IMG/VR virus record: IMGVR_UViG_3300031873_000003
Span: 29,791 to 93,790 of that record
Source: a virus
DNA: 64,000 bases
Strand: one strand, 5' to 3'
Part shown: in pieces, positions 1 through 64,000 of the stretch
Position numbering within the stretch: position 1 is the stretch's first letter
Layout: every line of letters starts with the position of its first letter
The notes under the pieces: model-generated
What the model was told of the DNA's origin: nothing
Seen by the model: the letters and a program-made list of their open reading frames with translations, nothing else
Database searches by the model: none
Translations under genes and position numbers: made by a program

Positions 1-17
1 TAAAGGAGGCAATAATT

Positions 18-341
18 ATGGATAACGGGAATCAACAAAAAAGGCCAAATGCAACTCGACGAGCATTCTCTGAATATTTTAAACCCTCATTAACTAAAAC
101 CTCATCAGGAGCCGTGGATTATATTCCCCGGCCAATGAAGTCCCCAATCATTGCAAGAGAAGAGAGAGAAACTACTATTAGAGGAGGCGGGGAGCTGAAT
201 TTGTTGAAAAATAAGACACCATTATTCCCAAGGGCTAAAGGGGGGCCTGTTTCTCCTGGAAGATCCCTTATGAAAATGAAGGGTAGCGCATTGTCGGGGT
301 TCATGCCGGAAGCCAAGAAATTGAAGAAGGGGAGCAAATGA
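18..341 (+). CDS. hypothetical basic protein
   Basis: GGAGG RBS before the ATG; stop overlaps the next start (ATGA). Confidence 0.55.
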   Translation: MDNGNQQKRPNATRRAFSEYFKPSLTKTSSGAVDYIPRPMKSPIIAREERETTIRGGGELNLLKNKTPLFPRAKGGPVSPGRSLMKMKGSALSGFMPEAKKLKKGSK

Positions 342-694
342 CAGATAGCATTTCTGGGGGGATGGCGGTCGATATTTTGACCGGTAGGCCAAAGGGCGTC
401 TATCCTACGGAAAAAGATCGGTTACTGGAAGGGCAACTTGAGGTGGATGTCGCCACAGGTTTTGAGGCAGACCAGAAACTCAAGACAAGGGCCGGAAAAC
501 TATTCGTATCCCTGATTGACGCTTCCCTCCAGCGACGCATTGAAGAGTTGGTAAATGCCGATCCAGAGTCGATGGCCCTCCTTGGGTTACTATCGAAACT
601 TGGGCATGACATCCAAAAAGGAGAGGCGGCGGCCAAGAGGTTAACACGGATGAGATTGGGAAGGCAATCGAGAGAACTACCGAGTATAGAATAA
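338..694 (+). CDS. hypothetical protein upstream of scaffold
   Basis: 118-aa ORF translationally coupled to the previous gene. Confidence 0.65.
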   Translation: MTDSISGGMAVDILTGRPKGVYPTEKDRLLEGQLEVDVATGFEADQKLKTRAGKLFVSLIDASLQRRIEELVNADPESMALLGLLSKLGHDIQKGEAAAKRLTRMRLGRQSRELPSIE

Positions 695-802
695 TTCTGC
701 ATCCATTAAACGCCCCTGCTCTTAACGCAGATTCGGTGTTTTTGGAAATATAAGAAAGGCTTGGACCCCTACAAAAGGGATTCTCCAGGAGAGTGAAGAT
801 TA

Positions 803-1828
803 ATGGGAAGACAGGTTACGGCAAAAGAGTTGGATCTGGATGATGGGTACGAGGAAAGGGATGATGTCCCTGCTGGCGAGGGTCCCGATAAGGATTCACC
901 CGAAACCAAATTTAAGGGCGCACCCGATCATGGCGCAATAGGGGCAGAAGTAGTTGAAGAGGAAGTGGAAGAAGCAAAGGCACGGCAGAAAAAGGCTGAC
1001 AAAGACCGAGCGGCAGAGGAGTCAGAAAAAGTAGAGGGAGGGGAAAATGAAAAAGAACAACCCCTTCAATACAAAGACCAGGTCGCCGCTGAAAAGGCCG
1101 TCAGAGAAGCCAAAAGGAAGATGACGGAGGCCACCACAAAGGCTGCGAAGTTACAAAGCATTGTCACAGACCTTGAAAAACGTGTGCAAACAGCCTCCAG
1201 TGAAGCTCCCAATACGGCTCCTGCCGAAAACCCCTGGGATATGAAACGCCAGAAGGTTGCCGATGACACCATAACCAAGGCTGCGGCCATTGCGTCTCCC
1301 GCACCACCACAGGACAGGGATGATCCAGACTTCGACGCCAAGTGGACCGATTATCAAAAGAAGATGGGGGAATACAACGCAAAGGTAGCAAGAGCGTGGG
1401 CGGATGCGCAAACAGAGATTGCCAATCTTGCAATCGAAGAGCGTGAGGAAGCCAAAAAAAACAAAGAAACCGTTATCTTCGCTGTTGATAACGCACTTGA
1501 GGAAGCTGGACTAATCACCGACAAGTCGTCCCAGAAAGAGAAAGATAGCGTACTGAAACTCTTCTGGTCGATGTCGGGAGACGTATCAAAGTCTCTTCCA
1601 ATGGAAGACCAGATCAAACAGACCGCCGATCTGTGTAAGGATTTTGTTGATGAACTTAGAGGCAAAGAGAGGGAGCGTGTCAAGAAAGAGAAAATTAACC
1701 AGGACGATCTACAGGTCTTGGGACGTGGCTCCAGAGTAACCACCCAAAAACAACCGGAGATCACTCTAACCATAGGGGAAGCTCAAAGAGCAGTTATGGA
1801 AAGGAGAAGACTCCGCCGTAATCCATAA
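803..1828 (+). CDS. putative capsid scaffolding protein
   Basis: Acidic, coiled-coil-like 341-aa ORF directly upstream of the major capsid gene. Confidence 0.65.
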   Translation: MGRQVTAKELDLDDGYEERDDVPAGEGPDKDSPETKFKGAPDHGAIGAEVVEEEVEEAKARQKKADKDRAAEESEKVEGGENEKEQPLQYKDQVAAEKAVREAKRKMTEATTKAAKLQSIVTDLEKRVQTASSEAPNTAPAENPWDMKRQKVADDTITKAAAIASPAPPQDRDDPDFDAKWTDYQKKMGEYNAKVARAWADAQTEIANLAIEEREEAKKNKETVIFAVDNALEEAGLITDKSSQKEKDSVLKLFWSMSGDVSKSLPMEDQIKQTADLCKDFVDELRGKERERVKKEKINQDDLQVLGRGSRVTTQKQPEITLTIGEAQRAVMERRRLRRNP

Positions 1829-1841
1829 GGAGGAATATATC

Positions 1842-3349
1842 ATGGCAGAAATGACATGGGAATTTAGTGCACCATCAGGCGTCAATGTAGGCGCCATTAA
1901 GGAGTGATTCTTAATGCAAACCCAGAATTTGCTGGAAACACCGAGAATCCAACACTACTTGCCAGAAGGCAGTGAAAACGTGCTTGGTGCGGTCAATCAG
2001 CAGGCAGAACAACCCTTAGCGAATGCTATGCCAACTCTTTACGAAGAGGTAGGTTGTTCGGCCCCAGAGACTTACAATGGGCATCTCTTACGAGAGATGG
2101 TGATAAAGTCCGGCCCTCCGGCGACGGAAGGGATGAGCCGCTACAAAAATTCCGCTATAAGTTCGAAGCTCCGTGAACAGTCGATTGCCGAGTCCAAGTT
2201 CATGGATTTCGTCAGGACGGAACCGGGTTTCGGAAAAAAGCGCGGAGAATCTATCACCATTACACGGGCTGATATTTTGACACAGCCTACCAGCGCCACC
2301 CTCTCCGAACACGATCGGATTCCTGTGGACGACTTTTCTCTGTCTACCACAGCTATCACAGTGTCGGAGTATGGCCGAGCAGTAACATTTACTCACATGA
2401 GTCAATTGCTTTCAAGGTTTGACCCACAAGACCCGATCCAGAAGGCTTTGCGGAAACAGATGACCAAGGCGCTGGACAGGCTTGCGGCAACAACCATGAA
2501 GACGACCTACCTTATTTACGCTCCAACCTCATTGACGGGTGGAACGTTCATGGAGGACGGGACGATTGACACGGCGGCCTTAGTGAACGTCAACATCGAT
2601 CACCTTGGGGCCATCAGGGATGCCTTTGCGGACACCTACGTCGTAGACCCCTACGAGGGAGACGACTACATTGGGCTGCTCTCAACAAAGGCCCTCAGAG
2701 GAATCAAGTCTGACGAAAATTTTGAGACTTGGAAACAGTATCTCCGGGAAGGAGACACCCTGCACAATTCCGAGGTCGGAAAGGTTGAGTCTATTCGGTG
2801 TATCGAGATCAAGGATACCAGTTGCCTTGCCAACAACAAGGGAACGGGATCTGTTCTTGGAGAAGGGATCATCTTCGGAGATGACTTCTGCGCCATGATC
2901 GAGGCAGAAACGCCAGAGGTTAGGGTACAGGTCAACTTCGGACAAGATCATGGTAGAGTGAACTCAGCAGCCTGGTACGGTGTTGAACCCAACTACTTGA
3001 ATTAATTGGGGAATGGCACCATTAAGGAGCGATCTTTAATGAAAAACCCTGAATTTGCTGGAATAACCGAGAATCCGACACTACTCGCCAATGGCAGTGA
3101 AAATGTGTTCGGTGCGGTCAATCAGCAGACAGGACGATCCTTAGCGTCTTCAAACGCTTTGCCAACTCTTACCGAAAGAGGTAGATCGTCCGGTTTCAGA
3201 GGCCACCAAGGGGCATCTCCACAAGGAGATGATGGTATGGTCCATCCCACCGGCGACGGATGGGGAGCCAATGCGTAGGCTTAGGTTTAGTTTGGCCGTT
3301 GACTGCCACGGCAGGAAAAGTCCGAGGGGCGTTCATAAGTTCCTCGTGA
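1842..3349 (+). CDS. major capsid protein, spliced: join(1842..1882,2141..2983,3274..3349), 319 aa
   Basis: AGGAGG RBS before ATG 1842. Removing two group I introns gives one frame, MAEMTWEFSAPSGV-YKNSAISSKL...AWYGV-VGLGLVWPLTATAGKVRGAFISSS*. Capsid-like motifs GESITI, EYGRAV, EVGKVESIR. Confidence 0.85.
1883..2140 (+). ncRNA. group I intron 1 (258 nt, no ORF) in the major capsid gene
   Basis: 5' exon ends GGCGU and pairs with GCGCC 1891-1895 (U-G wobble, P1). UGUAG 1886-1890 pairs with 3' exon CUACA (P10). Core elements GAAUUUGCUGGAAA, AAUCAGCAGG, CAGAGACUUACA, GAUAAAGUCC. Terminal G at 2140. In-frame TGA at 1905 makes splicing necessary. Confidence 0.92.
2984..3273 (+). ncRNA. group I intron 2 (290 nt, no ORF) in the major capsid gene
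   Basis: Exon GGUGU pairs with GCACC 3016-3020. Same core as intron 1, with compensatory P7 changes (GGCCA 3201-3205 / UGGUC 3238-3242). Terminal G at 3273 restores the frame. Confidence 0.87.
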
Positions 3350-3365
3350 TAATTGAGGAATTTTA

Positions 3366-3498
3366 AGAATGATAGCGGCGGGAATCGCCGGTACTGCCAG
3401 TCGAGGCACTGTTAGTCGAGCCAGGGGGCGAAAACCCTCTGTCCTTGCCCGTGCCGTTGAAGCTGGAAGCCCCCGCCTTTAGGCGTGGGGTAATTCAC
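3366..3498 (+). mobile_element. orphan IS200/IS605 right end, TnpB omega-RNA-like scaffold (no tnpB)
   Basis: GCGGCGGGAATCGCCG...GAAGCTGGAAGCCCCCGCCTTTAGGCGTGGGGTAATTCAC; subterminal hairpin and TCAC terminus; left boundary approximate. Confidence 0.65.
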
Positions 3499-3598
3499 AT
3501 AGGGCAGGAACTGCCCAAATCAACGTTTGGGGAGAGGCGGTGTATCAATGCCCTTCAACGAACCAAGAAGCCCCGTCCGTAAGGGCGGGGTAGTTCAC
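3499..3598 (+). mobile_element. second orphan IS200/IS605 right end, omega-RNA-like scaffold in tandem
   Basis: AGGGCAGGAACTGCCC...AAGAAGCCCCGTCCGTAAGGGCGGGGTAGTTCAC. Confidence 0.65.
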
Positions 3599-3637
3599 AC
3601 AATCTTACGCTAAGGCGTAAAAAAGGAGGTAACAACG

Positions 3638-4087
3638 ATGGCTTACACAGATTCTAAGTGTTTATGTATTGGTGAAGGAGAAGCAACATCAGCTACTTTA
3701 GGTTTTGCCGCAAGTGCAACGGTTGTTTGCTTGGTGAGACAGCCCTGTACCCTTTATGCGGTTGGTGCTCTGGTCCGGGTAGTCATGGATACAAATGCCG
3801 CAGCCATAGTGGTGACTCGAAGAGTTATCCCGAATAGCGATGTCGGTGCAACGGCGGTGGCTACCGTTACCCTTCCAACCCTCACCGCTGCGGGGAAGAT
3901 TGTCTATAAGGGAGGTGTTAATCCGCAGACCGTCGCAAATCTTCTTCCTGTCAAGCTCAATGCTGGGGATGAATTAAAATTTGTTGCGGATGGTGGAGGA
4001 GGGTCTTATTACTGGAAGCCCTGGTTTGAGGCATATCCTCGACCAGAAACGATGGATAACAACACTGACTTTATTGAAAGTGCATAA
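3638..4087 (+). CDS. putative head decoration or minor capsid protein
   Basis: AGGAGG RBS; beta-strand-rich Ala/Val/Thr composition; follows the major capsid gene. Confidence 0.6.
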   Translation: MAYTDSKCLCIGEGEATSATLGFAASATVVCLVRQPCTLYAVGALVRVVMDTNAAAIVVTRRVIPNSDVGATAVATVTLPTLTAAGKIVYKGGVNPQTVANLLPVKLNAGDELKFVADGGGGSYYWKPWFEAYPRPETMDNNTDFIESA

Positions 4088-4210
4088 CCTAACCCGGGGA
4101 GGGAGCCTAGTCTCTCTCCCCGCAATGTCTCTGTAGGTATTCAACCCTCGCTCTAACTGGGGGATACCCCAAATACTAATGAGGGCAAGGGAAACTAATG
4201 GAGGTGAAAT

Positions 4211-5476
4211 ATGGGCAGTATCGTAGCAACAGACGTAACGATTACGGGGCACCTTAATCGCTTAGGCAGAAAGAAAATGTATGACGCAACCCTCACCTTT
4301 GGGGGTGGCGCACTTCAGTATCCTTATGGCGGGGTACCTCTTCCCCCGATAGGAAGATTCGGGATGCATTCTGCTCCTGAAATGGAAATTTCCCAGCCGG
4401 ACACATCAGGAATTATCTGGAAGTATGATCAGACAAACCACAAACTTAAGGCATATCATAGGGCGCCGGTGGTTGTGTTTGAAGAAGTGGTTACGTCGAC
4501 ACATGGAGTAACTTATTCAACCGGCACGACAAAATACCCTATGGCATGGCCTCTTTATGCCAGCAATGGGAACCAGGCTCTTGGGCTCTTGCCTGCCGGC
4601 CTCAATCCTGTGACCACAACGATTGCGATCAACATGTATTCGGCAACCCCGGGAACAAGAGCGTTGATCACATCGTTACATGCAACAGATCATTATGACA
4701 CCGTTACAATCAGTTACATCACTCAGGCATGGGCAGAAGTGTTTGAAAATCTGGTGGAAGCTGAGACCATGACTGCCGGTGCAACGACCACAAACGGGAT
4801 TACGCTTACTGCGGACGTGGGGACAACAGACCTCATTAGCTTTTTAACGCCTGGCCCATTTCTATGTGGCTTGATGGTCGGATTGAGCCGAGCTGGAACC
4901 GTAACCTGTCCAAAACCATTAGGTTTGTTACAGGTTGCTGCGGCAGGAGAATATGCACTTGACTTTACGGATGCAAACCCAGTTGCAACGACTATGGCAA
5001 GTCTCGCAAGCCAAGCATGGGATGCGGGAACGGCTATTATCAAATTTAACTACCTCAAAAAGCCCTCTTCAGGTTTTCTCTATGATAGGTTCGTAGAAGA
5101 AGAGGCCATTACGGCCAGTGGTCAGATAGCTACTCATGCGGCTGGGGGCGATGTTTTGCAGCCTCTCTTATGGGCAACCCCTGGGTTTATGCCTTCAGTG
5201 ACGGTTAGCACAACCTCCGCTACCTGGCCTATCGGTGGTACAGGCATGACAATAGGGACGACCGCACAATGGCAGCCAACAAATTTTTATCCGAAACAGA
5301 AATTAACGACGGCTGCAACATGGACTTCAGGGACAGGGGTCTTAGTAACCCTTGCAGTTAAACCCTCTTATATTTGGGGGATTCCAGAGGATATTGACGT
5401 TATCGTTCCCCTTGAGATGCCGCACGGAGTGAGATTGAAAAGTCGAAGTATCCGGGCACAGGTCTGGGGACAGTAA
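4211..5476 (+). CDS. putative virion structural or decoration protein
   Basis: GGAGG RBS; Thr/Ala/Gly-rich 421 aa; N-terminal YPYGGVPL...YDQTNHKLKAY motif typical of head-associated proteins. Confidence 0.6.
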   Translation: MGSIVATDVTITGHLNRLGRKKMYDATLTFGGGALQYPYGGVPLPPIGRFGMHSAPEMEISQPDTSGIIWKYDQTNHKLKAYHRAPVVVFEEVVTSTHGVTYSTGTTKYPMAWPLYASNGNQALGLLPAGLNPVTTTIAINMYSATPGTRALITSLHATDHYDTVTISYITQAWAEVFENLVEAETMTAGATTTNGITLTADVGTTDLISFLTPGPFLCGLMVGLSRAGTVTCPKPLGLLQVAAAGEYALDFTDANPVATTMASLASQAWDAGTAIIKFNYLKKPSSGFLYDRFVEEEAITASGQIATHAAGGDVLQPLLWATPGFMPSVTVSTTSATWPIGGTGMTIGTTAQWQPTNFYPKQKLTTAATWTSGTGVLVTLAVKPSYIWGIPEDIDVIVPLEMPHGVRLKSRSIRAQVWGQ

Positions 5477-5496
5477 TCAGATCGTTTATGATTATC

Positions 5497-5530
5497 GTGG
5501 GAGCCTCGTTTCTTGAGGCCCCCACTTTTC
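5497..5530 (+). terminator. probable intrinsic terminator
   Basis: GTGGGAGCCTC-loop-GAGGCCCCCAC followed by TTTT. Confidence 0.55.
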
Positions 5531-5554
5531 TAAAAAACAGAAAGGAGATCATAG

Positions 5555-6010
5555 ATGTTGCCACAACCAACAAGGACGGAAGGGTCGAGAAAGACGTTGA
5601 ATGGAAGGGAGGTTTGGACAAGGCATAATTTTACGACTGAGCAAGGCAATGTTTTAGAAACGATGGGTGGAGAATATATCCTCCCCAACGGGGAACCAGC
5701 GACAGATAGGGCTATCCTTGAGTTGCTTCCCGATCAGCATAAGCAAAAAGCTCTTGCGTGGTGGGACAGGATGTTTGGTGGAAGCCAGACACAGGAAAAA
5801 CCAGTCCATACGACAGAGTTTGTGCCGGAAACAGTTGAATCTCTGATGGCGCAAATGGCAATCATTCAGGAACGAATCGCTACGGTCCAGGGAGCAAAGG
5901 TTGCGAAGGACGTGGAGCCTGATGCTGACAAAGAACCCAAGAAGCCGCCGGTAAAGTCAAGAACCGAGAAGATACCCGATGTCCTTGCCCAGATGGGCAT
6001 AGCGAGGTGA
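5555..6010 (+). CDS. hypothetical protein
   Basis: AGGAG RBS, 151 aa. Confidence 0.6.
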   Translation: MLPQPTRTEGSRKTLNGREVWTRHNFTTEQGNVLETMGGEYILPNGEPATDRAILELLPDQHKQKALAWWDRMFGGSQTQEKPVHTTEFVPETVESLMAQMAIIQERIATVQGAKVAKDVEPDADKEPKKPPVKSRTEKIPDVLAQMGIAR

Positions 6011-6014
6011 ATGA

Positions 6015-6167
6015 GTGACCCAAACAGTTGCCGAAGGGACTACTGACCCCAACCCGGGGACAAGCAGCGTTACACATTGTCCGAAATGCGGAAATATCTT
6101 CATTATGGACGAAGATTTTGAGAATAAGTGTCCATTCTGCGGGTACTCGTTCGAGAATAAGGATTAG
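6015..6167 (+). CDS. small zinc-ribbon protein (50 aa, not in the ORF track)
   Basis: GAGGTG RBS, GTG start, CPKC...CPFC motifs. Confidence 0.5.
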   Translation: MTQTVAEGTTDPNPGTSSVTHCPKCGNIFIMDEDFENKCPFCGYSFENKD

Positions 6168-6174
6168 GATTGAA

Positions 6175-6399
6175 GTGTCGCCGAACGCATTCCCCTGATT
6201 TTAATCGGGGGTAAGTGAGGCACTTGACAAATTCAGGTAGGGCAGGATATGCCCTAATTAACGCCTGTGGAGAGACTCACCTCTGCTTTTCGATTTCGTC
6301 GAAAAGTAAGTGGACTCAAAGAAGCAGGAACCGTACTTGGAGGTTGCTAATGAGCAACCAACAAGGATGCCCCCGAATTCATTCGGGGGAGGATGTCAC
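6175..6399 (+). mobile_element. miniature non-autonomous IS200/IS605-family element with omega-RNA-like 3' part
   Basis: Left hairpin CCCCTGATTTTAATCGGGGG; scaffold AGGGCAGGATATGCCC..GCCTGTGGAG..GAAGCAGGAA; right hairpin CCCCCGAATTCATTCGGGGGAGGATGTCAC; left boundary approximate. Confidence 0.7.
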
Positions 6400-6434
6400 G
6401 TGGGAGGAAACTTAACAGAGGTGGAGAAGGTGTA

Positions 6435-7121
6435 ATGTGTGAATTAATAGTGAAGGCGGTAGATGCAACTCATCCAGACCCTGAGAAGGATAGAAGAGGA
6501 TGCTATAAAAGGGGATACCCTGTCGCAGTCTATCCTGATGGAACTAAGTGGGGAGCCTGTGAGTGTTTACCCAGGTTTGTCATTATCAAATTTCCTGGAG
6601 TTCCTGTAGATAATCCAATAGTGCAGAAATATACGAAACCTCATATTGAACCTTGTCAACAGACAAGAAGTTGGAATATTATCGAGTGGAATAGAGCTGT
6701 AGCAAGGAGTAAGTATCGGGAATTTTTATCCAAGCCTGTGGTTCTATCTACAGTGGATGAACCTTTTGAGAAAATAATTACTTTGGATCAATGGCAGGAA
6801 ATGCAGGATGAAAACGATTATTATCCATTTTTTGTAATGCCAACCATTGAAATCCTTATAGGAGAAATAACAGGAATAAAGTTGTCTGGAACTGTTCGTT
6901 TAGTTGAGCTACAGGGAGATATTAATACAACCATTATAAGGAGGCTTTGGCAAATACGTTGGGCGTCTTTGCCTCTTGTAGCAAGAAATAAGTTGGCATC
7001 GTTGGGAGAGTTAGTGATAAAGGTTGGTTTATATGGTGGCACGTATGATTACACTTGGGCACAGGTGAAAGGTTATTTCAGGAACCAGCAGACCAATCTG
7101 GATGAGACCGAGGACTTATAA
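6435..7121 (+). CDS. hypothetical virion-associated protein
   Basis: Likely start MCELIVKA after GGAG. The longer start in the ORF track lies inside the IS end. Confidence 0.6.
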   Translation: MCELIVKAVDATHPDPEKDRRGCYKRGYPVAVYPDGTKWGACECLPRFVIIKFPGVPVDNPIVQKYTKPHIEPCQQTRSWNIIEWNRAVARSKYREFLSKPVVLSTVDEPFEKIITLDQWQEMQDENDYYPFFVMPTIEILIGEITGIKLSGTVRLVELQGDINTTIIRRLWQIRWASLPLVARNKLASLGELVIKVGLYGGTYDYTWAQVKGYFRNQQTNLDETEDL

Positions 7122-10100
7122 ATGGCAACAGAAGTAACCCATATAGTTGACCCTGGAGAAGGTGCAGGACACGATTACCATTCCCTATCCTTATGGGAGG
7201 CTGGTGAAGTGGGCGACCTCACGGGCGTAAGGGATGAGATCGCTGTTGCCAAGTGCCGAGCTACAGATGGGGATGCGGATACGACTGCCGTAGTTCTTGA
7301 CGGTTGGATAACTTCCCCCACCCAGTATATCAAAATCTGGACTGATCCTGCGGAATCACATCGCCATGATGGGAAATGGAATACAAGTAAATATCGTCTA
7401 ACTGTTAGTGGTGCTTATACAATACAAAATAGTGAAAATTATACGAAAATAGATGGTATCCAATTTTCCGGGAATACGGGCGCCATATATAGGGGTTTGG
7501 CAATCGGTGCTCTTTCAAATTGTATATTAAATGGACTTAATACTAATAATCTTTCTGGTGTGTTACAAGAATCTGGAGGAGCGGTTACTTGTTGGAATGT
7601 TGTTGTTTTCAATTTGGGGACTGGTGCGAGTGGTTTTATTTCTTATACAAATGGTTCTAATTTTCGTAATTGTACTGCTTTTAATTGTGATAACGTAGGT
7701 ATCGAGAATGGTTATGCGGATGCTGTAGCAACAAATTGTGTGGCACTTACTTGTGGGTCTTGCTTTGATGGCGGTATTGTTGGAAATTATAATTGTTCCT
7801 CAGATACGACTGCTCCTGGGGCTAACTCTCTAAAAAGTAAGTCCGCAGCAAATAATTTTGTTGATATAGGTGCCGGAACAGAAGATTTGCATCTAAAACT
7901 TGGTGCAGATTGTATAGATACAGGAACTGATTTATCTGCTTATTTTACAACTGACATAGATGGTACGACCCGACCGACAGGAGCAAATACCTGGGACATC
8001 GGGGCGGATGAGTATGTAGCTGGTGCAGAATCCCTATCTCCATCTGCTAGTCCTAGTTTAAGTCCATCACCATCCTTATCTCCCAGTGCAAGTTTGTCTC
8101 CTTCCGAGTCGCCATCCCTATCCCCCAGTGCAAGCTTGTCTCCATCTGCCTCGCTTTCGTCTTCTCTTAGTCCTTCGACCTCACCGTCAAAAAGTCCATC
8201 TAAAAGTCCTTCGACCTCACCCTCCAGGAGTCCCTCCAAAAGTCCCTCCAGGAGTCCCAGCGCCAGCCCAAGCTTAAGTCCATCAGCGTCAGCGTCTCCG
8301 TCTTTATCACCATCTATTTCCCCAAGCATATCTCCTTCGGGATCTCCTTCGTTAAGTGCGAGTATAAGTCCAAGTGAGAGCCCGAGTTTGTCACCTTCGG
8401 CTTCGGTAAGCCCGTCTGTCAGTCCTTCAGTCAGTCCATCGGCATCTCCGTCAATGTCACCGAGTGTATCACCGTCGGCATCGCCTTCCGTATCGCCAAG
8501 CCTGAGTCCATCAGCTTCTATTAGCCCTTCGCTTAGTCCATCTGCGAGTCCCTCGGAGAGCCCAAGTGAATCACCGTCGTTGAGTCCTTCTGCTTCAGTT
8601 TCACCAAGCGAATTGCCATCTGTATCACCGAGTATTTCCCCTTCGGGATCACCAAGTGAAAGTCCAAGCCTGTCTCCAAGCGTAAGCCCATCGGAATCTT
8701 TTTCAGAAAGTCCCTCAGAGTCGCCATCCTTATTACCCTCGGCCTCTGTGAGTCCTTCTTTGTCCCCATCTGCAAGCGTGTCACCTTCCGAGTCACCATC
8801 GTTGAGTCCGAGCATCTCACCATCGGTATCTCCATCTGCATCCCCATCACTATCTCCATCAGCGAGTATAAGTCCGTCGGTATCTCCATCAGTTTCACCC
8901 AGCGAAAGTCCTTCATTAAGCCCATCGGCTTCCGTAAGTCCCTCGGTTTCACCTTCGTTATCACCTTCTATCAGTCCAAGCATTAGTCCAAGTCTATCAC
9001 CATCCGTTAGCCCAAGCAAAAGTCCTTCATTAAGCCCCAGCGCTTCACTATCTCCAAGTGTTTCACCAAGCGTCTCTCCATCAGTGAGTCCCAGTATTAG
9101 TCCTTCGGTAAGCCCCTCATTGTCTCCAAGTGCTTCGGTTTCACCGAGTATCAGTCCATCTCTATCGCCGAGCATAAGTCCGAGTGTTAGCCCAAGTGTT
9201 TCACCCAGTATATCACCGTCAATAAGCCCATCTGAATCACCATCGTTTTCTCCGTCAGTTTCGCCATCTGTATCGCCAAGCGTAAGTCCTTCAATCAGTC
9301 CAAGTTTATCACCGTCCCTGAGCCCATCAGTTTCACCATCGGTAAGTCCATCAATCAGTCCATCGGCGTCACCGTCCATGAGTCCGTCTTTAAGCCCCAG
9401 TGCTTCTGTCTCTCCATCAATGTCTCCCTCGGCTTCTCCGAGTTTATCTCCTTCTATTTCGCCATCGGTATCGCCAAGCGTAAGTCCTTCAATCAGTCCA
9501 TCGGTTAGCCCGTCTGTAAGTCCGAGCATTAGTCCATCATTAAGTCCCAGTTTAAGTCCTTCAAAGAGTCCAAGTTTAAGTCCCAGTGCATCATTAAGTC
9601 CCAGTTTAAGTCCGTCTTTATCACCTTCCGAGAGCCCTTCACTTTTACCATCGGCTTCGCTCTCCCCGAGCTTGTCACCGAGCGCCAGCCCAAGCGTATC
9701 ACCATCGGAATCTCCGAGCTTATCGCCCTCGGCTTCGGTAAGTCCTTCCATAAGCCCGAGTTTGTCGGCTTCTGAATCTCCCTCGGTATCCCCAAGCTTT
9801 AGTCCGAGTGAATCACCATCCCTGAGTCCATCCGTTAGTCTTTCAATCTCTCCGTCGATCAGCCCCTCGGTTAGTCCGAGCAAATCACCTTCGGTTTCAC
9901 CCTCTGAGAGTCCGAGTTTAAGTCCTTCCATTAGTCCATCTCTCAGCCCTTCAGCGAGCGTTTCACCATCGATTAGTCCATCCCTCTCCTTAAGTGAGTC
10001 ACCATCGGTAAGCTATAGCCTATCGCCCAGCGCAAGTCCGTCCCTTAGCCCATCGATCTCACCCTCGGAGAGTGCAAGCTTAAGTCCAAGTATCAGTCCT

Positions 10101-10229
10101 TCGGTCTCTCCTTCGGCATCCGAGAGTCCATCAAGGTCGCCCTCAATATCTCCTTCTATGTCTCCGTCTATTGAGGGCGCTATGCTTTTGCAAAATTTTC
10201 ATTACTACTATCAAAACATAGGGGCTTGA
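7122..10229 (+). CDS. beta-helix (pectin-lyase-like) domain protein with a ~700-aa SPSx repeat tract
   Basis: Asn/Cys-ladder N-terminal domain ending DIDGTTRP..WDIGADEY, followed by SPS[LVIAE] repeats. Confidence 0.8.
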   Translation: MATEVTHIVDPGEGAGHDYHSLSLWEAGEVGDLTGVRDEIAVAKCRATDGDADTTAVVLDGWITSPTQYIKIWTDPAESHRHDGKWNTSKYRLTVSGAYTIQNSENYTKIDGIQFSGNTGAIYRGLAIGALSNCILNGLNTNNLSGVLQESGGAVTCWNVVVFNLGTGASGFISYTNGSNFRNCTAFNCDNVGIENGYADAVATNCVALTCGSCFDGGIVGNYNCSSDTTAPGANSLKSKSAANNFVDIGAGTEDLHLKLGADCIDTGTDLSAYFTTDIDGTTRPTGANTWDIGADEYVAGAESLSPSASPSLSPSPSLSPSASLSPSESPSLSPSASLSPSASLSSSLSPSTSPSKSPSKSPSTSPSRSPSKSPSRSPSASPSLSPSASASPSLSPSISPSISPSGSPSLSASISPSESPSLSPSASVSPSVSPSVSPSASPSMSPSVSPSASPSVSPSLSPSASISPSLSPSASPSESPSESPSLSPSASVSPSELPSVSPSISPSGSPSESPSLSPSVSPSESFSESPSESPSLLPSASVSPSLSPSASVSPSESPSLSPSISPSVSPSASPSLSPSASISPSVSPSVSPSESPSLSPSASVSPSVSPSLSPSISPSISPSLSPSVSPSKSPSLSPSASLSPSVSPSVSPSVSPSISPSVSPSLSPSASVSPSISPSLSPSISPSVSPSVSPSISPSISPSESPSFSPSVSPSVSPSVSPSISPSLSPSLSPSVSPSVSPSISPSASPSMSPSLSPSASVSPSMSPSASPSLSPSISPSVSPSVSPSISPSVSPSVSPSISPSLSPSLSPSKSPSLSPSASLSPSLSPSLSPSESPSLLPSASLSPSLSPSASPSVSPSESPSLSPSASVSPSISPSLSASESPSVSPSFSPSESPSLSPSVSLSISPSISPSVSPSKSPSVSPSESPSLSPSISPSLSPSASVSPSISPSLSLSESPSVSYSLSPSASPSLSPSISPSESASLSPSISPSVSPSASESPSRSPSISPSMSPSIEGAMLLQNFHYYYQNIGA
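8031..10170 (+). repeat. coding tandem repeat, SPSx tetrapeptide (12-nt period, codon-degenerate)
   Basis: Direct translation; Ser encoded by both TCN and AGY. Confidence 0.95.
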
Positions 10230-10230
10230 T

Positions 10231-10932
10231 ATGTATGAACTAAAAACCAATACAGCAGTAAGAATACCGGTTGGGCCATTCGTTGACCCTACAGACGGTA
10301 AAACCGCAGAGACATCATTAGTTGTGACTGATATATCTGTCCAGCTTTATCAAACCAAGACAGACGGTACAGCCGTTGTTCGTGCTCAATTCGCCCCTAC
10401 CTCCTCTGGTGGTAATAATGACATGGCCTTAGTTGCAAGTTCAACCGACGGAATGTACGACTTGGAGTTGACGGCCAATCAACTTAATTGGCTTGGGAAT
10501 GGTCGAATCACGTTCTACGATATTGATGGAGCCTTGGTTCACTGGATAGATGTCCAAGTTGTAAATGCTGATTATTTTAATGGTAAGTATGGAACGTCGG
10601 GGGATATTTGGTCAAAGGTTTTACCTGGAACCTATGGAGCAACCGAGGCAGGACATATTTTGGCTGATATAAAAACAAAAACAGATACTATTGGGGGAGC
10701 GGGAGCCCTTGCCTGGACATACACTCTAACGGACGAAGGTACGGGAGACCCCATCGATGGCGCAGAGGTCTGGATAACCACGGATTCATTAGGATCAAAT
10801 ATTGTTGCGTCAGGGGTAACAAATACCTTTGGGGTCGTAAACTTTACATTGGATGCAGGAAGTTACTTTGTTTGGAGGAAAAAGGCAGGATGGAATTTTA
10901 GTCCAGAGCCGGATACCGAAATAGTTTCTTAA
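10231..10932 (+). CDS. putative virion protein with C-terminal Ig/carboxypeptidase-regulatory-like domain
   Basis: GDPIDGAEVWIT...GVTNTFGVVNFTLDAGSY pattern. Confidence 0.55.
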   Translation: MYELKTNTAVRIPVGPFVDPTDGKTAETSLVVTDISVQLYQTKTDGTAVVRAQFAPTSSGGNNDMALVASSTDGMYDLELTANQLNWLGNGRITFYDIDGALVHWIDVQVVNADYFNGKYGTSGDIWSKVLPGTYGATEAGHILADIKTKTDTIGGAGALAWTYTLTDEGTGDPIDGAEVWITTDSLGSNIVASGVTNTFGVVNFTLDAGSYFVWRKKAGWNFSPEPDTEIVS

Positions 10933-10942
10933 GGGGGGTTAA

Positions 10943-11968
10943 ATGGCTGGAACAGGCACAGGGAAAAGGGTAAGCGTGACTCCGGTTGCGGGGGTAACAA
11001 GTCCTCCGGCAGGAGCCATGAGTATCGGGGGAGATGGTGGCATCATTGACCTGGCAAGAAAGGCCATCCTTGATGATGACATTGAACCCTACTTATGGAG
11101 TGGGATTGAACTCATCCACTACTTGAACATTATTACCGAAGAGTTATACCGAGAAACGCTTCTAATTGAAGATCGCACCACAACCGCACTTACACAACTG
11201 AAACTCTTGAGCAATCTTAGCGACTATACCATTGACGATAGGGTATTGAACGTCAAGGAAGGCGCCAAGCTGTCCGAGAACACAAACGACAATTATGGCG
11301 TGCTAAAACGAACCTCCCAGGCTTATATGGATCAACTCAAGGCAACATGGCGAGAAATCACAGACATCGCTCCAACACGATTTATCCCTGATTGTGGTAG
11401 AGGGTCTTTGTCTATCTATCCCAAATTTGACGATGAGGGAGAAGTTGTTGGCGCATCAAACATTACTTTCACAGCAGCCACCAAGAAGATATCTAAGGTG
11501 GGAGAGGATTTTACCGCCCACTACGTGGTGGGAGACGAGATTAATGTTTCTGGAACAACCTACAACGACGGATATGTGACGGCAACATTAGTGAGTGCAA
11601 CGGAAATTACTGTTACAGAGACACTTGTTAATGAGACGCTTACCTCGGCAACCTTGCGGAAGGTTCGTGATACCCTTCTGATGGTAGTCAATCGCCTTCC
11701 TCTTACGCCATTTGTTGTTGCTGATATTACTGCTGTTACCGCTGTTTATCCTGAGATTAAGACCATGTATCATAGGGAGCTTCTTTACGGGATTGGGAGG
11801 GAAGCGTTTCAGAAAGAGGACACCCAAACCCTTGACCTGGCAGCGGCGGATCGAAACGGGAAGAGGTTTGAGGAATTCAAGGATAAAGTCAAGAGGAGCT
11901 TGGTGTTCCTAAATCGATCGGAAAGGCAGGGGAGTTCGGGGAGTTCGGGGATTTGGAAGAGTTATTGA
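10943..11968 (+). CDS. putative head-tail adaptor protein
   Basis: Helical N-terminal motif LWSGIELIHYLN, SIYPK, C-terminal YHRELLYG, as in podovirus adaptor proteins. Confidence 0.55.
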   Translation: MAGTGTGKRVSVTPVAGVTSPPAGAMSIGGDGGIIDLARKAILDDDIEPYLWSGIELIHYLNIITEELYRETLLIEDRTTTALTQLKLLSNLSDYTIDDRVLNVKEGAKLSENTNDNYGVLKRTSQAYMDQLKATWREITDIAPTRFIPDCGRGSLSIYPKFDDEGEVVGASNITFTAATKKISKVGEDFTAHYVVGDEINVSGTTYNDGYVTATLVSATEITVTETLVNETLTSATLRKVRDTLLMVVNRLPLTPFVVADITAVTAVYPEIKTMYHRELLYGIGREAFQKEDTQTLDLAAADRNGKRFEEFKDKVKRSLVFLNRSERQGSSGSSGIWKSY

Positions 11969-11983
11969 TCAAAAAGGCGTGAA

Positions 11984-12988
11984 ATGTCAAACATAACCAC
12001 GAGCGTGATTATACCGAGCAGAAATTGCAAGTATGTGTCCCGCACAATACAGGACGTTTTTGAAAAGGCAGGGGGACCGATAGAAGTGATTTGCCTCTTA
12101 GATGGGTACTATCCCGATCCTCCAATCAAGGATCATCCTAATTTAACGATAGTCCATAAACCAGAAGTCACGGGAATGAGAAAGAGCATTAACATGGGGG
12201 TTCAGCTTGCAAAAGGAAAATATATTTGCAAAATGGATGATCATACGATGGTCGGAGAGAACTTTGATAGGATTATCAGTGAGAGTATAGATGACGACTG
12301 GCTTGCTGTCCCGAGTCGATATTCACTCGATCCAGAGAAGTGGGAGAAGGGCAGAGGACCAACTGAATACCTATTCGTTACCTACCCATACAATCACGAC
12401 AATTTGTATGGAAATGGCCTCCACGGAAAGAAGTGGATCGGGGAAGATGGTATCGGAAAGAATATGGGCAAGACTGAGTTCTATTGGATGGAGGATCATC
12501 GAAAGGATAAACGGATTGACGATTTACAAACGTTCCAGGGCTCGTTTTGGGCAATGTCGAAAGAACACTATTTCAGGATCGGAATGTTGGACGAAAAACA
12601 TTGTGATTTGATGGAGAATGAACCGCAGGAGCTGGGGTTTAAAACTTTTTTGTCGGGGGGACGTTGTGTTTTGATAAAAGACGCCTGGCACGCCCATATG
12701 CACAAAAACGAGCGTGAGTTAGACAACAGGGGACGAAGCTGGAAACTTAGTTGGCAGGCCATGAGAGACACGGGAAGGTTTCAAACTTTTGTGTGGATGA
12801 ATAATCGCTGGGCCGGGGCAACTAAAAAGATTGAAGATTTTGTGGAGCATTTCTGGCCTATCCCTAGTTGGCCGTCGGACTGGATTTCGCAAAGGGATCA
12901 GTGGAACAAGGAACACCCAGAGATGAACACAAACTTCCGGATTTTTGACCCCGATGGGCATGACGGATTACCCCTTCGGGAAACATAG
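11984..12988 (+). CDS. glycosyltransferase family 2
   Basis: SVIIPSRN, EVICLLDG, AKGKYICKMDDH. Confidence 0.85.
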   Translation: MSNITTSVIIPSRNCKYVSRTIQDVFEKAGGPIEVICLLDGYYPDPPIKDHPNLTIVHKPEVTGMRKSINMGVQLAKGKYICKMDDHTMVGENFDRIISESIDDDWLAVPSRYSLDPEKWEKGRGPTEYLFVTYPYNHDNLYGNGLHGKKWIGEDGIGKNMGKTEFYWMEDHRKDKRIDDLQTFQGSFWAMSKEHYFRIGMLDEKHCDLMENEPQELGFKTFLSGGRCVLIKDAWHAHMHKNERELDNRGRSWKLSWQAMRDTGRFQTFVWMNNRWAGATKKIEDFVEHFWPIPSWPSDWISQRDQWNKEHPEMNTNFRIFDPDGHDGLPLRET

Positions 12989-13008
12989 AGGGGCGGCGGG
13001 AAACGAAA

Positions 13009-13770
13009 ATGCGTGAACTCATTACCCTAACGGGAAGCCGAGGTTTTCTTGGAACCGCCATCAGGAAGGACATCAAATATCCTTATAGTGAGGTCGATTA
13101 CCTTATCGGAAAAGACCATAAGGACGTCATCGGAAGAAAGGGAACGTTGATCTTTATGTCGTCATGGGTGGACCAGGGAGAGTCGATGGTGAACCCCGCA
13201 AAGTATATTCAAAATAATTTAGTTTACCTTGCGATGATACTGACCAACAATGCGTTCGATCAAGTGATCTTCCCCTCTTCCTGTATGGTCTACGACAAGG
13301 ACGGGAAATTGGAACCAAGCTCAGTGTATGGCTTTACGAAACTCGCTGGAGAGAAGTTGATTAAAATTTACTCTAAGAATTACTGGATATTGAGGATCGG
13401 GAACCCCTACGGGCCGAACGACCATCGATCGGTCTTTCGTGAACTGGCAAGATGCAAAAAAGAAGGGGATACGTTTATAATCTCTGGCGGAAAGATCGTT
13501 AGGGATTATTTTCCTGTTGCTCATATCGCAAAGCTTGTGAACAGGATATTGGACGGAGGTATCGAGCCAGGTATTTATAATGTTGGGTCTGGAAACCACG
13601 TCGTGACATCGGAATATTTAAAAATGTTTTGTGTGAACCATGCGATTAAGCATGTGGTGGTTGATGGGACGGGGACGCTTGCTTCCGGGTACGCAGCCAA
13701 GGATCACATGTTGGCCTGTAGGCAAAAGAAAATATCCGACAGAGAATGGAAGGATTACTATTTGGGATAG
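13009..13770 (+). CDS. NAD-dependent epimerase/dehydratase
   Basis: TGSRGFLG, SS..VY, YGFTK, NPYGP. Confidence 0.85.
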   Translation: MRELITLTGSRGFLGTAIRKDIKYPYSEVDYLIGKDHKDVIGRKGTLIFMSSWVDQGESMVNPAKYIQNNLVYLAMILTNNAFDQVIFPSSCMVYDKDGKLEPSSVYGFTKLAGEKLIKIYSKNYWILRIGNPYGPNDHRSVFRELARCKKEGDTFIISGGKIVRDYFPVAHIAKLVNRILDGGIEPGIYNVGSGNHVVTSEYLKMFCVNHAIKHVVVDGTGTLASGYAAKDHMLACRQKKISDREWKDYYLG

Positions 13771-13780
13771 GGGTATCATC

Positions 13781-14440
13781 GTGAGTGACATAACTCTTCT
13801 GTACTATACAGCAAACAGAATACCTGATCGCTTTGCGGTGAACGTCAGAAACCACTTGATTATAACGGCACAAGGGAAGCCTATTATCAGTATCTCCCAA
13901 CAACCTATCAATCTTGGAGAAAACATATGTGTTGGTGATATAGGATATACCGTTCCAAATGTCTATGCACAGATTTTGGTGGGAGCCAAGATGGCAAAAA
14001 CACAGTACGTTGCTTGTTGTGAAGACGATACCCTGTATGTCCCGGAGCATTTTGACTATATTCCGCCAGACGATACGTTTGGATACAATAAGAACAGGTG
14101 GAATCTTACCGAAAGCCATTTCTATTTACAGTCTCGAAGGTCAAACATGTGTGTATGCATAGTTCCAACCGAATCGATGATAAGGACGCTTGAGGAAAGG
14201 GTAACTAAGTTTGGTTCTGGAGGGCCTCCTCACCTTGGAGAACCTGGGAGACGTGAGAGAACGATGGGAATCAATACAGTAAAGGCTTGTAAGTTCAACA
14301 CTATTGATCCTGTGTTACAAATTAATCATGCCATATCCCTTGGTGGAATTCGGAGGCGGGCGAATTACAACGTAATCCAGGCAGAACATCCTGCGTGGGG
14401 GAAAGCCTCCGCTTTATGGGAAAAAATGGTGAATGGATAG
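13781..14440 (+). CDS. glycosyltransferase (GT-A fold)
   Basis: GTG start; YVACCEDDTLY acidic motif; paralogous to the C-terminal domain of 23113..25587. Confidence 0.7.
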   Translation: MSDITLLYYTANRIPDRFAVNVRNHLIITAQGKPIISISQQPINLGENICVGDIGYTVPNVYAQILVGAKMAKTQYVACCEDDTLYVPEHFDYIPPDDTFGYNKNRWNLTESHFYLQSRRSNMCVCIVPTESMIRTLEERVTKFGSGGPPHLGEPGRRERTMGINTVKACKFNTIDPVLQINHAISLGGIRRRANYNVIQAEHPAWGKASALWEKMVNG

Positions 14441-14723
14441 CAACGACTGGTTCAGTTGGAGCCCCGAAACAGAAGAGCGGATGAATTTTGTTGGTGGACG
14501 GTATACTGCCTGCGAAGTAATCAGGCAAGCATACCGTAGGATTCAAGACCCGGAAGTAAAGTTGATGTTAAGGATTGCTACAACGATGTGCAAGTCGATG
14601 GCAACAAGAATCACCAAATATGATGGGCGAAGGTGGGGAAAGGATATATACCCGCTTAATCCATACTTAAATAGAGAAACGGAAATGTTGGTGAAGGTTG
14701 ACATCCTCCCCCCACTAAAGTAG
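14433..14723 (+). CDS. small helical protein, paralog of 25577..25819; C-terminus altered by the IS insertion
   Basis: C(E/Q)xxRxxYxxxxDPE(V/I)KL motif shared with 25577; last codons come from the IS end. Confidence 0.65.
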   Translation: MDSNDWFSWSPETEERMNFVGGRYTACEVIRQAYRRIQDPEVKLMLRIATTMCKSMATRITKYDGRRWGKDIYPLNPYLNRETEMLVKVDILPPLK

Positions 14724-16032
14724 GGGGATTCCCAGAAAGGTTAAACAGAGTGCTTAACATTTCCAAGTTGGTTCACGTTTCTACGAGGTCTGCCTTTTCG
14801 AGCCGAAGCCCGAACTGGTCTTGTAACCTCTCCACGCGCTTTTACGGAGTGTCCCTCCGCATCACGGATATTTATCGCTGCGTTATCATCGCGGTCGTGG
14901 TGAGTCTTACACTCGGGGCAATACCACTCACGAATGCTCAAGGGAAGCGATTCCAGTATGTACCCGCAGACATTACAGCGTTTACTACTTGGGAAAAATG
15001 GATCGATAATCCGAAGATCCTTTTCGTACCAGTCGCATTTGTAGGTAAGCATTCCCCGAAACATGCCAAAGGCGGCATCGCCGATAACTCTTGCCAGTTT
15101 GTGATTTCTGACCATACCTCGAACATTCAGATCTTCGATTTGAATTACGTCAAAGCGACGAACCAAATCGGTGGTCACTTTGTAGAGGTGGTCTTTCCGC
15201 ATGTTAGCAATATGCTCTTGAAGACGAGCAACCTTGAGAATAGCCCGGCGCCGTCTACCGCTCCCCTTCTTCTTCTTGGCAAGCTTCCGCTGCAGCTTCT
15301 TCAGCTTCAGGAGATTCGTCCCAAGAGCCCTGGGGTTTGGGATTTGTTCGCCATTGGACAAGGTAGCCAGACGAGAAACGCCGAGGTCGATGCCGATTTT
15401 CAAGCCAGTCTTCGGAAGGGGCAGCCTCACTTCATCGAGGCAGAGAGTAACAAAGTATTTCCCACTTGGCAACTTGGTTATTGTCACCGTGGTGGGGATA
15501 CTCTGGAAACCTCTGCTCCAGTGAATGTCAAGTCTGCCAATGCCGGAGATGCTCAAATTGCGATTGGCAGCATCCCACTTGAACGCGCTTCGGGTGTACT
15601 CAGCGGTCTGCTTGCCTCGCTTCTTCTTGAATGTCGGATACTTCGCAGTCTTGTTCCAGAAGTTGATGTAAGCAGTCTGGAGATGCCGAAGCGCTTGCTG
15701 GGTCGGGACGCAAGAGATCTCGTTGAGCCATTCGGTTTCCGGTTGCCTTTTCAGTTCGGTGAGCATAGCGGAAGATTCGTTGTACCCAATGCTTCGGTTC
15801 TCTTTGAACCAAGCATCAGTACGGATGCGCAGAAAACGATTGAAGACGAACCGACAGGAACCGAAAATCCGAGAAAGGCTCTCGGCCTGTTGTTTTGTCG
15901 GGTAAACCCGGTATGTGTGTCTCATCTTCACAATACTATTGTATCTTGTGTAAATTCAGAAGTCAAACAAAAATAAAAGATGGCATTTCCTCCCCCGGCT
16001 AAAGTCGGGGGTATCCATGCCGAAAAATTCTC
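14698..16032 (-). mobile_element. tnpB-only IS605/IS1341-type element inserted after TTCAT
   Basis: Right end ...GGGGGAGGATGTCAA; left-end hairpin at about 15990-16012; the empty site reconstitutes ...GTGAAGG|ATGAAC. Confidence 0.8.
14741..15931 (-). CDS. tnpB: TnpB RNA-guided nuclease
   Basis: N-terminal YRVYPT motif; RuvC residues GIDLG, IEDL, DRDDNAA; CxxC..CxxC zinc finger; TTGACT-17-TACAAT promoter upstream. Confidence 0.95.
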   Translation of the reverse strand: MKMRHTYRVYPTKQQAESLSRIFGSCRFVFNRFLRIRTDAWFKENRSIGYNESSAMLTELKRQPETEWLNEISCVPTQQALRHLQTAYINFWNKTAKYPTFKKKRGKQTAEYTRSAFKWDAANRNLSISGIGRLDIHWSRGFQSIPTTVTITKLPSGKYFVTLCLDEVRLPLPKTGLKIGIDLGVSRLATLSNGEQIPNPRALGTNLLKLKKLQRKLAKKKKGSGRRRRAILKVARLQEHIANMRKDHLYKVTTDLVRRFDVIQIEDLNVRGMVRNHKLARVIGDAAFGMFRGMLTYKCDWYEKDLRIIDPFFPSSKRCNVCGYILESLPLSIREWYCPECKTHHDRDDNAAINIRDAEGHSVKARGEVTRPVRASARKGRPRRNVNQLGNVKHSV

Positions 16033-16782
16033 ATGAACCATCCAACCTGTGAAGTAATAACGATGTGGTATAACGATGTGTTTCTGGCGCCATTTTTCCT
16101 GAAACATTATTCGTATGCAGACCATATTCGAGTCATTATAGATGCGGATACAGATGATAAGGCAGAATGCGAGGCGCTTGTTCATCAGTATCCAAACGCA
16201 TCCGCAGAGTTCTTCAGTTTTCCTGATGGGTATAACGTAGATGTTCGGCAAAATTTAATCTTTTCCGCATGTAATGAATCTAAGGCTGACTGGGTGATTG
16301 TGCCAGATTCAGATGAGTTTATATTTTGTGGAGATATGCATCAGTTTCTATCATCTCAAACGGCAGACATAGTTGTTGTTAGGCTATACCAGGTTTTTAG
16401 GAATAGTTTAGACGCAGACCTTGATTTATCTCAACCAATAGAGGGTCAGCGTAGACATGGAGACCCAAATTATGTCAAGGGAAGAAACTCGCATGGAAGC
16501 AAACCAATCATCATAAGGACAGGCAAGAAGATACACCTTATGCCGGGAAATCATAATGTTTGGAATAAACATCGCTACACGGTAAGCAAAGATATTCTTA
16601 TTGGCCAGCACTGGCAAATGGCTGATCCTTGTTTTTGTGTTCCTCGAAGGCTGTCGAGGAGCAAGAGGTTAGGCGATGCAAGCCTCCCGACCGGATATGC
16701 TTTTCATGACCTTCATGTGACCGAAGAATATATTCTATCTCAATGTAATGCTCACTTAAACGATGGAGAATTGCCGGCTTGA
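16033..16782 (+). CDS. glycosyltransferase (GT2/GT92-like)
   Basis: FFLKHY, DWVIVPDSDEF, PGNH motifs. Confidence 0.8.
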   Translation: MNHPTCEVITMWYNDVFLAPFFLKHYSYADHIRVIIDADTDDKAECEALVHQYPNASAEFFSFPDGYNVDVRQNLIFSACNESKADWVIVPDSDEFIFCGDMHQFLSSQTADIVVVRLYQVFRNSLDADLDLSQPIEGQRRHGDPNYVKGRNSHGSKPIIIRTGKKIHLMPGNHNVWNKHRYTVSKDILIGQHWQMADPCFCVPRRLSRSKRLGDASLPTGYAFHDLHVTEEYILSQCNAHLNDGELPA

Positions 16783-17339
16783 AAGCAACAGACATACCTG
16801 GATGGATGGACGAAAAAGAGATTGAGTGGCTCGCAGAACAGGCCAAGCACCACAATCTTATCGTTGAAATCGGAACGTGGCTTGGAAGGTCTGCCTATGC
16901 GATGGGAGAAGTAACGCCAGGAAAAATTATCACTATTGATAGTTTTAAGATGGAGGGTGTTCCTCCGAAAAGGTGGCCAACGGCAATAGAGGCACACAAG
17001 GAAATGGAAACCGATCCGGATTGGATTTATCGCCGTTGCCTGGATAACCTTGATGAACTTATAACAAGCGGAAAGGTAGAGGTTATTCGGGGAGATAGCC
17101 TTAAGGTTATCAAGGATTTGGATGGTATAAAAGGTCAGGTGGACATGGTATTTATTGATGGAAGTCATGATTATGTTTCTGTTCAAGAGGATATCTATAA
17201 ATATCGGCCTTTACTAAAAAAGGGTGGGTTACTGTGCGGGCACGACTTGGCTCACCAGGTAAAAAAGGCGGTTAGTCGCTTAGTTCCTGACTATAAGTTA
17301 GTTGCAGGAACTTTGATCTGGGCAGCAATAGAGAGTTAA
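16779..17339 (+). CDS. class I SAM-dependent methyltransferase (Methyltransf_24-like)
   Basis: VEIGTWLGRS, FIDGSHDY, GGLLCGHD. Confidence 0.85.
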   Translation: MKATDIPGWMDEKEIEWLAEQAKHHNLIVEIGTWLGRSAYAMGEVTPGKIITIDSFKMEGVPPKRWPTAIEAHKEMETDPDWIYRRCLDNLDELITSGKVEVIRGDSLKVIKDLDGIKGQVDMVFIDGSHDYVSVQEDIYKYRPLLKKGGLLCGHDLAHQVKKAVSRLVPDYKLVAGTLIWAAIES

Positions 17340-17341
17340 GG

Positions 17342-17935
17342 GTGATGGGAACCGATAACGAGATACGTAATAGGTTTAGGGTTCGTTCTGGGGACACCCT
17401 TCCCCACAAGACACATAATTGCACCAGGGAAACCTTGGCTAAATTTATGGGAGATATGGCATTTCAAGCAGGGGCGGAAATAGGGGTTGCGAAGGGAGAC
17501 TTTTCTCTCGTTCTTTGTTCTTACATTCCCAATCTAAAACTGAAACTGATAGACCCCTGGGATACATTTGGAAGACGTACGACAAGGGAAAGTAACGAGA
17601 AGAACTTACAAAGGGCCATGAACAGACTGAAAGGGTTTCCAAATTGCGAATTTATACGGAAGGGCAGCTTGGATGCGGTCAAAGATGTTCCAGACAATTC
17701 CCTTGATTTTGTCTATATCGATGAGATGCATGAATTCGACCCTGTGATGATGGACTTGATCCAGTGGAGCCCAAAGGTAAGGTCTGGGGGGATTGTGTCT
17801 GGTCATGATTACTCGAATGTCTTCTATCAGTTTGGCGTAATACAAGCAGTGCATTCCTATACATACATACATAATATATATAATTGGTATATAACTTCAG
17901 ACGATGTACATCCGTCATTTTTTTGGGTAAAGTGA
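17342..17935 (+). CDS. class I SAM-dependent methyltransferase (Methyltransf_24-like)
   Basis: AEIGVAKG, DFVYID..H, GGIVSGHDY. Confidence 0.85.
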   Translation: MMGTDNEIRNRFRVRSGDTLPHKTHNCTRETLAKFMGDMAFQAGAEIGVAKGDFSLVLCSYIPNLKLKLIDPWDTFGRRTTRESNEKNLQRAMNRLKGFPNCEFIRKGSLDAVKDVPDNSLDFVYIDEMHEFDPVMMDLIQWSPKVRSGGIVSGHDYSNVFYQFGVIQAVHSYTYIHNIYNWYITSDDVHPSFFWVK

Positions 17936-17936
17936 A

Positions 17937-18662
17937 GTGATACTTGATATTTTAAGTGGCATGGTTAAACGGACGGACGTTGGGCTAACGGCGGCAGTGG
18001 CTATTTCAGGTGGAATAGATAGCGCCGTGATTCTTCATCATGTGGTGCATGACCTTATGGATGGGGATGGCTCTAAGGTTCATACGTTCACCGCTGTGTT
18101 TAAGAACAGTTCAGACGAAAGAGAGAAGGCCAAGAGGGTTGCTGAGTTTTATCATACTAACCATACAGAGGTTTTAATATCAAGAGAGCGTATGGCCTCA
18201 ATGTTTCCGGTAGCCCTTCAACATTATCCATTTCCAAGATTTAATATATGGCCGTGGATAGTAGTTGAGGCAGTGAAAGAAAATGGACTTGGATGTTTAT
18301 TTATTGCAGAAGGGGCAGACGAACTTTTTGGGTACTCCGATCGTTCATTTCTTGAGGGATGGGCGGGTCAATTGATATGGGTATGGCCTGCATGGGAGGA
18401 ACCATGCCGACACTATGACGTTAAGCTATTCGCACCCTTTATGGCTATACAGGACAGCCGGTTGCCAGTCATAGAGTTTTATAAACCACCTAACAAGGAA
18501 TTGTTAAGGCGGGAATATCAAGGAATACTTCCAGGATTTATTATAGCACAATCTTCTACTTCTCCGGCATTAGGATTCTATAAGATGATGGGGATGACCA
18601 GGGAACAGCTTCAGTTGGAAGCCTCAAAAGTATGGCATGAAGTACATATTAGAGCTAACTAA
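17937..18662 (+). CDS. asparagine-synthase C-terminal-like PP-loop ATPase
   Basis: SGGIDS, EGADELFGY, KELLR. Confidence 0.8.
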   Translation: MILDILSGMVKRTDVGLTAAVAISGGIDSAVILHHVVHDLMDGDGSKVHTFTAVFKNSSDEREKAKRVAEFYHTNHTEVLISRERMASMFPVALQHYPFPRFNIWPWIVVEAVKENGLGCLFIAEGADELFGYSDRSFLEGWAGQLIWVWPAWEEPCRHYDVKLFAPFMAIQDSRLPVIEFYKPPNKELLRREYQGILPGFIIAQSSTSPALGFYKMMGMTREQLQLEASKVWHEVHIRAN

Positions 18663-19284
18663 TGACTGTAATATAACTTGCAGCATGTGTCCACGGAACT
18701 ATATCGATATGGAAATTGGATATATGTCTATGGGGTTATGGAAAATGATGGTAGATAGGATGCCTCTTGGATCAACCGTGCTTCCGTTTTGGAGGGGGGA
18801 ATCAACCATGCACCCAGATTTCTGCGAGATGATCAGTTGTTTGAATGGGTGCAAGGTGGTGTTGGCTACCAATGGAATTATCACTGATAAAATTATTGAT
18901 GTACTACCATACATCGACGTTATCAATGTAAGTATTCATAATCAGGATTCATACACGGGATATGTAAGTCTAAGGGATCATGTAATCGGTTCAAAACCGA
19001 TTGTCATTGCATCAATGGTTGAAGGAGAAAGGCCGCTGGTCGAGAACCCAAGAATATATAAGAAGCATAGCGTTGATGGATCATGGGGAAAGGTGGAGGA
19101 AATACCTCTTGGCCTATCAAGGGGTAATTCGTGCTCAAGGCTGAACGAGACAGTATTATCATGGGATGGTAGGTCCTGCCGGTGTTGTTATGTGTGGGAT
19201 ACCTCCAAGACTAAACAGTTTAATTATCCTGACGAAACATGTAGCACATGCAACCAGTGGGCGGGCGGAGACCGAACGTTATGA
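18637..19284 (+). CDS. radical SAM protein with a short SPASM/twitch-like Cys tail
   Basis: CNITCSMC, GES..HP, TNG, C-terminal C..CC..CxxC. Confidence 0.8.
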   Translation: MKYILELTNDCNITCSMCPRNYIDMEIGYMSMGLWKMMVDRMPLGSTVLPFWRGESTMHPDFCEMISCLNGCKVVLATNGIITDKIIDVLPYIDVINVSIHNQDSYTGYVSLRDHVIGSKPIVIASMVEGERPLVENPRIYKKHSVDGSWGKVEEIPLGLSRGNSCSRLNETVLSWDGRSCRCCYVWDTSKTKQFNYPDETCSTCNQWAGGDRTL

Positions 19285-19970
19285 GCAGAATCGGAGCATT
19301 ACTTACGTCTATAGATGAACCACAACTCCAAAGATGCCTTACGTCTATAGGTTCCCAGGCAGTTCCATTTTCAGATTTTGTGCATATCAATAACGTAGTT
19401 CCTGCGTCTGCGGCACTTAACTTAGGGATTAGCAAGGTAAGTTCGGAATGGTTCATGTATATTGGGGGAGACTTCATTCTTCACCAAAACGCAGTAGAGG
19501 TTGCGCATGGATATATCGACCATGAGGGAAATGATCAAATATGTGGATATTGCTTCGGAATTTACGATACGTTCCTGCAATGCACCACCGGATATTGCAA
19601 TGTGTACCGTACCATAGTTTTTAAGCTTGAATTGGCTCGTGACACCCTGTATGACGATAGGCAACTTTCAGGGAGATTAAGAAGGAAGGGGTGGAAGTTT
19701 AGGAAACCCAAGGAAGTTCTTGCTACGCATTTTGATGATCCAAGCGAGTTTCAGGTATTCTGTAGATTTTTCTTTCATGCTAATAAGTTTAACGATGACA
19801 ACTCTTACGTCAGGGATAGAATGAACGAGTTACTGAAGGATACGGGAAATCCGTTGTATCAGGTTGGACTTGATGCCTTAAACTTTGCAAAGCTTAAACA
19901 TAATTATCCCGGAAGCCCTAATCTGGACTTTAATAAAAAGATGTTTGAGGAATTTAAAAGGAGGGATTAA
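19281..19970 (+). CDS. glycosyltransferase family 2-like
   Basis: RCLTSI..Q, ALNLGI, WFMYIGGDFIL. Confidence 0.7.
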   Translation: MSRIGALLTSIDEPQLQRCLTSIGSQAVPFSDFVHINNVVPASAALNLGISKVSSEWFMYIGGDFILHQNAVEVAHGYIDHEGNDQICGYCFGIYDTFLQCTTGYCNVYRTIVFKLELARDTLYDDRQLSGRLRRKGWKFRKPKEVLATHFDDPSEFQVFCRFFFHANKFNDDNSYVRDRMNELLKDTGNPLYQVGLDALNFAKLKHNYPGSPNLDFNKKMFEEFKRRD

Positions 19971-19977
19971 AGAGAAG

Positions 19978-20739
19978 TTGGCAGAGAAGAAAGTCTCAAT
20001 TGTCGTTGCAGTCTTGAACTCGCATATTATCGTTCTTAGGCAAATACGAGCGTGGAAATCTATGCATTTACCCGATGGCGTTGAGATCATTCTTGTTGAT
20101 GATGGAAGCAATCCACCTATTTTACATACAGCAGAGAGTACTGGACTTAGGAATTTAATTGTACTTGCAACTCACGACAAGAGGCCCTGGACGCAAGGAT
20201 TGGCGAGAAATATGGGGGCAGCAAAAGCACAAGGTGAATATCTATTTTTTACCGACATAGATCATATCATTACAAGAGAGGCAATAGATGATGTGCTTAA
20301 GTTTGATGGTAACAAGATGGTGTTTCCCAGGTACTTCGGGATACTTGATAGGAAGGGAAATATTATCAATGACGAAAAGTCACTGCTGGACTTTGGGCTT
20401 GATCCTGCAAGAGTGAGGACACATCGGGGACATCTATGCGGAGGGTTTCACGGAAACACCTACGCTATTCGGAAAAGTATTTTTGAAAAGATTGGTGGGT
20501 ACATACCTCGTTACTGCGAGTCGGGCTTCCATGTGGGAGGCAAACATCAATCGGAAGAGAGTAAGTTTAACAGTATGTATAGGAATTTTAAAGAGGAAGG
20601 ATTTATTCCAACCGAGACCATAGGTTCCAAGATTTATCATTATCCCGTAAGTAAATTCAGAACGGACGGAGACAATAATCCGTTTGGACTGTTCCATGAG
20701 CTGAGCTTGGAACAAGTTCCACAACCCAGGAAGTTATGA
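19978..20739 (+). CDS. glycosyltransferase family 2 (GT7 C-terminal-like); start uncertain
   Basis: EIILVDDGS, ARNMGA, LFFTDIDH, FEKIGGY. Confidence 0.85.
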   Translation: MAEKKVSIVVAVLNSHIIVLRQIRAWKSMHLPDGVEIILVDDGSNPPILHTAESTGLRNLIVLATHDKRPWTQGLARNMGAAKAQGEYLFFTDIDHIITREAIDDVLKFDGNKMVFPRYFGILDRKGNIINDEKSLLDFGLDPARVRTHRGHLCGGFHGNTYAIRKSIFEKIGGYIPRYCESGFHVGGKHQSEESKFNSMYRNFKEEGFIPTETIGSKIYHYPVSKFRTDGDNNPFGLFHELSLEQVPQPRKL

Positions 20740-21608
20740 AACTTCTACTTATTCGTTCGGCCAGTTGCAGTGGTCACTCCTACATGGTTCAGTGTTTGCA
20801 CTACATGACGGGAATCGAACCGACCGTAGTTCATATTGATAGTTGCCACACGATTGACTATGGCGAGCACGACTACCTTATTTATAATGCATTTTCTAAC
20901 GAGAGTTACGCACCGAAGTTTGACACCAAGATTATATATCCAGCCGATGAGCGATTCCATGCGTTCAAGGGCAAAAAGATATTGTTTGATACACACGACG
21001 AAGGAAATAGGGATGGGTTCGAGAGGATGAAGGGTTACGGCTACCCAAGGCTTAAGATAAATCCTGGATATGATTTCATGACTAAGTTCAACGTAGTGGC
21101 TGCAATACCATTTACGGCATACCATAGATTTTTCTTGAAGTCTCCTGTGCCCAAAACAATTCCCCTGCTCTATTGTGTCAATTGTAAGGGGATTACGTTT
21201 CCCCCCAACATAAGACCTACGGTATTCGAGAGACTAAAGCCGTTTAATCCATACACTACCAGAACATCCATGAACTATTATGCGGATACGCTAAAGACCG
21301 CAAAGATATCGGTAACTGTGCCGGGATATGGAACTGGATGTAAGTCCCATGTTGAGGCGTTAGCGGCAAGTACACTTCTTTTTTCGTATGATTCTATTAG
21401 CATGGTAAAGACCTTACCATTCGCAGACCTTGTTGATGGAAAGCATTACATTTCATTTAACCTTGATAATCTTGAGGAGAAATTATCCTTATGCTTATCT
21501 GACGATAAACTTGTGGAAGAGGTTAGCAGGGAGGGTCATTTGTGCTTTAGGTTGGGTTACGATCCCCGTCGGACGGGGGAGGAGATAGCAAGATGGTTCA
21601 GCTCATAG
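20736..21608 (+). CDS. GT-B-like glycosyltransferase (Glyco_trans_1_2-like)
   Basis: AKISVTVPGYG..HVEALA..DGKHYI C-terminal pattern. Confidence 0.65.
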   Translation: MKLLLIRSASCSGHSYMVQCLHYMTGIEPTVVHIDSCHTIDYGEHDYLIYNAFSNESYAPKFDTKIIYPADERFHAFKGKKILFDTHDEGNRDGFERMKGYGYPRLKINPGYDFMTKFNVVAAIPFTAYHRFFLKSPVPKTIPLLYCVNCKGITFPPNIRPTVFERLKPFNPYTTRTSMNYYADTLKTAKISVTVPGYGTGCKSHVEALAASTLLFSYDSISMVKTLPFADLVDGKHYISFNLDNLEEKLSLCLSDDKLVEEVSREGHLCFRLGYDPRRTGEEIARWFSS

Positions 21609-22354
21609 ACTGCTTTATGTTCTTTAATGAGATAGACCTGCTTGAAATAAGATTGAATTCTCTTGCTCCTTACGTCAATCGTTTCGTGCTGTGCGAGATG
21701 CCAATAACTCATAGCGGTAAACCAAAGCCTCTTTTTTTCCAGGACAATAAGGATAGGTTTAAGGATTTCAATATCACTTATCTGGTGGCGCCCCCCAGGG
21801 AAGGTAGTTCATGGAAATTGGAGCATTACCAGAGGGATTATTTGTTAAATGGAATTACAGACGTAGACCCAGATGATATTATGTTGATCTCAGACATGGA
21901 CGAGATTCCTGACATCAGCAAGTATCACCTCGGAGATGAGGGAGTCTTCAGGCAAAGCATGTATTACTACTACTTTAATGTCTATGTATCCGGAAGTTGG
22001 AAGGGGACGATTGCGAAAAAACGTAAAAGCTTTGCAAACTTTAATGACATAAGAAATCTTAGAAACAGAATGCCAACCATTGTTAAGCAGGGGGGATGGC
22101 ATTTTTCCACTATGGGAACCGCAGAGGACATTAAGTATAAGATTGAATCTTTCGCCCACATTGAACTGGATAAACCTGAATTCAAGTCCAGGATTGAAGA
22201 AAATAGAAAGAACTTGGTTGATCCTTATAATCGTGGTGCGCCAAATTGGGGCGAGAGAGGACTAAAATTGATAGTGCAGATGCCCAGTGGGCCGCAATGG
22301 TTATTAGAGAATAGGGAAAAATACGAACATTTATTTTGGAAGGGCGATGCATAG
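21593..22354 (+). CDS. GT17-like N-acetylglucosaminyltransferase
   Basis: DCFMFFNEIDLLEIRL, THSGKPKPL, SDMDEIP, GGWHFS. Confidence 0.85.
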   Translation: MVQLIDCFMFFNEIDLLEIRLNSLAPYVNRFVLCEMPITHSGKPKPLFFQDNKDRFKDFNITYLVAPPREGSSWKLEHYQRDYLLNGITDVDPDDIMLISDMDEIPDISKYHLGDEGVFRQSMYYYYFNVYVSGSWKGTIAKKRKSFANFNDIRNLRNRMPTIVKQGGWHFSTMGTAEDIKYKIESFAHIELDKPEFKSRIEENRKNLVDPYNRGAPNWGERGLKLIVQMPSGPQWLLENREKYEHLFWKGDA

Positions 22355-22820
22355 CAATAGCATTAAACTTATGCGTTGGTTTAGGGATAAGTATTTACAG
22401 GAGTTGAAAGGATGTACCGTGCTGGATATTGGGTCTAAGGTAGGCAGAACTTCAAGGAATGCTACGTACGGAGGTAGGGTATTTTTTCCCCCAGACTATA
22501 ATTATATTGGAATGGATGTTGTTCCGGGAAGAAACGTGACAATAGTGGGATACGATAATCTTCCAGTGTGTGAGGTGGTTGTCAGTGGGCAGGTTATGGA
22601 GCATGTGCAGAGGCCGTGGGAGTGGCTGAAGAATTTGGTGCAATATTACACAAAGTTTATCTGTGTTATTGCTCCGAATACTTGCCCGGAGCATAAGTTT
22701 CCTTTCGATACATATAGATATTTCACAGATGGAATGCGTGATTTATTTGAGTACGCAGGTATTCGAGAGATTGAAATCAGAATGAGTGGAAATGATACGA
22801 TAGGAGTTGGGGGGAAATAA
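22347..22820 (+). CDS. class I SAM-dependent methyltransferase
   Basis: VLDIGS, SGQVMEHV, HKFPFDTYRY. Confidence 0.8.
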   Translation: MHSNSIKLMRWFRDKYLQELKGCTVLDIGSKVGRTSRNATYGGRVFFPPDYNYIGMDVVPGRNVTIVGYDNLPVCEVVVSGQVMEHVQRPWEWLKNLVQYYTKFICVIAPNTCPEHKFPFDTYRYFTDGMRDLFEYAGIREIEIRMSGNDTIGVGGK

Positions 22821-22840
22821 TGCCAAACTTTACGGCAAGC

Positions 22841-23062
22841 TTAATTGCCCTTGGACAATACAACCCAGTCCGTTCCCGACATGTCTCCAGTAGAGATGAC
22901 CAGGGGGTGAAGACTTTGGTCTTTGGGCGTGAAAATGACAAGTTTTTCCTGGGACATGACCACATAGGTTCCGTCGTCGGGCCATTCAAGGCGTCTCAGT
23001 TTTTTCCCTTCGAGAAGACTCTCGGTACAATCGGGGAAATCCATGGTGTTTTCTTCGTTCAT
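22841..23062 (-). CDS. DUF2829 / Tad2-like small protein
   Basis: GGAGG RBS; MDF....LLEGKKLRRLEW....ISTGDMSGTDWVV matches the DUF2829 pattern. Confidence 0.65.
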   Translation of the reverse strand: MNEENTMDFPDCTESLLEGKKLRRLEWPDDGTYVVMSQEKLVIFTPKDQSLHPLVISTGDMSGTDWVVLSKGN

Positions 23063-23089
23063 TGTTGGCTGACCTCCTTTTTGGGCAAT

Positions 23090-23119
23090 ATTATACGCAA
23101 AGGCGTTGGTGAATGTCAA
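23090..23119 (-). promoter_or_regulatory. consensus sigma70 promoter for the antisense DUF2829-like gene
   Basis: TTGACA-N18-TATAAT on the - strand. Confidence 0.75.
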
Positions 23120-25587
23120 GAAAAATCGACTTAGCAAGGGGGTATATGTCTCAAAAATATAGTTTAAGCGTGTGCATTCCCGCAAGAAACGAACAATTTC
23201 TTTCCCTTACGGTTGATGATCTCTTGAAGAATATCCGAGGGAATACTGAAATCATCGTGATATGTGACGGGAACTATCCTGACCCTCCCATTAAGGATGA
23301 CCCAAGGGTAACGCTGATCTATCATAGCCAGTCTATTGGACAGAGAGCGGCATGTAATGAGGCGGCGAGGTATTCAAGGGCGAAATATCTGGCGAAGTGT
23401 GATAGCCACTGTTCCTTTGATGAAGGGTTTGATGTGAAGTTACTTGAAGATATGCAGGATGATTGGACGATGGTTCCGATCATGAAAAATTTATGGATTT
23501 ATGATTGGGTGTGCGAATCAGGCCACCGTAGGTACCAAGGTCCTTCTGGCCCCTGTACGGAATGTGGTAAACCAACTGTAAGAGATTTGAAGTGGATCGG
23601 GAAAAATAATCCACAGAGTACAGTATACTGCTTTGACCCCGAACCGCATTTCCAGTACGCAGTAGACTTTAAGAAACGGGATTGGTATCAAAAGTCTCTT
23701 AAAGAAACAGGGTTGACCGAGACAATGAGTTTACAGGGGTCTTTTTTCATGTTAACCCGACAGAAGTATTTTGAACTCAATATGAATGACGAGGAGTTCG
23801 AGAACTGGGGATCGCAAGGTTTAGAAGTGGCAATAAAAACATGGACTTCTGGGGGAAAGGTTATCTGTTCTCATAAGACATGGTATTCTCACTGCTTTCA
23901 CACGCAAGGGGGGGATTTCGGGTTTTCATGGCCTTGTTCTGGTAGACAGGTTGCCCGAACAAAGAGAAGGGCGAAACAAGTTTTCTTCAAACAAAAATGG
24001 GGACCACAGCAAAGATATCCCCTGAGCTGGCTTGTGGAACGATTTTGGCCTACTTCTTATTGGAAAGATGAGGATTTAAGGATTCTCAAGGCGACGGAGG
24101 CGACATTCTTTGACTTTGACCTTAAACTTTTCAGGGTTCCTGGCGTAGTTGGTTCTGTTCCAAGCCCGGTGACAGATCATACATCTTCTGTGTCCTCTCT
24201 TGTCGGGAGGAGGGAGCAAGTGCCCGTTTCTGCAATGAGTCAACCTGGTCTTCCAGGGGATAATCTTATCTCCGGGACCACGGTTCTCTCTGACGTTGGC
24301 ACGTCGCCTACGTTGACCGTCGGCAGCACAGATAGTACAGATACGAAAAGGAGGACTGTTGGGAAAGTGTCTCGTGGGGGGCAAGAGGTGTCCTCTGGGG
24401 CAGTGAGTTTTGGCACGGTTGACGGAAGAAACAGCATTGGAGGGACGGAGATTATCAATCTGCAAAGCCAATCTGAGATGGAAAGGACTACAACAAGCCC
24501 TATTATTACAGACAACATGATCAACAACGGGAATGCCAGTGGCGTAACCCATAGGGACGGGTCCGATAAGCCAGGCGAAAGTCAATCTGTGCATTCTGAA
24601 GGTGTGGTTGTGTCCGATAGAGTTGGCGAGACGTTTGAAGTTGCCAAGCCCATATCCATCCTTGTCGAGACTCCCCAGCCAGTTCCAGCACCCAGTGATA
24701 GGGTCAATCTCAATCTTGGAAAAAATTCTGTCGATGTCTCTTGCGGAAAGGGTGGGGATTATGAGAAAATTGGAATTAGACATGAATCCTCCCATAGTAA
24801 GGATTTGTGTTTAGGATTGGAACGGTGCGACGAACATCGTTCCATTCCGAATACTATACCACAAGCCGATAAATTACGCAAGTGTATAATATTTTACAGT
24901 GACAATGAATTAGATGAAACGATCTTCAAGGCAGTCCAGAAACAACTCCTTCGATCCCTCAATGGCAACGAACTCATTTCTGTCACTCTCAAGCCAATAG
25001 ACTTCGGCAAAAACATCGTCCTCCCCCTAAAACGTAGCCACCTTTCTATGGCACGTCAACAGCTTGCAGGGTTGGAGGCAAGTACAGCAGACATCATATT
25101 TTTCGCAGAGCACGATATTTTATATCCAAAAGAGCATTTTGATTTTACTCCCCCACGTAAAGATGTTTTTTATTACAATTTGAACTGGTACAAGGTTCGC
25201 ACCCAGGACGGCCAATCTCTTCACTTTACGGCCAAGCAAGTAAGTGGCCTATGCGCTTACCGAGACATCCTTCTCGACTACTACCGGAAGAGGGTTTCCA
25301 TGATCGAGAGTGGAGAGATTGGAGGGAGAAGGCATTTTGAGCCAGGAAGCAATCATTACAGGGATGCGTATGATAAGCTTACCAACCTTGGGTCTGATAC
25401 CTGGCGATCTTCCGTCCCTTACGTGGACATTAGGCACAAAGGAACTGTGACCAGGAATATCTTCGATCCCTCTGGTTATCGCAACACGATGAAGGATTGG
25501 ACAATGGTGGACGAGATACCTGGAGGGTGGGGAAAAACAAAAGGAAGATTTTGGGAGTTCTTGCAGGAGGCGGTCGATGCCATATAA
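23113..25587 (+). CDS. two-domain glycosyltransferase with a ~250-aa linker formed by an antisense HNH gene
   Basis: N-domain SVCIPARNE..KCDSH; C-domain IFFAEHDILY; the linker coincides with 24076..24783(-). Confidence 0.8.
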   Translation: MSRKIDLARGYMSQKYSLSVCIPARNEQFLSLTVDDLLKNIRGNTEIIVICDGNYPDPPIKDDPRVTLIYHSQSIGQRAACNEAARYSRAKYLAKCDSHCSFDEGFDVKLLEDMQDDWTMVPIMKNLWIYDWVCESGHRRYQGPSGPCTECGKPTVRDLKWIGKNNPQSTVYCFDPEPHFQYAVDFKKRDWYQKSLKETGLTETMSLQGSFFMLTRQKYFELNMNDEEFENWGSQGLEVAIKTWTSGGKVICSHKTWYSHCFHTQGGDFGFSWPCSGRQVARTKRRAKQVFFKQKWGPQQRYPLSWLVERFWPTSYWKDEDLRILKATEATFFDFDLKLFRVPGVVGSVPSPVTDHTSSVSSLVGRREQVPVSAMSQPGLPGDNLISGTTVLSDVGTSPTLTVGSTDSTDTKRRTVGKVSRGGQEVSSGAVSFGTVDGRNSIGGTEIINLQSQSEMERTTTSPIITDNMINNGNASGVTHRDGSDKPGESQSVHSEGVVVSDRVGETFEVAKPISILVETPQPVPAPSDRVNLNLGKNSVDVSCGKGGDYEKIGIRHESSHSKDLCLGLERCDEHRSIPNTIPQADKLRKCIIFYSDNELDETIFKAVQKQLLRSLNGNELISVTLKPIDFGKNIVLPLKRSHLSMARQQLAGLEASTADIIFFAEHDILYPKEHFDFTPPRKDVFYYNLNWYKVRTQDGQSLHFTAKQVSGLCAYRDILLDYYRKRVSMIESGEIGGRRHFEPGSNHYRDAYDKLTNLGSDTWRSSVPYVDIRHKGTVTRNIFDPSGYRNTMKDWTMVDEIPGGWGKTKGRFWEFLQEAVDAI
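24076..24783 (-). CDS. HNH homing endonuclease nested antisense in the glycosyltransferase
   Basis: GGAGG RBS; CWNWLG..DGYG..HR..DHVVCNNRACCSPFHL; two THCxxGH repeats. Confidence 0.85.
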   Translation of the reverse strand: MSNSNFLIIPTLSARDIDRIFSKIEIDPITGCWNWLGSLDKDGYGLGNFKRLANSIGHNHTFRMHRLTFAWLIGPVPMGYATGIPVVDHVVCNNRACCSPFHLRLALQIDNLRPSNAVSSVNRAKTHCPRGHLLPPTRHFPNSPPFRICTICAADGQRRRRANVRENRGPGDKIIPWKTRLTHCRNGHLLPPPDKRGHRRCMICHRAWNRTNYARNPEKFKVKVKECRLRRLENP

Positions 25588-25819
25588 AAAATACCCACCC
25601 GTAGATGAAGCGACGATGGACAGAAAAAGATTCGAGGGACATCATTCCGTGTGCCAGACCCTAAGAGATATTTATCATCTTACGGATGATCCGGAGATTA
25701 AGCTTAAGTGCAGGTTGGCGGTGGCAATGACGAAAGCTATGCACGAGCGCCTAAAATGGTACAAGGCAAAGAACCTTGCCGAAGCAGAAATAAGGGAGAA
25801 AAAGGATGCCTCAACTTAA
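25577..25819 (+). CDS. small helical protein, paralog of 14433..14723
   Basis: GGAGG RBS; shared DPExKL motif. Confidence 0.65.
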   Translation: MPYKKYPPVDEATMDRKRFEGHHSVCQTLRDIYHLTDDPEIKLKCRLAVAMTKAMHERLKWYKAKNLAEAEIREKKDAST

Positions 25820-26789
25820 CTTTGAATATAAAAACCTTATAGGCATTTCAAGGCAGAAGGATACCAACAGAATTCCGGTAGGATATGTTGCCTACGCCAT
25901 GAATGTTGATTCGGATGATGAAAAGAAACTTCGTAGACGCAGGGGTCTTACTTCTGTTTCCACGGTGAATACCCATAGCGTATGGTCAAACAGGGATATC
26001 TGTCTATGTGTCCAGGGAGGCGTCTTAAAAGAGGTAACAATTAACCTTGTTACCAACACAGCCACCTATGTTACCCTGTTATCTGGGGCGGGCGATACAC
26101 CCATGATCTTTCGGGAAGCGGGGGATATGGTCTTTTTTTCCAATAGCGACGTTTTTGGATATATCCGGGAACATGCGGTACATGGTATTTCAGAAGTTAG
26201 CGAGACCTTTAAGGTTCGGATGGTGGGAGGACACCTGATGGAATATTGGGATTCTCGCCTATGGGTATTTCAGGATAACATTCTGATTTATTCCGATGCC
26301 ACAGAACCAATGGTTAGAGACGAGAGGCATAACTTCGTGACGTTCAATGGCCGTGGAAGGATGCTTGAGGCCGTCAGGGACGGGATTTACGTGAGCGATA
26401 ACGAAAGGTGTGGTTTTCTTCAGGGAGGAGCGGGAGACCCTCCCAAGTTCAATTATACCGAGGTCTGTCCTTCTCCATGTATCGAAGGCATGGCAGTCTC
26501 AAGTGTTGAACAATTAGCAGGAATATCGGTTAAGGTGGTATTCTGGGTTACAGAGGAAGGTTGTTACATGGGACTGCCAGGGGGGCAAGTGAATAAGGTT
26601 ACGGGGGATCATTTTTACATTGAAGGGGCGTCAATAGGGAGGATGATGGTTTTGAATAGGTCTTTTCCGGATCATACAAGTATTGACCAGCTATTAGGGA
26701 CCTATGACTTATGGCCTGGCTATGGAGGAATGGAAATAGAGTTAGATGTTCCGGCGACGGACGTTGACGGTCGCATTACTGCGGCTTAA
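25806..26789 (+). CDS. putative tail nozzle or stabilisation protein
   Basis: AMNVD...LRRRRG N-terminus and beta-propeller-like composition. Confidence 0.5.
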   Translation: MPQLNFEYKNLIGISRQKDTNRIPVGYVAYAMNVDSDDEKKLRRRRGLTSVSTVNTHSVWSNRDICLCVQGGVLKEVTINLVTNTATYVTLLSGAGDTPMIFREAGDMVFFSNSDVFGYIREHAVHGISEVSETFKVRMVGGHLMEYWDSRLWVFQDNILIYSDATEPMVRDERHNFVTFNGRGRMLEAVRDGIYVSDNERCGFLQGGAGDPPKFNYTEVCPSPCIEGMAVSSVEQLAGISVKVVFWVTEEGCYMGLPGGQVNKVTGDHFYIEGASIGRMMVLNRSFPDHTSIDQLLGTYDLWPGYGGMEIELDVPATDVDGRITAA

Positions 26790-26827
26790 TCTTACGCTTT
26801 TGCGTAGAAGAAAGGGAGGAAAGGAAA

Positions 26828-27619
26828 ATGACGGTAAAATATTCGAGGGCTTTAATAAATTTGTTGGCTGATGGAAAGGGATTAAGGGAAATTTATGGAG
26901 ATTGCGTCTTAGATGTGTATTCTGGGACGGCTCCTACAAACCCGGAAGATGCGGCAACGGGAACAAAGCTTTGCAAGTTTACCTTGTCAAGTGCCGCCGT
27001 AGTAACTACTGACCGAGGCGTTCCGAGAGTCTACAAGCTTGTTCCTGCTACCGGTTCTACGCCGGGCAGCACCATTAAAGTTACCGTTACGGTGGAGGGA
27101 GTTGGTACCACACACATCTATACCATTTTGGCGGCTGACAGTACAGACCAGAAGGTTGCCGTGAAGGTGGCACAGATGTTAAACGATCTTCCTCAGATTC
27201 AGGCTATCTGTGAGGGAGACACAGTAAATATCTGGGCACAATGTAGGATTCCTGGTTTGGCATTGACGATTGCCGATGGAACCGGTACTTATGGAATCAA
27301 CTGCTCGGCAAAGGTGGCGGCGGTCGCCACAAACGCCCTCCAGTTTAGTGCGCCAACGGCAGGGGTTATTTCAAAACCAACGGCAGCTACCTGGACAGGA
27401 ACTAACCTTGCAACCGGAACGGCAGGATATTTTAGATTATGCCTTCCGGTAGACCCCGAAAGTGCGGGAACTCCAACCGCTGACACTGGTTACATCTACA
27501 AGAGAACTCAAGGAACGCTTGCGACGGTAGGAGGGGACGCACAGATTGATCCAACAACGGTGACATTGAGTGCAACGTCAACGGTTACATCGTTCAGCTT
27601 GACAGTACCGACGTCTTAG
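26828..27619 (+). CDS. putative tail structural protein
   Basis: YSGTAP..EDAATGTKL...TGTAGYFRL motif; Thr/Ala-rich. Confidence 0.55.
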   Translation: MTVKYSRALINLLADGKGLREIYGDCVLDVYSGTAPTNPEDAATGTKLCKFTLSSAAVVTTDRGVPRVYKLVPATGSTPGSTIKVTVTVEGVGTTHIYTILAADSTDQKVAVKVAQMLNDLPQIQAICEGDTVNIWAQCRIPGLALTIADGTGTYGINCSAKVAAVATNALQFSAPTAGVISKPTAATWTGTNLATGTAGYFRLCLPVDPESAGTPTADTGYIYKRTQGTLATVGGDAQIDPTTVTLSATSTVTSFSLTVPTS

Positions 27620-27664
27620 GACGTGTTTTTTAAAACCATTCTTGCTTTATAATAGAGGGAAACT

Positions 27665-30600
27665 ATGCCTGAATCTGCTTCGATGAGTCCGAGCGAATCG
27701 CCGAGCGAATCACCTTCGTTGAGTCCATCGGCCTCTGCATCACCATCGATTTCGCCGTCGCTCAGCCCGAGCGCAAGCGTCAGTCCATCGATTTCGCCTT
27801 CGAGATCACCCTCCGGGAGTCCTTCGGCGTCACCATCGTTAAGTCCGAGCGCAAGCATTTCGCCTTCGACGTCACCATCCAAAAGTCCGTCGGAGTCGCC
27901 ATCGAGAAGTCCATCCAAAAGTCCTTCTGGAAGTCCTTCAATGTCTCCAAGCGAAAGTCCCTCAAAATCGCCTTCGGCGTCACCATCCTTAAGTCCGTCA
28001 ACGTCACCATCGTTAAGCCCCAGCGCAAGCCTTTCTCCGTCCCTGAGTCCTTCGGCCAGCTTGTCGCCGAGTGCAAGCCCAAGCGTATCACCCAGCATGT
28101 CACCCTCTGCATCGCCATCGTTAAGTCCAAGTCCCGTGATAGATATTATTAAGGCTGGATGTTCGATAAGCAGCATAAGCTCAAATAATGGACGAAAACT
28201 TGTCCGAGATAGCACAGGAAGATTGCACGTTGTTTATCATAGGGTTGCAACTGTCTGGAATATTTATCATTCGTATTCGGATGACAGCGGACAAACATGG
28301 ACGGAAGAAGCGATTACAAGTGATGCATCGTACAACCAGTGGAGTCCATCCATAGCCATCGATAGTAGCAATCACTTGCATGTGGTATGGCATGGAACAT
28401 CTGTCTTATCCACCACTATTGACCAAATCAGATATTCTAAATACGAAGGTTCGTGGAGTACGCCGGTTGACTTAACCGGGGAAGTTTACACGCAGGCACT
28501 TCCTTCGATAGCCATTGATAGCGGTGATCATATACATGTGGTTTGGGAGGGAATGTCCTCCGTGTCCCCAAGTTACACTCAGGTTAGGTATTCTCAGTAC
28601 GAATCTTCCTGGAGTGCGCCTACCAACCTAACCAGCGGAAACCTCTGGAGGTGGAATCCCTCCGTAGCCATTGATAGTGGGAATAATTTGCATATTGTTT
28701 GGGGGGAAGGCCCCGATAGTCTTACCAGCCAAATAATGTATTCTAAGGGTGCGCCCTGGAGCCCCGTCCAGTTAAGCGATGGCAGTTATATGCAGGCTGA
28801 CGCCTCTATTGCCATCGATAGCAGTAATCATGTGCACGTTGTCTGGGAGGGTAGGTCTCCCGCTCTCCCGGACTATAATCAAATCAGGTATGCTAAATAT
28901 GAAGCTTCGTGGAGCACGGTTGTCGATTTAACTGGGACGAAGACCGTGGGTTATGATCAGCAAAGCCCTTCCATAGCGATCGATACCGGTGACCGGTTAC
29001 ATGTAGTGTGGTATGGCGCATCGGTGGTTTCTCCAAGCGCTTATCAAATCAGGCATACCAAATATGACGGTTCATGGAGTACGGACACTGACTTAACTAC
29101 TGATAGTGTGTCTCAATATTATCCTTCAACTCTATGGGCAAACAATATTTATTCGGTCAATGCACAGGGTTATTGTTTCGCCTACATGGATGACACAACC
29201 CTAACGTTTTATGCGAGCGACGAAATATCTTTCTATGGAATGGCTTCCCCCAGCTTATCGCCAAGCCTGAGCCCAAGCAAATCGCCAAGTCAATCTCCAT
29301 CACTCTCTTCTTCGGGCAGCCCAAGCTTAAGTCCGAGCCCGTCGCCATCGCTTTCACCCTCGGCCTCGGAAAGCCCTTCGGCGTCACCATCGTTGAGTCC
29401 AAGCGCAAGCCTATCTCCTTCGGCCTCTGTCAGTCCAAGCACATCACCCTCGCTATCTCCATCGGCCTCTATTAGCCCAAGCGAGTCACCGTCGAGAAGT
29501 CCCTCTAAATCACCTTCGGCGTCACCATCTATAAGCCCTTCGGCGTCACCATCGTTAAGTCCGAGCGCAAGCCTATCGCCTTCGGCCTCTGTCAGTCCAA
29601 GCGCATCTCCTTCGCTATCTGCAAGTTTGAGTCCATCGCCTTCGGCCTCTGTCAGTCCAAGCGCATCTCCTTCGGTGAGCCCAAGCCCAAGTGCGGGAAC
29701 CCTTATCTGTGATTTAGCCTTTGCTCTTAGCGTTCCGGCAATAGAGGTTAGCGGAAAAATCGCTGGCCCAGGGTTGATAGGACCATCGCTTGAATTACCG
29801 GCGATTGTGGTTTCAGGCAATATCGTTACCGGCGGGGCGTTTTCGGCAATCCTTGAGCTTGCACCTCATGCATCAGGAACTATTCGTGTTGGAGGGTTGT
29901 TTTCGGGGACAATCAATGTTCCCATTGAGGTATCAGGAACGATTTATAGTGGTGGCGGATTGGTTGCCTCGTTAATCCTTCCTGCGATACATGTTGATGG
30001 CCTCATTGCCAAAAACACGACTGGGTTTGAAATCACTGTTCCCGTGATAACCCTTTCGGGCACGATCATTACCGGAAGAGTGGTTAGTGGCGGAGTAAGC
30101 GTTCCTGCGATTAAGGTTCTGGCAACCATCGGCCATTATAATTCGCTGACATTTGACCTCGATTTGCCTGAGATAACTACCAACCTTTTTATTATGGGAG
30201 CGCAAAAGATCACGGTTCAAGGCGCTCCTCTTCGGAAGGCGTTCGTTGTTAATTTAGCTCATTTCGGGGTGACAGAATACTCTGGATACTCTTTCAATTC
30301 ATTTGCTAACTACCATTTTAGTAAAACCTACATAGGCGCCAGCGAAGAAGGTATTTTTGTGCTGGACGGGGATGACGACAATGGCGTTAGGATCAATGCT
30401 ACAATTCAACCAGGGAATGAAGACCTTTGGTCACAGACGATAAAGCGACTTAGGGAGGGTTTTGTAACGATGAGGGGTGGGCCAATTTCCATCGAACTGA
30501 TTCTTGACGAAGGAAGGTTAGACCCGGTGACGAGGGATTTAGAGTATGTCGAAAGTACGATTCATGAAGAGCGATTTAAAATATCACGGGGGTTGAAGAA

Positions 30601-30700
30601 TAGATTTTTTTCTGTGATTTTTAAAAACTTAGGTGGGAATGACTTTAGCCTTGAGTCTTTCCGATTTTTTTGCGATGAGATTCAAAGGAGAAAACGTTGA
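27665..30700 (+). CDS. virion protein with two SPSx tracts, a repeat beta-propeller (PSIAIDS..HVVW) and a tail-like C-terminus
   Basis: SPSx at about 27674-28135 and 29244-29693; five or six PSIAID repeats between them. Confidence 0.8.
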   Translation: MPESASMSPSESPSESPSLSPSASASPSISPSLSPSASVSPSISPSRSPSGSPSASPSLSPSASISPSTSPSKSPSESPSRSPSKSPSGSPSMSPSESPSKSPSASPSLSPSTSPSLSPSASLSPSLSPSASLSPSASPSVSPSMSPSASPSLSPSPVIDIIKAGCSISSISSNNGRKLVRDSTGRLHVVYHRVATVWNIYHSYSDDSGQTWTEEAITSDASYNQWSPSIAIDSSNHLHVVWHGTSVLSTTIDQIRYSKYEGSWSTPVDLTGEVYTQALPSIAIDSGDHIHVVWEGMSSVSPSYTQVRYSQYESSWSAPTNLTSGNLWRWNPSVAIDSGNNLHIVWGEGPDSLTSQIMYSKGAPWSPVQLSDGSYMQADASIAIDSSNHVHVVWEGRSPALPDYNQIRYAKYEASWSTVVDLTGTKTVGYDQQSPSIAIDTGDRLHVVWYGASVVSPSAYQIRHTKYDGSWSTDTDLTTDSVSQYYPSTLWANNIYSVNAQGYCFAYMDDTTLTFYASDEISFYGMASPSLSPSLSPSKSPSQSPSLSSSGSPSLSPSPSPSLSPSASESPSASPSLSPSASLSPSASVSPSTSPSLSPSASISPSESPSRSPSKSPSASPSISPSASPSLSPSASLSPSASVSPSASPSLSASLSPSPSASVSPSASPSVSPSPSAGTLICDLAFALSVPAIEVSGKIAGPGLIGPSLELPAIVVSGNIVTGGAFSAILELAPHASGTIRVGGLFSGTINVPIEVSGTIYSGGGLVASLILPAIHVDGLIAKNTTGFEITVPVITLSGTIITGRVVSGGVSVPAIKVLATIGHYNSLTFDLDLPEITTNLFIMGAQKITVQGAPLRKAFVVNLAHFGVTEYSGYSFNSFANYHFSKTYIGASEEGIFVLDGDDDNGVRINATIQPGNEDLWSQTIKRLREGFVTMRGGPISIELILDEGRLDPVTRDLEYVESTIHEERFKISRGLKNRFFSVIFKNLGGNDFSLESFRFFCDEIQRRKR

Positions 30701-30739
30701 CAGTGACTTTTTATAGAAACCATGTAAAGGAGAAACAAC

Positions 30740-31933
30740 ATGGCCTTCCCGACTAACTTAAGTTCCGCAATAGACAATGTCACAGAGATCGTAGCGGCAC
30801 ATCTGAACAACCTTGAGGTTAAGGTTGGAATAGATGGGTCGGCGGTCAACACTACCCTGGACTATCTGATCAAGAGTGCATCCAGCACTGACCCTGGGCA
30901 TAAACATCCGCAGGCTAAGATAACAGGGTTGACTACGGGAGATAGTCCTGTGTTTGGAACGGTTTACCTGTCAAATGTTGGTGATGGTCATGTTCCTTAT
31001 CAGAACAATGGAATGGCAGGGTTAGTGTCAGGTTCAATTCACACAGATGGGTCGAATGTTTTTATAGGTGATACACAGAATGCTAATACAACCCTTGGAC
31101 TAACAATCAATCAGGGAGCTAATGACGATCAGATATTGGCTCTCAAATCCAGTGATATTGCTCATACCGTTACAACTGACACCGAAGCAGATACCTTTGG
31201 ATATATTTCAAAGTATTCAGCTACCCTCGGTGGAGTTTTATTCCGAGGTCTCACGGATGCTGATGCGGCGGGAGCAATGGTCGTTGAGGGTATCATAGGG
31301 GCAACTGACCCAACGGATACGAATGCGGCCTTGATCCTGATTGGAAGTAAGCAGACGGGGACAACTACAGCAGCCTTGGCAGCAGCAGAGACGGTGTTAC
31401 AGGTTAAGAATAGGACTACTAATCTGGTAACTGTTTTGGGAAGCGGCAACGTCGGCATCGGGACGACGGGACCGAATGATAAATTAACCTTAGCTAATTC
31501 TTCTGCTAACAGCACGGGTATTCAGTTGCGTTCGAGCGTTTTGACCCCCAATGGTACTGACTATTCTGCGGGTAGAATTCTTGGAGGATTCAGAGGTGAA
31601 AGCGGGTATGATAATGGATATTTGGATTTACAATATCCTACCGCAGAAAACACTTTTACAACGGGGCTAAGGTTAATAAACGGCAAAGTCGGCATCGGGA
31701 CGACGGCACCACAGCAAGCATTACATGTGGTAGGCACTATCCTAGCAGATGGAGATGGTGGAGGATACGCTGGTACAACTGGATTTACTGATGTTGTAGA
31801 TATAGCGGCGAGGTCAACCGGAGTGGGAACGGTACTATTTGATGATGCAACAAATCGAAACAGTGCAGGGTTTATCAAGATATACATTGGGACCGTTCCT
31901 TATTTTTTACCTGCGTTTGCAGCTATAACCTAA
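30740..31933 (+). CDS. putative tail fibre
   Basis: GNVGIGTTGP and GKVGIGTTAP fibre repeats. Confidence 0.7.
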   Translation: MAFPTNLSSAIDNVTEIVAAHLNNLEVKVGIDGSAVNTTLDYLIKSASSTDPGHKHPQAKITGLTTGDSPVFGTVYLSNVGDGHVPYQNNGMAGLVSGSIHTDGSNVFIGDTQNANTTLGLTINQGANDDQILALKSSDIAHTVTTDTEADTFGYISKYSATLGGVLFRGLTDADAAGAMVVEGIIGATDPTDTNAALILIGSKQTGTTTAALAAAETVLQVKNRTTNLVTVLGSGNVGIGTTGPNDKLTLANSSANSTGIQLRSSVLTPNGTDYSAGRILGGFRGESGYDNGYLDLQYPTAENTFTTGLRLINGKVGIGTTAPQQALHVVGTILADGDGGGYAGTTGFTDVVDIAARSTGVGTVLFDDATNRNSAGFIKIYIGTVPYFLPAFAAIT

Positions 31934-31974
31934 ATGTAGTATACTTCAATGTATGCAACCATTTAGGAGGGACT

Positions 31975-32676
31975 ATGCCAGAGCGACTAAATAAAAGGAT
32001 TTGCGAGTTTTGCGGCAAGGAATATCAGACACACAACAGTACAAGAACGTGCTCTATAAAGTGTCGTGACCACTTAAAAACGCAGAACAGGATACAGCGA
32101 TCTGAAACTAAGGAATGCCCGATCTGCGGAGAGATAAGTAAGTTGCAGTGGATTGCTCACGGGATAAGTGTGTGCAGTTTGAGATGCAAACGAACAATTA
32201 ACTCAAGGGAATGGCGCAACCAACATGGCGGATCAGTTGATATTAGTAAACGTAGCACAATAAAGCCTTTTGTAACTTGTAAGGTGTGCGGGAAAATCGT
32301 TTTGGGTAAAAGCTACAAACAATTATATTGCAGTAGAGAGTGTAAAATAATTGGCGGACATCGAAACAAGAAAATGATAGTTGATAATAAAAGGGAGTCT
32401 ATAAAGACTTGCGAAATATGCGGCGTGTCTATTGATAAAATTCCAACTCCAAGAGAACTCAACTTCAGATCGTTTGGGCAAAGGGCGATGGATACTAAGG
32501 TGCAATTCGATCACATTGTTTGCCGAGTTGATAACGGACAAAACAACGACGAGAATCTTCGAGGTGTGTGTTGGATGTGTAACCACGTAAGGGGAACGAT
32601 GGACAAGAAGTTCGACAACGCCGTGGCAAAAGCGTCAATAGCGTTTTGGGCTGAGGTATTTGCTACAATTACCTAG
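31975..32676 (+). CDS. HNH endonuclease with multiple CxxC zinc motifs
   Basis: FDHIV...NLRGVCWMCNHVRG; AGGAGG RBS. Confidence 0.8.
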   Translation: MPERLNKRICEFCGKEYQTHNSTRTCSIKCRDHLKTQNRIQRSETKECPICGEISKLQWIAHGISVCSLRCKRTINSREWRNQHGGSVDISKRSTIKPFVTCKVCGKIVLGKSYKQLYCSRECKIIGGHRNKKMIVDNKRESIKTCEICGVSIDKIPTPRELNFRSFGQRAMDTKVQFDHIVCRVDNGQNNDENLRGVCWMCNHVRGTMDKKFDNAVAKASIAFWAEVFATIT

Positions 32677-32684
32677 GAGGATCA

Positions 32685-33050
32685 ATGGACATAAAACGTA
32701 ATCCCGCTGGATTAGGATGGATGGTAAGGTACGATAATGGAACGTATACAATATTTTACACACAAAAGGAGGCAGTGAAATGTATGGCAAAAATTGATAC
32801 AGTAAAAGCGATCATCAATGCAGTTAAAAGTCTGGCAACAGCAACCGATCAAGCAACAGATTTAGTCAGCGAATACTGGGATGTTGGAACATTCGTTGAC
32901 GAGGATGTAGCAGCGTTGGGCATCACTGCTGCACAGCTTACATCCTGCATTACGTTATTAGAGCAGGTAGATAAACTCATGACGAACCAAGAGACAAGCC
33001 TATCTATGTATAGAACTACCCTGAATCAAGTTCGAAGGGTTGCAACGTAA
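32685..33050 (+). CDS. hypothetical tail-associated protein (alternative start MAKID at about 32784)
   Basis: RBS before both candidate starts. Confidence 0.5.
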   Translation: MDIKRNPAGLGWMVRYDNGTYTIFYTQKEAVKCMAKIDTVKAIINAVKSLATATDQATDLVSEYWDVGTFVDEDVAALGITAAQLTSCITLLEQVDKLMTNQETSLSMYRTTLNQVRRVAT

Positions 33051-33124
33051 ATTATAGAATATACGTTGCTTACGATACAACGAACTGGAGACCGATTAAC
33101 TAAGTAAATAAGAAGGGAGATCCC

Positions 33125-33439
33125 ATGAAGATTAATTTTAGTCAAGCGTTAAAGGCGTTGGATGGAACACCAATCTCAAGACTTGACGGAAAGGGAGAAT
33201 TTACCCTCAAGTTTGTTTCCCAGGAAGCGTTACTTTTATCCTTTCAGGACGAACAGGGGTTGGGGGGAGAAGAGAAAACCAGGAGGTGGGTTTTGGCTAC
33301 GATGATTGAGGCAAACCCAGAGAAAATTGATTTAACCTCGGAGCAGATAGCGTTGATTAAGAAACTTATTGGCAAGGCTTATGGGCCGCTTATCGTTGGT
33401 CAGGCATGGGAGTTGTTGGAGGCGGGAGTCACTGGTTAG
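33125..33439 (+). CDS. small tail-fibre-associated protein
   Basis: MKINFSQALKALDG..DLTSEQIALIKKLIGK pattern; follows the fibre genes. Confidence 0.5.
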   Translation: MKINFSQALKALDGTPISRLDGKGEFTLKFVSQEALLLSFQDEQGLGGEEKTRRWVLATMIEANPEKIDLTSEQIALIKKLIGKAYGPLIVGQAWELLEAGVTG

Positions 33440-33452
33440 GGGGAACTGAACT

Positions 33453-35660
33453 TTGGCCGACATCATAAAGTATGGAACTGGAATTCTATATGGTACGGGT
33501 CATCTATATGGAGAATATATTCCCTCGGCCTCGATATCTCCGAGCCTTTCGCCCTCTAAGGGTCCTTCGGTTTCTCCATCCCTAAGTCCTTCGGCTTCTA
33601 TAAGTCCTTCGTTATCTCCATCAGTCTCACCTTCAATCAGTCCTTCGGTCTCACCTTCGGTCTCACCCTCTTTAAGCCCATCTGTTAGTCCAAGTTTATC
33701 ACCGTCGGCCAGTCCATCCTTGAGTCCATCATTGAGTCCTTCTGCTTCCTTGAGTCCCAGTCTAAGTCCGTCTAAATCTCCTTCTGTATCACCCTCGGTA
33801 TCACCTTCACTATCACCCTCTCTTAGTCCGAGTGAATCTCCGAGTCTCTCTCCTTCGGCCTCATTATCTCCATCATTGAGTCCGTCTGTTTCACCGTCCG
33901 TTAGCCCATCGATTTCACCGAGCCTATCACCGAGTTTATCTCCGTCGGAAAGTCCGAGTCTTTCACCCTCTGCGAGTTTAAGCCCATCTGAAAGTCCGTC
34001 ACTTAGTCCAAGTGTATCGCCTTCTTTTTCGCCATCGATGAGTCCGTCTTTATCACCTTCGGAGAGCCCTTCGTTAAGTCCAAGTGCTTCGCTCTCTCCG
34101 AGCCTGTCACCAAGCAAATCTCCAAGTCTGTCACCATCGGCTTCGCTCTCACCCAGCTTGTCACCGAGCGAAAGTCCTTCTGCCAGTCCTTCTGTAGGCA
34201 GTTTTTCCTTATCTCCAAGTGCATCGCCTTCACTTTCTCCCTCTGCGAGCCTGAGTCCATCCATTTCTCCAAGTGAATCCTTGAGCCTTAGTCCGAGTGC
34301 CAGTCCAAGCGTATCGCCTTCGGCATCACCGAGCCTTAGTCCGAGCGAATCTCTATCCATAAGTCCATCTCTTAGTCCTTCAATCTCTCCATCAATCAGC
34401 CCTTCGGTTAGTCCAAGTAAATCGCCTTCGTTAAGCCCATCTGAGAGTCCAAGTGTAAGTCCGAGTCTGTCACCGAGCGTCAGTCCGTCAATATCTCCGA
34501 GTTTATCGCCCTCCCTGAGCCCTTCGGAAAGCCCGAGTGAATCACCTTCAATCAGCCCATCGGCAAGTCTTTCGCCGAGCCTTAGCCCCAGCGGGTCGCC
34601 AAGTCTTTCCCCAAGCGTCTCTATCTCACCGAGTATGTCTCCGAGTGCCTCTCCATCCATTAGTCCTTCAAAGAGTCCCTCGGAGTCACCCTCGATGTCT
34701 GCTTCGGTAAGCCCGTCTTTATCCCCATCAGTCTCCGAATCTCCATCGGTTTCTCCATCGGTATCACCTTCGGCATCACCCAGCCTTAGTCCAAGTGAGT
34801 TAGCGTCCTTATCTCCATCGGAGAGTCCCAGTAAATCACCAAGCTTGTCTCCGAGTATTTCACCCTCGGGATCACCGAGCTTAAGTGTGAGCGAATCACC
34901 TTCAGAGAGTCCAAGCCTATCAGCCTCTCTGTCTCCAAGTGAATCTCCCTCGGAATCTAAGAGTCTGAGCGCATCAGAAAGTCCGTCAGAATCACCAAGC
35001 GTTAGTCCATCGGTTAGTCCATCTTTATCGCCGTCAATGTCGCCTTCCAAGAGTGAAAGCGAATCACCAAGCCTTTCGCCTTCGGAAAGTCCTTCGAGGT
35101 CGCCCTCGTTAAGTCCCTCGGCGAGTCCGTCGATATCTCCATCACTTTCCCTTAGTCTTTCGCCTTCGGAAAGTCCATCGGTTTCTCCAAGCGTTAGTCC
35201 CTCAGCGAGTCCGTCGATGTCTCCATCGATATCTCCAAGCGTGAGTCCCTCGTTCAGTCCTTCGGCCAGCTTATCTCCATCCGAAGAACCGATCGAGCTT
35301 CCTCCTCTTTTTTCGCCAGAATTATACTATAAGAAATTAAAGATGGTTCGTTCTTCAATAACGCCCGATGGTGATTTTTTATATAAAACAATGAAAATGG
35401 TTGTTCCTCCCCTGCTTAGCCTAGAGGGTGGGTTTGGGTATCAAAACCTCAAAACGGTTATTCCACCTTCGTTAAGTCCGGAAGGTGATTTTTCATATAA
35501 GACAATGAAAATGGTTGTTCCTCCCCTGCTTAGCCCAGAGGGTGGGTTTGGGTATCACAAGACAAGGATGATCAGCAAGACAGGATTGCCGGAAGGTGGT
35601 TTTATGTATAAGAAATTGAAGATGATAATTCCTCCATCACCAAGTGCAGAGGCAGGTTAG
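33453..35660 (+). CDS. SPSx-repeat protein with a short YG-rich N-terminus and C-terminal PEGxFxYK repeats
   Basis: TTG start; SPSx tract at about 33522-35282. Confidence 0.75.
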
Positions 35661-35691
35661 ATTGAAGAAAACGACAGAAGAAGAACTCAAT

Positions 35692-37827
35692 ATGTGGAGA
35701 TACGGATATCCGTCCACTGCCGTATCTTGGAACCTAAACGGCGATGTGACCTCTTGCCAGGCGTATGTAGGAGAAGCCGCAAACCTTCTCTATGGCCTCA
35801 AGAACAGGATGAAGTTGGGTGGGTTAAAGTCCCTGCAAACATATCGCAACTACCCTGATGGGACAACGATTATTGCAAGATCGGTATTTGGGATGGATTA
35901 TATTGAGATTATATCAGGAAAGGCCATTGCTCCTTCATGCAAGATAAGATTGTATGATGACAATTATATGTTGCTTCACCTTGGAGCCCCAAGGGTAGTT
36001 CCTCCTATGAAGTGGTACGAGTTGGACGTTGGACAGGAGGAACACCACAAAGAGTTGAGGGTTTACGATAAAACATCCAAAACGTTGAGCATCAAGAATC
36101 CAGAGGGTGAGGAGGAGGTTGAGGGTTATGATTACATCAAAACCTATTACTCATGGACAACCATAGATTGTGCAGCTTGTAGTCCATTGACCCTTACCGT
36201 TGCCCAGGGAGATGATTCATGGGTGCTTACTGGAAGTTCTCCGAACCGACCATTCTGGTATAAATCAGAGAACGATAATGGAACATTGATCTACAACTAC
36301 AATGGTATCATGGTGCCTCACCACATGGGGTATGATTGGACAGACCCTGTTGTTCCACCGAACCCGTTGAACCATACGATCTATAGTTTTTCTGGCTGTC
36401 AGGCAGAGATACTTGAGATAAGCGTATACAAAGATGGAGTGGATTCCGGCAAGACAACCTTCTTCATGTCCGATGAGAGAGGAAGTTATTTCGTCTGGAA
36501 AGCCTATACCGAGTGGACAAATAATGGCCCAAGGGGCATGTTTGGTATCCCTATCGTCTTCTCTCGCACAGGGCTTGGCTACATGTTGATGAAGGGATTT
36601 ATTACAAACCAGGGAATTGTGCTCTGTGAAAGCGACCCAACTATCATCAAGGTGGACTGTTGCGAAAAGACTGCTGACGAGAGAGCGGTCATCATGTACT
36701 GGGAATCGTTAGGTGGACATGAGGTTACGGGTCCAACCTGCGTAGACCAGCCGTTTATGTTCATGGGAAACATGAAGGTTTGCGAAGTTCCCCCAGAAGT
36801 TGCTGGTTGGTATGCCAGGTTTTGTGTAGGCTTTGCAGGTAAACGTGGGAATAATATGTATTACTACATGTTCCCAGAAACCAAGGGTAGCTGTCTACCG
36901 CTCACCTGGACATGGGATAACCCTTTCTTTGAGGTTCTTCCAGCGATACCGAACGGAGAGACGGCAGCCATCCACTTAGCAGAAGGTTGTGTTGACCCAG
37001 AAACAGCTCCCAAGACAATGGGAGGGTGTGAGACTAACGTTATCGTAACTGTCAAGGATAGATGTAGGGTGGAAAGAGACCTCGCTGGTCTACCTGGTAC
37101 TGACGAAACTGAAGGAATGGATCAGACGAAATTCCTTTCGTGTTGTGAAATTGTAGAACTAAATCCATTCTCTATAGGATATACAACATTATCACCAGGT
37201 CTTAGCGTAGAACAAATGCTAAACACAAACAATGGATGTGTTCCGGTGACATGGTCTTTTACTGGGAATGGTTCATTGAAACAGGGAGCAGAGTTACCAT
37301 ACGTTCCGACGAGAACTGATGTTGCATATTATACGTCACCAGACTCTAACCCAGGTTGCGAAAATGTTGACACAGTCACGGCAACTGATTGTTGTGGAAG
37401 ATCAGCTACGATAGAGTTTACGGTAACCGCTAATACGGCAGGATCAATATGCCTGTCAACGCTAAGTGTTTTTCCTGGAGCGTGTGCCCCTTATTGGGGC
37501 ACCTATATGTGCTATACTTCATGGTCCGCAACCGAAACGGTTTGGGATTGTGCGGGCAACGAGACTCATTCGCACAGCGATAGTGGTGCAGGTTATGGTG
37601 CGTATTGCTATGAAGGTGCGGGAACTGACCCTAGAAATTATTTGTGCGAAGGGTGTGGTAGCTGTGTTGTGACCATGATGGAGATGTTTTGGAATCAGGG
37701 AACAGTATACCGATGTTGGGCCAAGGGGCAGCCTGTACCATGGAATGTAGTAGGAGACCAGCGGTCCGCTGCCCAAATCGCAGCAGGTTGTTGTCCAATA
37801 AATCCATTGACTGGTCTACCATTTTAG
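35692..37827 (+). CDS. large Cys-rich virion or tail-tip-like protein; start uncertain (35644 or 35692)
   Basis: Long ORF with many CC pairs and aromatic residues. Confidence 0.6.
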   Translation: MWRYGYPSTAVSWNLNGDVTSCQAYVGEAANLLYGLKNRMKLGGLKSLQTYRNYPDGTTIIARSVFGMDYIEIISGKAIAPSCKIRLYDDNYMLLHLGAPRVVPPMKWYELDVGQEEHHKELRVYDKTSKTLSIKNPEGEEEVEGYDYIKTYYSWTTIDCAACSPLTLTVAQGDDSWVLTGSSPNRPFWYKSENDNGTLIYNYNGIMVPHHMGYDWTDPVVPPNPLNHTIYSFSGCQAEILEISVYKDGVDSGKTTFFMSDERGSYFVWKAYTEWTNNGPRGMFGIPIVFSRTGLGYMLMKGFITNQGIVLCESDPTIIKVDCCEKTADERAVIMYWESLGGHEVTGPTCVDQPFMFMGNMKVCEVPPEVAGWYARFCVGFAGKRGNNMYYYMFPETKGSCLPLTWTWDNPFFEVLPAIPNGETAAIHLAEGCVDPETAPKTMGGCETNVIVTVKDRCRVERDLAGLPGTDETEGMDQTKFLSCCEIVELNPFSIGYTTLSPGLSVEQMLNTNNGCVPVTWSFTGNGSLKQGAELPYVPTRTDVAYYTSPDSNPGCENVDTVTATDCCGRSATIEFTVTANTAGSICLSTLSVFPGACAPYWGTYMCYTSWSATETVWDCAGNETHSHSDSGAGYGAYCYEGAGTDPRNYLCEGCGSCVVTMMEMFWNQGTVYRCWAKGQPVPWNVVGDQRSAAQIAAGCCPINPLTGLPF

Positions 37828-37837
37828 GAGAAATGTT

Positions 37838-38317
37838 ATGGCATTTGATCCAGAGGTTCACCAAGCCAAGCAGATACTAATCAGGTGTGGTCGGGCACTA
37901 CGTGAATGTAAGGGGCTTCCACCAGAGAATAATATCACTATCCTATACGAAGAAGCTTCCATAGCTCTTGGAATACCTTTGCTCGAAACAACTACTGCCG
38001 ACGCAGGACGTATTCCTCCTGTACACGAAATGAAGACAATAGACGGCACCAAGTTCCTTGTCCCCCGCAAGGACTGTCCCTCCTGTGGTGGCAAGGAAAC
38101 CATGATCCTTGGGCCACTATGTGGCAGTTGTGTAGATGCTAAGGACGAGGATGGTAAACGTAAGTACCATACCATGTGGCAGTGCACAGAGTGTAAGGTA
38201 AAGGACAGGTCGGAAAAGTTCTTCGCACAATGGATGACAGAGTTAGGGGTAGAGATGCCAACGGGAACGAAGGAACAGTTAGGGATTCGCACGTTTACCG
38301 ACACCGGGTTAAAATAG
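37838..38317 (+). CDS. zinc-finger protein
   Basis: CPSC, CGSC, CTEC; AGGAG RBS. Confidence 0.6.
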   Translation: MAFDPEVHQAKQILIRCGRALRECKGLPPENNITILYEEASIALGIPLLETTTADAGRIPPVHEMKTIDGTKFLVPRKDCPSCGGKETMILGPLCGSCVDAKDEDGKRKYHTMWQCTECKVKDRSEKFFAQWMTELGVEMPTGTKEQLGIRTFTDTGLK

Positions 38318-38329
38318 AGGGAGGTTGAT

Positions 38330-39964
38330 ATGGCTATTCCAATTTATGATATAAGCAGGGCTGCGATAACGGAGGTTCAGAGTCAGTTCGACTTAGCGAG
38401 AGATTATGCGACAGAGGCAAAAACTGATGCGGATACGTTACTTACCTCTCTCTCCGTCTTAGCAGAATCAATCCATGCAATCGACAGTAGTGTCGGTATA
38501 GACGATGTGGATTCTTCCGTTACGTCTTTTGTGGGAACCGCTCCTACCCCTCCCGACCCTACAATGACCATCCCCGATCTTCCGACAAAGACTACCAGCA
38601 GTCTCGTTCTGGAACCCATCAGCCCAACAATGAGTCCAGGGACTATCCCTGGAAAACCAACCGTTGTAATTGATGCAGGGTCTCTCACCGTAAGCTGGAA
38701 CCCCGGCGCCTCTCTTCCGTCCTTGGGAGATATCAGTATTGACACGGGTGGTTCTCCTGTAATAGATGTTTCGACCAACGTATCTCCGATTAATCCGGCG
38801 GGAGCATCTTATGACTCTCCGTTATTGACAGCCCTCAAGACAAGGCTGTTGGCCGATGTTCAGACGGACATAGATAGGCCGTCGGTTGAAGTAGCAAAGT
38901 GGGACAGGGCCAGGGCCAGAGACTTATTGACTCATCAAGCCAGTCTGGACACGATCCGGGGAGATTGGTCAAAGAGTGGACTTCCCTTGCCGGACGGAGC
39001 ATTAACGGCAGGCATTGAATCTGAGAACGTAAGATACTCAAATACATACGATGATAGAAGTGGGCAGATTGCGATTGAAGAGGCGAACCTCGCCATACAG
39101 GTCAGGCAGTCGGCTATTGCGCAGGCAGTTCAAACGGAAAATATCCTTATGACCTTTGCCAATACTGTGCAGGAAAGGATATTCCAAGCATCACGAGCTA
39201 CGGTTGAAGCCGAAATCCAGGTTATTAATGCTGTTATGATGAAGTATCGCATTATGACCGATATTTACCAAGCAGTTTCAAACATAAGGATAGCAAAGAG
39301 CAGGGCCGAGGTTGACGCTTATTCTGCTGGCGCAGGCGTGTATAAGGCGGCCGTTGACGCAGAGGCGGCCAGATGGAACGCTGAGGCCAATATTTACCAG
39401 ACCAAAGCAAGCGTTGAAATTGCGGAAGGAAAAGGTGCTATAGATATTTATGGGTCAGAAGTGCAAGCGTACAAGGCAAACGTTGATGCGGAGGCAGCCA
39501 GGGTTAACGCCGAAGTTAATGTATATCAGGCATTGTCAAGCGTTCAGATAGCAGAGGCTAAGTCATTGGTAGACACCTACGTAGCAGAAGTGCAAGCGTA
39601 CAAGGCAAACGTTGATGCGGAGGCAGCCAGGGTGGATGCCTTAGCTAAGCTTTTTAGCTCAGAAGTGGAGGGATATAAGGCTGATGCGTCGGTATATCAG
39701 GCCGTAAGTGGTGTTGAAATTGAAATTATCAAAAACAAGACAGCGCTCTCCATATCAAGAGCAAACCTTGAAATGAAGGAAGCCGAGATTCAGATTGCGC
39801 AATACCAGGCTTTGACTAATTTAAAAATTGAGGCCATGAAGGCTATGGGCAGTATGGTTGCCCAGCAAATAGCTGGCGCATTGTCGAGCATCCATGCGAC
39901 CGCAAGTATGGACCGTAAAGATGGGGTTGATTACAACTATAATGTAAGCGAAACACTTGAATAA
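38330..39964 (+). CDS. putative internal virion or ejection protein (Ala-rich helical repeats)
   Basis: Repeated YKAxVDAEAAR; exact DNA repeat at about 39457-39503 and 39586-39632. Confidence 0.55.
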   Translation: MAIPIYDISRAAITEVQSQFDLARDYATEAKTDADTLLTSLSVLAESIHAIDSSVGIDDVDSSVTSFVGTAPTPPDPTMTIPDLPTKTTSSLVLEPISPTMSPGTIPGKPTVVIDAGSLTVSWNPGASLPSLGDISIDTGGSPVIDVSTNVSPINPAGASYDSPLLTALKTRLLADVQTDIDRPSVEVAKWDRARARDLLTHQASLDTIRGDWSKSGLPLPDGALTAGIESENVRYSNTYDDRSGQIAIEEANLAIQVRQSAIAQAVQTENILMTFANTVQERIFQASRATVEAEIQVINAVMMKYRIMTDIYQAVSNIRIAKSRAEVDAYSAGAGVYKAAVDAEAARWNAEANIYQTKASVEIAEGKGAIDIYGSEVQAYKANVDAEAARVNAEVNVYQALSSVQIAEAKSLVDTYVAEVQAYKANVDAEAARVDALAKLFSSEVEGYKADASVYQAVSGVEIEIIKNKTALSISRANLEMKEAEIQIAQYQALTNLKIEAMKAMGSMVAQQIAGALSSIHATASMDRKDGVDYNYNVSETLE

Positions 39965-42900
39965 TGAGGAGGAGAAAAATGGAACTTTCGAATGATTGGC
40001 ACAAGAGAACAAATAAAAGACTCTTTGATATCCTTGGGGATATCCTAAAAGATTCGCAACCACCGAGGCCGACCTTACCACCTAAACCAGGGTTGCCACA
40101 AAGATCGGGGGTTCCATCAAGACCTTCGCATGGATATGCGATAGCAGAGAAGGCCCCAGAGATCGTGACTGCTCCTGGCGCATATTTCCCGGCTAAAAAG
40201 GGGGAGGTTATACCGCTTGTGCCAAGACAGGCCGGAGGAAATGTTGATCCAAACCTTTTCCAGAATAAGATGACCTTCGAGGGGATGGGTTCGATGGATG
40301 ACGCACAGTCTCGACGCATACAGTCGATAACCCAAGACATAGAAAGGAACAGAAATATACCAACTCCTCCCCCACCCGTTGCACCGGTTACGCCTCCCCC
40401 ACCCGTTTCGCAACCAGTTGCATCTCCTCCTGTTACTCCGCAAGCGGCCCCCGCTCAACCCTTAACATGGTATCAACAGAGAACTCAGGCGAACCTTCCT
40501 GAGAATAAACCGTTGAACTCCTATTCTCCGCAACAGTTTGTAATGCAGGCGCCTAAACAGTTTAAATATAAAAGTGGGGGGTCAGGGTTTGAGAGTGATC
40601 AGAGGGCGGCATACGATAAACAGAACAAACCCTATTTTGATATGATAAACCGAATAGGACAACCCCAGGCGGATACCCCGTTGATTCCGAGACAGGCCGG
40701 AGGAGGCGTTGATCCTTCGATCCCAGAAGGAGAGTTAAATCGGTTAAAGGCATTGGCGGCCCAACAGAACAGACAGAACGTGGCTCCATCGGTTCCAGAA
40801 CCAACGGAAGCCGACAGGTTTCTTCAGCGCCCTACGCCAACAACGGAAAACACTGCATTACCAAAAGAAGCGTTAAGCAGCCATTACCCAGCTCCACGGG
40901 GGAGGCGTTGGTATATTGAAGCTAGGGACCCTAATGGTATGCGAGAGGCAACATACCAAGGGTCGAGAACTCTCCCTACGCCAACAACGGAAAACACTGC
41001 ATTACCACGAATTGACGTGACAGAGCTGGAGCGAAGGGTTAAGGCTTTGCCTCAAGGAGCTACTGGAAATTGGGGGGAGACAGGGGAACAAGAAATGCTA
41101 AGCAGTCATGCTCCAATGGAAGTTAGGGACCCTAATGGTATGCGAGAGGCAACATACCAAGGGTCGAGAACTCTCCCTGCGCCAACAACGGCAAGTTCCG
41201 AAAAAATATTTGACCGGGGAACAGGCATCGAAGATTGGTCTATTAAAAAAGAAGTCCTACCTTCAGGGAAAACACAGTATACAATTCCGGGCACTCAAGG
41301 AACCGCAACGGTAAGCCCGGAAGAAGGGAAACCACCTCCAGGCAAGCCTTTGGGTGGTTATGCTCCTAAGATAGAGGGTGGAACCCTTTCCGTGATTCCT
41401 ACGAGAGAAACAGGGGCCTCTGATACAGGACAACCGGCGGCGAGTCGCAAGGCATGGGATTTCCCTGAATATTATGATAAAATTTCAGCAGATCGTGCTA
41501 AGTGGACAGCTCCCGGATATTACGAGAAAGCGTTGGCCGAGAGGAGGGCGCAACCCGGTGGGGAGAATGTGATTGGCATTACCCCTGGATACGAACAGGC
41601 AGAGAGAGAACGTTATCTGGCCGAGAACCCTGAAGCCAGAGAGAAAAAGTATAGAGAGGCGATGGTAGAACAGGCAAGGGAAGCCAACAAACCCATGATG
41701 GACGCCTACATGAAGATGATCGAGCAGAACCAGAATATCATCAATGGGAACTACGGAAACGTCATGATGAGCAAAAGGGCTAAAAGAGAAGCCCGGAATG
41801 CGGCGATCGGTAACGTTGCGCATCTCCAAGATGGACTTGCACAGTTGATGAGCGGCAATACGGGAATGGCGTCAGGGATGTATGGCGCAGATTCAAGGGT
41901 TGAGGCTTCCGAAGCGAGAGGTGCAAGGGGGGCCGGAAGGAATGAGTGGGTTGATTGGGGACATGGGCAAAAGATGAACACAAGGACGGGTCAGGTGGCG
42001 GGGATTCCGGTAAAGCCGGATGAGAAATCCCCTACCGAATTAGGACTGATTCAGGAGGCCAGCAAGGTAGGTCCTGACGGGAAACCAACTGAGGGAGCAA
42101 AGGAAGCCCAAAGGGTATTGGACAAACAAAAACAACACAAAATAGACATTGCAAGTCGTGGGATAATCCCTATGATTGGTGATATTGGGCGTGCTGTTCC
42201 GGGAGAAAAAAATGAAAAAGCACTGGAAGGGCTTGATCAGGGAGCACAGGAAATGGTCAGAAAGATTGTGAATTACGATTGGAAACTTCCGAGTGGCAAT
42301 GTCTTAAGGGAACCTTATTGGCAAAACATTCTATCACGGGCAGCCTCGTATGATCCCAGTTTTAGTGAGAGAGAATTTGATGTTAGAAAAAAATTGAGGA
42401 TTGACTTTACTTCGGGAAATGCTTCAAAAAATATTAGATCTTTAAACACCGCAGTATACCATATAAACACTTTAAAAAGAGCGGCTAAAGATCTTAATAA
42501 TGCTCCAGTTCAATTATGGAACAAAATAGCCAATGCCAGTCTCAATGCAGTAGGAGACCCAAGGGTTGTTGCTTTTAATAATGCGGCTACGGCTGTGGCC
42601 GGGGAACTGGCAAATGTGTTTAAGAATACAACCGGTACAGATCAGGAGATTAAGGCTTGGCGGGAGAACCAGAATTCATCTCAATCTCCAAAACAGATAA
42701 ACGCTGGCATCGACACGGTTATTGAACTGTTAGGAGGACGAGTTGGGTCAGTACGGTCTCAATATGAAACTGGGATGGGAAAACCAAAAGATTTTAGGTT
42801 TTTTTCCCCCGAGTCCCGTAAAATCCTTGAGGGCATTGGGATTGATGTGAATACATTGGATCCGGTGGGTGGAACCTCCATGGGAGGAAATAAACCAGCT

Positions 42901-43008
42901 ATCGAAAGTTTAGGAGGAAATCCCCAAGAGAAGCAGGGCAATGTTCAAGAAACTCCGATAGAGAAAATATGGAAAAAGAACCCTGATGGAGTTTGGGTAC
43001 AGGAGTAA
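39964..43008 (+). CDS. putative internal virion or ejection protein
   Basis: Pro/Gln-rich N-half, helical C-half; position in the late operon. Confidence 0.55.
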   Translation: MRRRKMELSNDWHKRTNKRLFDILGDILKDSQPPRPTLPPKPGLPQRSGVPSRPSHGYAIAEKAPEIVTAPGAYFPAKKGEVIPLVPRQAGGNVDPNLFQNKMTFEGMGSMDDAQSRRIQSITQDIERNRNIPTPPPPVAPVTPPPPVSQPVASPPVTPQAAPAQPLTWYQQRTQANLPENKPLNSYSPQQFVMQAPKQFKYKSGGSGFESDQRAAYDKQNKPYFDMINRIGQPQADTPLIPRQAGGGVDPSIPEGELNRLKALAAQQNRQNVAPSVPEPTEADRFLQRPTPTTENTALPKEALSSHYPAPRGRRWYIEARDPNGMREATYQGSRTLPTPTTENTALPRIDVTELERRVKALPQGATGNWGETGEQEMLSSHAPMEVRDPNGMREATYQGSRTLPAPTTASSEKIFDRGTGIEDWSIKKEVLPSGKTQYTIPGTQGTATVSPEEGKPPPGKPLGGYAPKIEGGTLSVIPTRETGASDTGQPAASRKAWDFPEYYDKISADRAKWTAPGYYEKALAERRAQPGGENVIGITPGYEQAERERYLAENPEAREKKYREAMVEQAREANKPMMDAYMKMIEQNQNIINGNYGNVMMSKRAKREARNAAIGNVAHLQDGLAQLMSGNTGMASGMYGADSRVEASEARGARGAGRNEWVDWGHGQKMNTRTGQVAGIPVKPDEKSPTELGLIQEASKVGPDGKPTEGAKEAQRVLDKQKQHKIDIASRGIIPMIGDIGRAVPGEKNEKALEGLDQGAQEMVRKIVNYDWKLPSGNVLREPYWQNILSRAASYDPSFSEREFDVRKKLRIDFTSGNASKNIRSLNTAVYHINTLKRAAKDLNNAPVQLWNKIANASLNAVGDPRVVAFNNAATAVAGELANVFKNTTGTDQEIKAWRENQNSSQSPKQINAGIDTVIELLGGRVGSVRSQYETGMGKPKDFRFFSPESRKILEGIGIDVNTLDPVGGTSMGGNKPAIESLGGNPQEKQGNVQETPIEKIWKKNPDGVWVQE

Positions 43009-43011
43009 ATT

Positions 43012-44754
43012 ATGGCAACTCAATATGTTGAAGATCCCGAAACAAAGCAGAGGATACCTTTTCAATGGGATAACCCTAATCCCCCTACGTCTGTAGACAT
43101 TGAGTCTCTATTGAGTGCGACGAAGGGGAATCAACCCAAACCAGAAAGTCCATTTCCCTCGATCCCTCAAGTACCAAATAAATCCATTAGCGGATTTATC
43201 GGTAACGTAGGAACGAATGTTGCCGATATTGCAAAAGGTGTTGCTACGGCAGTTACCCATCCGATCCAAACAGTCAAGAACGTGGCTTCGGGCGCAAGTG
43301 ACATCATGTATGGAGCAGCCGAAAAAATCGCAGGGGCTCCTCCTGGGTCAGAAGAACAAGCAATGTTTGAACAGGTCTCAAAGCCATTTGTTGATGCCTA
43401 TAAAAATCCATCCAAAATACCAGGGATGGTTTTTGATTACCTTTACGAGAAGCCGGTAGATGCTGCAATGTTAGTTTCTGGGGGAGCTGGCTTGGTTGGG
43501 AAGGCCGCAAAAATGGGGGGGTTAGCTAAGACAGCAAGGGTGTTGGAAACAACGGCAAAAGTTACCGATCCTCTATTTCTTCCCACAAAGGTTGTAAAAC
43601 CAGTAATTGGTGCAGTTGGTAAGGTGGCGAAGGAAACTACTGGAGCACTTACCGGAGGAGGCCCGGGATTTATTGAGGAGATGAAACTGGGGGGTGCTGC
43701 AGCGGATAAAGTAATGAGAGGGAATGTGACAGGAGAACAGGTCGTAAAACATGCGAAGGATGCTTTTAAGTCAATGTACAATATGATGCGTGACGAATAT
43801 TTAGTAAAATTAGATAAAATAAGAGTAAATCCTAAAGCATTAAAAAGTGTGCAAGATGATTTAGTAAATACCCTAAAGACAATAAGTGATGATGATCATT
43901 TTGGTGTGGGTGTGTCTATTCATCCAGTAACCGGAGAACCGATTATTAATTTCAGAACAGGTGCGAGTCCATACGGTGGGACGGGAAGTACAATTACGGA
44001 ACATCAACGTGCGGTTCGTAACGCAATCAAAGACGTAATCCAGTGGCAAGACAATAGTGCAAAGGGGTTAGATGTCCTTAAAAAGAGGTTAGGTGATTTT
44101 GTCGATCAGACCGGACAAAGAACTCCAGCAAGAAGTTTTATTACCCAATTAAGAAATAATCTCAGTGATGGATTAAAAAATGCCATACCAGAATACGAAG
44201 CCATGACAAAGCCTTATCATGATTCCATAAATTTGCTTAAAGATATTGAAAGTAACCTTATGATCAGAAAAGAGGGGATGAGTGGTCGTATAACGGCAGA
44301 CCAAACACTGAGAAGGTTGTCGTCTTCTCTTCGAGAAGGCTTTGAAATGAGGAAAACTTTATTGAGGACATTGGGAAATAAATCTGGAATGGATATACCC
44401 GGTGAAGTAGCTGGCTATATTGCTACTCAATGGATACCAAGAGGAATAATTGGAAAAGGTTTAGCTGCTGGCAATATTTATGCGCTTCACTTTTTGAACC
44501 CGAAGTTATGGCCTATATTAGCCGCAAGTTCTCCGAGGATTGTTGGGGAATTTCTAAGCGCATATGGGAAAGCAAGGAAACTGGCTGAACCTGTTACGAA
44601 GGTAATTTCGAAGGTGGCCAAAAATGCAACGAAACCTGAAGTTTTAGCTCCCGTAAGCCTTGCCGGAAGGATAAGGCCACCGGCAACCCACTACGAAGGA
44701 GAACCAATGAAACCAGAGACACCAATTGACCCGTGGAACTACGAAGGAGACTAA
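43012..44754 (+). CDS. putative ejection or DNA-transfer protein
   Basis: Gly/Ala-rich hydrophobic segments; ASSPRIVGE motif. Confidence 0.55.
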   Translation: MATQYVEDPETKQRIPFQWDNPNPPTSVDIESLLSATKGNQPKPESPFPSIPQVPNKSISGFIGNVGTNVADIAKGVATAVTHPIQTVKNVASGASDIMYGAAEKIAGAPPGSEEQAMFEQVSKPFVDAYKNPSKIPGMVFDYLYEKPVDAAMLVSGGAGLVGKAAKMGGLAKTARVLETTAKVTDPLFLPTKVVKPVIGAVGKVAKETTGALTGGGPGFIEEMKLGGAAADKVMRGNVTGEQVVKHAKDAFKSMYNMMRDEYLVKLDKIRVNPKALKSVQDDLVNTLKTISDDDHFGVGVSIHPVTGEPIINFRTGASPYGGTGSTITEHQRAVRNAIKDVIQWQDNSAKGLDVLKKRLGDFVDQTGQRTPARSFITQLRNNLSDGLKNAIPEYEAMTKPYHDSINLLKDIESNLMIRKEGMSGRITADQTLRRLSSSLREGFEMRKTLLRTLGNKSGMDIPGEVAGYIATQWIPRGIIGKGLAAGNIYALHFLNPKLWPILAASSPRIVGEFLSAYGKARKLAEPVTKVISKVAKNATKPEVLAPVSLAGRIRPPATHYEGEPMKPETPIDPWNYEGD

Positions 44755-44757
44755 CTG

Positions 44758-47700
44758 ATGGCCTATAATGTTAATCAAGCGTTAAGGGATGGTTTGTCGG
44801 AAGAAGAGATAGCAAAGCACCTTGCCACGACCCGAAATTACAGGTTTGATGATGCAATTAAGGCAGGTTACTCCCACAAAGAGATTATCGACCACCTGGC
44901 TCCCCAAAAACCGATTGGCCAGAAGCCGACAACACCACCTCCACCATCGCTCGACGTTGCTCCGCCACCGCCGGAACCTGTTGTCCAAAAGCCTACCCCA
45001 TTACCACCGGAACCTAATGCGCCCACCGAAGCTCCTACAACAGGGGTTTATCCGGATTATGTCGGAGAACTTTTTGGGAGAAAACCGATCCCTGATGTTG
45101 AACCTATAAAGCAAGACGTTACCCCTTTGGTTGCGCCTCCAGAAAAAACCCCGCAACCTCCAGCGCTGGGGGGGATTTTACCCCCTGGTTTTGGCGGAAT
45201 GGATGTGATGAGGCATAGGCCGGTGGCACGCCCGGTTCAACCATCGGCTGATTTAACGCAAATGCGTCAAGAACCTCCCCCGTCTAATGTGCCGATAGAA
45301 CGTCCATCTCTACCTCCCGCCGAACCTTTTGCACAGGAGGGCGAACCCACGGTAGTTCCAGAACCCGAACGTGCAAGACAACTTGCATTGGCAGAGGAGG
45401 CTAAGGCGACCGCCCCCGTGATCAGTACCCTAAAGGATCAGGCGGCCCTTGAACGACCTCGTGGATGGACAGAGTTAAGTCTGCCAGAAACTCTCGGAAG
45501 GCTTGGGGTTGGTAGTCCATTTGGAGTTAAGCCTACGCCTAAAAAGCCATTAAGCCCAGAAGAATTAGGGGTAAGAGGGGCAAGGGATACCAATATTCTT
45601 GCTATAAGCAAAAACACAGATCTTTCTCCTTCATTTATAGAGCAAAATTATGATGCCATCACAAAAGAGTTGGGTGTCAGAAATATACAAACAACAGGAG
45701 AACTTTTAGGTTCGTTAATGACTGCCGCCATTGGTGTAGGATTGATAGCAACCCCCATTCCTACCATGACGGGCATTGCAACCGTCATGGGAATAAAGGA
45801 GGCTGAAAGCCTTGCTACCCAATTCTTGATGGGTGAAAAGCCTAAACTTCTTGCCGGTAGGGAATTAAAGGAGTATCTTGGCCCCCTGGAAGAACACGAC
45901 CAAACAACGGTAGATGCCTTAGAATTTGTATTGCCTGGTTTGCTTGGCGCTAAGGTAATGAGCACCACCAAGCATAAGTTGAGTGGTGTTCTCAGTAGAA
46001 AAATAATTCATGAAGCATGGGAAAGAGCTTTAAAAACTGAGTATGGGAAGAAACTTCTTGATTATAAGGGAACATACAAGTGGGAACCTGGAGCAGAGGG
46101 CGCACCACCAGAAATTAAAGTTATAGACCCTGCTGGATTCATCAAAAGACCAGATACACCTGTTGGCCCAAAACCCACGGTCGCAGAGGTTGTAGGCAGC
46201 GACATCCCCTCACCAGGGGGTCGTCCTGTTGCATCTAAACCCATCCCCTCATCAGGATACCCTCAACTTGAATCCAGACCCTTCATGCCTCCATCGATGC
46301 AAGGGACGTCACTTCAATCAGGATACCCTCAACTTGAACCCAGACCCTCTCAGGTAGCGAAGGCTCAACCCGAGGTAGTTGGAACAACAATACCGGGGGG
46401 GGGTGTGCCAGTAACGTCTGTTACCCCACAACCTAAACCCCCCATTGTAACGCCTCAGACGATACCCACTGAAGTAGTCTCCCCTCCTGTGGCTCCTCCG
46501 CAACCTATCCCACAGATGATGGGAATAGGTCAAGATATGGAAATTCCGAAGCCGAAGATGATATGGGAAGAAGTTCCCATTGATGATGAGTCCTTATCGT
46601 TACAGGTTCCCCCGACAGCACAACATCTCGAGGAAATGCCGGAAGAATACCCAGATATCAAGGCCGCAGCATTAGAACAGGACGGAAAGGTCTACACAGA
46701 TCATACTCATGTTGGTATCCTGGTGGAAAACAACTTAGACCCAGAAAAGGTAACTCCTGGGTTCGTTACTACGGACGGAAAGTTTATAGAACAATACCCA
46801 GACGATAATCGTGGCCTTCCTTCTGCCCTAACCGAACCCCTGCCTACAGAAGAAGTCTCAAAAGAGGCTATGCCGGTGGAGGAAGCACCCACAGAACAAG
46901 TATATCCACCACCAGAAACCATAACGGCACCACCCGAGGCGTTACTCCTCCCCGAAGAAAAAGTCTTGCCAGAACCACTGCCAGTAGCCGAAACAGGGGT
47001 AGAAAAGCCTCTTGTTCGTGCTATCCCCGACCTGAAGTCCCCGGAAGCGACGTTGGGAGGAAAGCAGATAACATTTAAGGAGAACAAAGAAGGCGGAGGC
47101 AAGATTATATCAGTTGACGGTAAAGACGTTGGCACGGTTATGCTTGGTGAAAAATCTGCCGACAGAATGAAATTAGAATGGATAATGCTGGACAAGGATC
47201 AGCGAGGACAAAAGACTGGGATTAATGTTTTGAATAAAATCTTCTCTGATAACCCAGACATCAATTTCATAGAGGGTGGAGCAATGCCTGGGGATATCGG
47301 ATACTGGAAGAAGATCGGAGCCCATACCGACGGCGAGAGTTTTGCCATAACCAGGCAGCAGGTTTCAAATGCCTTGGAGGCCCCCGACCTGGAGTTGGAT
47401 AAGGAGGTAGCGCAGGGAGGTAAACCAAAAAACATAGACGAAGCCGTCGGGAAAGAGATGGAAGTTTTTGCCACCAACGATTTCTTGTCGTCTATTCGTG
47501 AAGAAATTGCTCAAGGGAAACGTAACGAAGCCATTGGTCGGTGGAGGTCTTCATTTACGAACCATGCAGAAATGATCGCTTCAAACGATATAGTAAGAAA
47601 TGACTACCAGAAATTAGGGGAACTCGTTGACAGTGGTAAACTAACCATAGAACGGGCGATCCAGATGGTTGATGATGCGGTAAACGCCGGTCTTGTTGAT

Positions 47701-50700
47701 GCCAAAAACGGAGAGTATATAAAGAAGAATATTGCCCCCCTGGCGGGAGAGGCCGTAGAAACCCCGAAGCCCGTAGGTGGAAAAATTCCGATTGATGCAG
47801 ACGAGAATGAACTTGTTGATATGGATGGAGTTCCTATGGATGTTAATCCAGATGGAACGATTACCATCTATCACCGTACCTCACCCGAGAAAGCAGAACA
47901 GGTTAGAAAAACTGGTAAGTTTTTATCCCTTGAAAATACAGACGAAACTTTCTTTTCTAACAAACTCGAAGGGCAGGCAGAAGGTTACGGAGATGCTGTT
48001 GTTGCCGTAAAGGTAAAACCTTCCGACGTAAGACTCAATGATGCTTTCCATAATGGCGAAATCCATGTAGCCGTATCTAACAAAAGATTGTCCAAGAAAA
48101 ACATCCTCCCTAACCTCACCCCCCCGGCGGGAGAGGCCAGGGTATCTACAGAAGTACCTGCCAAACCATCCCCCGAACCCCAGAAGGGGGAGGTAGTCCC
48201 CCTCCCCCCAACGTTACCTCCTGGCCATCAGGTGGTTCCCGCAGTTTCCAAAAAAACCAAAAAAGTAACGGTTAATGATAAGGCCAAGGAATTTTATCAA
48301 CCCGGAAATATTGTCTATTCTGGTTACTGGAAAACATACGATAAAGTCTTGCAGATCAAGGGTACACCCGGAGAACCAAATTGGAAAGTTGAGGTTCAGC
48401 AGGTTGACAAAGATGGTAATCCAACCCCTGGGGTAAAACCAAGATGGCATAGCACATTACCGAGCAAGGGAGATAGGGTTGAGAAAGTATTTGAGACAAA
48501 GCCTATTGTTACTCCTCCCGGCCATACCCAAGTCGAGCAGCCAGAGAAGACCGTTGATGTCCAGATACCTGGGTTCAAGGCAGAAGAACCAAAACCTGAA
48601 CCGAAGAAAATTGAACCAGTGGTTGAAGAAGTTCCTGCTATTGCTGAAGGTGAATCCAAACCCCTGAAATGGGCAGACCTCCCCGAAGGAGTCCAGAAGA
48701 ACATCCCAAAGGAACTGACCGATCTCCGAACCGAACCATACTTTGGAACTCAGATTATCAAGGGTGAGAAAAAGCAGACATACGGCGAAGCAATGGGTAC
48801 TCACACCTATGATGCCAAAACGGGTGAAGAACTTTACCAATATGACTTAAACAGGATAGAAGAAAAGGTTGCGGCAGAAAAGCGTTATGAGGCCGATAAA
48901 GCCAAAATAGCTGGACTCCCCGATGTCGAGGGCAAGAAAGTAGAACCCGCCAAAACCGTAGAAGTGAAGACCCAGAAGGACCAGAAGAAGTACCTCATCG
49001 ATGCCATTGACGAGGCGATCAAGCAGGCCCCCGATAAAGAGATAAAACCTGCCTTGTTGAAGATTCCCGATACAGACAAGCCCATTATGGAGAAAACCCC
49101 CCATGTCATTATTGAAGTGCCCGGAGATGGGATATTCAGGGTAATCAACTCCAAGCAGGCATTGCAGGGGTTTAAGAAGGTAGCAGAAGAAAGATTTCCC
49201 GGAACCAAGGCGGATATTCTTCCCCCAAGTTTAAAGAAACCCTCAATGCCGAGCGAAAAGCCTACCGGGCGCCGGATATCTCCGAAGCAAGGGTCGGCTT
49301 ATGAGTATATTACAGAATATAGCCCGAAGAGGGTAAGCGAGGCCGATTATGCCACCGATCAAAGCGCACTGGTTGGAGAAGGATGGTTTAGTAATGGCCA
49401 GTATATGGTTAAAGGAGAACCTCCTACTGGGTATGGTAAGAAAGCCACAAACAAAAAGATGACAGAATTAACCAAGAAACACATCAAACAAGTTACTCCA
49501 TCCTTAAAAGGTATGTCCCCAGCAACCCATGTGGCCGAGTTCCATGTGATGGATTCCAGTATAAATTCAGGACTTGCGGTTAATGATAAAGGATTTTCCT
49601 ACTTTAACCCAGCCCTAATGGATGTGGTCAGGAAGTATTACCCGGATTCGACACTTTACATCGCTGACGAGCAAACTCCAATGGCTTTCGTGAAGGACAA
49701 GAAAGTTGTGGCAGTTCTTATGCCGATGCGAGGGGGTCCTACGGGAGAACTTATAGACAAGTATTTTGCAGACCAAGGGATTAAGGTTCCGTGGGAGAAA
49801 GAGGTGGTGAAGGAAGAAGTTAAGACCGAGGCACCTACTAAAACTAAAGAACCATGGGAAACGGCTCTGGAAAGATTATCGAATTTGAAACATACGGAAA
49901 TTAGCGATAGTGCCTATCATGGATCATCAAAAGAAATAGCAAGGGTACTTGTTGATTCAGGAATACCCTTGGATAAAATTGCAGAACATCTCAATACTCT
50001 TGAGGTTGCGAGAAAAGAACATGCCATTAATCCAAAATTGGTAAAAACAGATTACACTGTAAATGACATTGAGAACTTTATCAAAGAATATCAGAAGACT
50101 CCCGACTACGACGCCTTGTTTAAGCGTTTCAAGAACCAGACCTCAAACCAAGCCATAGACTATTTCGAAGTGGAAGGCCACAAAATTTTCAAGGTTGAAG
50201 AGGTTGAATTGCCCAAGGGACTGGGTGGAACCGGACTTGGATTTACAAACGATGCAGAAGGCAATATTTATTTGAGGAAGGATCTGAGCAGGCAAGGGTT
50301 TGAGAAGGCTCTCGATCATGAGTTGAGGCATCATAAAGAAAAGGGTTGGGAAGAAACAGTCAATCTGGCCGATATGATCGAGGCCCCCGAGACGAAAGTT
50401 GGGGTTCCCGAGAAATCCTACACTCTTGATAATCCCCCAAAACTCAACGAAAAGGTAATTTGGAGAGACCGAGAGGGAGTTGTTGATTCTGCTCCAAGTT
50501 ACGCCCAGGGAACGATACGAATTTTGGACCCAATACAGGGTAGAACTACGGTAAATATTTCAGACCTTAGACCGGCTTCTTCCGAGACTAAACCCATATC
50601 AGAACCCTCCCCGGAGTCCATCGAAGGGAAGAAACCCTGGGGGATGACCGCTGATGAATATGTGGTACAAAAGAATATTCCTGAATCAGCAGAGATTTTC

Positions 50701-51366
50701 TATAAAACTGCACAAAGTAGGAAAGCACTTAAAGAACATGAACAAACCGTTAAGCAAGCCCTCCTCTCCGGCGACCTGACCCCAGCCGAATATTCCAGAC
50801 TTCACGAGAAGGACTACGGGAAGTTGGAGGAGTTTACCCCGGGGTTTGAAAAGCAAGTTGAGGAAGCACCGAAAAAAATCAATGCCAAAACGCTGACAGA
50901 AGAGATCAAGTCAGAGCCAGATTATGTTTACCACGCAACCAACGAAGAAAGACTGTCTGAAATAGCGGATACTGGAAAATTACGAACACACAAACCAGGC
51001 GAATTTACCGATCAGAATGTATGGCCTGATGGTTCTACAAAAAAACGTGCTTATTTCAGTGATAAGGCCGATATCGTTTGGCAGTTTGCACCAGAGGAAG
51101 GTAGACCAGTTGTAATTAGGACAAAGGGTAAAGGATTATTGAAAGAATCTACCGGAGATGTTTATAGTAACAAACCAATCTCTGTGGACACATTAGAATA
51201 TCTTGGAGAGGATGATAATTGGCATCCAGTCTCAGGTTTAAAAACATCATTGTCCCAAGTGGTGGAAGAGTTTGCGCCAGAACTGCAATCAATTGCGAAA
51301 GGGGAAGGGGAGAAAAAGAAGGATGGTTCACGACCATCGTACCTACCCCCAGGTTTCGGTGGATGA
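44758..51366 (+). CDS. giant multidomain (polyvalent-like) virion protein
   Basis: 2202 aa; YHRT and YHAT motifs, GNAT-like QRGQKTG, HELRH zincin-like motif, AVLMPMR motif. Confidence 0.65.
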   Translation: MAYNVNQALRDGLSEEEIAKHLATTRNYRFDDAIKAGYSHKEIIDHLAPQKPIGQKPTTPPPPSLDVAPPPPEPVVQKPTPLPPEPNAPTEAPTTGVYPDYVGELFGRKPIPDVEPIKQDVTPLVAPPEKTPQPPALGGILPPGFGGMDVMRHRPVARPVQPSADLTQMRQEPPPSNVPIERPSLPPAEPFAQEGEPTVVPEPERARQLALAEEAKATAPVISTLKDQAALERPRGWTELSLPETLGRLGVGSPFGVKPTPKKPLSPEELGVRGARDTNILAISKNTDLSPSFIEQNYDAITKELGVRNIQTTGELLGSLMTAAIGVGLIATPIPTMTGIATVMGIKEAESLATQFLMGEKPKLLAGRELKEYLGPLEEHDQTTVDALEFVLPGLLGAKVMSTTKHKLSGVLSRKIIHEAWERALKTEYGKKLLDYKGTYKWEPGAEGAPPEIKVIDPAGFIKRPDTPVGPKPTVAEVVGSDIPSPGGRPVASKPIPSSGYPQLESRPFMPPSMQGTSLQSGYPQLEPRPSQVAKAQPEVVGTTIPGGGVPVTSVTPQPKPPIVTPQTIPTEVVSPPVAPPQPIPQMMGIGQDMEIPKPKMIWEEVPIDDESLSLQVPPTAQHLEEMPEEYPDIKAAALEQDGKVYTDHTHVGILVENNLDPEKVTPGFVTTDGKFIEQYPDDNRGLPSALTEPLPTEEVSKEAMPVEEAPTEQVYPPPETITAPPEALLLPEEKVLPEPLPVAETGVEKPLVRAIPDLKSPEATLGGKQITFKENKEGGGKIISVDGKDVGTVMLGEKSADRMKLEWIMLDKDQRGQKTGINVLNKIFSDNPDINFIEGGAMPGDIGYWKKIGAHTDGESFAITRQQVSNALEAPDLELDKEVAQGGKPKNIDEAVGKEMEVFATNDFLSSIREEIAQGKRNEAIGRWRSSFTNHAEMIASNDIVRNDYQKLGELVDSGKLTIERAIQMVDDAVNAGLVDAKNGEYIKKNIAPLAGEAVETPKPVGGKIPIDADENELVDMDGVPMDVNPDGTITIYHRTSPEKAEQVRKTGKFLSLENTDETFFSNKLEGQAEGYGDAVVAVKVKPSDVRLNDAFHNGEIHVAVSNKRLSKKNILPNLTPPAGEARVSTEVPAKPSPEPQKGEVVPLPPTLPPGHQVVPAVSKKTKKVTVNDKAKEFYQPGNIVYSGYWKTYDKVLQIKGTPGEPNWKVEVQQVDKDGNPTPGVKPRWHSTLPSKGDRVEKVFETKPIVTPPGHTQVEQPEKTVDVQIPGFKAEEPKPEPKKIEPVVEEVPAIAEGESKPLKWADLPEGVQKNIPKELTDLRTEPYFGTQIIKGEKKQTYGEAMGTHTYDAKTGEELYQYDLNRIEEKVAAEKRYEADKAKIAGLPDVEGKKVEPAKTVEVKTQKDQKKYLIDAIDEAIKQAPDKEIKPALLKIPDTDKPIMEKTPHVIIEVPGDGIFRVINSKQALQGFKKVAEERFPGTKADILPPSLKKPSMPSEKPTGRRISPKQGSAYEYITEYSPKRVSEADYATDQSALVGEGWFSNGQYMVKGEPPTGYGKKATNKKMTELTKKHIKQVTPSLKGMSPATHVAEFHVMDSSINSGLAVNDKGFSYFNPALMDVVRKYYPDSTLYIADEQTPMAFVKDKKVVAVLMPMRGGPTGELIDKYFADQGIKVPWEKEVVKEEVKTEAPTKTKEPWETALERLSNLKHTEISDSAYHGSSKEIARVLVDSGIPLDKIAEHLNTLEVARKEHAINPKLVKTDYTVNDIENFIKEYQKTPDYDALFKRFKNQTSNQAIDYFEVEGHKIFKVEEVELPKGLGGTGLGFTNDAEGNIYLRKDLSRQGFEKALDHELRHHKEKGWEETVNLADMIEAPETKVGVPEKSYTLDNPPKLNEKVIWRDREGVVDSAPSYAQGTIRILDPIQGRTTVNISDLRPASSETKPISEPSPESIEGKKPWGMTADEYVVQKNIPESAEIFYKTAQSRKALKEHEQTVKQALLSGDLTPAEYSRLHEKDYGKLEEFTPGFEKQVEEAPKKINAKTLTEEIKSEPDYVYHATNEERLSEIADTGKLRTHKPGEFTDQNVWPDGSTKKRAYFSDKADIVWQFAPEEGRPVVIRTKGKGLLKESTGDVYSNKPISVDTLEYLGEDDNWHPVSGLKTSLSQVVEEFAPELQSIAKGEGEKKKDGSRPSYLPPGFGG

Positions 51367-51380
51367 AAGAAGGGAGCGCT

Positions 51381-51605
51381 GTCAACTACCGCCAGCTAAA
51401 GCAGGCGGCTTGTAATTCCAAATTTCGTGCCACAACACGCCTTGCGGAATGGACTACAATTCGGTTATTGACTGAACCGACATCTTTATTGTGGTTAAAT
51501 ATATTATAGCTAACGTTGGCTATAAAGTCAATAGAATTTTTTAAGAAAGGAGAGCAGGCGATTCCTCTGTCAGCTAAAGCAGACAGTATCCTCGCCCAAT
51601 ACAAT
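51381..51605 (-). mobile_element. miniature non-autonomous IS200/IS605 element (225 bp) with internal promoter
   Basis: Ends on the + strand read GTCAACTACCGCCAGCTAAAGCAGGCGGCTTG and GCGATTCCTCTGTCAGCTAAAGCAGACAGTATCCTCGCC; flanked by ATGAA; TTGACT-17-TATAAT on the - strand. Confidence 0.75.
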
Positions 51606-51893
51606 ATGAAGAAAGATATTATCCAAACTTTTATCGCTATTTGTGCTATAGTTGGAATTGTCCTGGGAGCTATCACCTATTTTGCCACAGCAGAGGATGT
51701 TAAGCTTATAGAAAAGCGTTTAGATTTGAAAATCCTTTGGGATCGTTACCAAATCAAACAGCAACGCATAGACCTCATTAAGGATCGGTTTGAGGGCAGG
51801 AAGATGGATAAGACTATAGCAGAAGAAATCAAAAACCTGGAGAAAGAAAAGGTTAGCATCGACCAGGAAATCAAAAACATAGAGAAAAAATAA
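51606..51893 (+). CDS. membrane-anchored coiled-coil protein (lysis region)
   Basis: MKKDIIQTF start, one TM segment. Confidence 0.6.
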   Translation: MKKDIIQTFIAICAIVGIVLGAITYFATAEDVKLIEKRLDLKILWDRYQIKQQRIDLIKDRFEGRKMDKTIAEEIKNLEKEKVSIDQEIKNIEKK

Positions 51894-51912
51894 TTGGCAC
51901 AAGGAGTCTCTA

Positions 51913-52308
51913 ATGGGAACCGCAGAACATGCAGGCATTTACGTTAATCTGTTTATTGCTATTGGTTGTGCAATATGGGTTTTACTTTCAGCCCTAATTG
52001 TTTATATTTGGCAAGCTCAAAAGACCCAATACAAAGAGGCATTAGATGTTGTTTTGTTACGAGTTACAGCATTGGAGCGAACTGGAACCATAGCCATCGC
52101 TAAATTAGCTGAAAATCCGATAATGAGTATAGAGTCTCATACATCAATTTGCACTAAAAATACTAATGACGTGACCACACATTTCGCTTATAGTCTGGAT
52201 GGTGCGATGAAGCTATTGACTCAGCGAATTGATTTAGTTGAAGTGAATATTGGATTAAAAATTGAAAGAGCTATTCTACAATCTTTCAGGAATGGAAAAA
52301 CAGTTTGA
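51913..52308 (+). CDS. membrane protein
   Basis: AGGAG RBS; N-terminal TM helix. Confidence 0.55.
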   Translation: MGTAEHAGIYVNLFIAIGCAIWVLLSALIVYIWQAQKTQYKEALDVVLLRVTALERTGTIAIAKLAENPIMSIESHTSICTKNTNDVTTHFAYSLDGAMKLLTQRIDLVEVNIGLKIERAILQSFRNGKTV

Positions 52309-52343
52309 AAATCCGTTAGAAACAAAAAGAACTGGAGGGCACG

Positions 52344-52784
52344 GTGAGCAAAAATAATGCAAAAATAGAGATGTTATCATACCTTACAGTCGTTCTTTTT
52401 TCCATCTTTGCGGTAGTGGTTATCCTAATTGCAGTTGCCATGTTATACCCTTACAAGACGATAGAGTTCCATAACAGTCCTTTCCCCGTGATGAACAACC
52501 CCGTGAAACGTGGCGAACCAATACGCCTTGATGTTTTCTACACGAGATATACAGACCTCCCCTGCACGGCTGTTGCTCGCTTCACTAATGGGATAACCTA
52601 CAGTTATCCTGCTCAGATATTCCATAAAAAACCAGGTTCTTATAAGGGCATATCAACAAGTTTTATTGTTCCAACCACTCTCCCACCCGGAAAATATATC
52701 ATGGAGGTCTGCTTTAGTTACGAACCTAATCCGATAAGAACTATAATTAAGTACGCCAAAACACAGGAGATCACGGTTGAGTGA
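52344..52784 (+). CDS. membrane-anchored Ig-like protein
   Basis: TM helix, then VPTTLPPGKY..YEPNPIR. Confidence 0.55.
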   Translation: MSKNNAKIEMLSYLTVVLFSIFAVVVILIAVAMLYPYKTIEFHNSPFPVMNNPVKRGEPIRLDVFYTRYTDLPCTAVARFTNGITYSYPAQIFHKKPGSYKGISTSFIVPTTLPPGKYIMEVCFSYEPNPIRTIIKYAKTQEITVE

Positions 52785-52979
52785 CTTGGAAGCAAGGCAG
52801 GTTGTCGAGGAAACCAAAAAAGGATTGACGGAAAGGCTTAAAAACATTAAAATTAGGCAGGAATCCGATGAGTCAAAACTATAAATGGCAATTTTGTATT
52901 TCAACGACAGCCCATAATCCTCTTAGGATTGTGATAACGAATCAATACAGCCCTCTTTTCACCTACGATAAGTTTCGTA

Positions 52980-53186
52980 TTGAAACAACCGGGGGGAATT
53001 ACCTTGAACCACAGAACTCCGACCGAACATGCAATTGCGGAGATTAGGAACGCAGCAGTCTGTTTGATTGCCATACTGAGAAAGTATGATATGCAGCGAA
53101 AAACGTTAGTTTCCGTGTGGTACGAGGTTGGGGAAGAAACAAAAAGGATTGAGAAGGCGAGGGAGGTATTAAAGGTATCTTTGTGA
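52980..53186 (+). CDS. hypothetical protein
   Basis: Stop overlaps the next start. Confidence 0.35.
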   Translation: MKQPGGITLNHRTPTEHAIAEIRNAAVCLIAILRKYDMQRKTLVSVWYEVGEETKRIEKAREVLKVSL

Positions 53187-53785
53187 CAGAAACTAAAGAA
53201 AAAATAGGTGTAATTTTTCTCCATGGAAGTTTTGGGACGGCTGGAGGCCCAGTTCTTATCCTTTCCCAACTCAGATTTCTAACATCAAGGGGATATTTTG
53301 TTAAAATTGTTGAGTATAGAAATCCACCTAATTTATTAGATGACGTAGAACAGGTGAAGATTAAGCGTCAGGAATTGATTGATGAGGGATGTATAAATAT
53401 AATTCCATACGGGAATTCAAGGGGATGTTGGCCTGCTTTTTGGTCTATGATACTCCATCCTGAGTTGTTTGCGGGAATCATAGCCGTAGCAGGCCCAACC
53501 AACTTAGTAACCTTAAAAGCAATCCCAGGGGGATACTCCAATTATTTTATCTTTAAGTATGACAAAAAAGAATCCTCCCCCGTAAATTATGGGTCAATCT
53601 TAGGACGAAAACCGCTCCTTTTAATCTACGGAAAGGCGGACAAAATAGTCCCTATAACTCAAGGCATAGAGATTTCCATGATTGTTAAGAGTTCAAAATT
53701 CTATGGAATCAACGCAGGCCATGAGGTGAATTCCCATCCCTATACTCAAGCTGCGATACTAAATTTCTTGAAAGGGATTTATTGA
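53183..53785 (+). CDS. alpha/beta hydrolase
   Basis: FLHG, GNSRG nucleophile elbow, D..VP, AGH. Confidence 0.8.
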   Translation: MTETKEKIGVIFLHGSFGTAGGPVLILSQLRFLTSRGYFVKIVEYRNPPNLLDDVEQVKIKRQELIDEGCINIIPYGNSRGCWPAFWSMILHPELFAGIIAVAGPTNLVTLKAIPGGYSNYFIFKYDKKESSPVNYGSILGRKPLLLIYGKADKIVPITQGIEISMIVKSSKFYGINAGHEVNSHPYTQAAILNFLKGIY

Positions 53786-54147
53786 TGGGAAATATAACCG
53801 AACATTTCGATAGGAGTGAGTTTGCATGTCACTGCAATTGTGGATTCAACCAGATTAATATCGGGTTAGTTCATCGTTTGCAGGCAGTCAGGGATATTTT
53901 TAACATTCCCATCATCATTCTTTCAGGGTGTAGGTGCAGAAATCATAATACCATAGTTGGGGGGGAACCTGATTCTTACCACATGAATGGAGATGCGGCA
54001 GACTGGACGGTTAAAAACCGTCGATCTACGTTCCAGGATATCTCTGGGATAGCGGAGGCCCTTTTCCATTGGTCGGGAGGGTTTCATTACTACCCAAAGA
54101 AAAATTTCATTCATTGTGATTTAGGGAACCGGAGGAGATGGGTTTGA
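53782..54147 (+). CDS. endolysin, peptidase M15A family
   Basis: EFACHC, SGCRC..HN..VGG..SYHMNGDAAD, FIHCD. Confidence 0.88.
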   Translation: MMGNITEHFDRSEFACHCNCGFNQINIGLVHRLQAVRDIFNIPIIILSGCRCRNHNTIVGGEPDSYHMNGDAADWTVKNRRSTFQDISGIAEALFHWSGGFHYYPKKNFIHCDLGNRRRWV

Positions 54148-54178
54148 CGCACTGTCTGTCTATCACGGAAGGATAATC

Positions 54179-54457
54179 TTGGACGCTGCATTACTAAAAA
54201 TACAAGAGCTTTACGATATCGGATGGCAATTAGGATTTTCCACAGAGGGAGCTATCCTTATGATTGGCGACAGTAATTGTTCCTATGTCAAAGAGTATGA
54301 TCCAAAGGATGGTCATGGTTGTTCGGAGGTGGTTGTTCCCATAGGGGATTTTTGGGACTTAGACGATCTAATGGAAATAGCTTACCCTAAATGCAAGTGG
54401 TTAGTGAAAGGAGGTGGAGACAGTGTGGACAAAACTTTGGACTGTAAAAACGAGTGA
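54179..54457 (+). CDS. hypothetical protein
   Basis: TTG-start ORF within the lysis module. Confidence 0.35.
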   Translation: MDAALLKIQELYDIGWQLGFSTEGAILMIGDSNCSYVKEYDPKDGHGCSEVVVPIGDFWDLDDLMEIAYPKCKWLVKGGGDSVDKTLDCKNE

Positions 54458-54644
54458 TTTTTTACGAGGTTTAGTTGTGGCGGTTGCTACTGCGCCCTTA
54501 ACTATCATCTATCAATCAGTGATGTTAGGATCGTTGACGTTTGATTGGAAGGCAATCATTACCACAGGATTAGCAGGCGGAATCGCTTATCTTTTGAAAA
54601 ACATGGTAACAGGGGTAGGAGGAAATATCCTAACAAATAAGTAG
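54414..54644 (+). CDS. putative holin
   Basis: Two TM segments, DFLRGL..FDWKAI..YLLKN; next to the endolysin. Confidence 0.65.
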   Translation: METVWTKLWTVKTSDFLRGLVVAVATAPLTIIYQSVMLGSLTFDWKAIITTGLAGGIAYLLKNMVTGVGGNILTNK

Positions 54645-54656
54645 AAAGGAGGGAAA

Positions 54657-54995
54657 ATGAAACAAATTGCGTTGATGGTATTGGCTATGGTGTTAATTTT
54701 TGCAGCAGTAGCACATTGTAATCCTTTTGTGGTTTGTGATCCCCAGGCAGGAGTCCAATACTATAAGGTTACTGGGCCAGCATGGACTACATCTCCTGTA
54801 ACTGCACAGGCCGATGGATCAATCAAGATGGATGTTGCAACCTCAACGGTGGGGGTTAACTCCCTGACCTTTGCAGCTTGTAGAGGTGATGCTATCTGGG
54901 GGGAGGCTTGTAGTGCTACAGTCCCTTTTTCGTTCGCACGGCCTGTTGCAGTAGTGACACCCACACTACCTGCAAATATACGACTAACCCCATAG
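54657..54995 (+). CDS. secreted small protein (signal peptide, FN3-like)
   Basis: Signal peptide followed by PFVVCDP. Confidence 0.55.
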   Translation: MKQIALMVLAMVLIFAAVAHCNPFVVCDPQAGVQYYKVTGPAWTTSPVTAQADGSIKMDVATSTVGVNSLTFAACRGDAIWGEACSATVPFSFARPVAVVTPTLPANIRLTP

Positions 54996-55139
54996 TCTAT
55001 TGGTGGTGGAAGTTGTGGTGTCGGTAGAAAGGAGATGACTTATGAGTGGTATGACAATCCCCTGGTGGATAAAGGTCGTTGTTATTATTATACAAATTAA
55101 AGAAAAGATCGCAAAATTATTCAAGAAAGGAGAAAAGAA

Positions 55140-55538
55140 ATGCGACAACCAACAAGACGTAGATCAACCCAATGGGCCACTGGCTCCGTCATTCTAATCC
55201 TGATCGTTCTATTGCTCACCGGATGCTCTACACTACAAAAAAAATGGGATGGTGCAACCGAGGATGAGAGAGCAAGGATCGTTCTAAGCCAAAGTCAAAA
55301 GTCCCTGGCCACCCTGTTCTCGGCAGGGCAGGCATTCGTTGACCTCAAACCTGAGTATAAAAACGATTGGCAGACCAAGTTTAAGCCTGCCTTTAGTGTA
55401 GTAAATAAGGTTTTGGCTGACCTGATCGCCAAGGGCAAGAGGGGCGAGAAATTAACCTATGTTGATGTAACAGCGGCGGTTGGAAGTAAACTCGATGAGT
55501 TGCAGAAACTTCTTATCGCCTGGGGTGTTAAACTCTAA
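55140..55538 (+). CDS. lipoprotein (possible spanin or accessory lysis protein)
   Basis: Lipobox LLTGC. Confidence 0.6.
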   Translation: MRQPTRRRSTQWATGSVILILIVLLLTGCSTLQKKWDGATEDERARIVLSQSQKSLATLFSAGQAFVDLKPEYKNDWQTKFKPAFSVVNKVLADLIAKGKRGEKLTYVDVTAAVGSKLDELQKLLIAWGVKL

Positions 55539-55555
55539 AGAAAGGAGTGTGACAA

Positions 55556-55729
55556 ATGGATCCTATCACTATTACCACAACGGCATTAGCGTTGGTTCAG
55601 TTTATCATCAAGTATGGGCCTGCTGCATACGAGCAACTAGTTGATTTGTTTGGTGATTCTATCCCAACGTATGGGGAGCTGGCTGCCGAAAATGCTGAAT
55701 TGCAGGCATTGATTGAGGCGGGGAAATAA
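55556..55729 (+). CDS. small hydrophobic protein (57 aa, not in the ORF track)
   Basis: AGGAG RBS; MDPITITTTALALVQF... Confidence 0.55.
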   Translation: MDPITITTTALALVQFIIKYGPAAYEQLVDLFGDSIPTYGELAAENAELQALIEAGK

Positions 55730-55733
55730 AAGT

Positions 55734-55791
55734 GAAAGAACGGCAGGCCAGATAGGAAGTGAACTGGCCTTTCGGTGATTCCGTTCCTTTC
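55734..55791. terminator. hairpin at the convergence of the late and early operons
   Basis: GAAAGAACGG...CCGTTCCTTTC inverted repeat between convergent genes. Confidence 0.45.
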
Positions 55792-55831
55792 TAATGGGTA
55801 ATATGATAACCATCCTTTTTTAACGGTCATA

Positions 55832-56017
55832 TTATTCACTCCTTTCAATAGAGTTGGTTGCTTCTGTCGTTGTGCTATTGTTTGTCGATTGCAAAATCTG
55901 GATAATCTCCACTAAAGAGTAAAAAATATAATCTTCTTTACTCACCGCCCTAATTGCACCTTTTGGATGAAAAATCTTTTCGTATTCTTCCTTCATTTCT
56001 AAAATTTTCTGTACCAT
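55832..56017 (-). CDS. hypothetical protein
   Basis: GGAG-like RBS before MVQKILEMK. Confidence 0.4.
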   Translation of the reverse strand: MVQKILEMKEEYEKIFHPKGAIRAVSKEDYIFYSLVEIIQILQSTNNSTTTEATNSIERSE

Positions 56018-56424
56018 TTTGTCTTCCTTCCTCAATAGCATGATTTTTCCAATACATCCCCACAAAATATGCAGCGATAATCCAATATACACCAGTAGGT
56101 TACGCCTATCGGGAAATGTTCATGCCAATCCTTGCAATGGCAGTCAAGGTGAACCCACATTGCTTCTCACTCCTTCTTTTGACTATCGAATCCTACACAA
56201 TAAAATCTTTTGGCATTTTGCCGTGCCAAAAAATATCACCGTTCCAACTGTTTTTAACAAAATTAAGCACATCATCGGTGAGTATAGTCAAGGTGCCACA
56301 GTTCGCTCCCGGTGGATCGAAAACGTCGAATTTTACATGTCTCGGATTCCAGTCGATGCAGTGTATTTTATAAATTTTTGGCGAAGAAAACCCCTGAGTC
56401 TTTAGCTCAGGGGATGAATTCGTT

Positions 56425-57605
56425 TCATACATAAAAACCTCCGTAATTATAAAACCTATCTATGTTTTCTATTCTGACAGTTCTGTTCTTTCCCTGATAA
56501 TCATTATAAGCAACTCTTGTTCCTAAATTCTGACATCCTTTAGAAACGAATGGTTGACCATCTATATAAATCAAATCCTTATTTTGAACCTTGTATTTTT
56601 GTTTTCTTATGGAAGGCTTAAAACCTATCCTGTTTAACTGTAAGGCTCTATTATTTCTTCTTTTTTGTGTCCACCTTACTTCTTTACATCTTTCTTGAAC
56701 TGTTCCGTTACCTATTACAAAAGCATCATTAGTATGAGATTTTTCAAGGTTTAGTTCGTTTCTTTTTACTTTAGTTTCATATCCATAAGTTACTGCTGTT
56801 GGATACAATTCCTGTGTTCTTCGGACTACTTCTTTCCTGATTATATTCATCATTGTTGCATCTTTGTATTGCTTATTTTTTGTCAAAAGATGATGCAAGT
56901 TCTTTTTATGTAGTCTTTCATGACATTTCTCATGTAAAAGAGCTAAATTATCAGGTTTATCAGTTCCTTTAGGTTTTGGAATTATATGATGCAATCTAAA
57001 ACCATTACCTTTACTTGATTCCTTGCCGCATAGCTGGCATTTTCCATGTTCTCTTGTTGTCACATAAGCCTTTACATTTTCATAACCATAAAGAATTCCT
57101 TGTTGATATTCTTTTCCCGATATTTCCGGATTTAAAATTTTCTGAATATCAAACTTTCCCGATTCCACACAAACTCTTGATACAGGAACATATTTAGAAA
57201 TCTTATCAAGAATCCCTATATGAGAATCAATCTTATGCTGTACTGATGGAGCAAATATGAATCCTTTTCTGTTGTCGAATCTTGGTTCTCTGTACCATAA
57301 TCTGTTTCTTCTATTTCTTCGATACATAGCTCTTTCTTCAATCTTGTCACTTACATCGGTTCTTAATTTTACTTCAATTCTTACTATTTCTCTCTTTTCC
57401 GTTCTTACTGATACACCTGCATATTCGTAGCCTGTATCTAAACTAAAAATAATCTCTTGTGTCTTTTCTTCACAGCTAAAATTAAGCTGGATAACAAACG
57501 GAAATCTTTTAATTACTGTAGCCTTACCCGATTTTACCATACGTTTGCTCTTAGCATAAGAACAAGGCATCAAAGGTTTACCTTCCTTTGAAAGGACAAG
57601 TACAA
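56425..57605 (-). CDS. iscB: IscB RNA-guided nuclease; true start near VLVLSKEGKPLMP, not 57780
   Basis: PLMP motif, RuvC-I LDTG, RRNRR bridge helix, RuvC-II E, HNH (HHII..N..H), RuvC-III HTNDA. Confidence 0.92.
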
Positions 57606-57865
57606 GTGCTTGTATTGAGCGTCCTACTTGTTGGACTTGATTCTCTTCGGGATTGATTAATACTGGCTGTATGCTCTTATCACTAAGAATTTCTTCTTTG
57701 TTTAGACAAGAACTCTCAGAGCAGAGAACTAGAGAAGTATTCTCTGGTGAATTCTTTAGCCTTATATTAATCTTCTGCATAGTTTCCTAAGCTCCCTAAT
57801 CAACTCTTTTCATCGTTGTACGTCACCGTACAAGCCCCTTGGTCTTTAGCCAAGGGGTAGTTGAC
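57606..57865 (-). ncRNA. IscB omega-RNA scaffold
   Basis: Structured region between the element end and the PLMP motif. Confidence 0.7.
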
Positions 57866-58166
57866 ACTCGTTGGATTGAATAAGATCAACCTCCAATTTT
57901 TCTTTCTCTACTTTTTCTTTTTTCTCAATATTAGGATAACTTCTAAATCCCAGTCTAAACGAGAACTCGACCTTTTCATCTTCCCCTAGAGAATCCCACT
58001 GATTGTATCCATCAGCTATATCATTCCATTCTTTCATAATTTCAATATAGTTCATGGTTTCTCCCTCCTTGTCGAGCAAGCGGTCAATAGCCAGCATTTC
58101 CAGTCGTGTTCGATATTACCACTCTTCCCTATCTGGCCACAGGTGTTGTATTGACCGCCGCTCAGG

Positions 58167-58458
58167 TTACTCTCCCTTATTCTCTCTTAAACATTTAGGA
58201 CAATATAAACAATCCTCAAACTTTGCCAATGGTAACATCTCTCCGCATCCGTCGCACCCCTGTTCTCGATAATTATCTGTGCCGCAGCACTCAGTCTCGA
58301 CTCTCCAGTCGATCACCCCCCCGAAATCGTCCCCGAACGAGTAATCGACGGCCTCAAGTTGGGTAGGTGCAAAGTGATCCAAACAGATCACTATTTTCCC
58401 AGCCTGGTCTTGTGCTGTCTTTTTCGATCCTCTATAAACTGTGCCGACCGCTACCATG
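58167..58458 (-). CDS. zinc-binding hypothetical protein
   Basis: GGAGG RBS; CDGC, CPKC. Confidence 0.5.
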
Positions 58459-58683
58459 TTTTTCCTCTGCCTCCTCCAAAAAAAACGCATCAAATGGGAT
58501 GTTGTGTGCATTCACTATTTTTAAGAGACTTGACACAGTTGGAACCTGTGCGCCGCCTTCCCATTGCTGGACAAGTTGTTTTGAAACCGTTACCATCCCG
58601 CACAGGGATAGCGCAAACTGTTCTAGGGTTAGGGATCGAGCCAATCGGATTCTCCGTATGGAACCTGGATCAAATTTTATCAT
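58432..58683 (-). CDS. XRE-family HTH regulator
   Basis: IRRIRLARSLTLEQFA..VSKQLVQQWEGG..P. Confidence 0.8.
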   Translation of the reverse strand: MIKFDPGSIRRIRLARSLTLEQFALSLCGMVTVSKQLVQQWEGGAQVPTVSSLLKIVNAHNIPFDAFFLEEAEEKHGSGRHSL

Positions 58684-58832
58684 TCAAGCCCCCGGCCAGT
58701 TATTTCTTTGTAATGGAACAACTCTTTTTGGATTTCCTTTGCCAGATTGTAAGCCTCTTTTGCTGTAAGAATATCGTCCACCGTAACATTGATCCCTTCC
58801 TCTGTTGCCCAAACTACGAATTTTTTAGGCAT
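58680..58832 (-). CDS. hypothetical protein
   Basis: AGGAG RBS before MPKKFVV. Confidence 0.4.
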   Translation of the reverse strand: MPKKFVVWATEEGINVTVDDILTAKEAYNLAKEIQKELFHYKEITGRGLE

Positions 58833-58845
58833 TTGGTCTCCTTGT

Positions 58846-59259
58846 TTAGACTCCAAACCCTTTGACATTTGCCTCTAATTCCTCAACTCTTTCCACCAAT
58901 ATCCTTTTACACTCACAACTATGTCGCTCTGAATCAACCAGGGCAGCCTCTAACTCTACAATCCTTGCCACTAACATCTTTTTATGCTCATGACAACACC
59001 ACTCAGGATCAACCAGGTTAGTCTCTAACTCCTTAATTCGGAATAAAAGCTCTACGATATTATCCTCTAACTCCAGGATTCTTTTGCCCTGGCTATTCAT
59101 TGTTTCGGCATGAGCCTCTCTGGATATGTCGAGCAATTCCTGTAACCCTTCAACTCTTTTGGCCAGACGGCAGGTCAAACAAGTACCATCCGGTTCCAAG
59201 TTATTCCAGCAGACCTCACAAATTGTGCTAGCAACTACGCCCATCACTTCCAAACCCAT
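58846..59259 (-). CDS. coiled-coil protein with RIxELE repeats
   Basis: Translation; RBS present. Confidence 0.5.
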   Translation of the reverse strand: MGLEVMGVVASTICEVCWNNLEPDGTCLTCRLAKRVEGLQELLDISREAHAETMNSQGKRILELEDNIVELLFRIKELETNLVDPEWCCHEHKKMLVARIVELEAALVDSERHSCECKRILVERVEELEANVKGFGV

Positions 59260-59609
59260 CGCCCTCCCTTCCTTTCACCCTTCAAGATAAGATCATCGAT
59301 GCGTCGTCTTGTCACCCGAAGTTCTTCCTCCAATTCCACGATTCTGATCCTTGCCTCGATTAGCAGTTTTGATAGGCGTGACCTTTCAGCCTCACCATCC
59401 CTGATATTTTCTTCATAGCCATCTATCAATGATTCAAACTCATCCCTGGGCCACGAGGCTGTGCCTCCAGTTTTGATATACTTTCTCCAGGTATCCCATA
59501 ACTTCATGATTCCATCCCTGCCATGTTTATTTCCGAAGTGAACTGGACGGCAATCCTCCCAGGTCGGTTCTTGAAACCCTTCAACGATTTTCTCGGTTGC
59601 CCTTTTCAT
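59244..59609 (-). CDS. hypothetical protein
   Basis: GGAGG RBS; RIVELEE. Confidence 0.5.
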   Translation of the reverse strand: MKRATEKIVEGFQEPTWEDCRPVHFGNKHGRDGIMKLWDTWRKYIKTGGTASWPRDEFESLIDGYEENIRDGEAERSRLSKLLIEARIRIVELEEELRVTRRRIDDLILKGERKGGRWVWK

Positions 59610-59683
59610 AATTCCTCCAGGCGGATTCTGTAAAAATCGACTATAAGCCGTGCTATACAGAATTTTTTCTGTATAATCAATTG

Positions 59684-60196
59684 TTATACAGCACGGGAAA
59701 TAACGGCAGATGAAGTCAGATGATGCCTCATCCGTGCCCCCAAAATCCTATCAGCATATTTTTCCAGCGTGCGACTATGCTGTTGACACGCCACATGGTT
59801 AAAATCTTTTCCGTCGGTGTGGATACGAAAATAACAGCGGCGAGACTTACAGAAAAGACATTGGTTATTAAAACGTATAACAACCGCATCGACCCGATGC
59901 GGAATAGACTTTTGCTTTTTCATATTACCTCCTTGCCCGCACAGGTCATGCGGAATGTTGGCGGTATCGGTGAACGGCCTGTCCACGCTCGGCCGTTGCG
60001 GTTGCAGCGGGTGGTTGAACGTCAGCACGCTCCACCACATCCGCCCGGTCAGCAGGACGCGCAGCCGTTCTCGCCACGTCAGCGCCCAGCAGGAAATCAC
60101 CATGCCGTCTTCCGTCTTGTGGACCGGCAGGGGCAGGTATTCCGGCTGGTCCTTCGCGTACACGCAGTTCTGTTCTGGGAACTCAATCGGTTTCAT
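59684..60196 (-). CDS. two cassette genes fused in frame through an attC site (second start at 59923)
   Basis: GGAGG RBS before both 60196 and 59923. Confidence 0.6.
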   Translation of the reverse strand: MKPIEFPEQNCVYAKDQPEYLPLPVHKTEDGMVISCWALTWRERLRVLLTGRMWWSVLTFNHPLQPQRPSVDRPFTDTANIPHDLCGQGGNMKKQKSIPHRVDAVVIRFNNQCLFCKSRRCYFRIHTDGKDFNHVACQQHSRTLEKYADRILGARMRHHLTSSAVISRAV

Positions 60197-60295
60197 TCTT
60201 CAACCTCCGTTGTTCTGTTTTCAACCCCGGTTGATGGCACCCGCCAACAACCGAATGCAGGCTACTCCGCTTCGCTCCGAGCCTGATTCGGAGCG

Positions 60296-60559
60296 TTATA
60301 CGGAAACATTAATTGGCGTTATCGCCAGCCCAACGTGGTTTTGCTGTAACCCCGAAAAGTCAGACATAACGTAGTTGATCCGATATTCGGGTATTGGAGA
60401 AGTTATTTTGTAGGCATCGTAGTCCCCATCCTCTATGGGAAGAAATCTAATTGTATCGCCTACTTGGAAATCACGGTCGTTTTTCCGGATCTCAAAGGTT
60501 TTCCCCCCTTCGAGAATGTGGCATAAATAACATTGTTTTATTTTTAGTTGATGCAGCAT
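60296..60559 (-). CDS. DUF3850 / ASCH-like protein
   Basis: HQLKI..G.KTFEIRKNDRDFQVGD. Confidence 0.8.
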   Translation of the reverse strand: MLHQLKIKQCYLCHILEGGKTFEIRKNDRDFQVGDTIRFLPIEDGDYDAYKITSPIPEYRINYVMSDFSGLQQNHVGLAITPINVSV

Positions 60560-60635
60560 ATGTACCTCCAATATAATTAAGAAAATGGATAACAAGTCAC
60601 TCCAGCGGACGGTCAAGGCGCCGCTGACCTCTACG

Positions 60636-60833
60636 TTATCTCCATACAATTCCAGTTCCACAACAGGTTCGACATGTTTCAAATTCTATTGTTGAGCTTG
60701 CCCATTGACCGGTAACTTGGGAATAAAACCCTTGTGACACTAATCCATTGCCCGAACATATCGGACAACGATGAGGCATTTCAGAAATAACCACCGGCTG
60801 CACTTGAGCCGGAATAGCTCTTTTAGATTTCAT
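60636..60833 (-). CDS. small DnaJ-type zinc-finger protein
   Basis: CPICSGNG..CRTCCGTG. Confidence 0.65.
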   Translation of the reverse strand: MKSKRAIPAQVQPVVISEMPHRCPICSGNGLVSQGFYSQVTGQWASSTIEFETCRTCCGTGIVWR

Positions 60834-60930
60834 GTTTTCTCCTTGTCCGGCAACGGTGTCGTATCACCAGCTATACAGATGTTTAGTATTGCTATACGGA
60901 TGAAATAGGTTCGGTGGAATCACATACGGC

Positions 60931-61128
60931 CTATTTCTGGTCATGTTCAGTTATCGGCCACCGGTACGGCCCATGAGTGATCGTAGCCCCGAGAATCCCC
61001 TTCTTGTGACCGAGCTTCGCCGTTTTCCACACCGGACCGCTTGGAGTTTGCACAATAGAGGAGACAGTGCATCTCTTGTGACGGTTTCTTGCCTCTCGCT
61101 CACGTTTCCCGGCTCGGTTTGCACTCAT
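60931..61128 (-). CDS. small basic hypothetical protein
   Basis: 65-aa ORF within the array. Confidence 0.4.
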   Translation of the reverse strand: MSANRAGKREREARNRHKRCTVSSIVQTPSGPVWKTAKLGHKKGILGATITHGPYRWPITEHDQK

Positions 61129-61229
61129 GTTTTAGCGGGTTACCTCATATACCTACTAATGACCAATTCCGTATAACAAGTCATTCGACCGGATGCCCAA
61201 AAGCGCCGGTCAATTCAATCGTTCTTTTA

Positions 61230-61352
61230 CGGTGGTCGGATGCTATCCCGACTGAGTGCTGCCGATTCTACGGCTCGTTTGCTCATCAGCAATAGTTATT
61301 CGGTTGAGCTTGCCCGAAAGGACTATGCGTGTCTGCTTTCCACGCCGCACCG
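61230..61352 (-). ncRNA. tRNA-like structured RNA filling an ORF-less cassette
   Basis: Closing stem CGGTG/CACCG; D-arm-like GCGTG-GAAAGCAGA-CACGC; T-arm-like GTCGG-GATAGCAT-CCGAC. Confidence 0.5.
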
Positions 61353-61404
61353 TAAAAGAACAAATCACTAGAGCCGAACTGTAACCAGTCGGCTCACTTC
61401 TGCG

Positions 61405-61611
61405 TTATCCTGCGCCCAATATGGCCTTTACTTTCGGCCCCCATTTCTGCATTACATCAAAACACTCAGACCCGAATGTGTGCGGGTCCTCTCCGTATAG
61501 CCTCAACGCCATAACCATAGCATCGGCTTCAAGTTCTCGAACATCAGAAACAAGATAAAATTCCTCTTCGACATTACTGCTCCCCGGCAACTTACGAATA
61601 TGAACATCCAT
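61405..61611 (-). CDS. cassette hypothetical protein
   Basis: GGAGGAG RBS; stop codon lies in the attC core. Confidence 0.55.
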   Translation of the reverse strand: MDVHIRKLPGSSNVEEEFYLVSDVRELEADAMVMALRLYGEDPHTFGSECFDVMQKWGPKVKAILGAG

Positions 61612-61684
61612 TTCACTCCTCCTCATAATGATGCGGATAACCGTTCACTCCAGCGGACGCCCAGGAGCGCCGCTGACCTCTGCG

Positions 61685-62182
61685 TTAGACGGTTTTCAAT
61701 ATAAGAGTGCATTCACCATGATACCATTTGCTAAAATGAAACGTTCCTACGGAAAACCCGAACGGGAACCCCACAATACTTCCAGATCCGTAGACCACCA
61801 AACCCCTTATCCCTCCATAATCGTTTATCATTTTCATAATTTTCTGTCGTTGAAATACCTTATTTGTCGGAAGGATGTAAGCTATCTCCGTAGCCAACTC
61901 GAAATTATGTTGCAACCAAAGCTCAAAACAAGAATAAGGAGGGTTTCCGATAATCCAATCAACTTTTTTATCGTAGTCAAAGAAGTTTCTACCAGCTTCA
62001 ATTTCGCACCAATCGGAGCCTTCAGGCAGGTGTCGATAAAATGCCCCATCGCCTCGACAAGGATCAAGGCAAAGACCGGATGGCTGTAACCATTGAATGA
62101 TCTCCTGTGCAACATTGTCTGGTGTGTAAACAATGTCTTTCTCAAGCGGTGGTCTCTCTATGAGTTCTAATTGATGAATCAT
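61685..62182 (-). CDS. N6-adenine DNA methyltransferase-like protein
   Basis: YTP, LDPCRGDG, IIGNPPYS. Confidence 0.8.
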   Translation of the reverse strand: MIHQLELIERPPLEKDIVYTPDNVAQEIIQWLQPSGLCLDPCRGDGAFYRHLPEGSDWCEIEAGRNFFDYDKKVDWIIGNPPYSCFELWLQHNFELATEIAYILPTNKVFQRQKIMKMINDYGGIRGLVVYGSGSIVGFPFGFSVGTFHFSKWYHGECTLILKTV

Positions 62183-62250
62183 AAAAAATAGCGTCTAACA
62201 AGGCGCTCCACCGGATTGCCAATAAACCTGGCAACCGGTGAGCTTAGTCG

Positions 62251-62490
62251 TTATGCGACTTCAATTGGCTCTGGGACTGGAAATGCTACAAATTTCGATG
62301 AAATCCCATGTCCACAAACTACTTCATATACTCTTGTTTCACCCTTCATTTTTGTCAGTGAACTGCAAACAATCAAGGTTCCTTCTCCTCCTTCTACTCC
62401 TTGAATACGCCATGGAACTATATATTCTTTTCCATTACAATCACAACCCGTTTTCTTACAAATACTGCATCGTGTTATTCGCTCTCTCAT
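62251..62490 (-). CDS. cassette hypothetical protein
   Basis: GGAGG RBS; stop codon lies in the attC core. Confidence 0.55.
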   Translation of the reverse strand: MRERITRCSICKKTGCDCNGKEYIVPWRIQGVEGGEGTLIVCSSLTKMKGETRVYEVVCGHGISSKFVAFPVPEPIEVA

Positions 62491-62571
62491 CTTTCACCTC
62501 CAATTATAAATTAGAAAATCGCATAACAAATCATTCGACCGGACGCTCAAGGGCGCCGGTCAACTTAGTCG

Positions 62572-62748
62572 TTATGCTTCTTCCCAAACCACCCTACCGT
62601 CAAAACTACCGTCTTTGTGTAATCTGATCACAGTTACGGAAACCCCGATATCCATATCATCACAGAAAACATCTATGACTTGGCCAATCTTTAGGTTCTC
62701 TGGCATCCCTTTATCTACCAATTCACATAAAAACATCTCGCTAATCAT
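62572..62748 (-). CDS. cassette hypothetical protein (58 aa, not in the ORF track)
   Basis: AAGGA RBS; MISEMFLCEL...VVWEEA*; stop codon lies in the attC core. Confidence 0.55.
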   Translation of the reverse strand: MISEMFLCELVDKGMPENLKIGQVIDVFCDDMDIGVSVTVIRLHKDGSFDGRVVWEEA

Positions 62749-62817
62749 AACAAAATCCTTAATTTACAGCATAACCAATCACTCCAGCGGACGGTCAAGG
62801 CGCCGCTTAGTTTTACG

Positions 62818-63135
62818 TTATACCCCAACAAAATCCTCACACGTGTCAGCCCTATCAAAAACTTTTCGATGTGCTAGTTTTAGTTTTTCCCAGAAAGTTT
62901 TCCTACCAAATTCGTTTTTTTCCTGGGCTGTTACAAATTCTTGAGGATAGATAGAAAAAATATGCTCTCCCCCTTTTTCCAATATCCAATGTCCCATAGG
63001 ATTCCCAGACTGATCAACCCCTGGATTACACCGGATAGTGTTTTTGGAAATATTCACCTTGCAATGTAAACAATCCTTACATGATTTGAACCTCCCCACG
63101 GCTAAAGCCGGGGGATTCCTGTTAATTAAGGACAT
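62818..63135 (-). CDS. Cys-containing hypothetical protein; N-terminus supplied by the IS right end
   Basis: CKDCLHC; stop codon lies in the attC core. Confidence 0.45.
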   Translation of the reverse strand: MSLINRNPPALAVGRFKSCKDCLHCKVNISKNTIRCNPGVDQSGNPMGHWILEKGGEHIFSIYPQEFVTAQEKNEFGRKTFWEKLKLAHRKVFDRADTCEDFVGV

Positions 63136-63966
63136 TGCTGACCTCCTTGTGGCTCGTTCCAAGCCCGAAATTAAGAATTACTTGGGCAGCATTAATGTCT
63201 CTGTCCAAGATGGAGCCACACTCCTTACATTCCCAATTTCGTACCTTAAGCCCACTCAATCCTGTAGGTCCAGTTAAGTTACTTGTTCTCATTGTTTCCT
63301 GCTAAAGCATGGACCATGCCGTCTATCAGTGCTTGTAATTCGCACAATGTAGCGGTTCCCTTCATGCGATTAGCACGATGGCTGAGAACCCATACATTGC
63401 CTTTTACATACCCCTTTGTAGGGATTATCCTGTCCAAAGACGGACTGTTCGGGGAAGGTTTATTTTTTCCTACAATAAGAGGCAAACGAAGAACGGGGCA
63501 CATTGTGGGAATAACTATGTCCGAAACAGACAAGTCAAAGGGCAAGTGCAATTCTCTTGCTCTGCGTCTTGCATGTTTCCACAATCCATATTCTGGCGTT
63601 CCACACTTGCCGTGTAAAGTAACTCTCGTTTTGAATTTCTCGTGACTCATACAGCCACAACTCAGAGTTGCCTTTCTGCGTAGGTTGCCGCCAGAAGTCC
63701 TAGTTTCTTTTCCACAATCGCAACGACACCGCCAACGAGCTTGACCATCGGACAAATTCATATCACGGGCTAAGACGACAAGACGCCCAAACCGCTGACC
63801 CGTCAAATCTTTCAGACTACTCATATTGCGTTTTTCCTCCGTCCCTAGCATTGAGTTCGATTTTCCTCAAGCCCCAGTTGTAGATAGATGCCAAGTGGAC
63901 AAGCCAACGAGACAGGTCAACTTCTTGTCCCTTGGTCAGCTTGAGTTTGAGGGTTCGGACGATCAC
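63086..63966 (-). pseudogene. tnpB: tnpB remnant: N-terminal (63817..63966) and C-terminal (63122..63277) fragments plus IS right end, flanking an HNH gene
   Basis: VIVRTLKLKLTKGQE..WL..L.SIYNWGLRKIEL and LTGPTGLSGLKVRNWECKECGSILDRDINAAQVIL; right end GGAATCCCCCGGCTTTAGCCGTGGGGAGGTTCAA. Confidence 0.8.
63279..63824 (-). CDS. HNH-type homing endonuclease
   Basis: DLTGQRFGRLVV..WRCRCDCG..SCGC; SLDRIIPTKGYVKGNVWVLSHRANRMKG. Confidence 0.85.
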   Translation of the reverse strand: MSSLKDLTGQRFGRLVVLARDMNLSDGQARWRCRCDCGKETRTSGGNLRRKATLSCGCMSHEKFKTRVTLHGKCGTPEYGLWKHARRRARELHLPFDLSVSDIVIPTMCPVLRLPLIVGKNKPSPNSPSLDRIIPTKGYVKGNVWVLSHRANRMKGTATLCELQALIDGMVHALAGNNENK

Positions 63967-64000
63967 TTCTTTCGTCTCTTCTCGTTGAGTTGCTTCATCC

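Follow-up and report, generated by a model that had tools for sequence, protein, structure and literature searches.

Long attC sites that carry putative start signals of the gene behind them in a cassette array of an uncultured phage

The cassette array and its surroundings

The window analysed here is a stretch of 64,000 nucleotides that makes up the right-hand 64 kb of a 93,790-nt IMG/VR virus record (IMGVR_UViG_3300031873_000003) rated 100% complete by CheckV. Structural genes occupy its + strand up to about 55 kb, and small minus-strand ORFs lie at 59.6-62.9 kb, the spacers between them being imperfect palindromes that start with ..TAAC and finish with GTTA.. (Table 1). Ten attC sites are clustered at 59875-62826, with a second cluster elsewhere in the genome, and the locus is thus a CALIN, that is, at least two clustered attC sites with no integrase nearby. 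In the 93.8-kb record we found no integron integrase, other tyrosine recombinase, serine recombinase or Y1 transposase; PF00589 was unmatched over its whole length, and the array does not belong to a complete integron with adjacent intI and attI. The second attC cluster, at positions 16955-17264 of the genome (L001), is about 12.5 kb before the window and on the opposite genome strand. Its genes are on + and its attC top-strand geometry is on -, which places the genes on the attC bottom strand as in the window array. Both phage arrays are therefore wholly inverted relative to the usual strand relation between attC and ORF.

Table 1. Position of the attC sites, cassettes and reading frames of the array (window coordinates)
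Feature	Position	Strand	Remarks
attC A	62770-62826	-	short type
attC B	62520-62576	-	short type
attC C	62192-62256	-	cassette with DNA methyltransferase-like gene 61685-62182
attC D	61634-61690	-	short type
attC E	61355-61410	-	short type
attC F	61170-61225	-	short type
Degenerate J-type attC	60785 to ~60850	-	SD 60839-60844, ATG 60831-60833, 3' arm and box GTTATTT 60785-60791 retained
P_J, 65 aa	60636-60833	-	CxxCxGxG-like motifs; stop TAA within box of next attC
attC G	60587-60641	-	short type; cassette with DUF3850 gene 60296-60562
Cassette H, 338 nt	59958-60295	-	attC H 60242-60301 (with boxes), 45-nt leader, ORF from 60196 without stop
Read-through ORF, 170 aa	59684-60196	-	H core + 13 residues from attC I + entire P_I
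attC site I, 89 nt	59875-59963	- (gene strand = attC bottom strand)	ssDNA minimum-energy fold -15.9 kcal/mol
R' box of site I	59957-59963	-	crossover AA|C between 59958 and 59957 (G|TT on +); H/I cassette junction
5' arm of site I	59944-59953	-	CCGCATGACC; non-coding for P_I; pairs with 59884-59894
Shine-Dalgarno AAGGAGG	59928-59934	-	in site I loop, 5 nt before ATG
Putative P_I start codon	59921-59923	-	within attC loop; next P_I Met not before residue 65
3' arm of site I	59884-59894	-	GGTC-G-ATGCGG; codons 10-14 (RVDAV) of P_I
R'' box of site I	59875-59881	-	GTTATAC; GTT = Val-15; module homology between cassettes stops here
P_I, 79-aa Cys/His-rich protein	59684-59923	-	stop TAA 59686-59684 = last three cassette bases
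Cassette I, 274 nt	59684-59957	-	own attC then own gene; from mapped limits of cassettes H and J

Several other features of the region are recorded here. The product of the methyltransferase-like cassette (165 aa) bears an NPPY motif and matches PHROG 799 (E = 1e-25); orphan methyltransferases have previously been described as cargo of phage CALINs. Between attC E and attC F (61226-61354, -) there is a cassette without an ORF, the predicted RNA of which (131 nt) folds into a multi-stem structure closed by an 8-bp terminal helix (-45.5 kcal/mol; z = -3.4); it had zero matches in Rfam even at E <= 1, and on this predicted fold it is a candidate for a small structured RNA gene. A hammerhead-like CTGATGAG within it received no support from Rfam. 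At the array terminus (59620-59690, -; array end 59680-59686) a TAA|C box is followed by palindromic sequence that is not attC, with two perfect 8-bp inverted repeats (CTGTATAA..TTATACAG and ATTCTGTA..TACAGAAT); the array may first have been inserted at this point, or the terminus may be what is left of an attI-like site. A promoter or operator shared by the array end and the region upstream of site J (CTGTATAGC) was considered and dropped, the motif not being enriched. The low-GC stretch (35%) that immediately follows the small-gene region downstream encodes an IscB-type nuclease of 451 aa with RRXRR and HNH domains (56425-57865, -) together with its HEARO/omega RNA (RF02033, 108 bits), the sole Rfam match over the window; Rfam contains no attC family. 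On the other side, within 63122-63999 (-), lie remnants of a TnpB gene: an HTH_OrfB_IS605 piece from its N-terminus at 63817-63999 and a Cas12f1-like TNB piece from its C-terminus at 63122-63292. The ORF flanked by the two pieces (63279-63851, 190 aa) is without a Pfam match, and the TnpB middle thus seems to have been replaced.

Structure of the long attC sites and limits of the cassettes

As a yardstick we took the aadA1 attC of R100 (L003:1201-1260), which was matched in more than 1,900 plasmids at 99% identity or more and is placed in R100 directly 3' of aadA1 on the same strand. When folded as single-stranded DNA, its bottom strand displayed in the 3' arm an unpaired T 15 nt and an unpaired G 8 nt before the GTT. 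The identical script was applied to 12 intact sites of the I/J type (site I of the window plus eleven from other contigs), and in 11 of the 12 the minimum-energy structure of the gene strand was a common bulged hairpin made, from the outside in, of the box pair, a 6-bp stem, a bulge, 6 bp, a T bulge, 5 bp and a loop of 33-34 nt. The T bulge is at 15 nt, and the bulge 8 nt before GTT is G in I-type sites and C or A in J-type sites. An AAC...GTT box pair is present in 11 of these module sites (the 3' box of L093 is ATT), as TAAC...GTTA in most and as CAAC...GTTA in site I. Sites of this subfamily are 81-89 nt long and have a 33-34-nt loop, compared with 3-16 nt for the array's short types; the short sites A-G carry the same T at 15 nt and compensatory changes in five of eight stem pairs. 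With this bulge geometry on the gene strand, the sites are structurally attC; their genes, in contrast to aadA1, occupy the attC bottom strand, and each attC therefore precedes its own gene.

Site I is made of a 5' box CGCCAAC, the 5' arm, a 34-nt loop, the 3' arm and a 3' box GTTATAC, with single-base bulges at T (59897) and G (59890), 15 and 8 nt before GTT, and it scored 81 bits with covariance model R1. This confirms it as a genuine integron-type attC of the long subfamily. The initial annotation had noticed a Shine-Dalgarno sequence and a start at 59923 within it, and both are there: GGAGGTAATATG on the minus strand, with ATG 59923-59921, stands inside the imperfect palindrome 59875-59963. 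The loop contains AAGGAGG, the ATG and eight codons, and codons 9-16 are encoded by the 3' arm and the box. A GGAGG core with 5-nt spacing is conserved in all 12 aligned sites, and the leading AA in 11. Site J is the partial site that had been described at 60785 with a start at 60833, and it presents AGGAGAAAACATG with ATG 60833-60831. The window copy, which scored 47 bits with the covariance model, misses the 5' box and the 5' arm and has AAGGAG as its Shine-Dalgarno sequence; an intact version precedes the same gene in L095 and L096. As had also been noted, one attC arm gives the two proteins similar N-termini, MKKQKSIPHRVDAVVI and MKSKRAIPAQVQPVVI being identical in 8 of 16 residues.

Across the 12 module sites 97.6% of the cells in the two arms were paired, and four pairs were changed on both sides between the I and J types. 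A local hairpin in the coding arm and one in the 5' arm are competing alternatives to the long-range stem, to which two of the four doubly changed pairs are restricted. Since the arms covary even though one of them is coding, the constraint is on DNA structure and not on the peptide.

The limits of the mobile units were read from copies in other contexts. A copy of cassette H in L007 is 95% identical to that of the window, and the homology runs from AAC|GCTCCG, in the 5' box upstream of H, exactly to GCCGCCAA|C, in the 5' box of site I, with unrelated flanks in the two contigs. The P_J cassette was found in three contexts (window, L095 and L096). Its 5' limit is the AA|C of its own module site in L095 and L096, and its 3' limit is TAA|C in all three, a different attC type coming next in each. 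Thus, cassettes H and P_J have exact AA|C limits on the gene strand in at least three contexts each. These results show that the mobile unit is an attC plus the gene downstream. The cut falls at AA|C in the gene strand, or G|TT when read on the opposite one, which is the position predicted for a gene strand that acts as the recombined bottom strand. Because these limits fall at the 5' edge of the hairpin, the attC and the gene whose start it embeds are one cassette, and the plan in the direction of the gene is C, attC, a leader in some, ORF and TAA, with crossovers at AA|C. The phage array departs from the canonical arrangement, in which the attC follows the 3' end of an ORF encoded on its top strand. 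The initial annotation had assigned the embedded start to the next gene; the AA|C boundaries and the bottom-strand orientation of the genes place site, start and that gene in one cassette, so that the start is not that of a next cassette.

It could be proposed that the hairpins are not integrase substrates at all, and that they are either connectors shuffled by homologous or illegitimate recombination, as documented for the PeSLs of T4-type phages (PMC2839356), or RNA translational operators. In fact, the phage has no recombinase, the hairpin is on the mRNA strand with the Shine-Dalgarno sequence and AUG in its loop, the alternative local hairpins also covary, and the module was found only in phage or metagenome DNA. 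We nevertheless consider this explanation unlikely: homologous exchange gives no account of the precise AA|C break points, which are kept also between neighbouring hairpins of unrelated types, the boxes and bulge spacing are those of the aadA1 attC base for base, and phage attC sites have been proven to be IntI1 substrates. Moreover, promoter-like sites, which PeSLs have, are absent from the hairpins: the array contains 4 such sites against 6.4 expected, and the hairpins zero. The RNA-operator part of the proposal is compatible with inverted attC-first cassettes.

Distribution of the start module and the open frame of cassette H

We searched for the module with a pattern of 23 fixed bases taken from the Shine-Dalgarno sequence, the ATG, ATTCCG and part of the 3' arm, the AAC box and 5' arm not being required. 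The pattern matched 12 metagenome and 3 viral loci which, together with the two window copies, represent 14 distinct contexts; the covariance model then added further sites within the pattern-matched loci. An AAC box and a complementary 5' arm were found upstream in 12 of the 14 contexts, the exceptions being window site J and L094. The coincidence of start signals and palindrome is therefore not due to chance. The module consensus is MKSKRAIPAQVQPVV in the J-type and MK.K..IPH.VDAVV in the I-type. In viral and metagenome contigs at least 13 ORF bodies of 64-127 aa, unrelated to one another, carry it as an in-frame fusion. None of these bodies has a name in Pfam or PHROGs, and the frame opened in the site runs on for 48 to 111 further codons as the gene; only in L094 is the frame after the module short (22 aa). 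The GTT of the box is in frame, as a Val codon, in every module copy, and the sequences diverge after GTTA. On the basis of these sequences, the earlier suggestion that the attC doubles as a portable translation-start module, with a Shine-Dalgarno sequence, ATG and 15 codons in frame on at least 13 unrelated bodies, appears sound, and the module ATG is probably the start actually used.

The body shared by L087 and L004 illustrates how the module relates to the genes. Most of its 80 viral homologs match it from residue 13-19 onwards, past the module; about 20 homologs clearly begin M..RP.IVCLCGS, have their own ribosome-binding site and lack the hairpin. The native ATG of L004 and L100 comes immediately after GTT. 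At the sequence level, these comparisons show that the module has been added to a gene family whose usual start lies 3-5 residues ahead of the junction. P_I had no family match in Pfam or PHROGs; a further search yielded two relatives only, and peptide patterns detected none in viral contigs. One of the proteins compared with it, P0002, is identical to P_I in 58 of 63 residues of the body and in 5 of the first 16 residues, its module being of the J-type; this comparison, made on protein sequences, supports the view that the P_I body occurs with both I-type and J-type modules and would have changed partner. Similarly, P0005 is the P_J body with a third module variant. This variant (MEKKAIEGQVKPVV / MKKKDIHGQVEPVV; L096:2158-2242 and P0005) keeps the J-type outer arms and has lost the inner 5-bp stem.

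Two other contigs are worth describing. L101 (1232-1321) has a long attC with arms of the short CAGCGG/CCGCTG type and GGAGG plus ATG in the loop, and the embedded-start layout therefore arose more than once. In L097 (173-511) the N-terminus resembles that of a signal peptide or lipoprotein, and an I-type module supplies its charged head (MKTKRFIPHLVDAVVICFFILAFSPLC...). The module pattern had no true match in 185,579 bacterial and archaeal species genomes, which thus gave no donor integron; the sole match (L102) was a chance lipoprotein signal peptide from which the arms are absent.

The recurrence of MK.K..IP..V..VV, and its position in L097 as the charged head of a signal-peptide-like sequence, could be taken to mean that the shared N-terminus is a functional targeting or stabilising peptide conserved as protein, with the palindrome incidental. 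We regard this as extremely improbable, because changes in the coding arm are matched by changes in a non-coding arm that precedes the Shine-Dalgarno sequence, residues 3, 6, 9, 10, 12 and 13 vary freely between types while pairing is retained, and most homologs of the gene family with the L087 body are without the peptide.

The gene at 60196 had been said to lack a stop and to read in frame through the site, and indeed the ORF 60196-59684 (170 aa) joins the 79-aa ORF. The H ORF reaches the end of its cassette (GCC AA|C) still open. What follows depends on the context: in L007 the H frame continues for 20 codons through another attC, and in L008, with no attC downstream, it meets a stop three codons on. 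The H protein family is widespread in phages (viral contigs gave 99 confirmed matches, the best 80 loci being retained), and close homologs in the protein database displayed at least seven further tails of 13-26 residues, all different, after ...TDTAN. Since the tails differ in at least eight contexts and diverge right after ...TDTAN, the C-terminus of H is set by its neighbour.

In contrast to the open frame of the window copy, I- and J-type sites usually close every incoming frame 0-14 codons from the box, before or just past the ATG. Other I-type sites present GGT TAA ATG to the H frame, and the window copy alone has GGT AAT ATG. No second 170-aa H-P_I fusion was found among the protein-database homologs. 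Of the proposal that recombination could create fusion proteins, the part that stands is the variation of the H tail with context; a fusion as designed output does not fit sites that otherwise stop the frames. On the sequences available, we read the H-P_I fusion as a tolerated accident, a by-product, and predict that both the 170-aa and the 79-aa products are made.

These data also bear on ordinary polarity, according to which each gene is followed by its attC, the site starts the gene of the next cassette and the fusion is part of the function. The minus-strand order does resemble gene-attC-gene, stops fall in the first box as in ordinary cassettes, and the 170-aa fused frame exists. However, the shared units run from the 5' box of the upstream hairpin to the 5' box of the downstream one, the bulges show that the genes are on the bottom strand, module and downstream body move together (L087/L004 and L095/L096), and the other I/J sites stop all incoming frames, with no further example of the 170-aa fusion. 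We believe, therefore, that ordinary polarity is very unlikely here, and that inverted attC-first cassettes, in which the start belongs to the cassette's own gene, are probably the explanation of the array.

Proposed mechanism and comparison with known systems

In the mechanism that we propose, the variable terminal loop of a long attC would have grown to 33-34 nt, taking in a Shine-Dalgarno sequence, a 5-nt spacer, an ATG and eight codons. As the phage has no recombinase, the enzyme is likely a host integron integrase, which would cut the folded gene (bottom) strand at AA|C and move whole cassettes. In this respect, attC sites of virulent phages were recombined by IntI1, bottom strands being more active than top strands (Qi et al. 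2023, PMC9892861), and cassette insertion outside att sites has been described (Loot et al.). Modules might swap between gene bodies if crossover occasionally took place at the second box (G|TT in GTT-A), comparable with top-strand recombination; with GTT always read as a codon, the frame would be preserved. Stop-less cassette H takes its tail from whatever adjoins downstream, and window site I has lost the TAA that usually stands directly before the ATG, giving the 170-aa frame. We put forward only tentatively, and with some doubt, the broader idea that uncultured phages keep their own cassette pool of reversed polarity, in which attC is at once a DNA recombination site and an mRNA initiation region and both boxes are crossover points (AA|C for cassettes, G|TT for module swap). 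If true, it would be a natural modular system giving any captured ORF a working start, and the GTT|ATG junctions at native starts (L004 and L100) would be fossils of the attachment of an attC to a gene.

Integron cassettes are usually seen as promoterless genes followed by a recombination site, and to our knowledge the question of how an attC becomes attached to a gene (cassette genesis) has not been solved. In the phage cassettes the site comes first, and one widespread subfamily of sites would supply a ribosome site, a start codon and a 15-residue leader; its junctions between module and captured gene can be read base by base in many independent cases and thus constitute a data set for cassette genesis. 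In addition, these sites are an example of one sequence under a joint constraint of DNA structure and coding, and offer a possible account of how phages render newly captured ORFs translatable at once. Cassette H indicates that a cassette may be stop-less, the end of the protein then depending on the neighbour.

Phage CALINs, start signals in attI1 and short ORFs inside attC are already published, and our literature search found no paper on phage cassettes with a bottom-strand gene or on an attC encoding the start and leader of its own gene. The phage CALINs described by Qi, Rajabal, Ghaly, Tetu and Gillings (2023, PMC9892861) are similar to the array studied here in that an attC array lies between small accessory genes of a lytic-type phage with no intI, a DNA methyltransferase-like gene is among the cassettes, and there the sites were shown to be IntI1 substrates. 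They differ in that the arrays were described with the typical bacterial cassette structure, with no mention of bottom-strand genes or of an embedded ribosome-binding site and start. With the aadA1 attC, the phage sites share the AAC/GTT boxes, the imperfect palindrome, T and G at 15 and 8 nt, a variable terminal loop and the G|TT crossover. In aadA1, however, the gene is on the top strand, the attC comes after it and has a 3-nt loop, and a stop codon is beside the site, whereas in the I/J sites the gene is on the bottom strand, the attC comes before it, and the loop of 33-34 nt contains a Shine-Dalgarno sequence, an ATG and codons.

Translation signals inside an integron site, with a frame completed by the adjacent cassette, are also known from ORF-11, ORF-17 and ORF-18 of attI1 and from short ORFs within attC (Hanau-Bercot 2002; Jacquier et al. 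2009; reviewed in PMC8876359). Those of the ORF-11 type are short helper ORFs that end at or before the cassette gene and aid the next cassette by coupling or re-initiation. The phage module does not end there but would provide the protein of its own cassette with the start itself and the initial 15-16 residues. PeSL cassettes of T4-type phages (Arbiol et al. 2010, PMC2839356) are alike in that repeated stem-loops between small non-essential genes bound swappable modules; PeSLs, though, are a strong early promoter plus a terminator and recombine by homology, in contrast to the attC boxes and bulges, the lack of a promoter and the exact AA|C break points of the phage sites. Finally, the inverted cassettes of sedentary chromosomal integrons (toxin-antitoxin cassettes; PMC13108822) also have their ORFs on the unusual strand relative to attC. 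In bacteria they are a minority and have their own promoters, whereas the phage arrays are wholly inverted and some of their attC sites appear to have absorbed the translation start.
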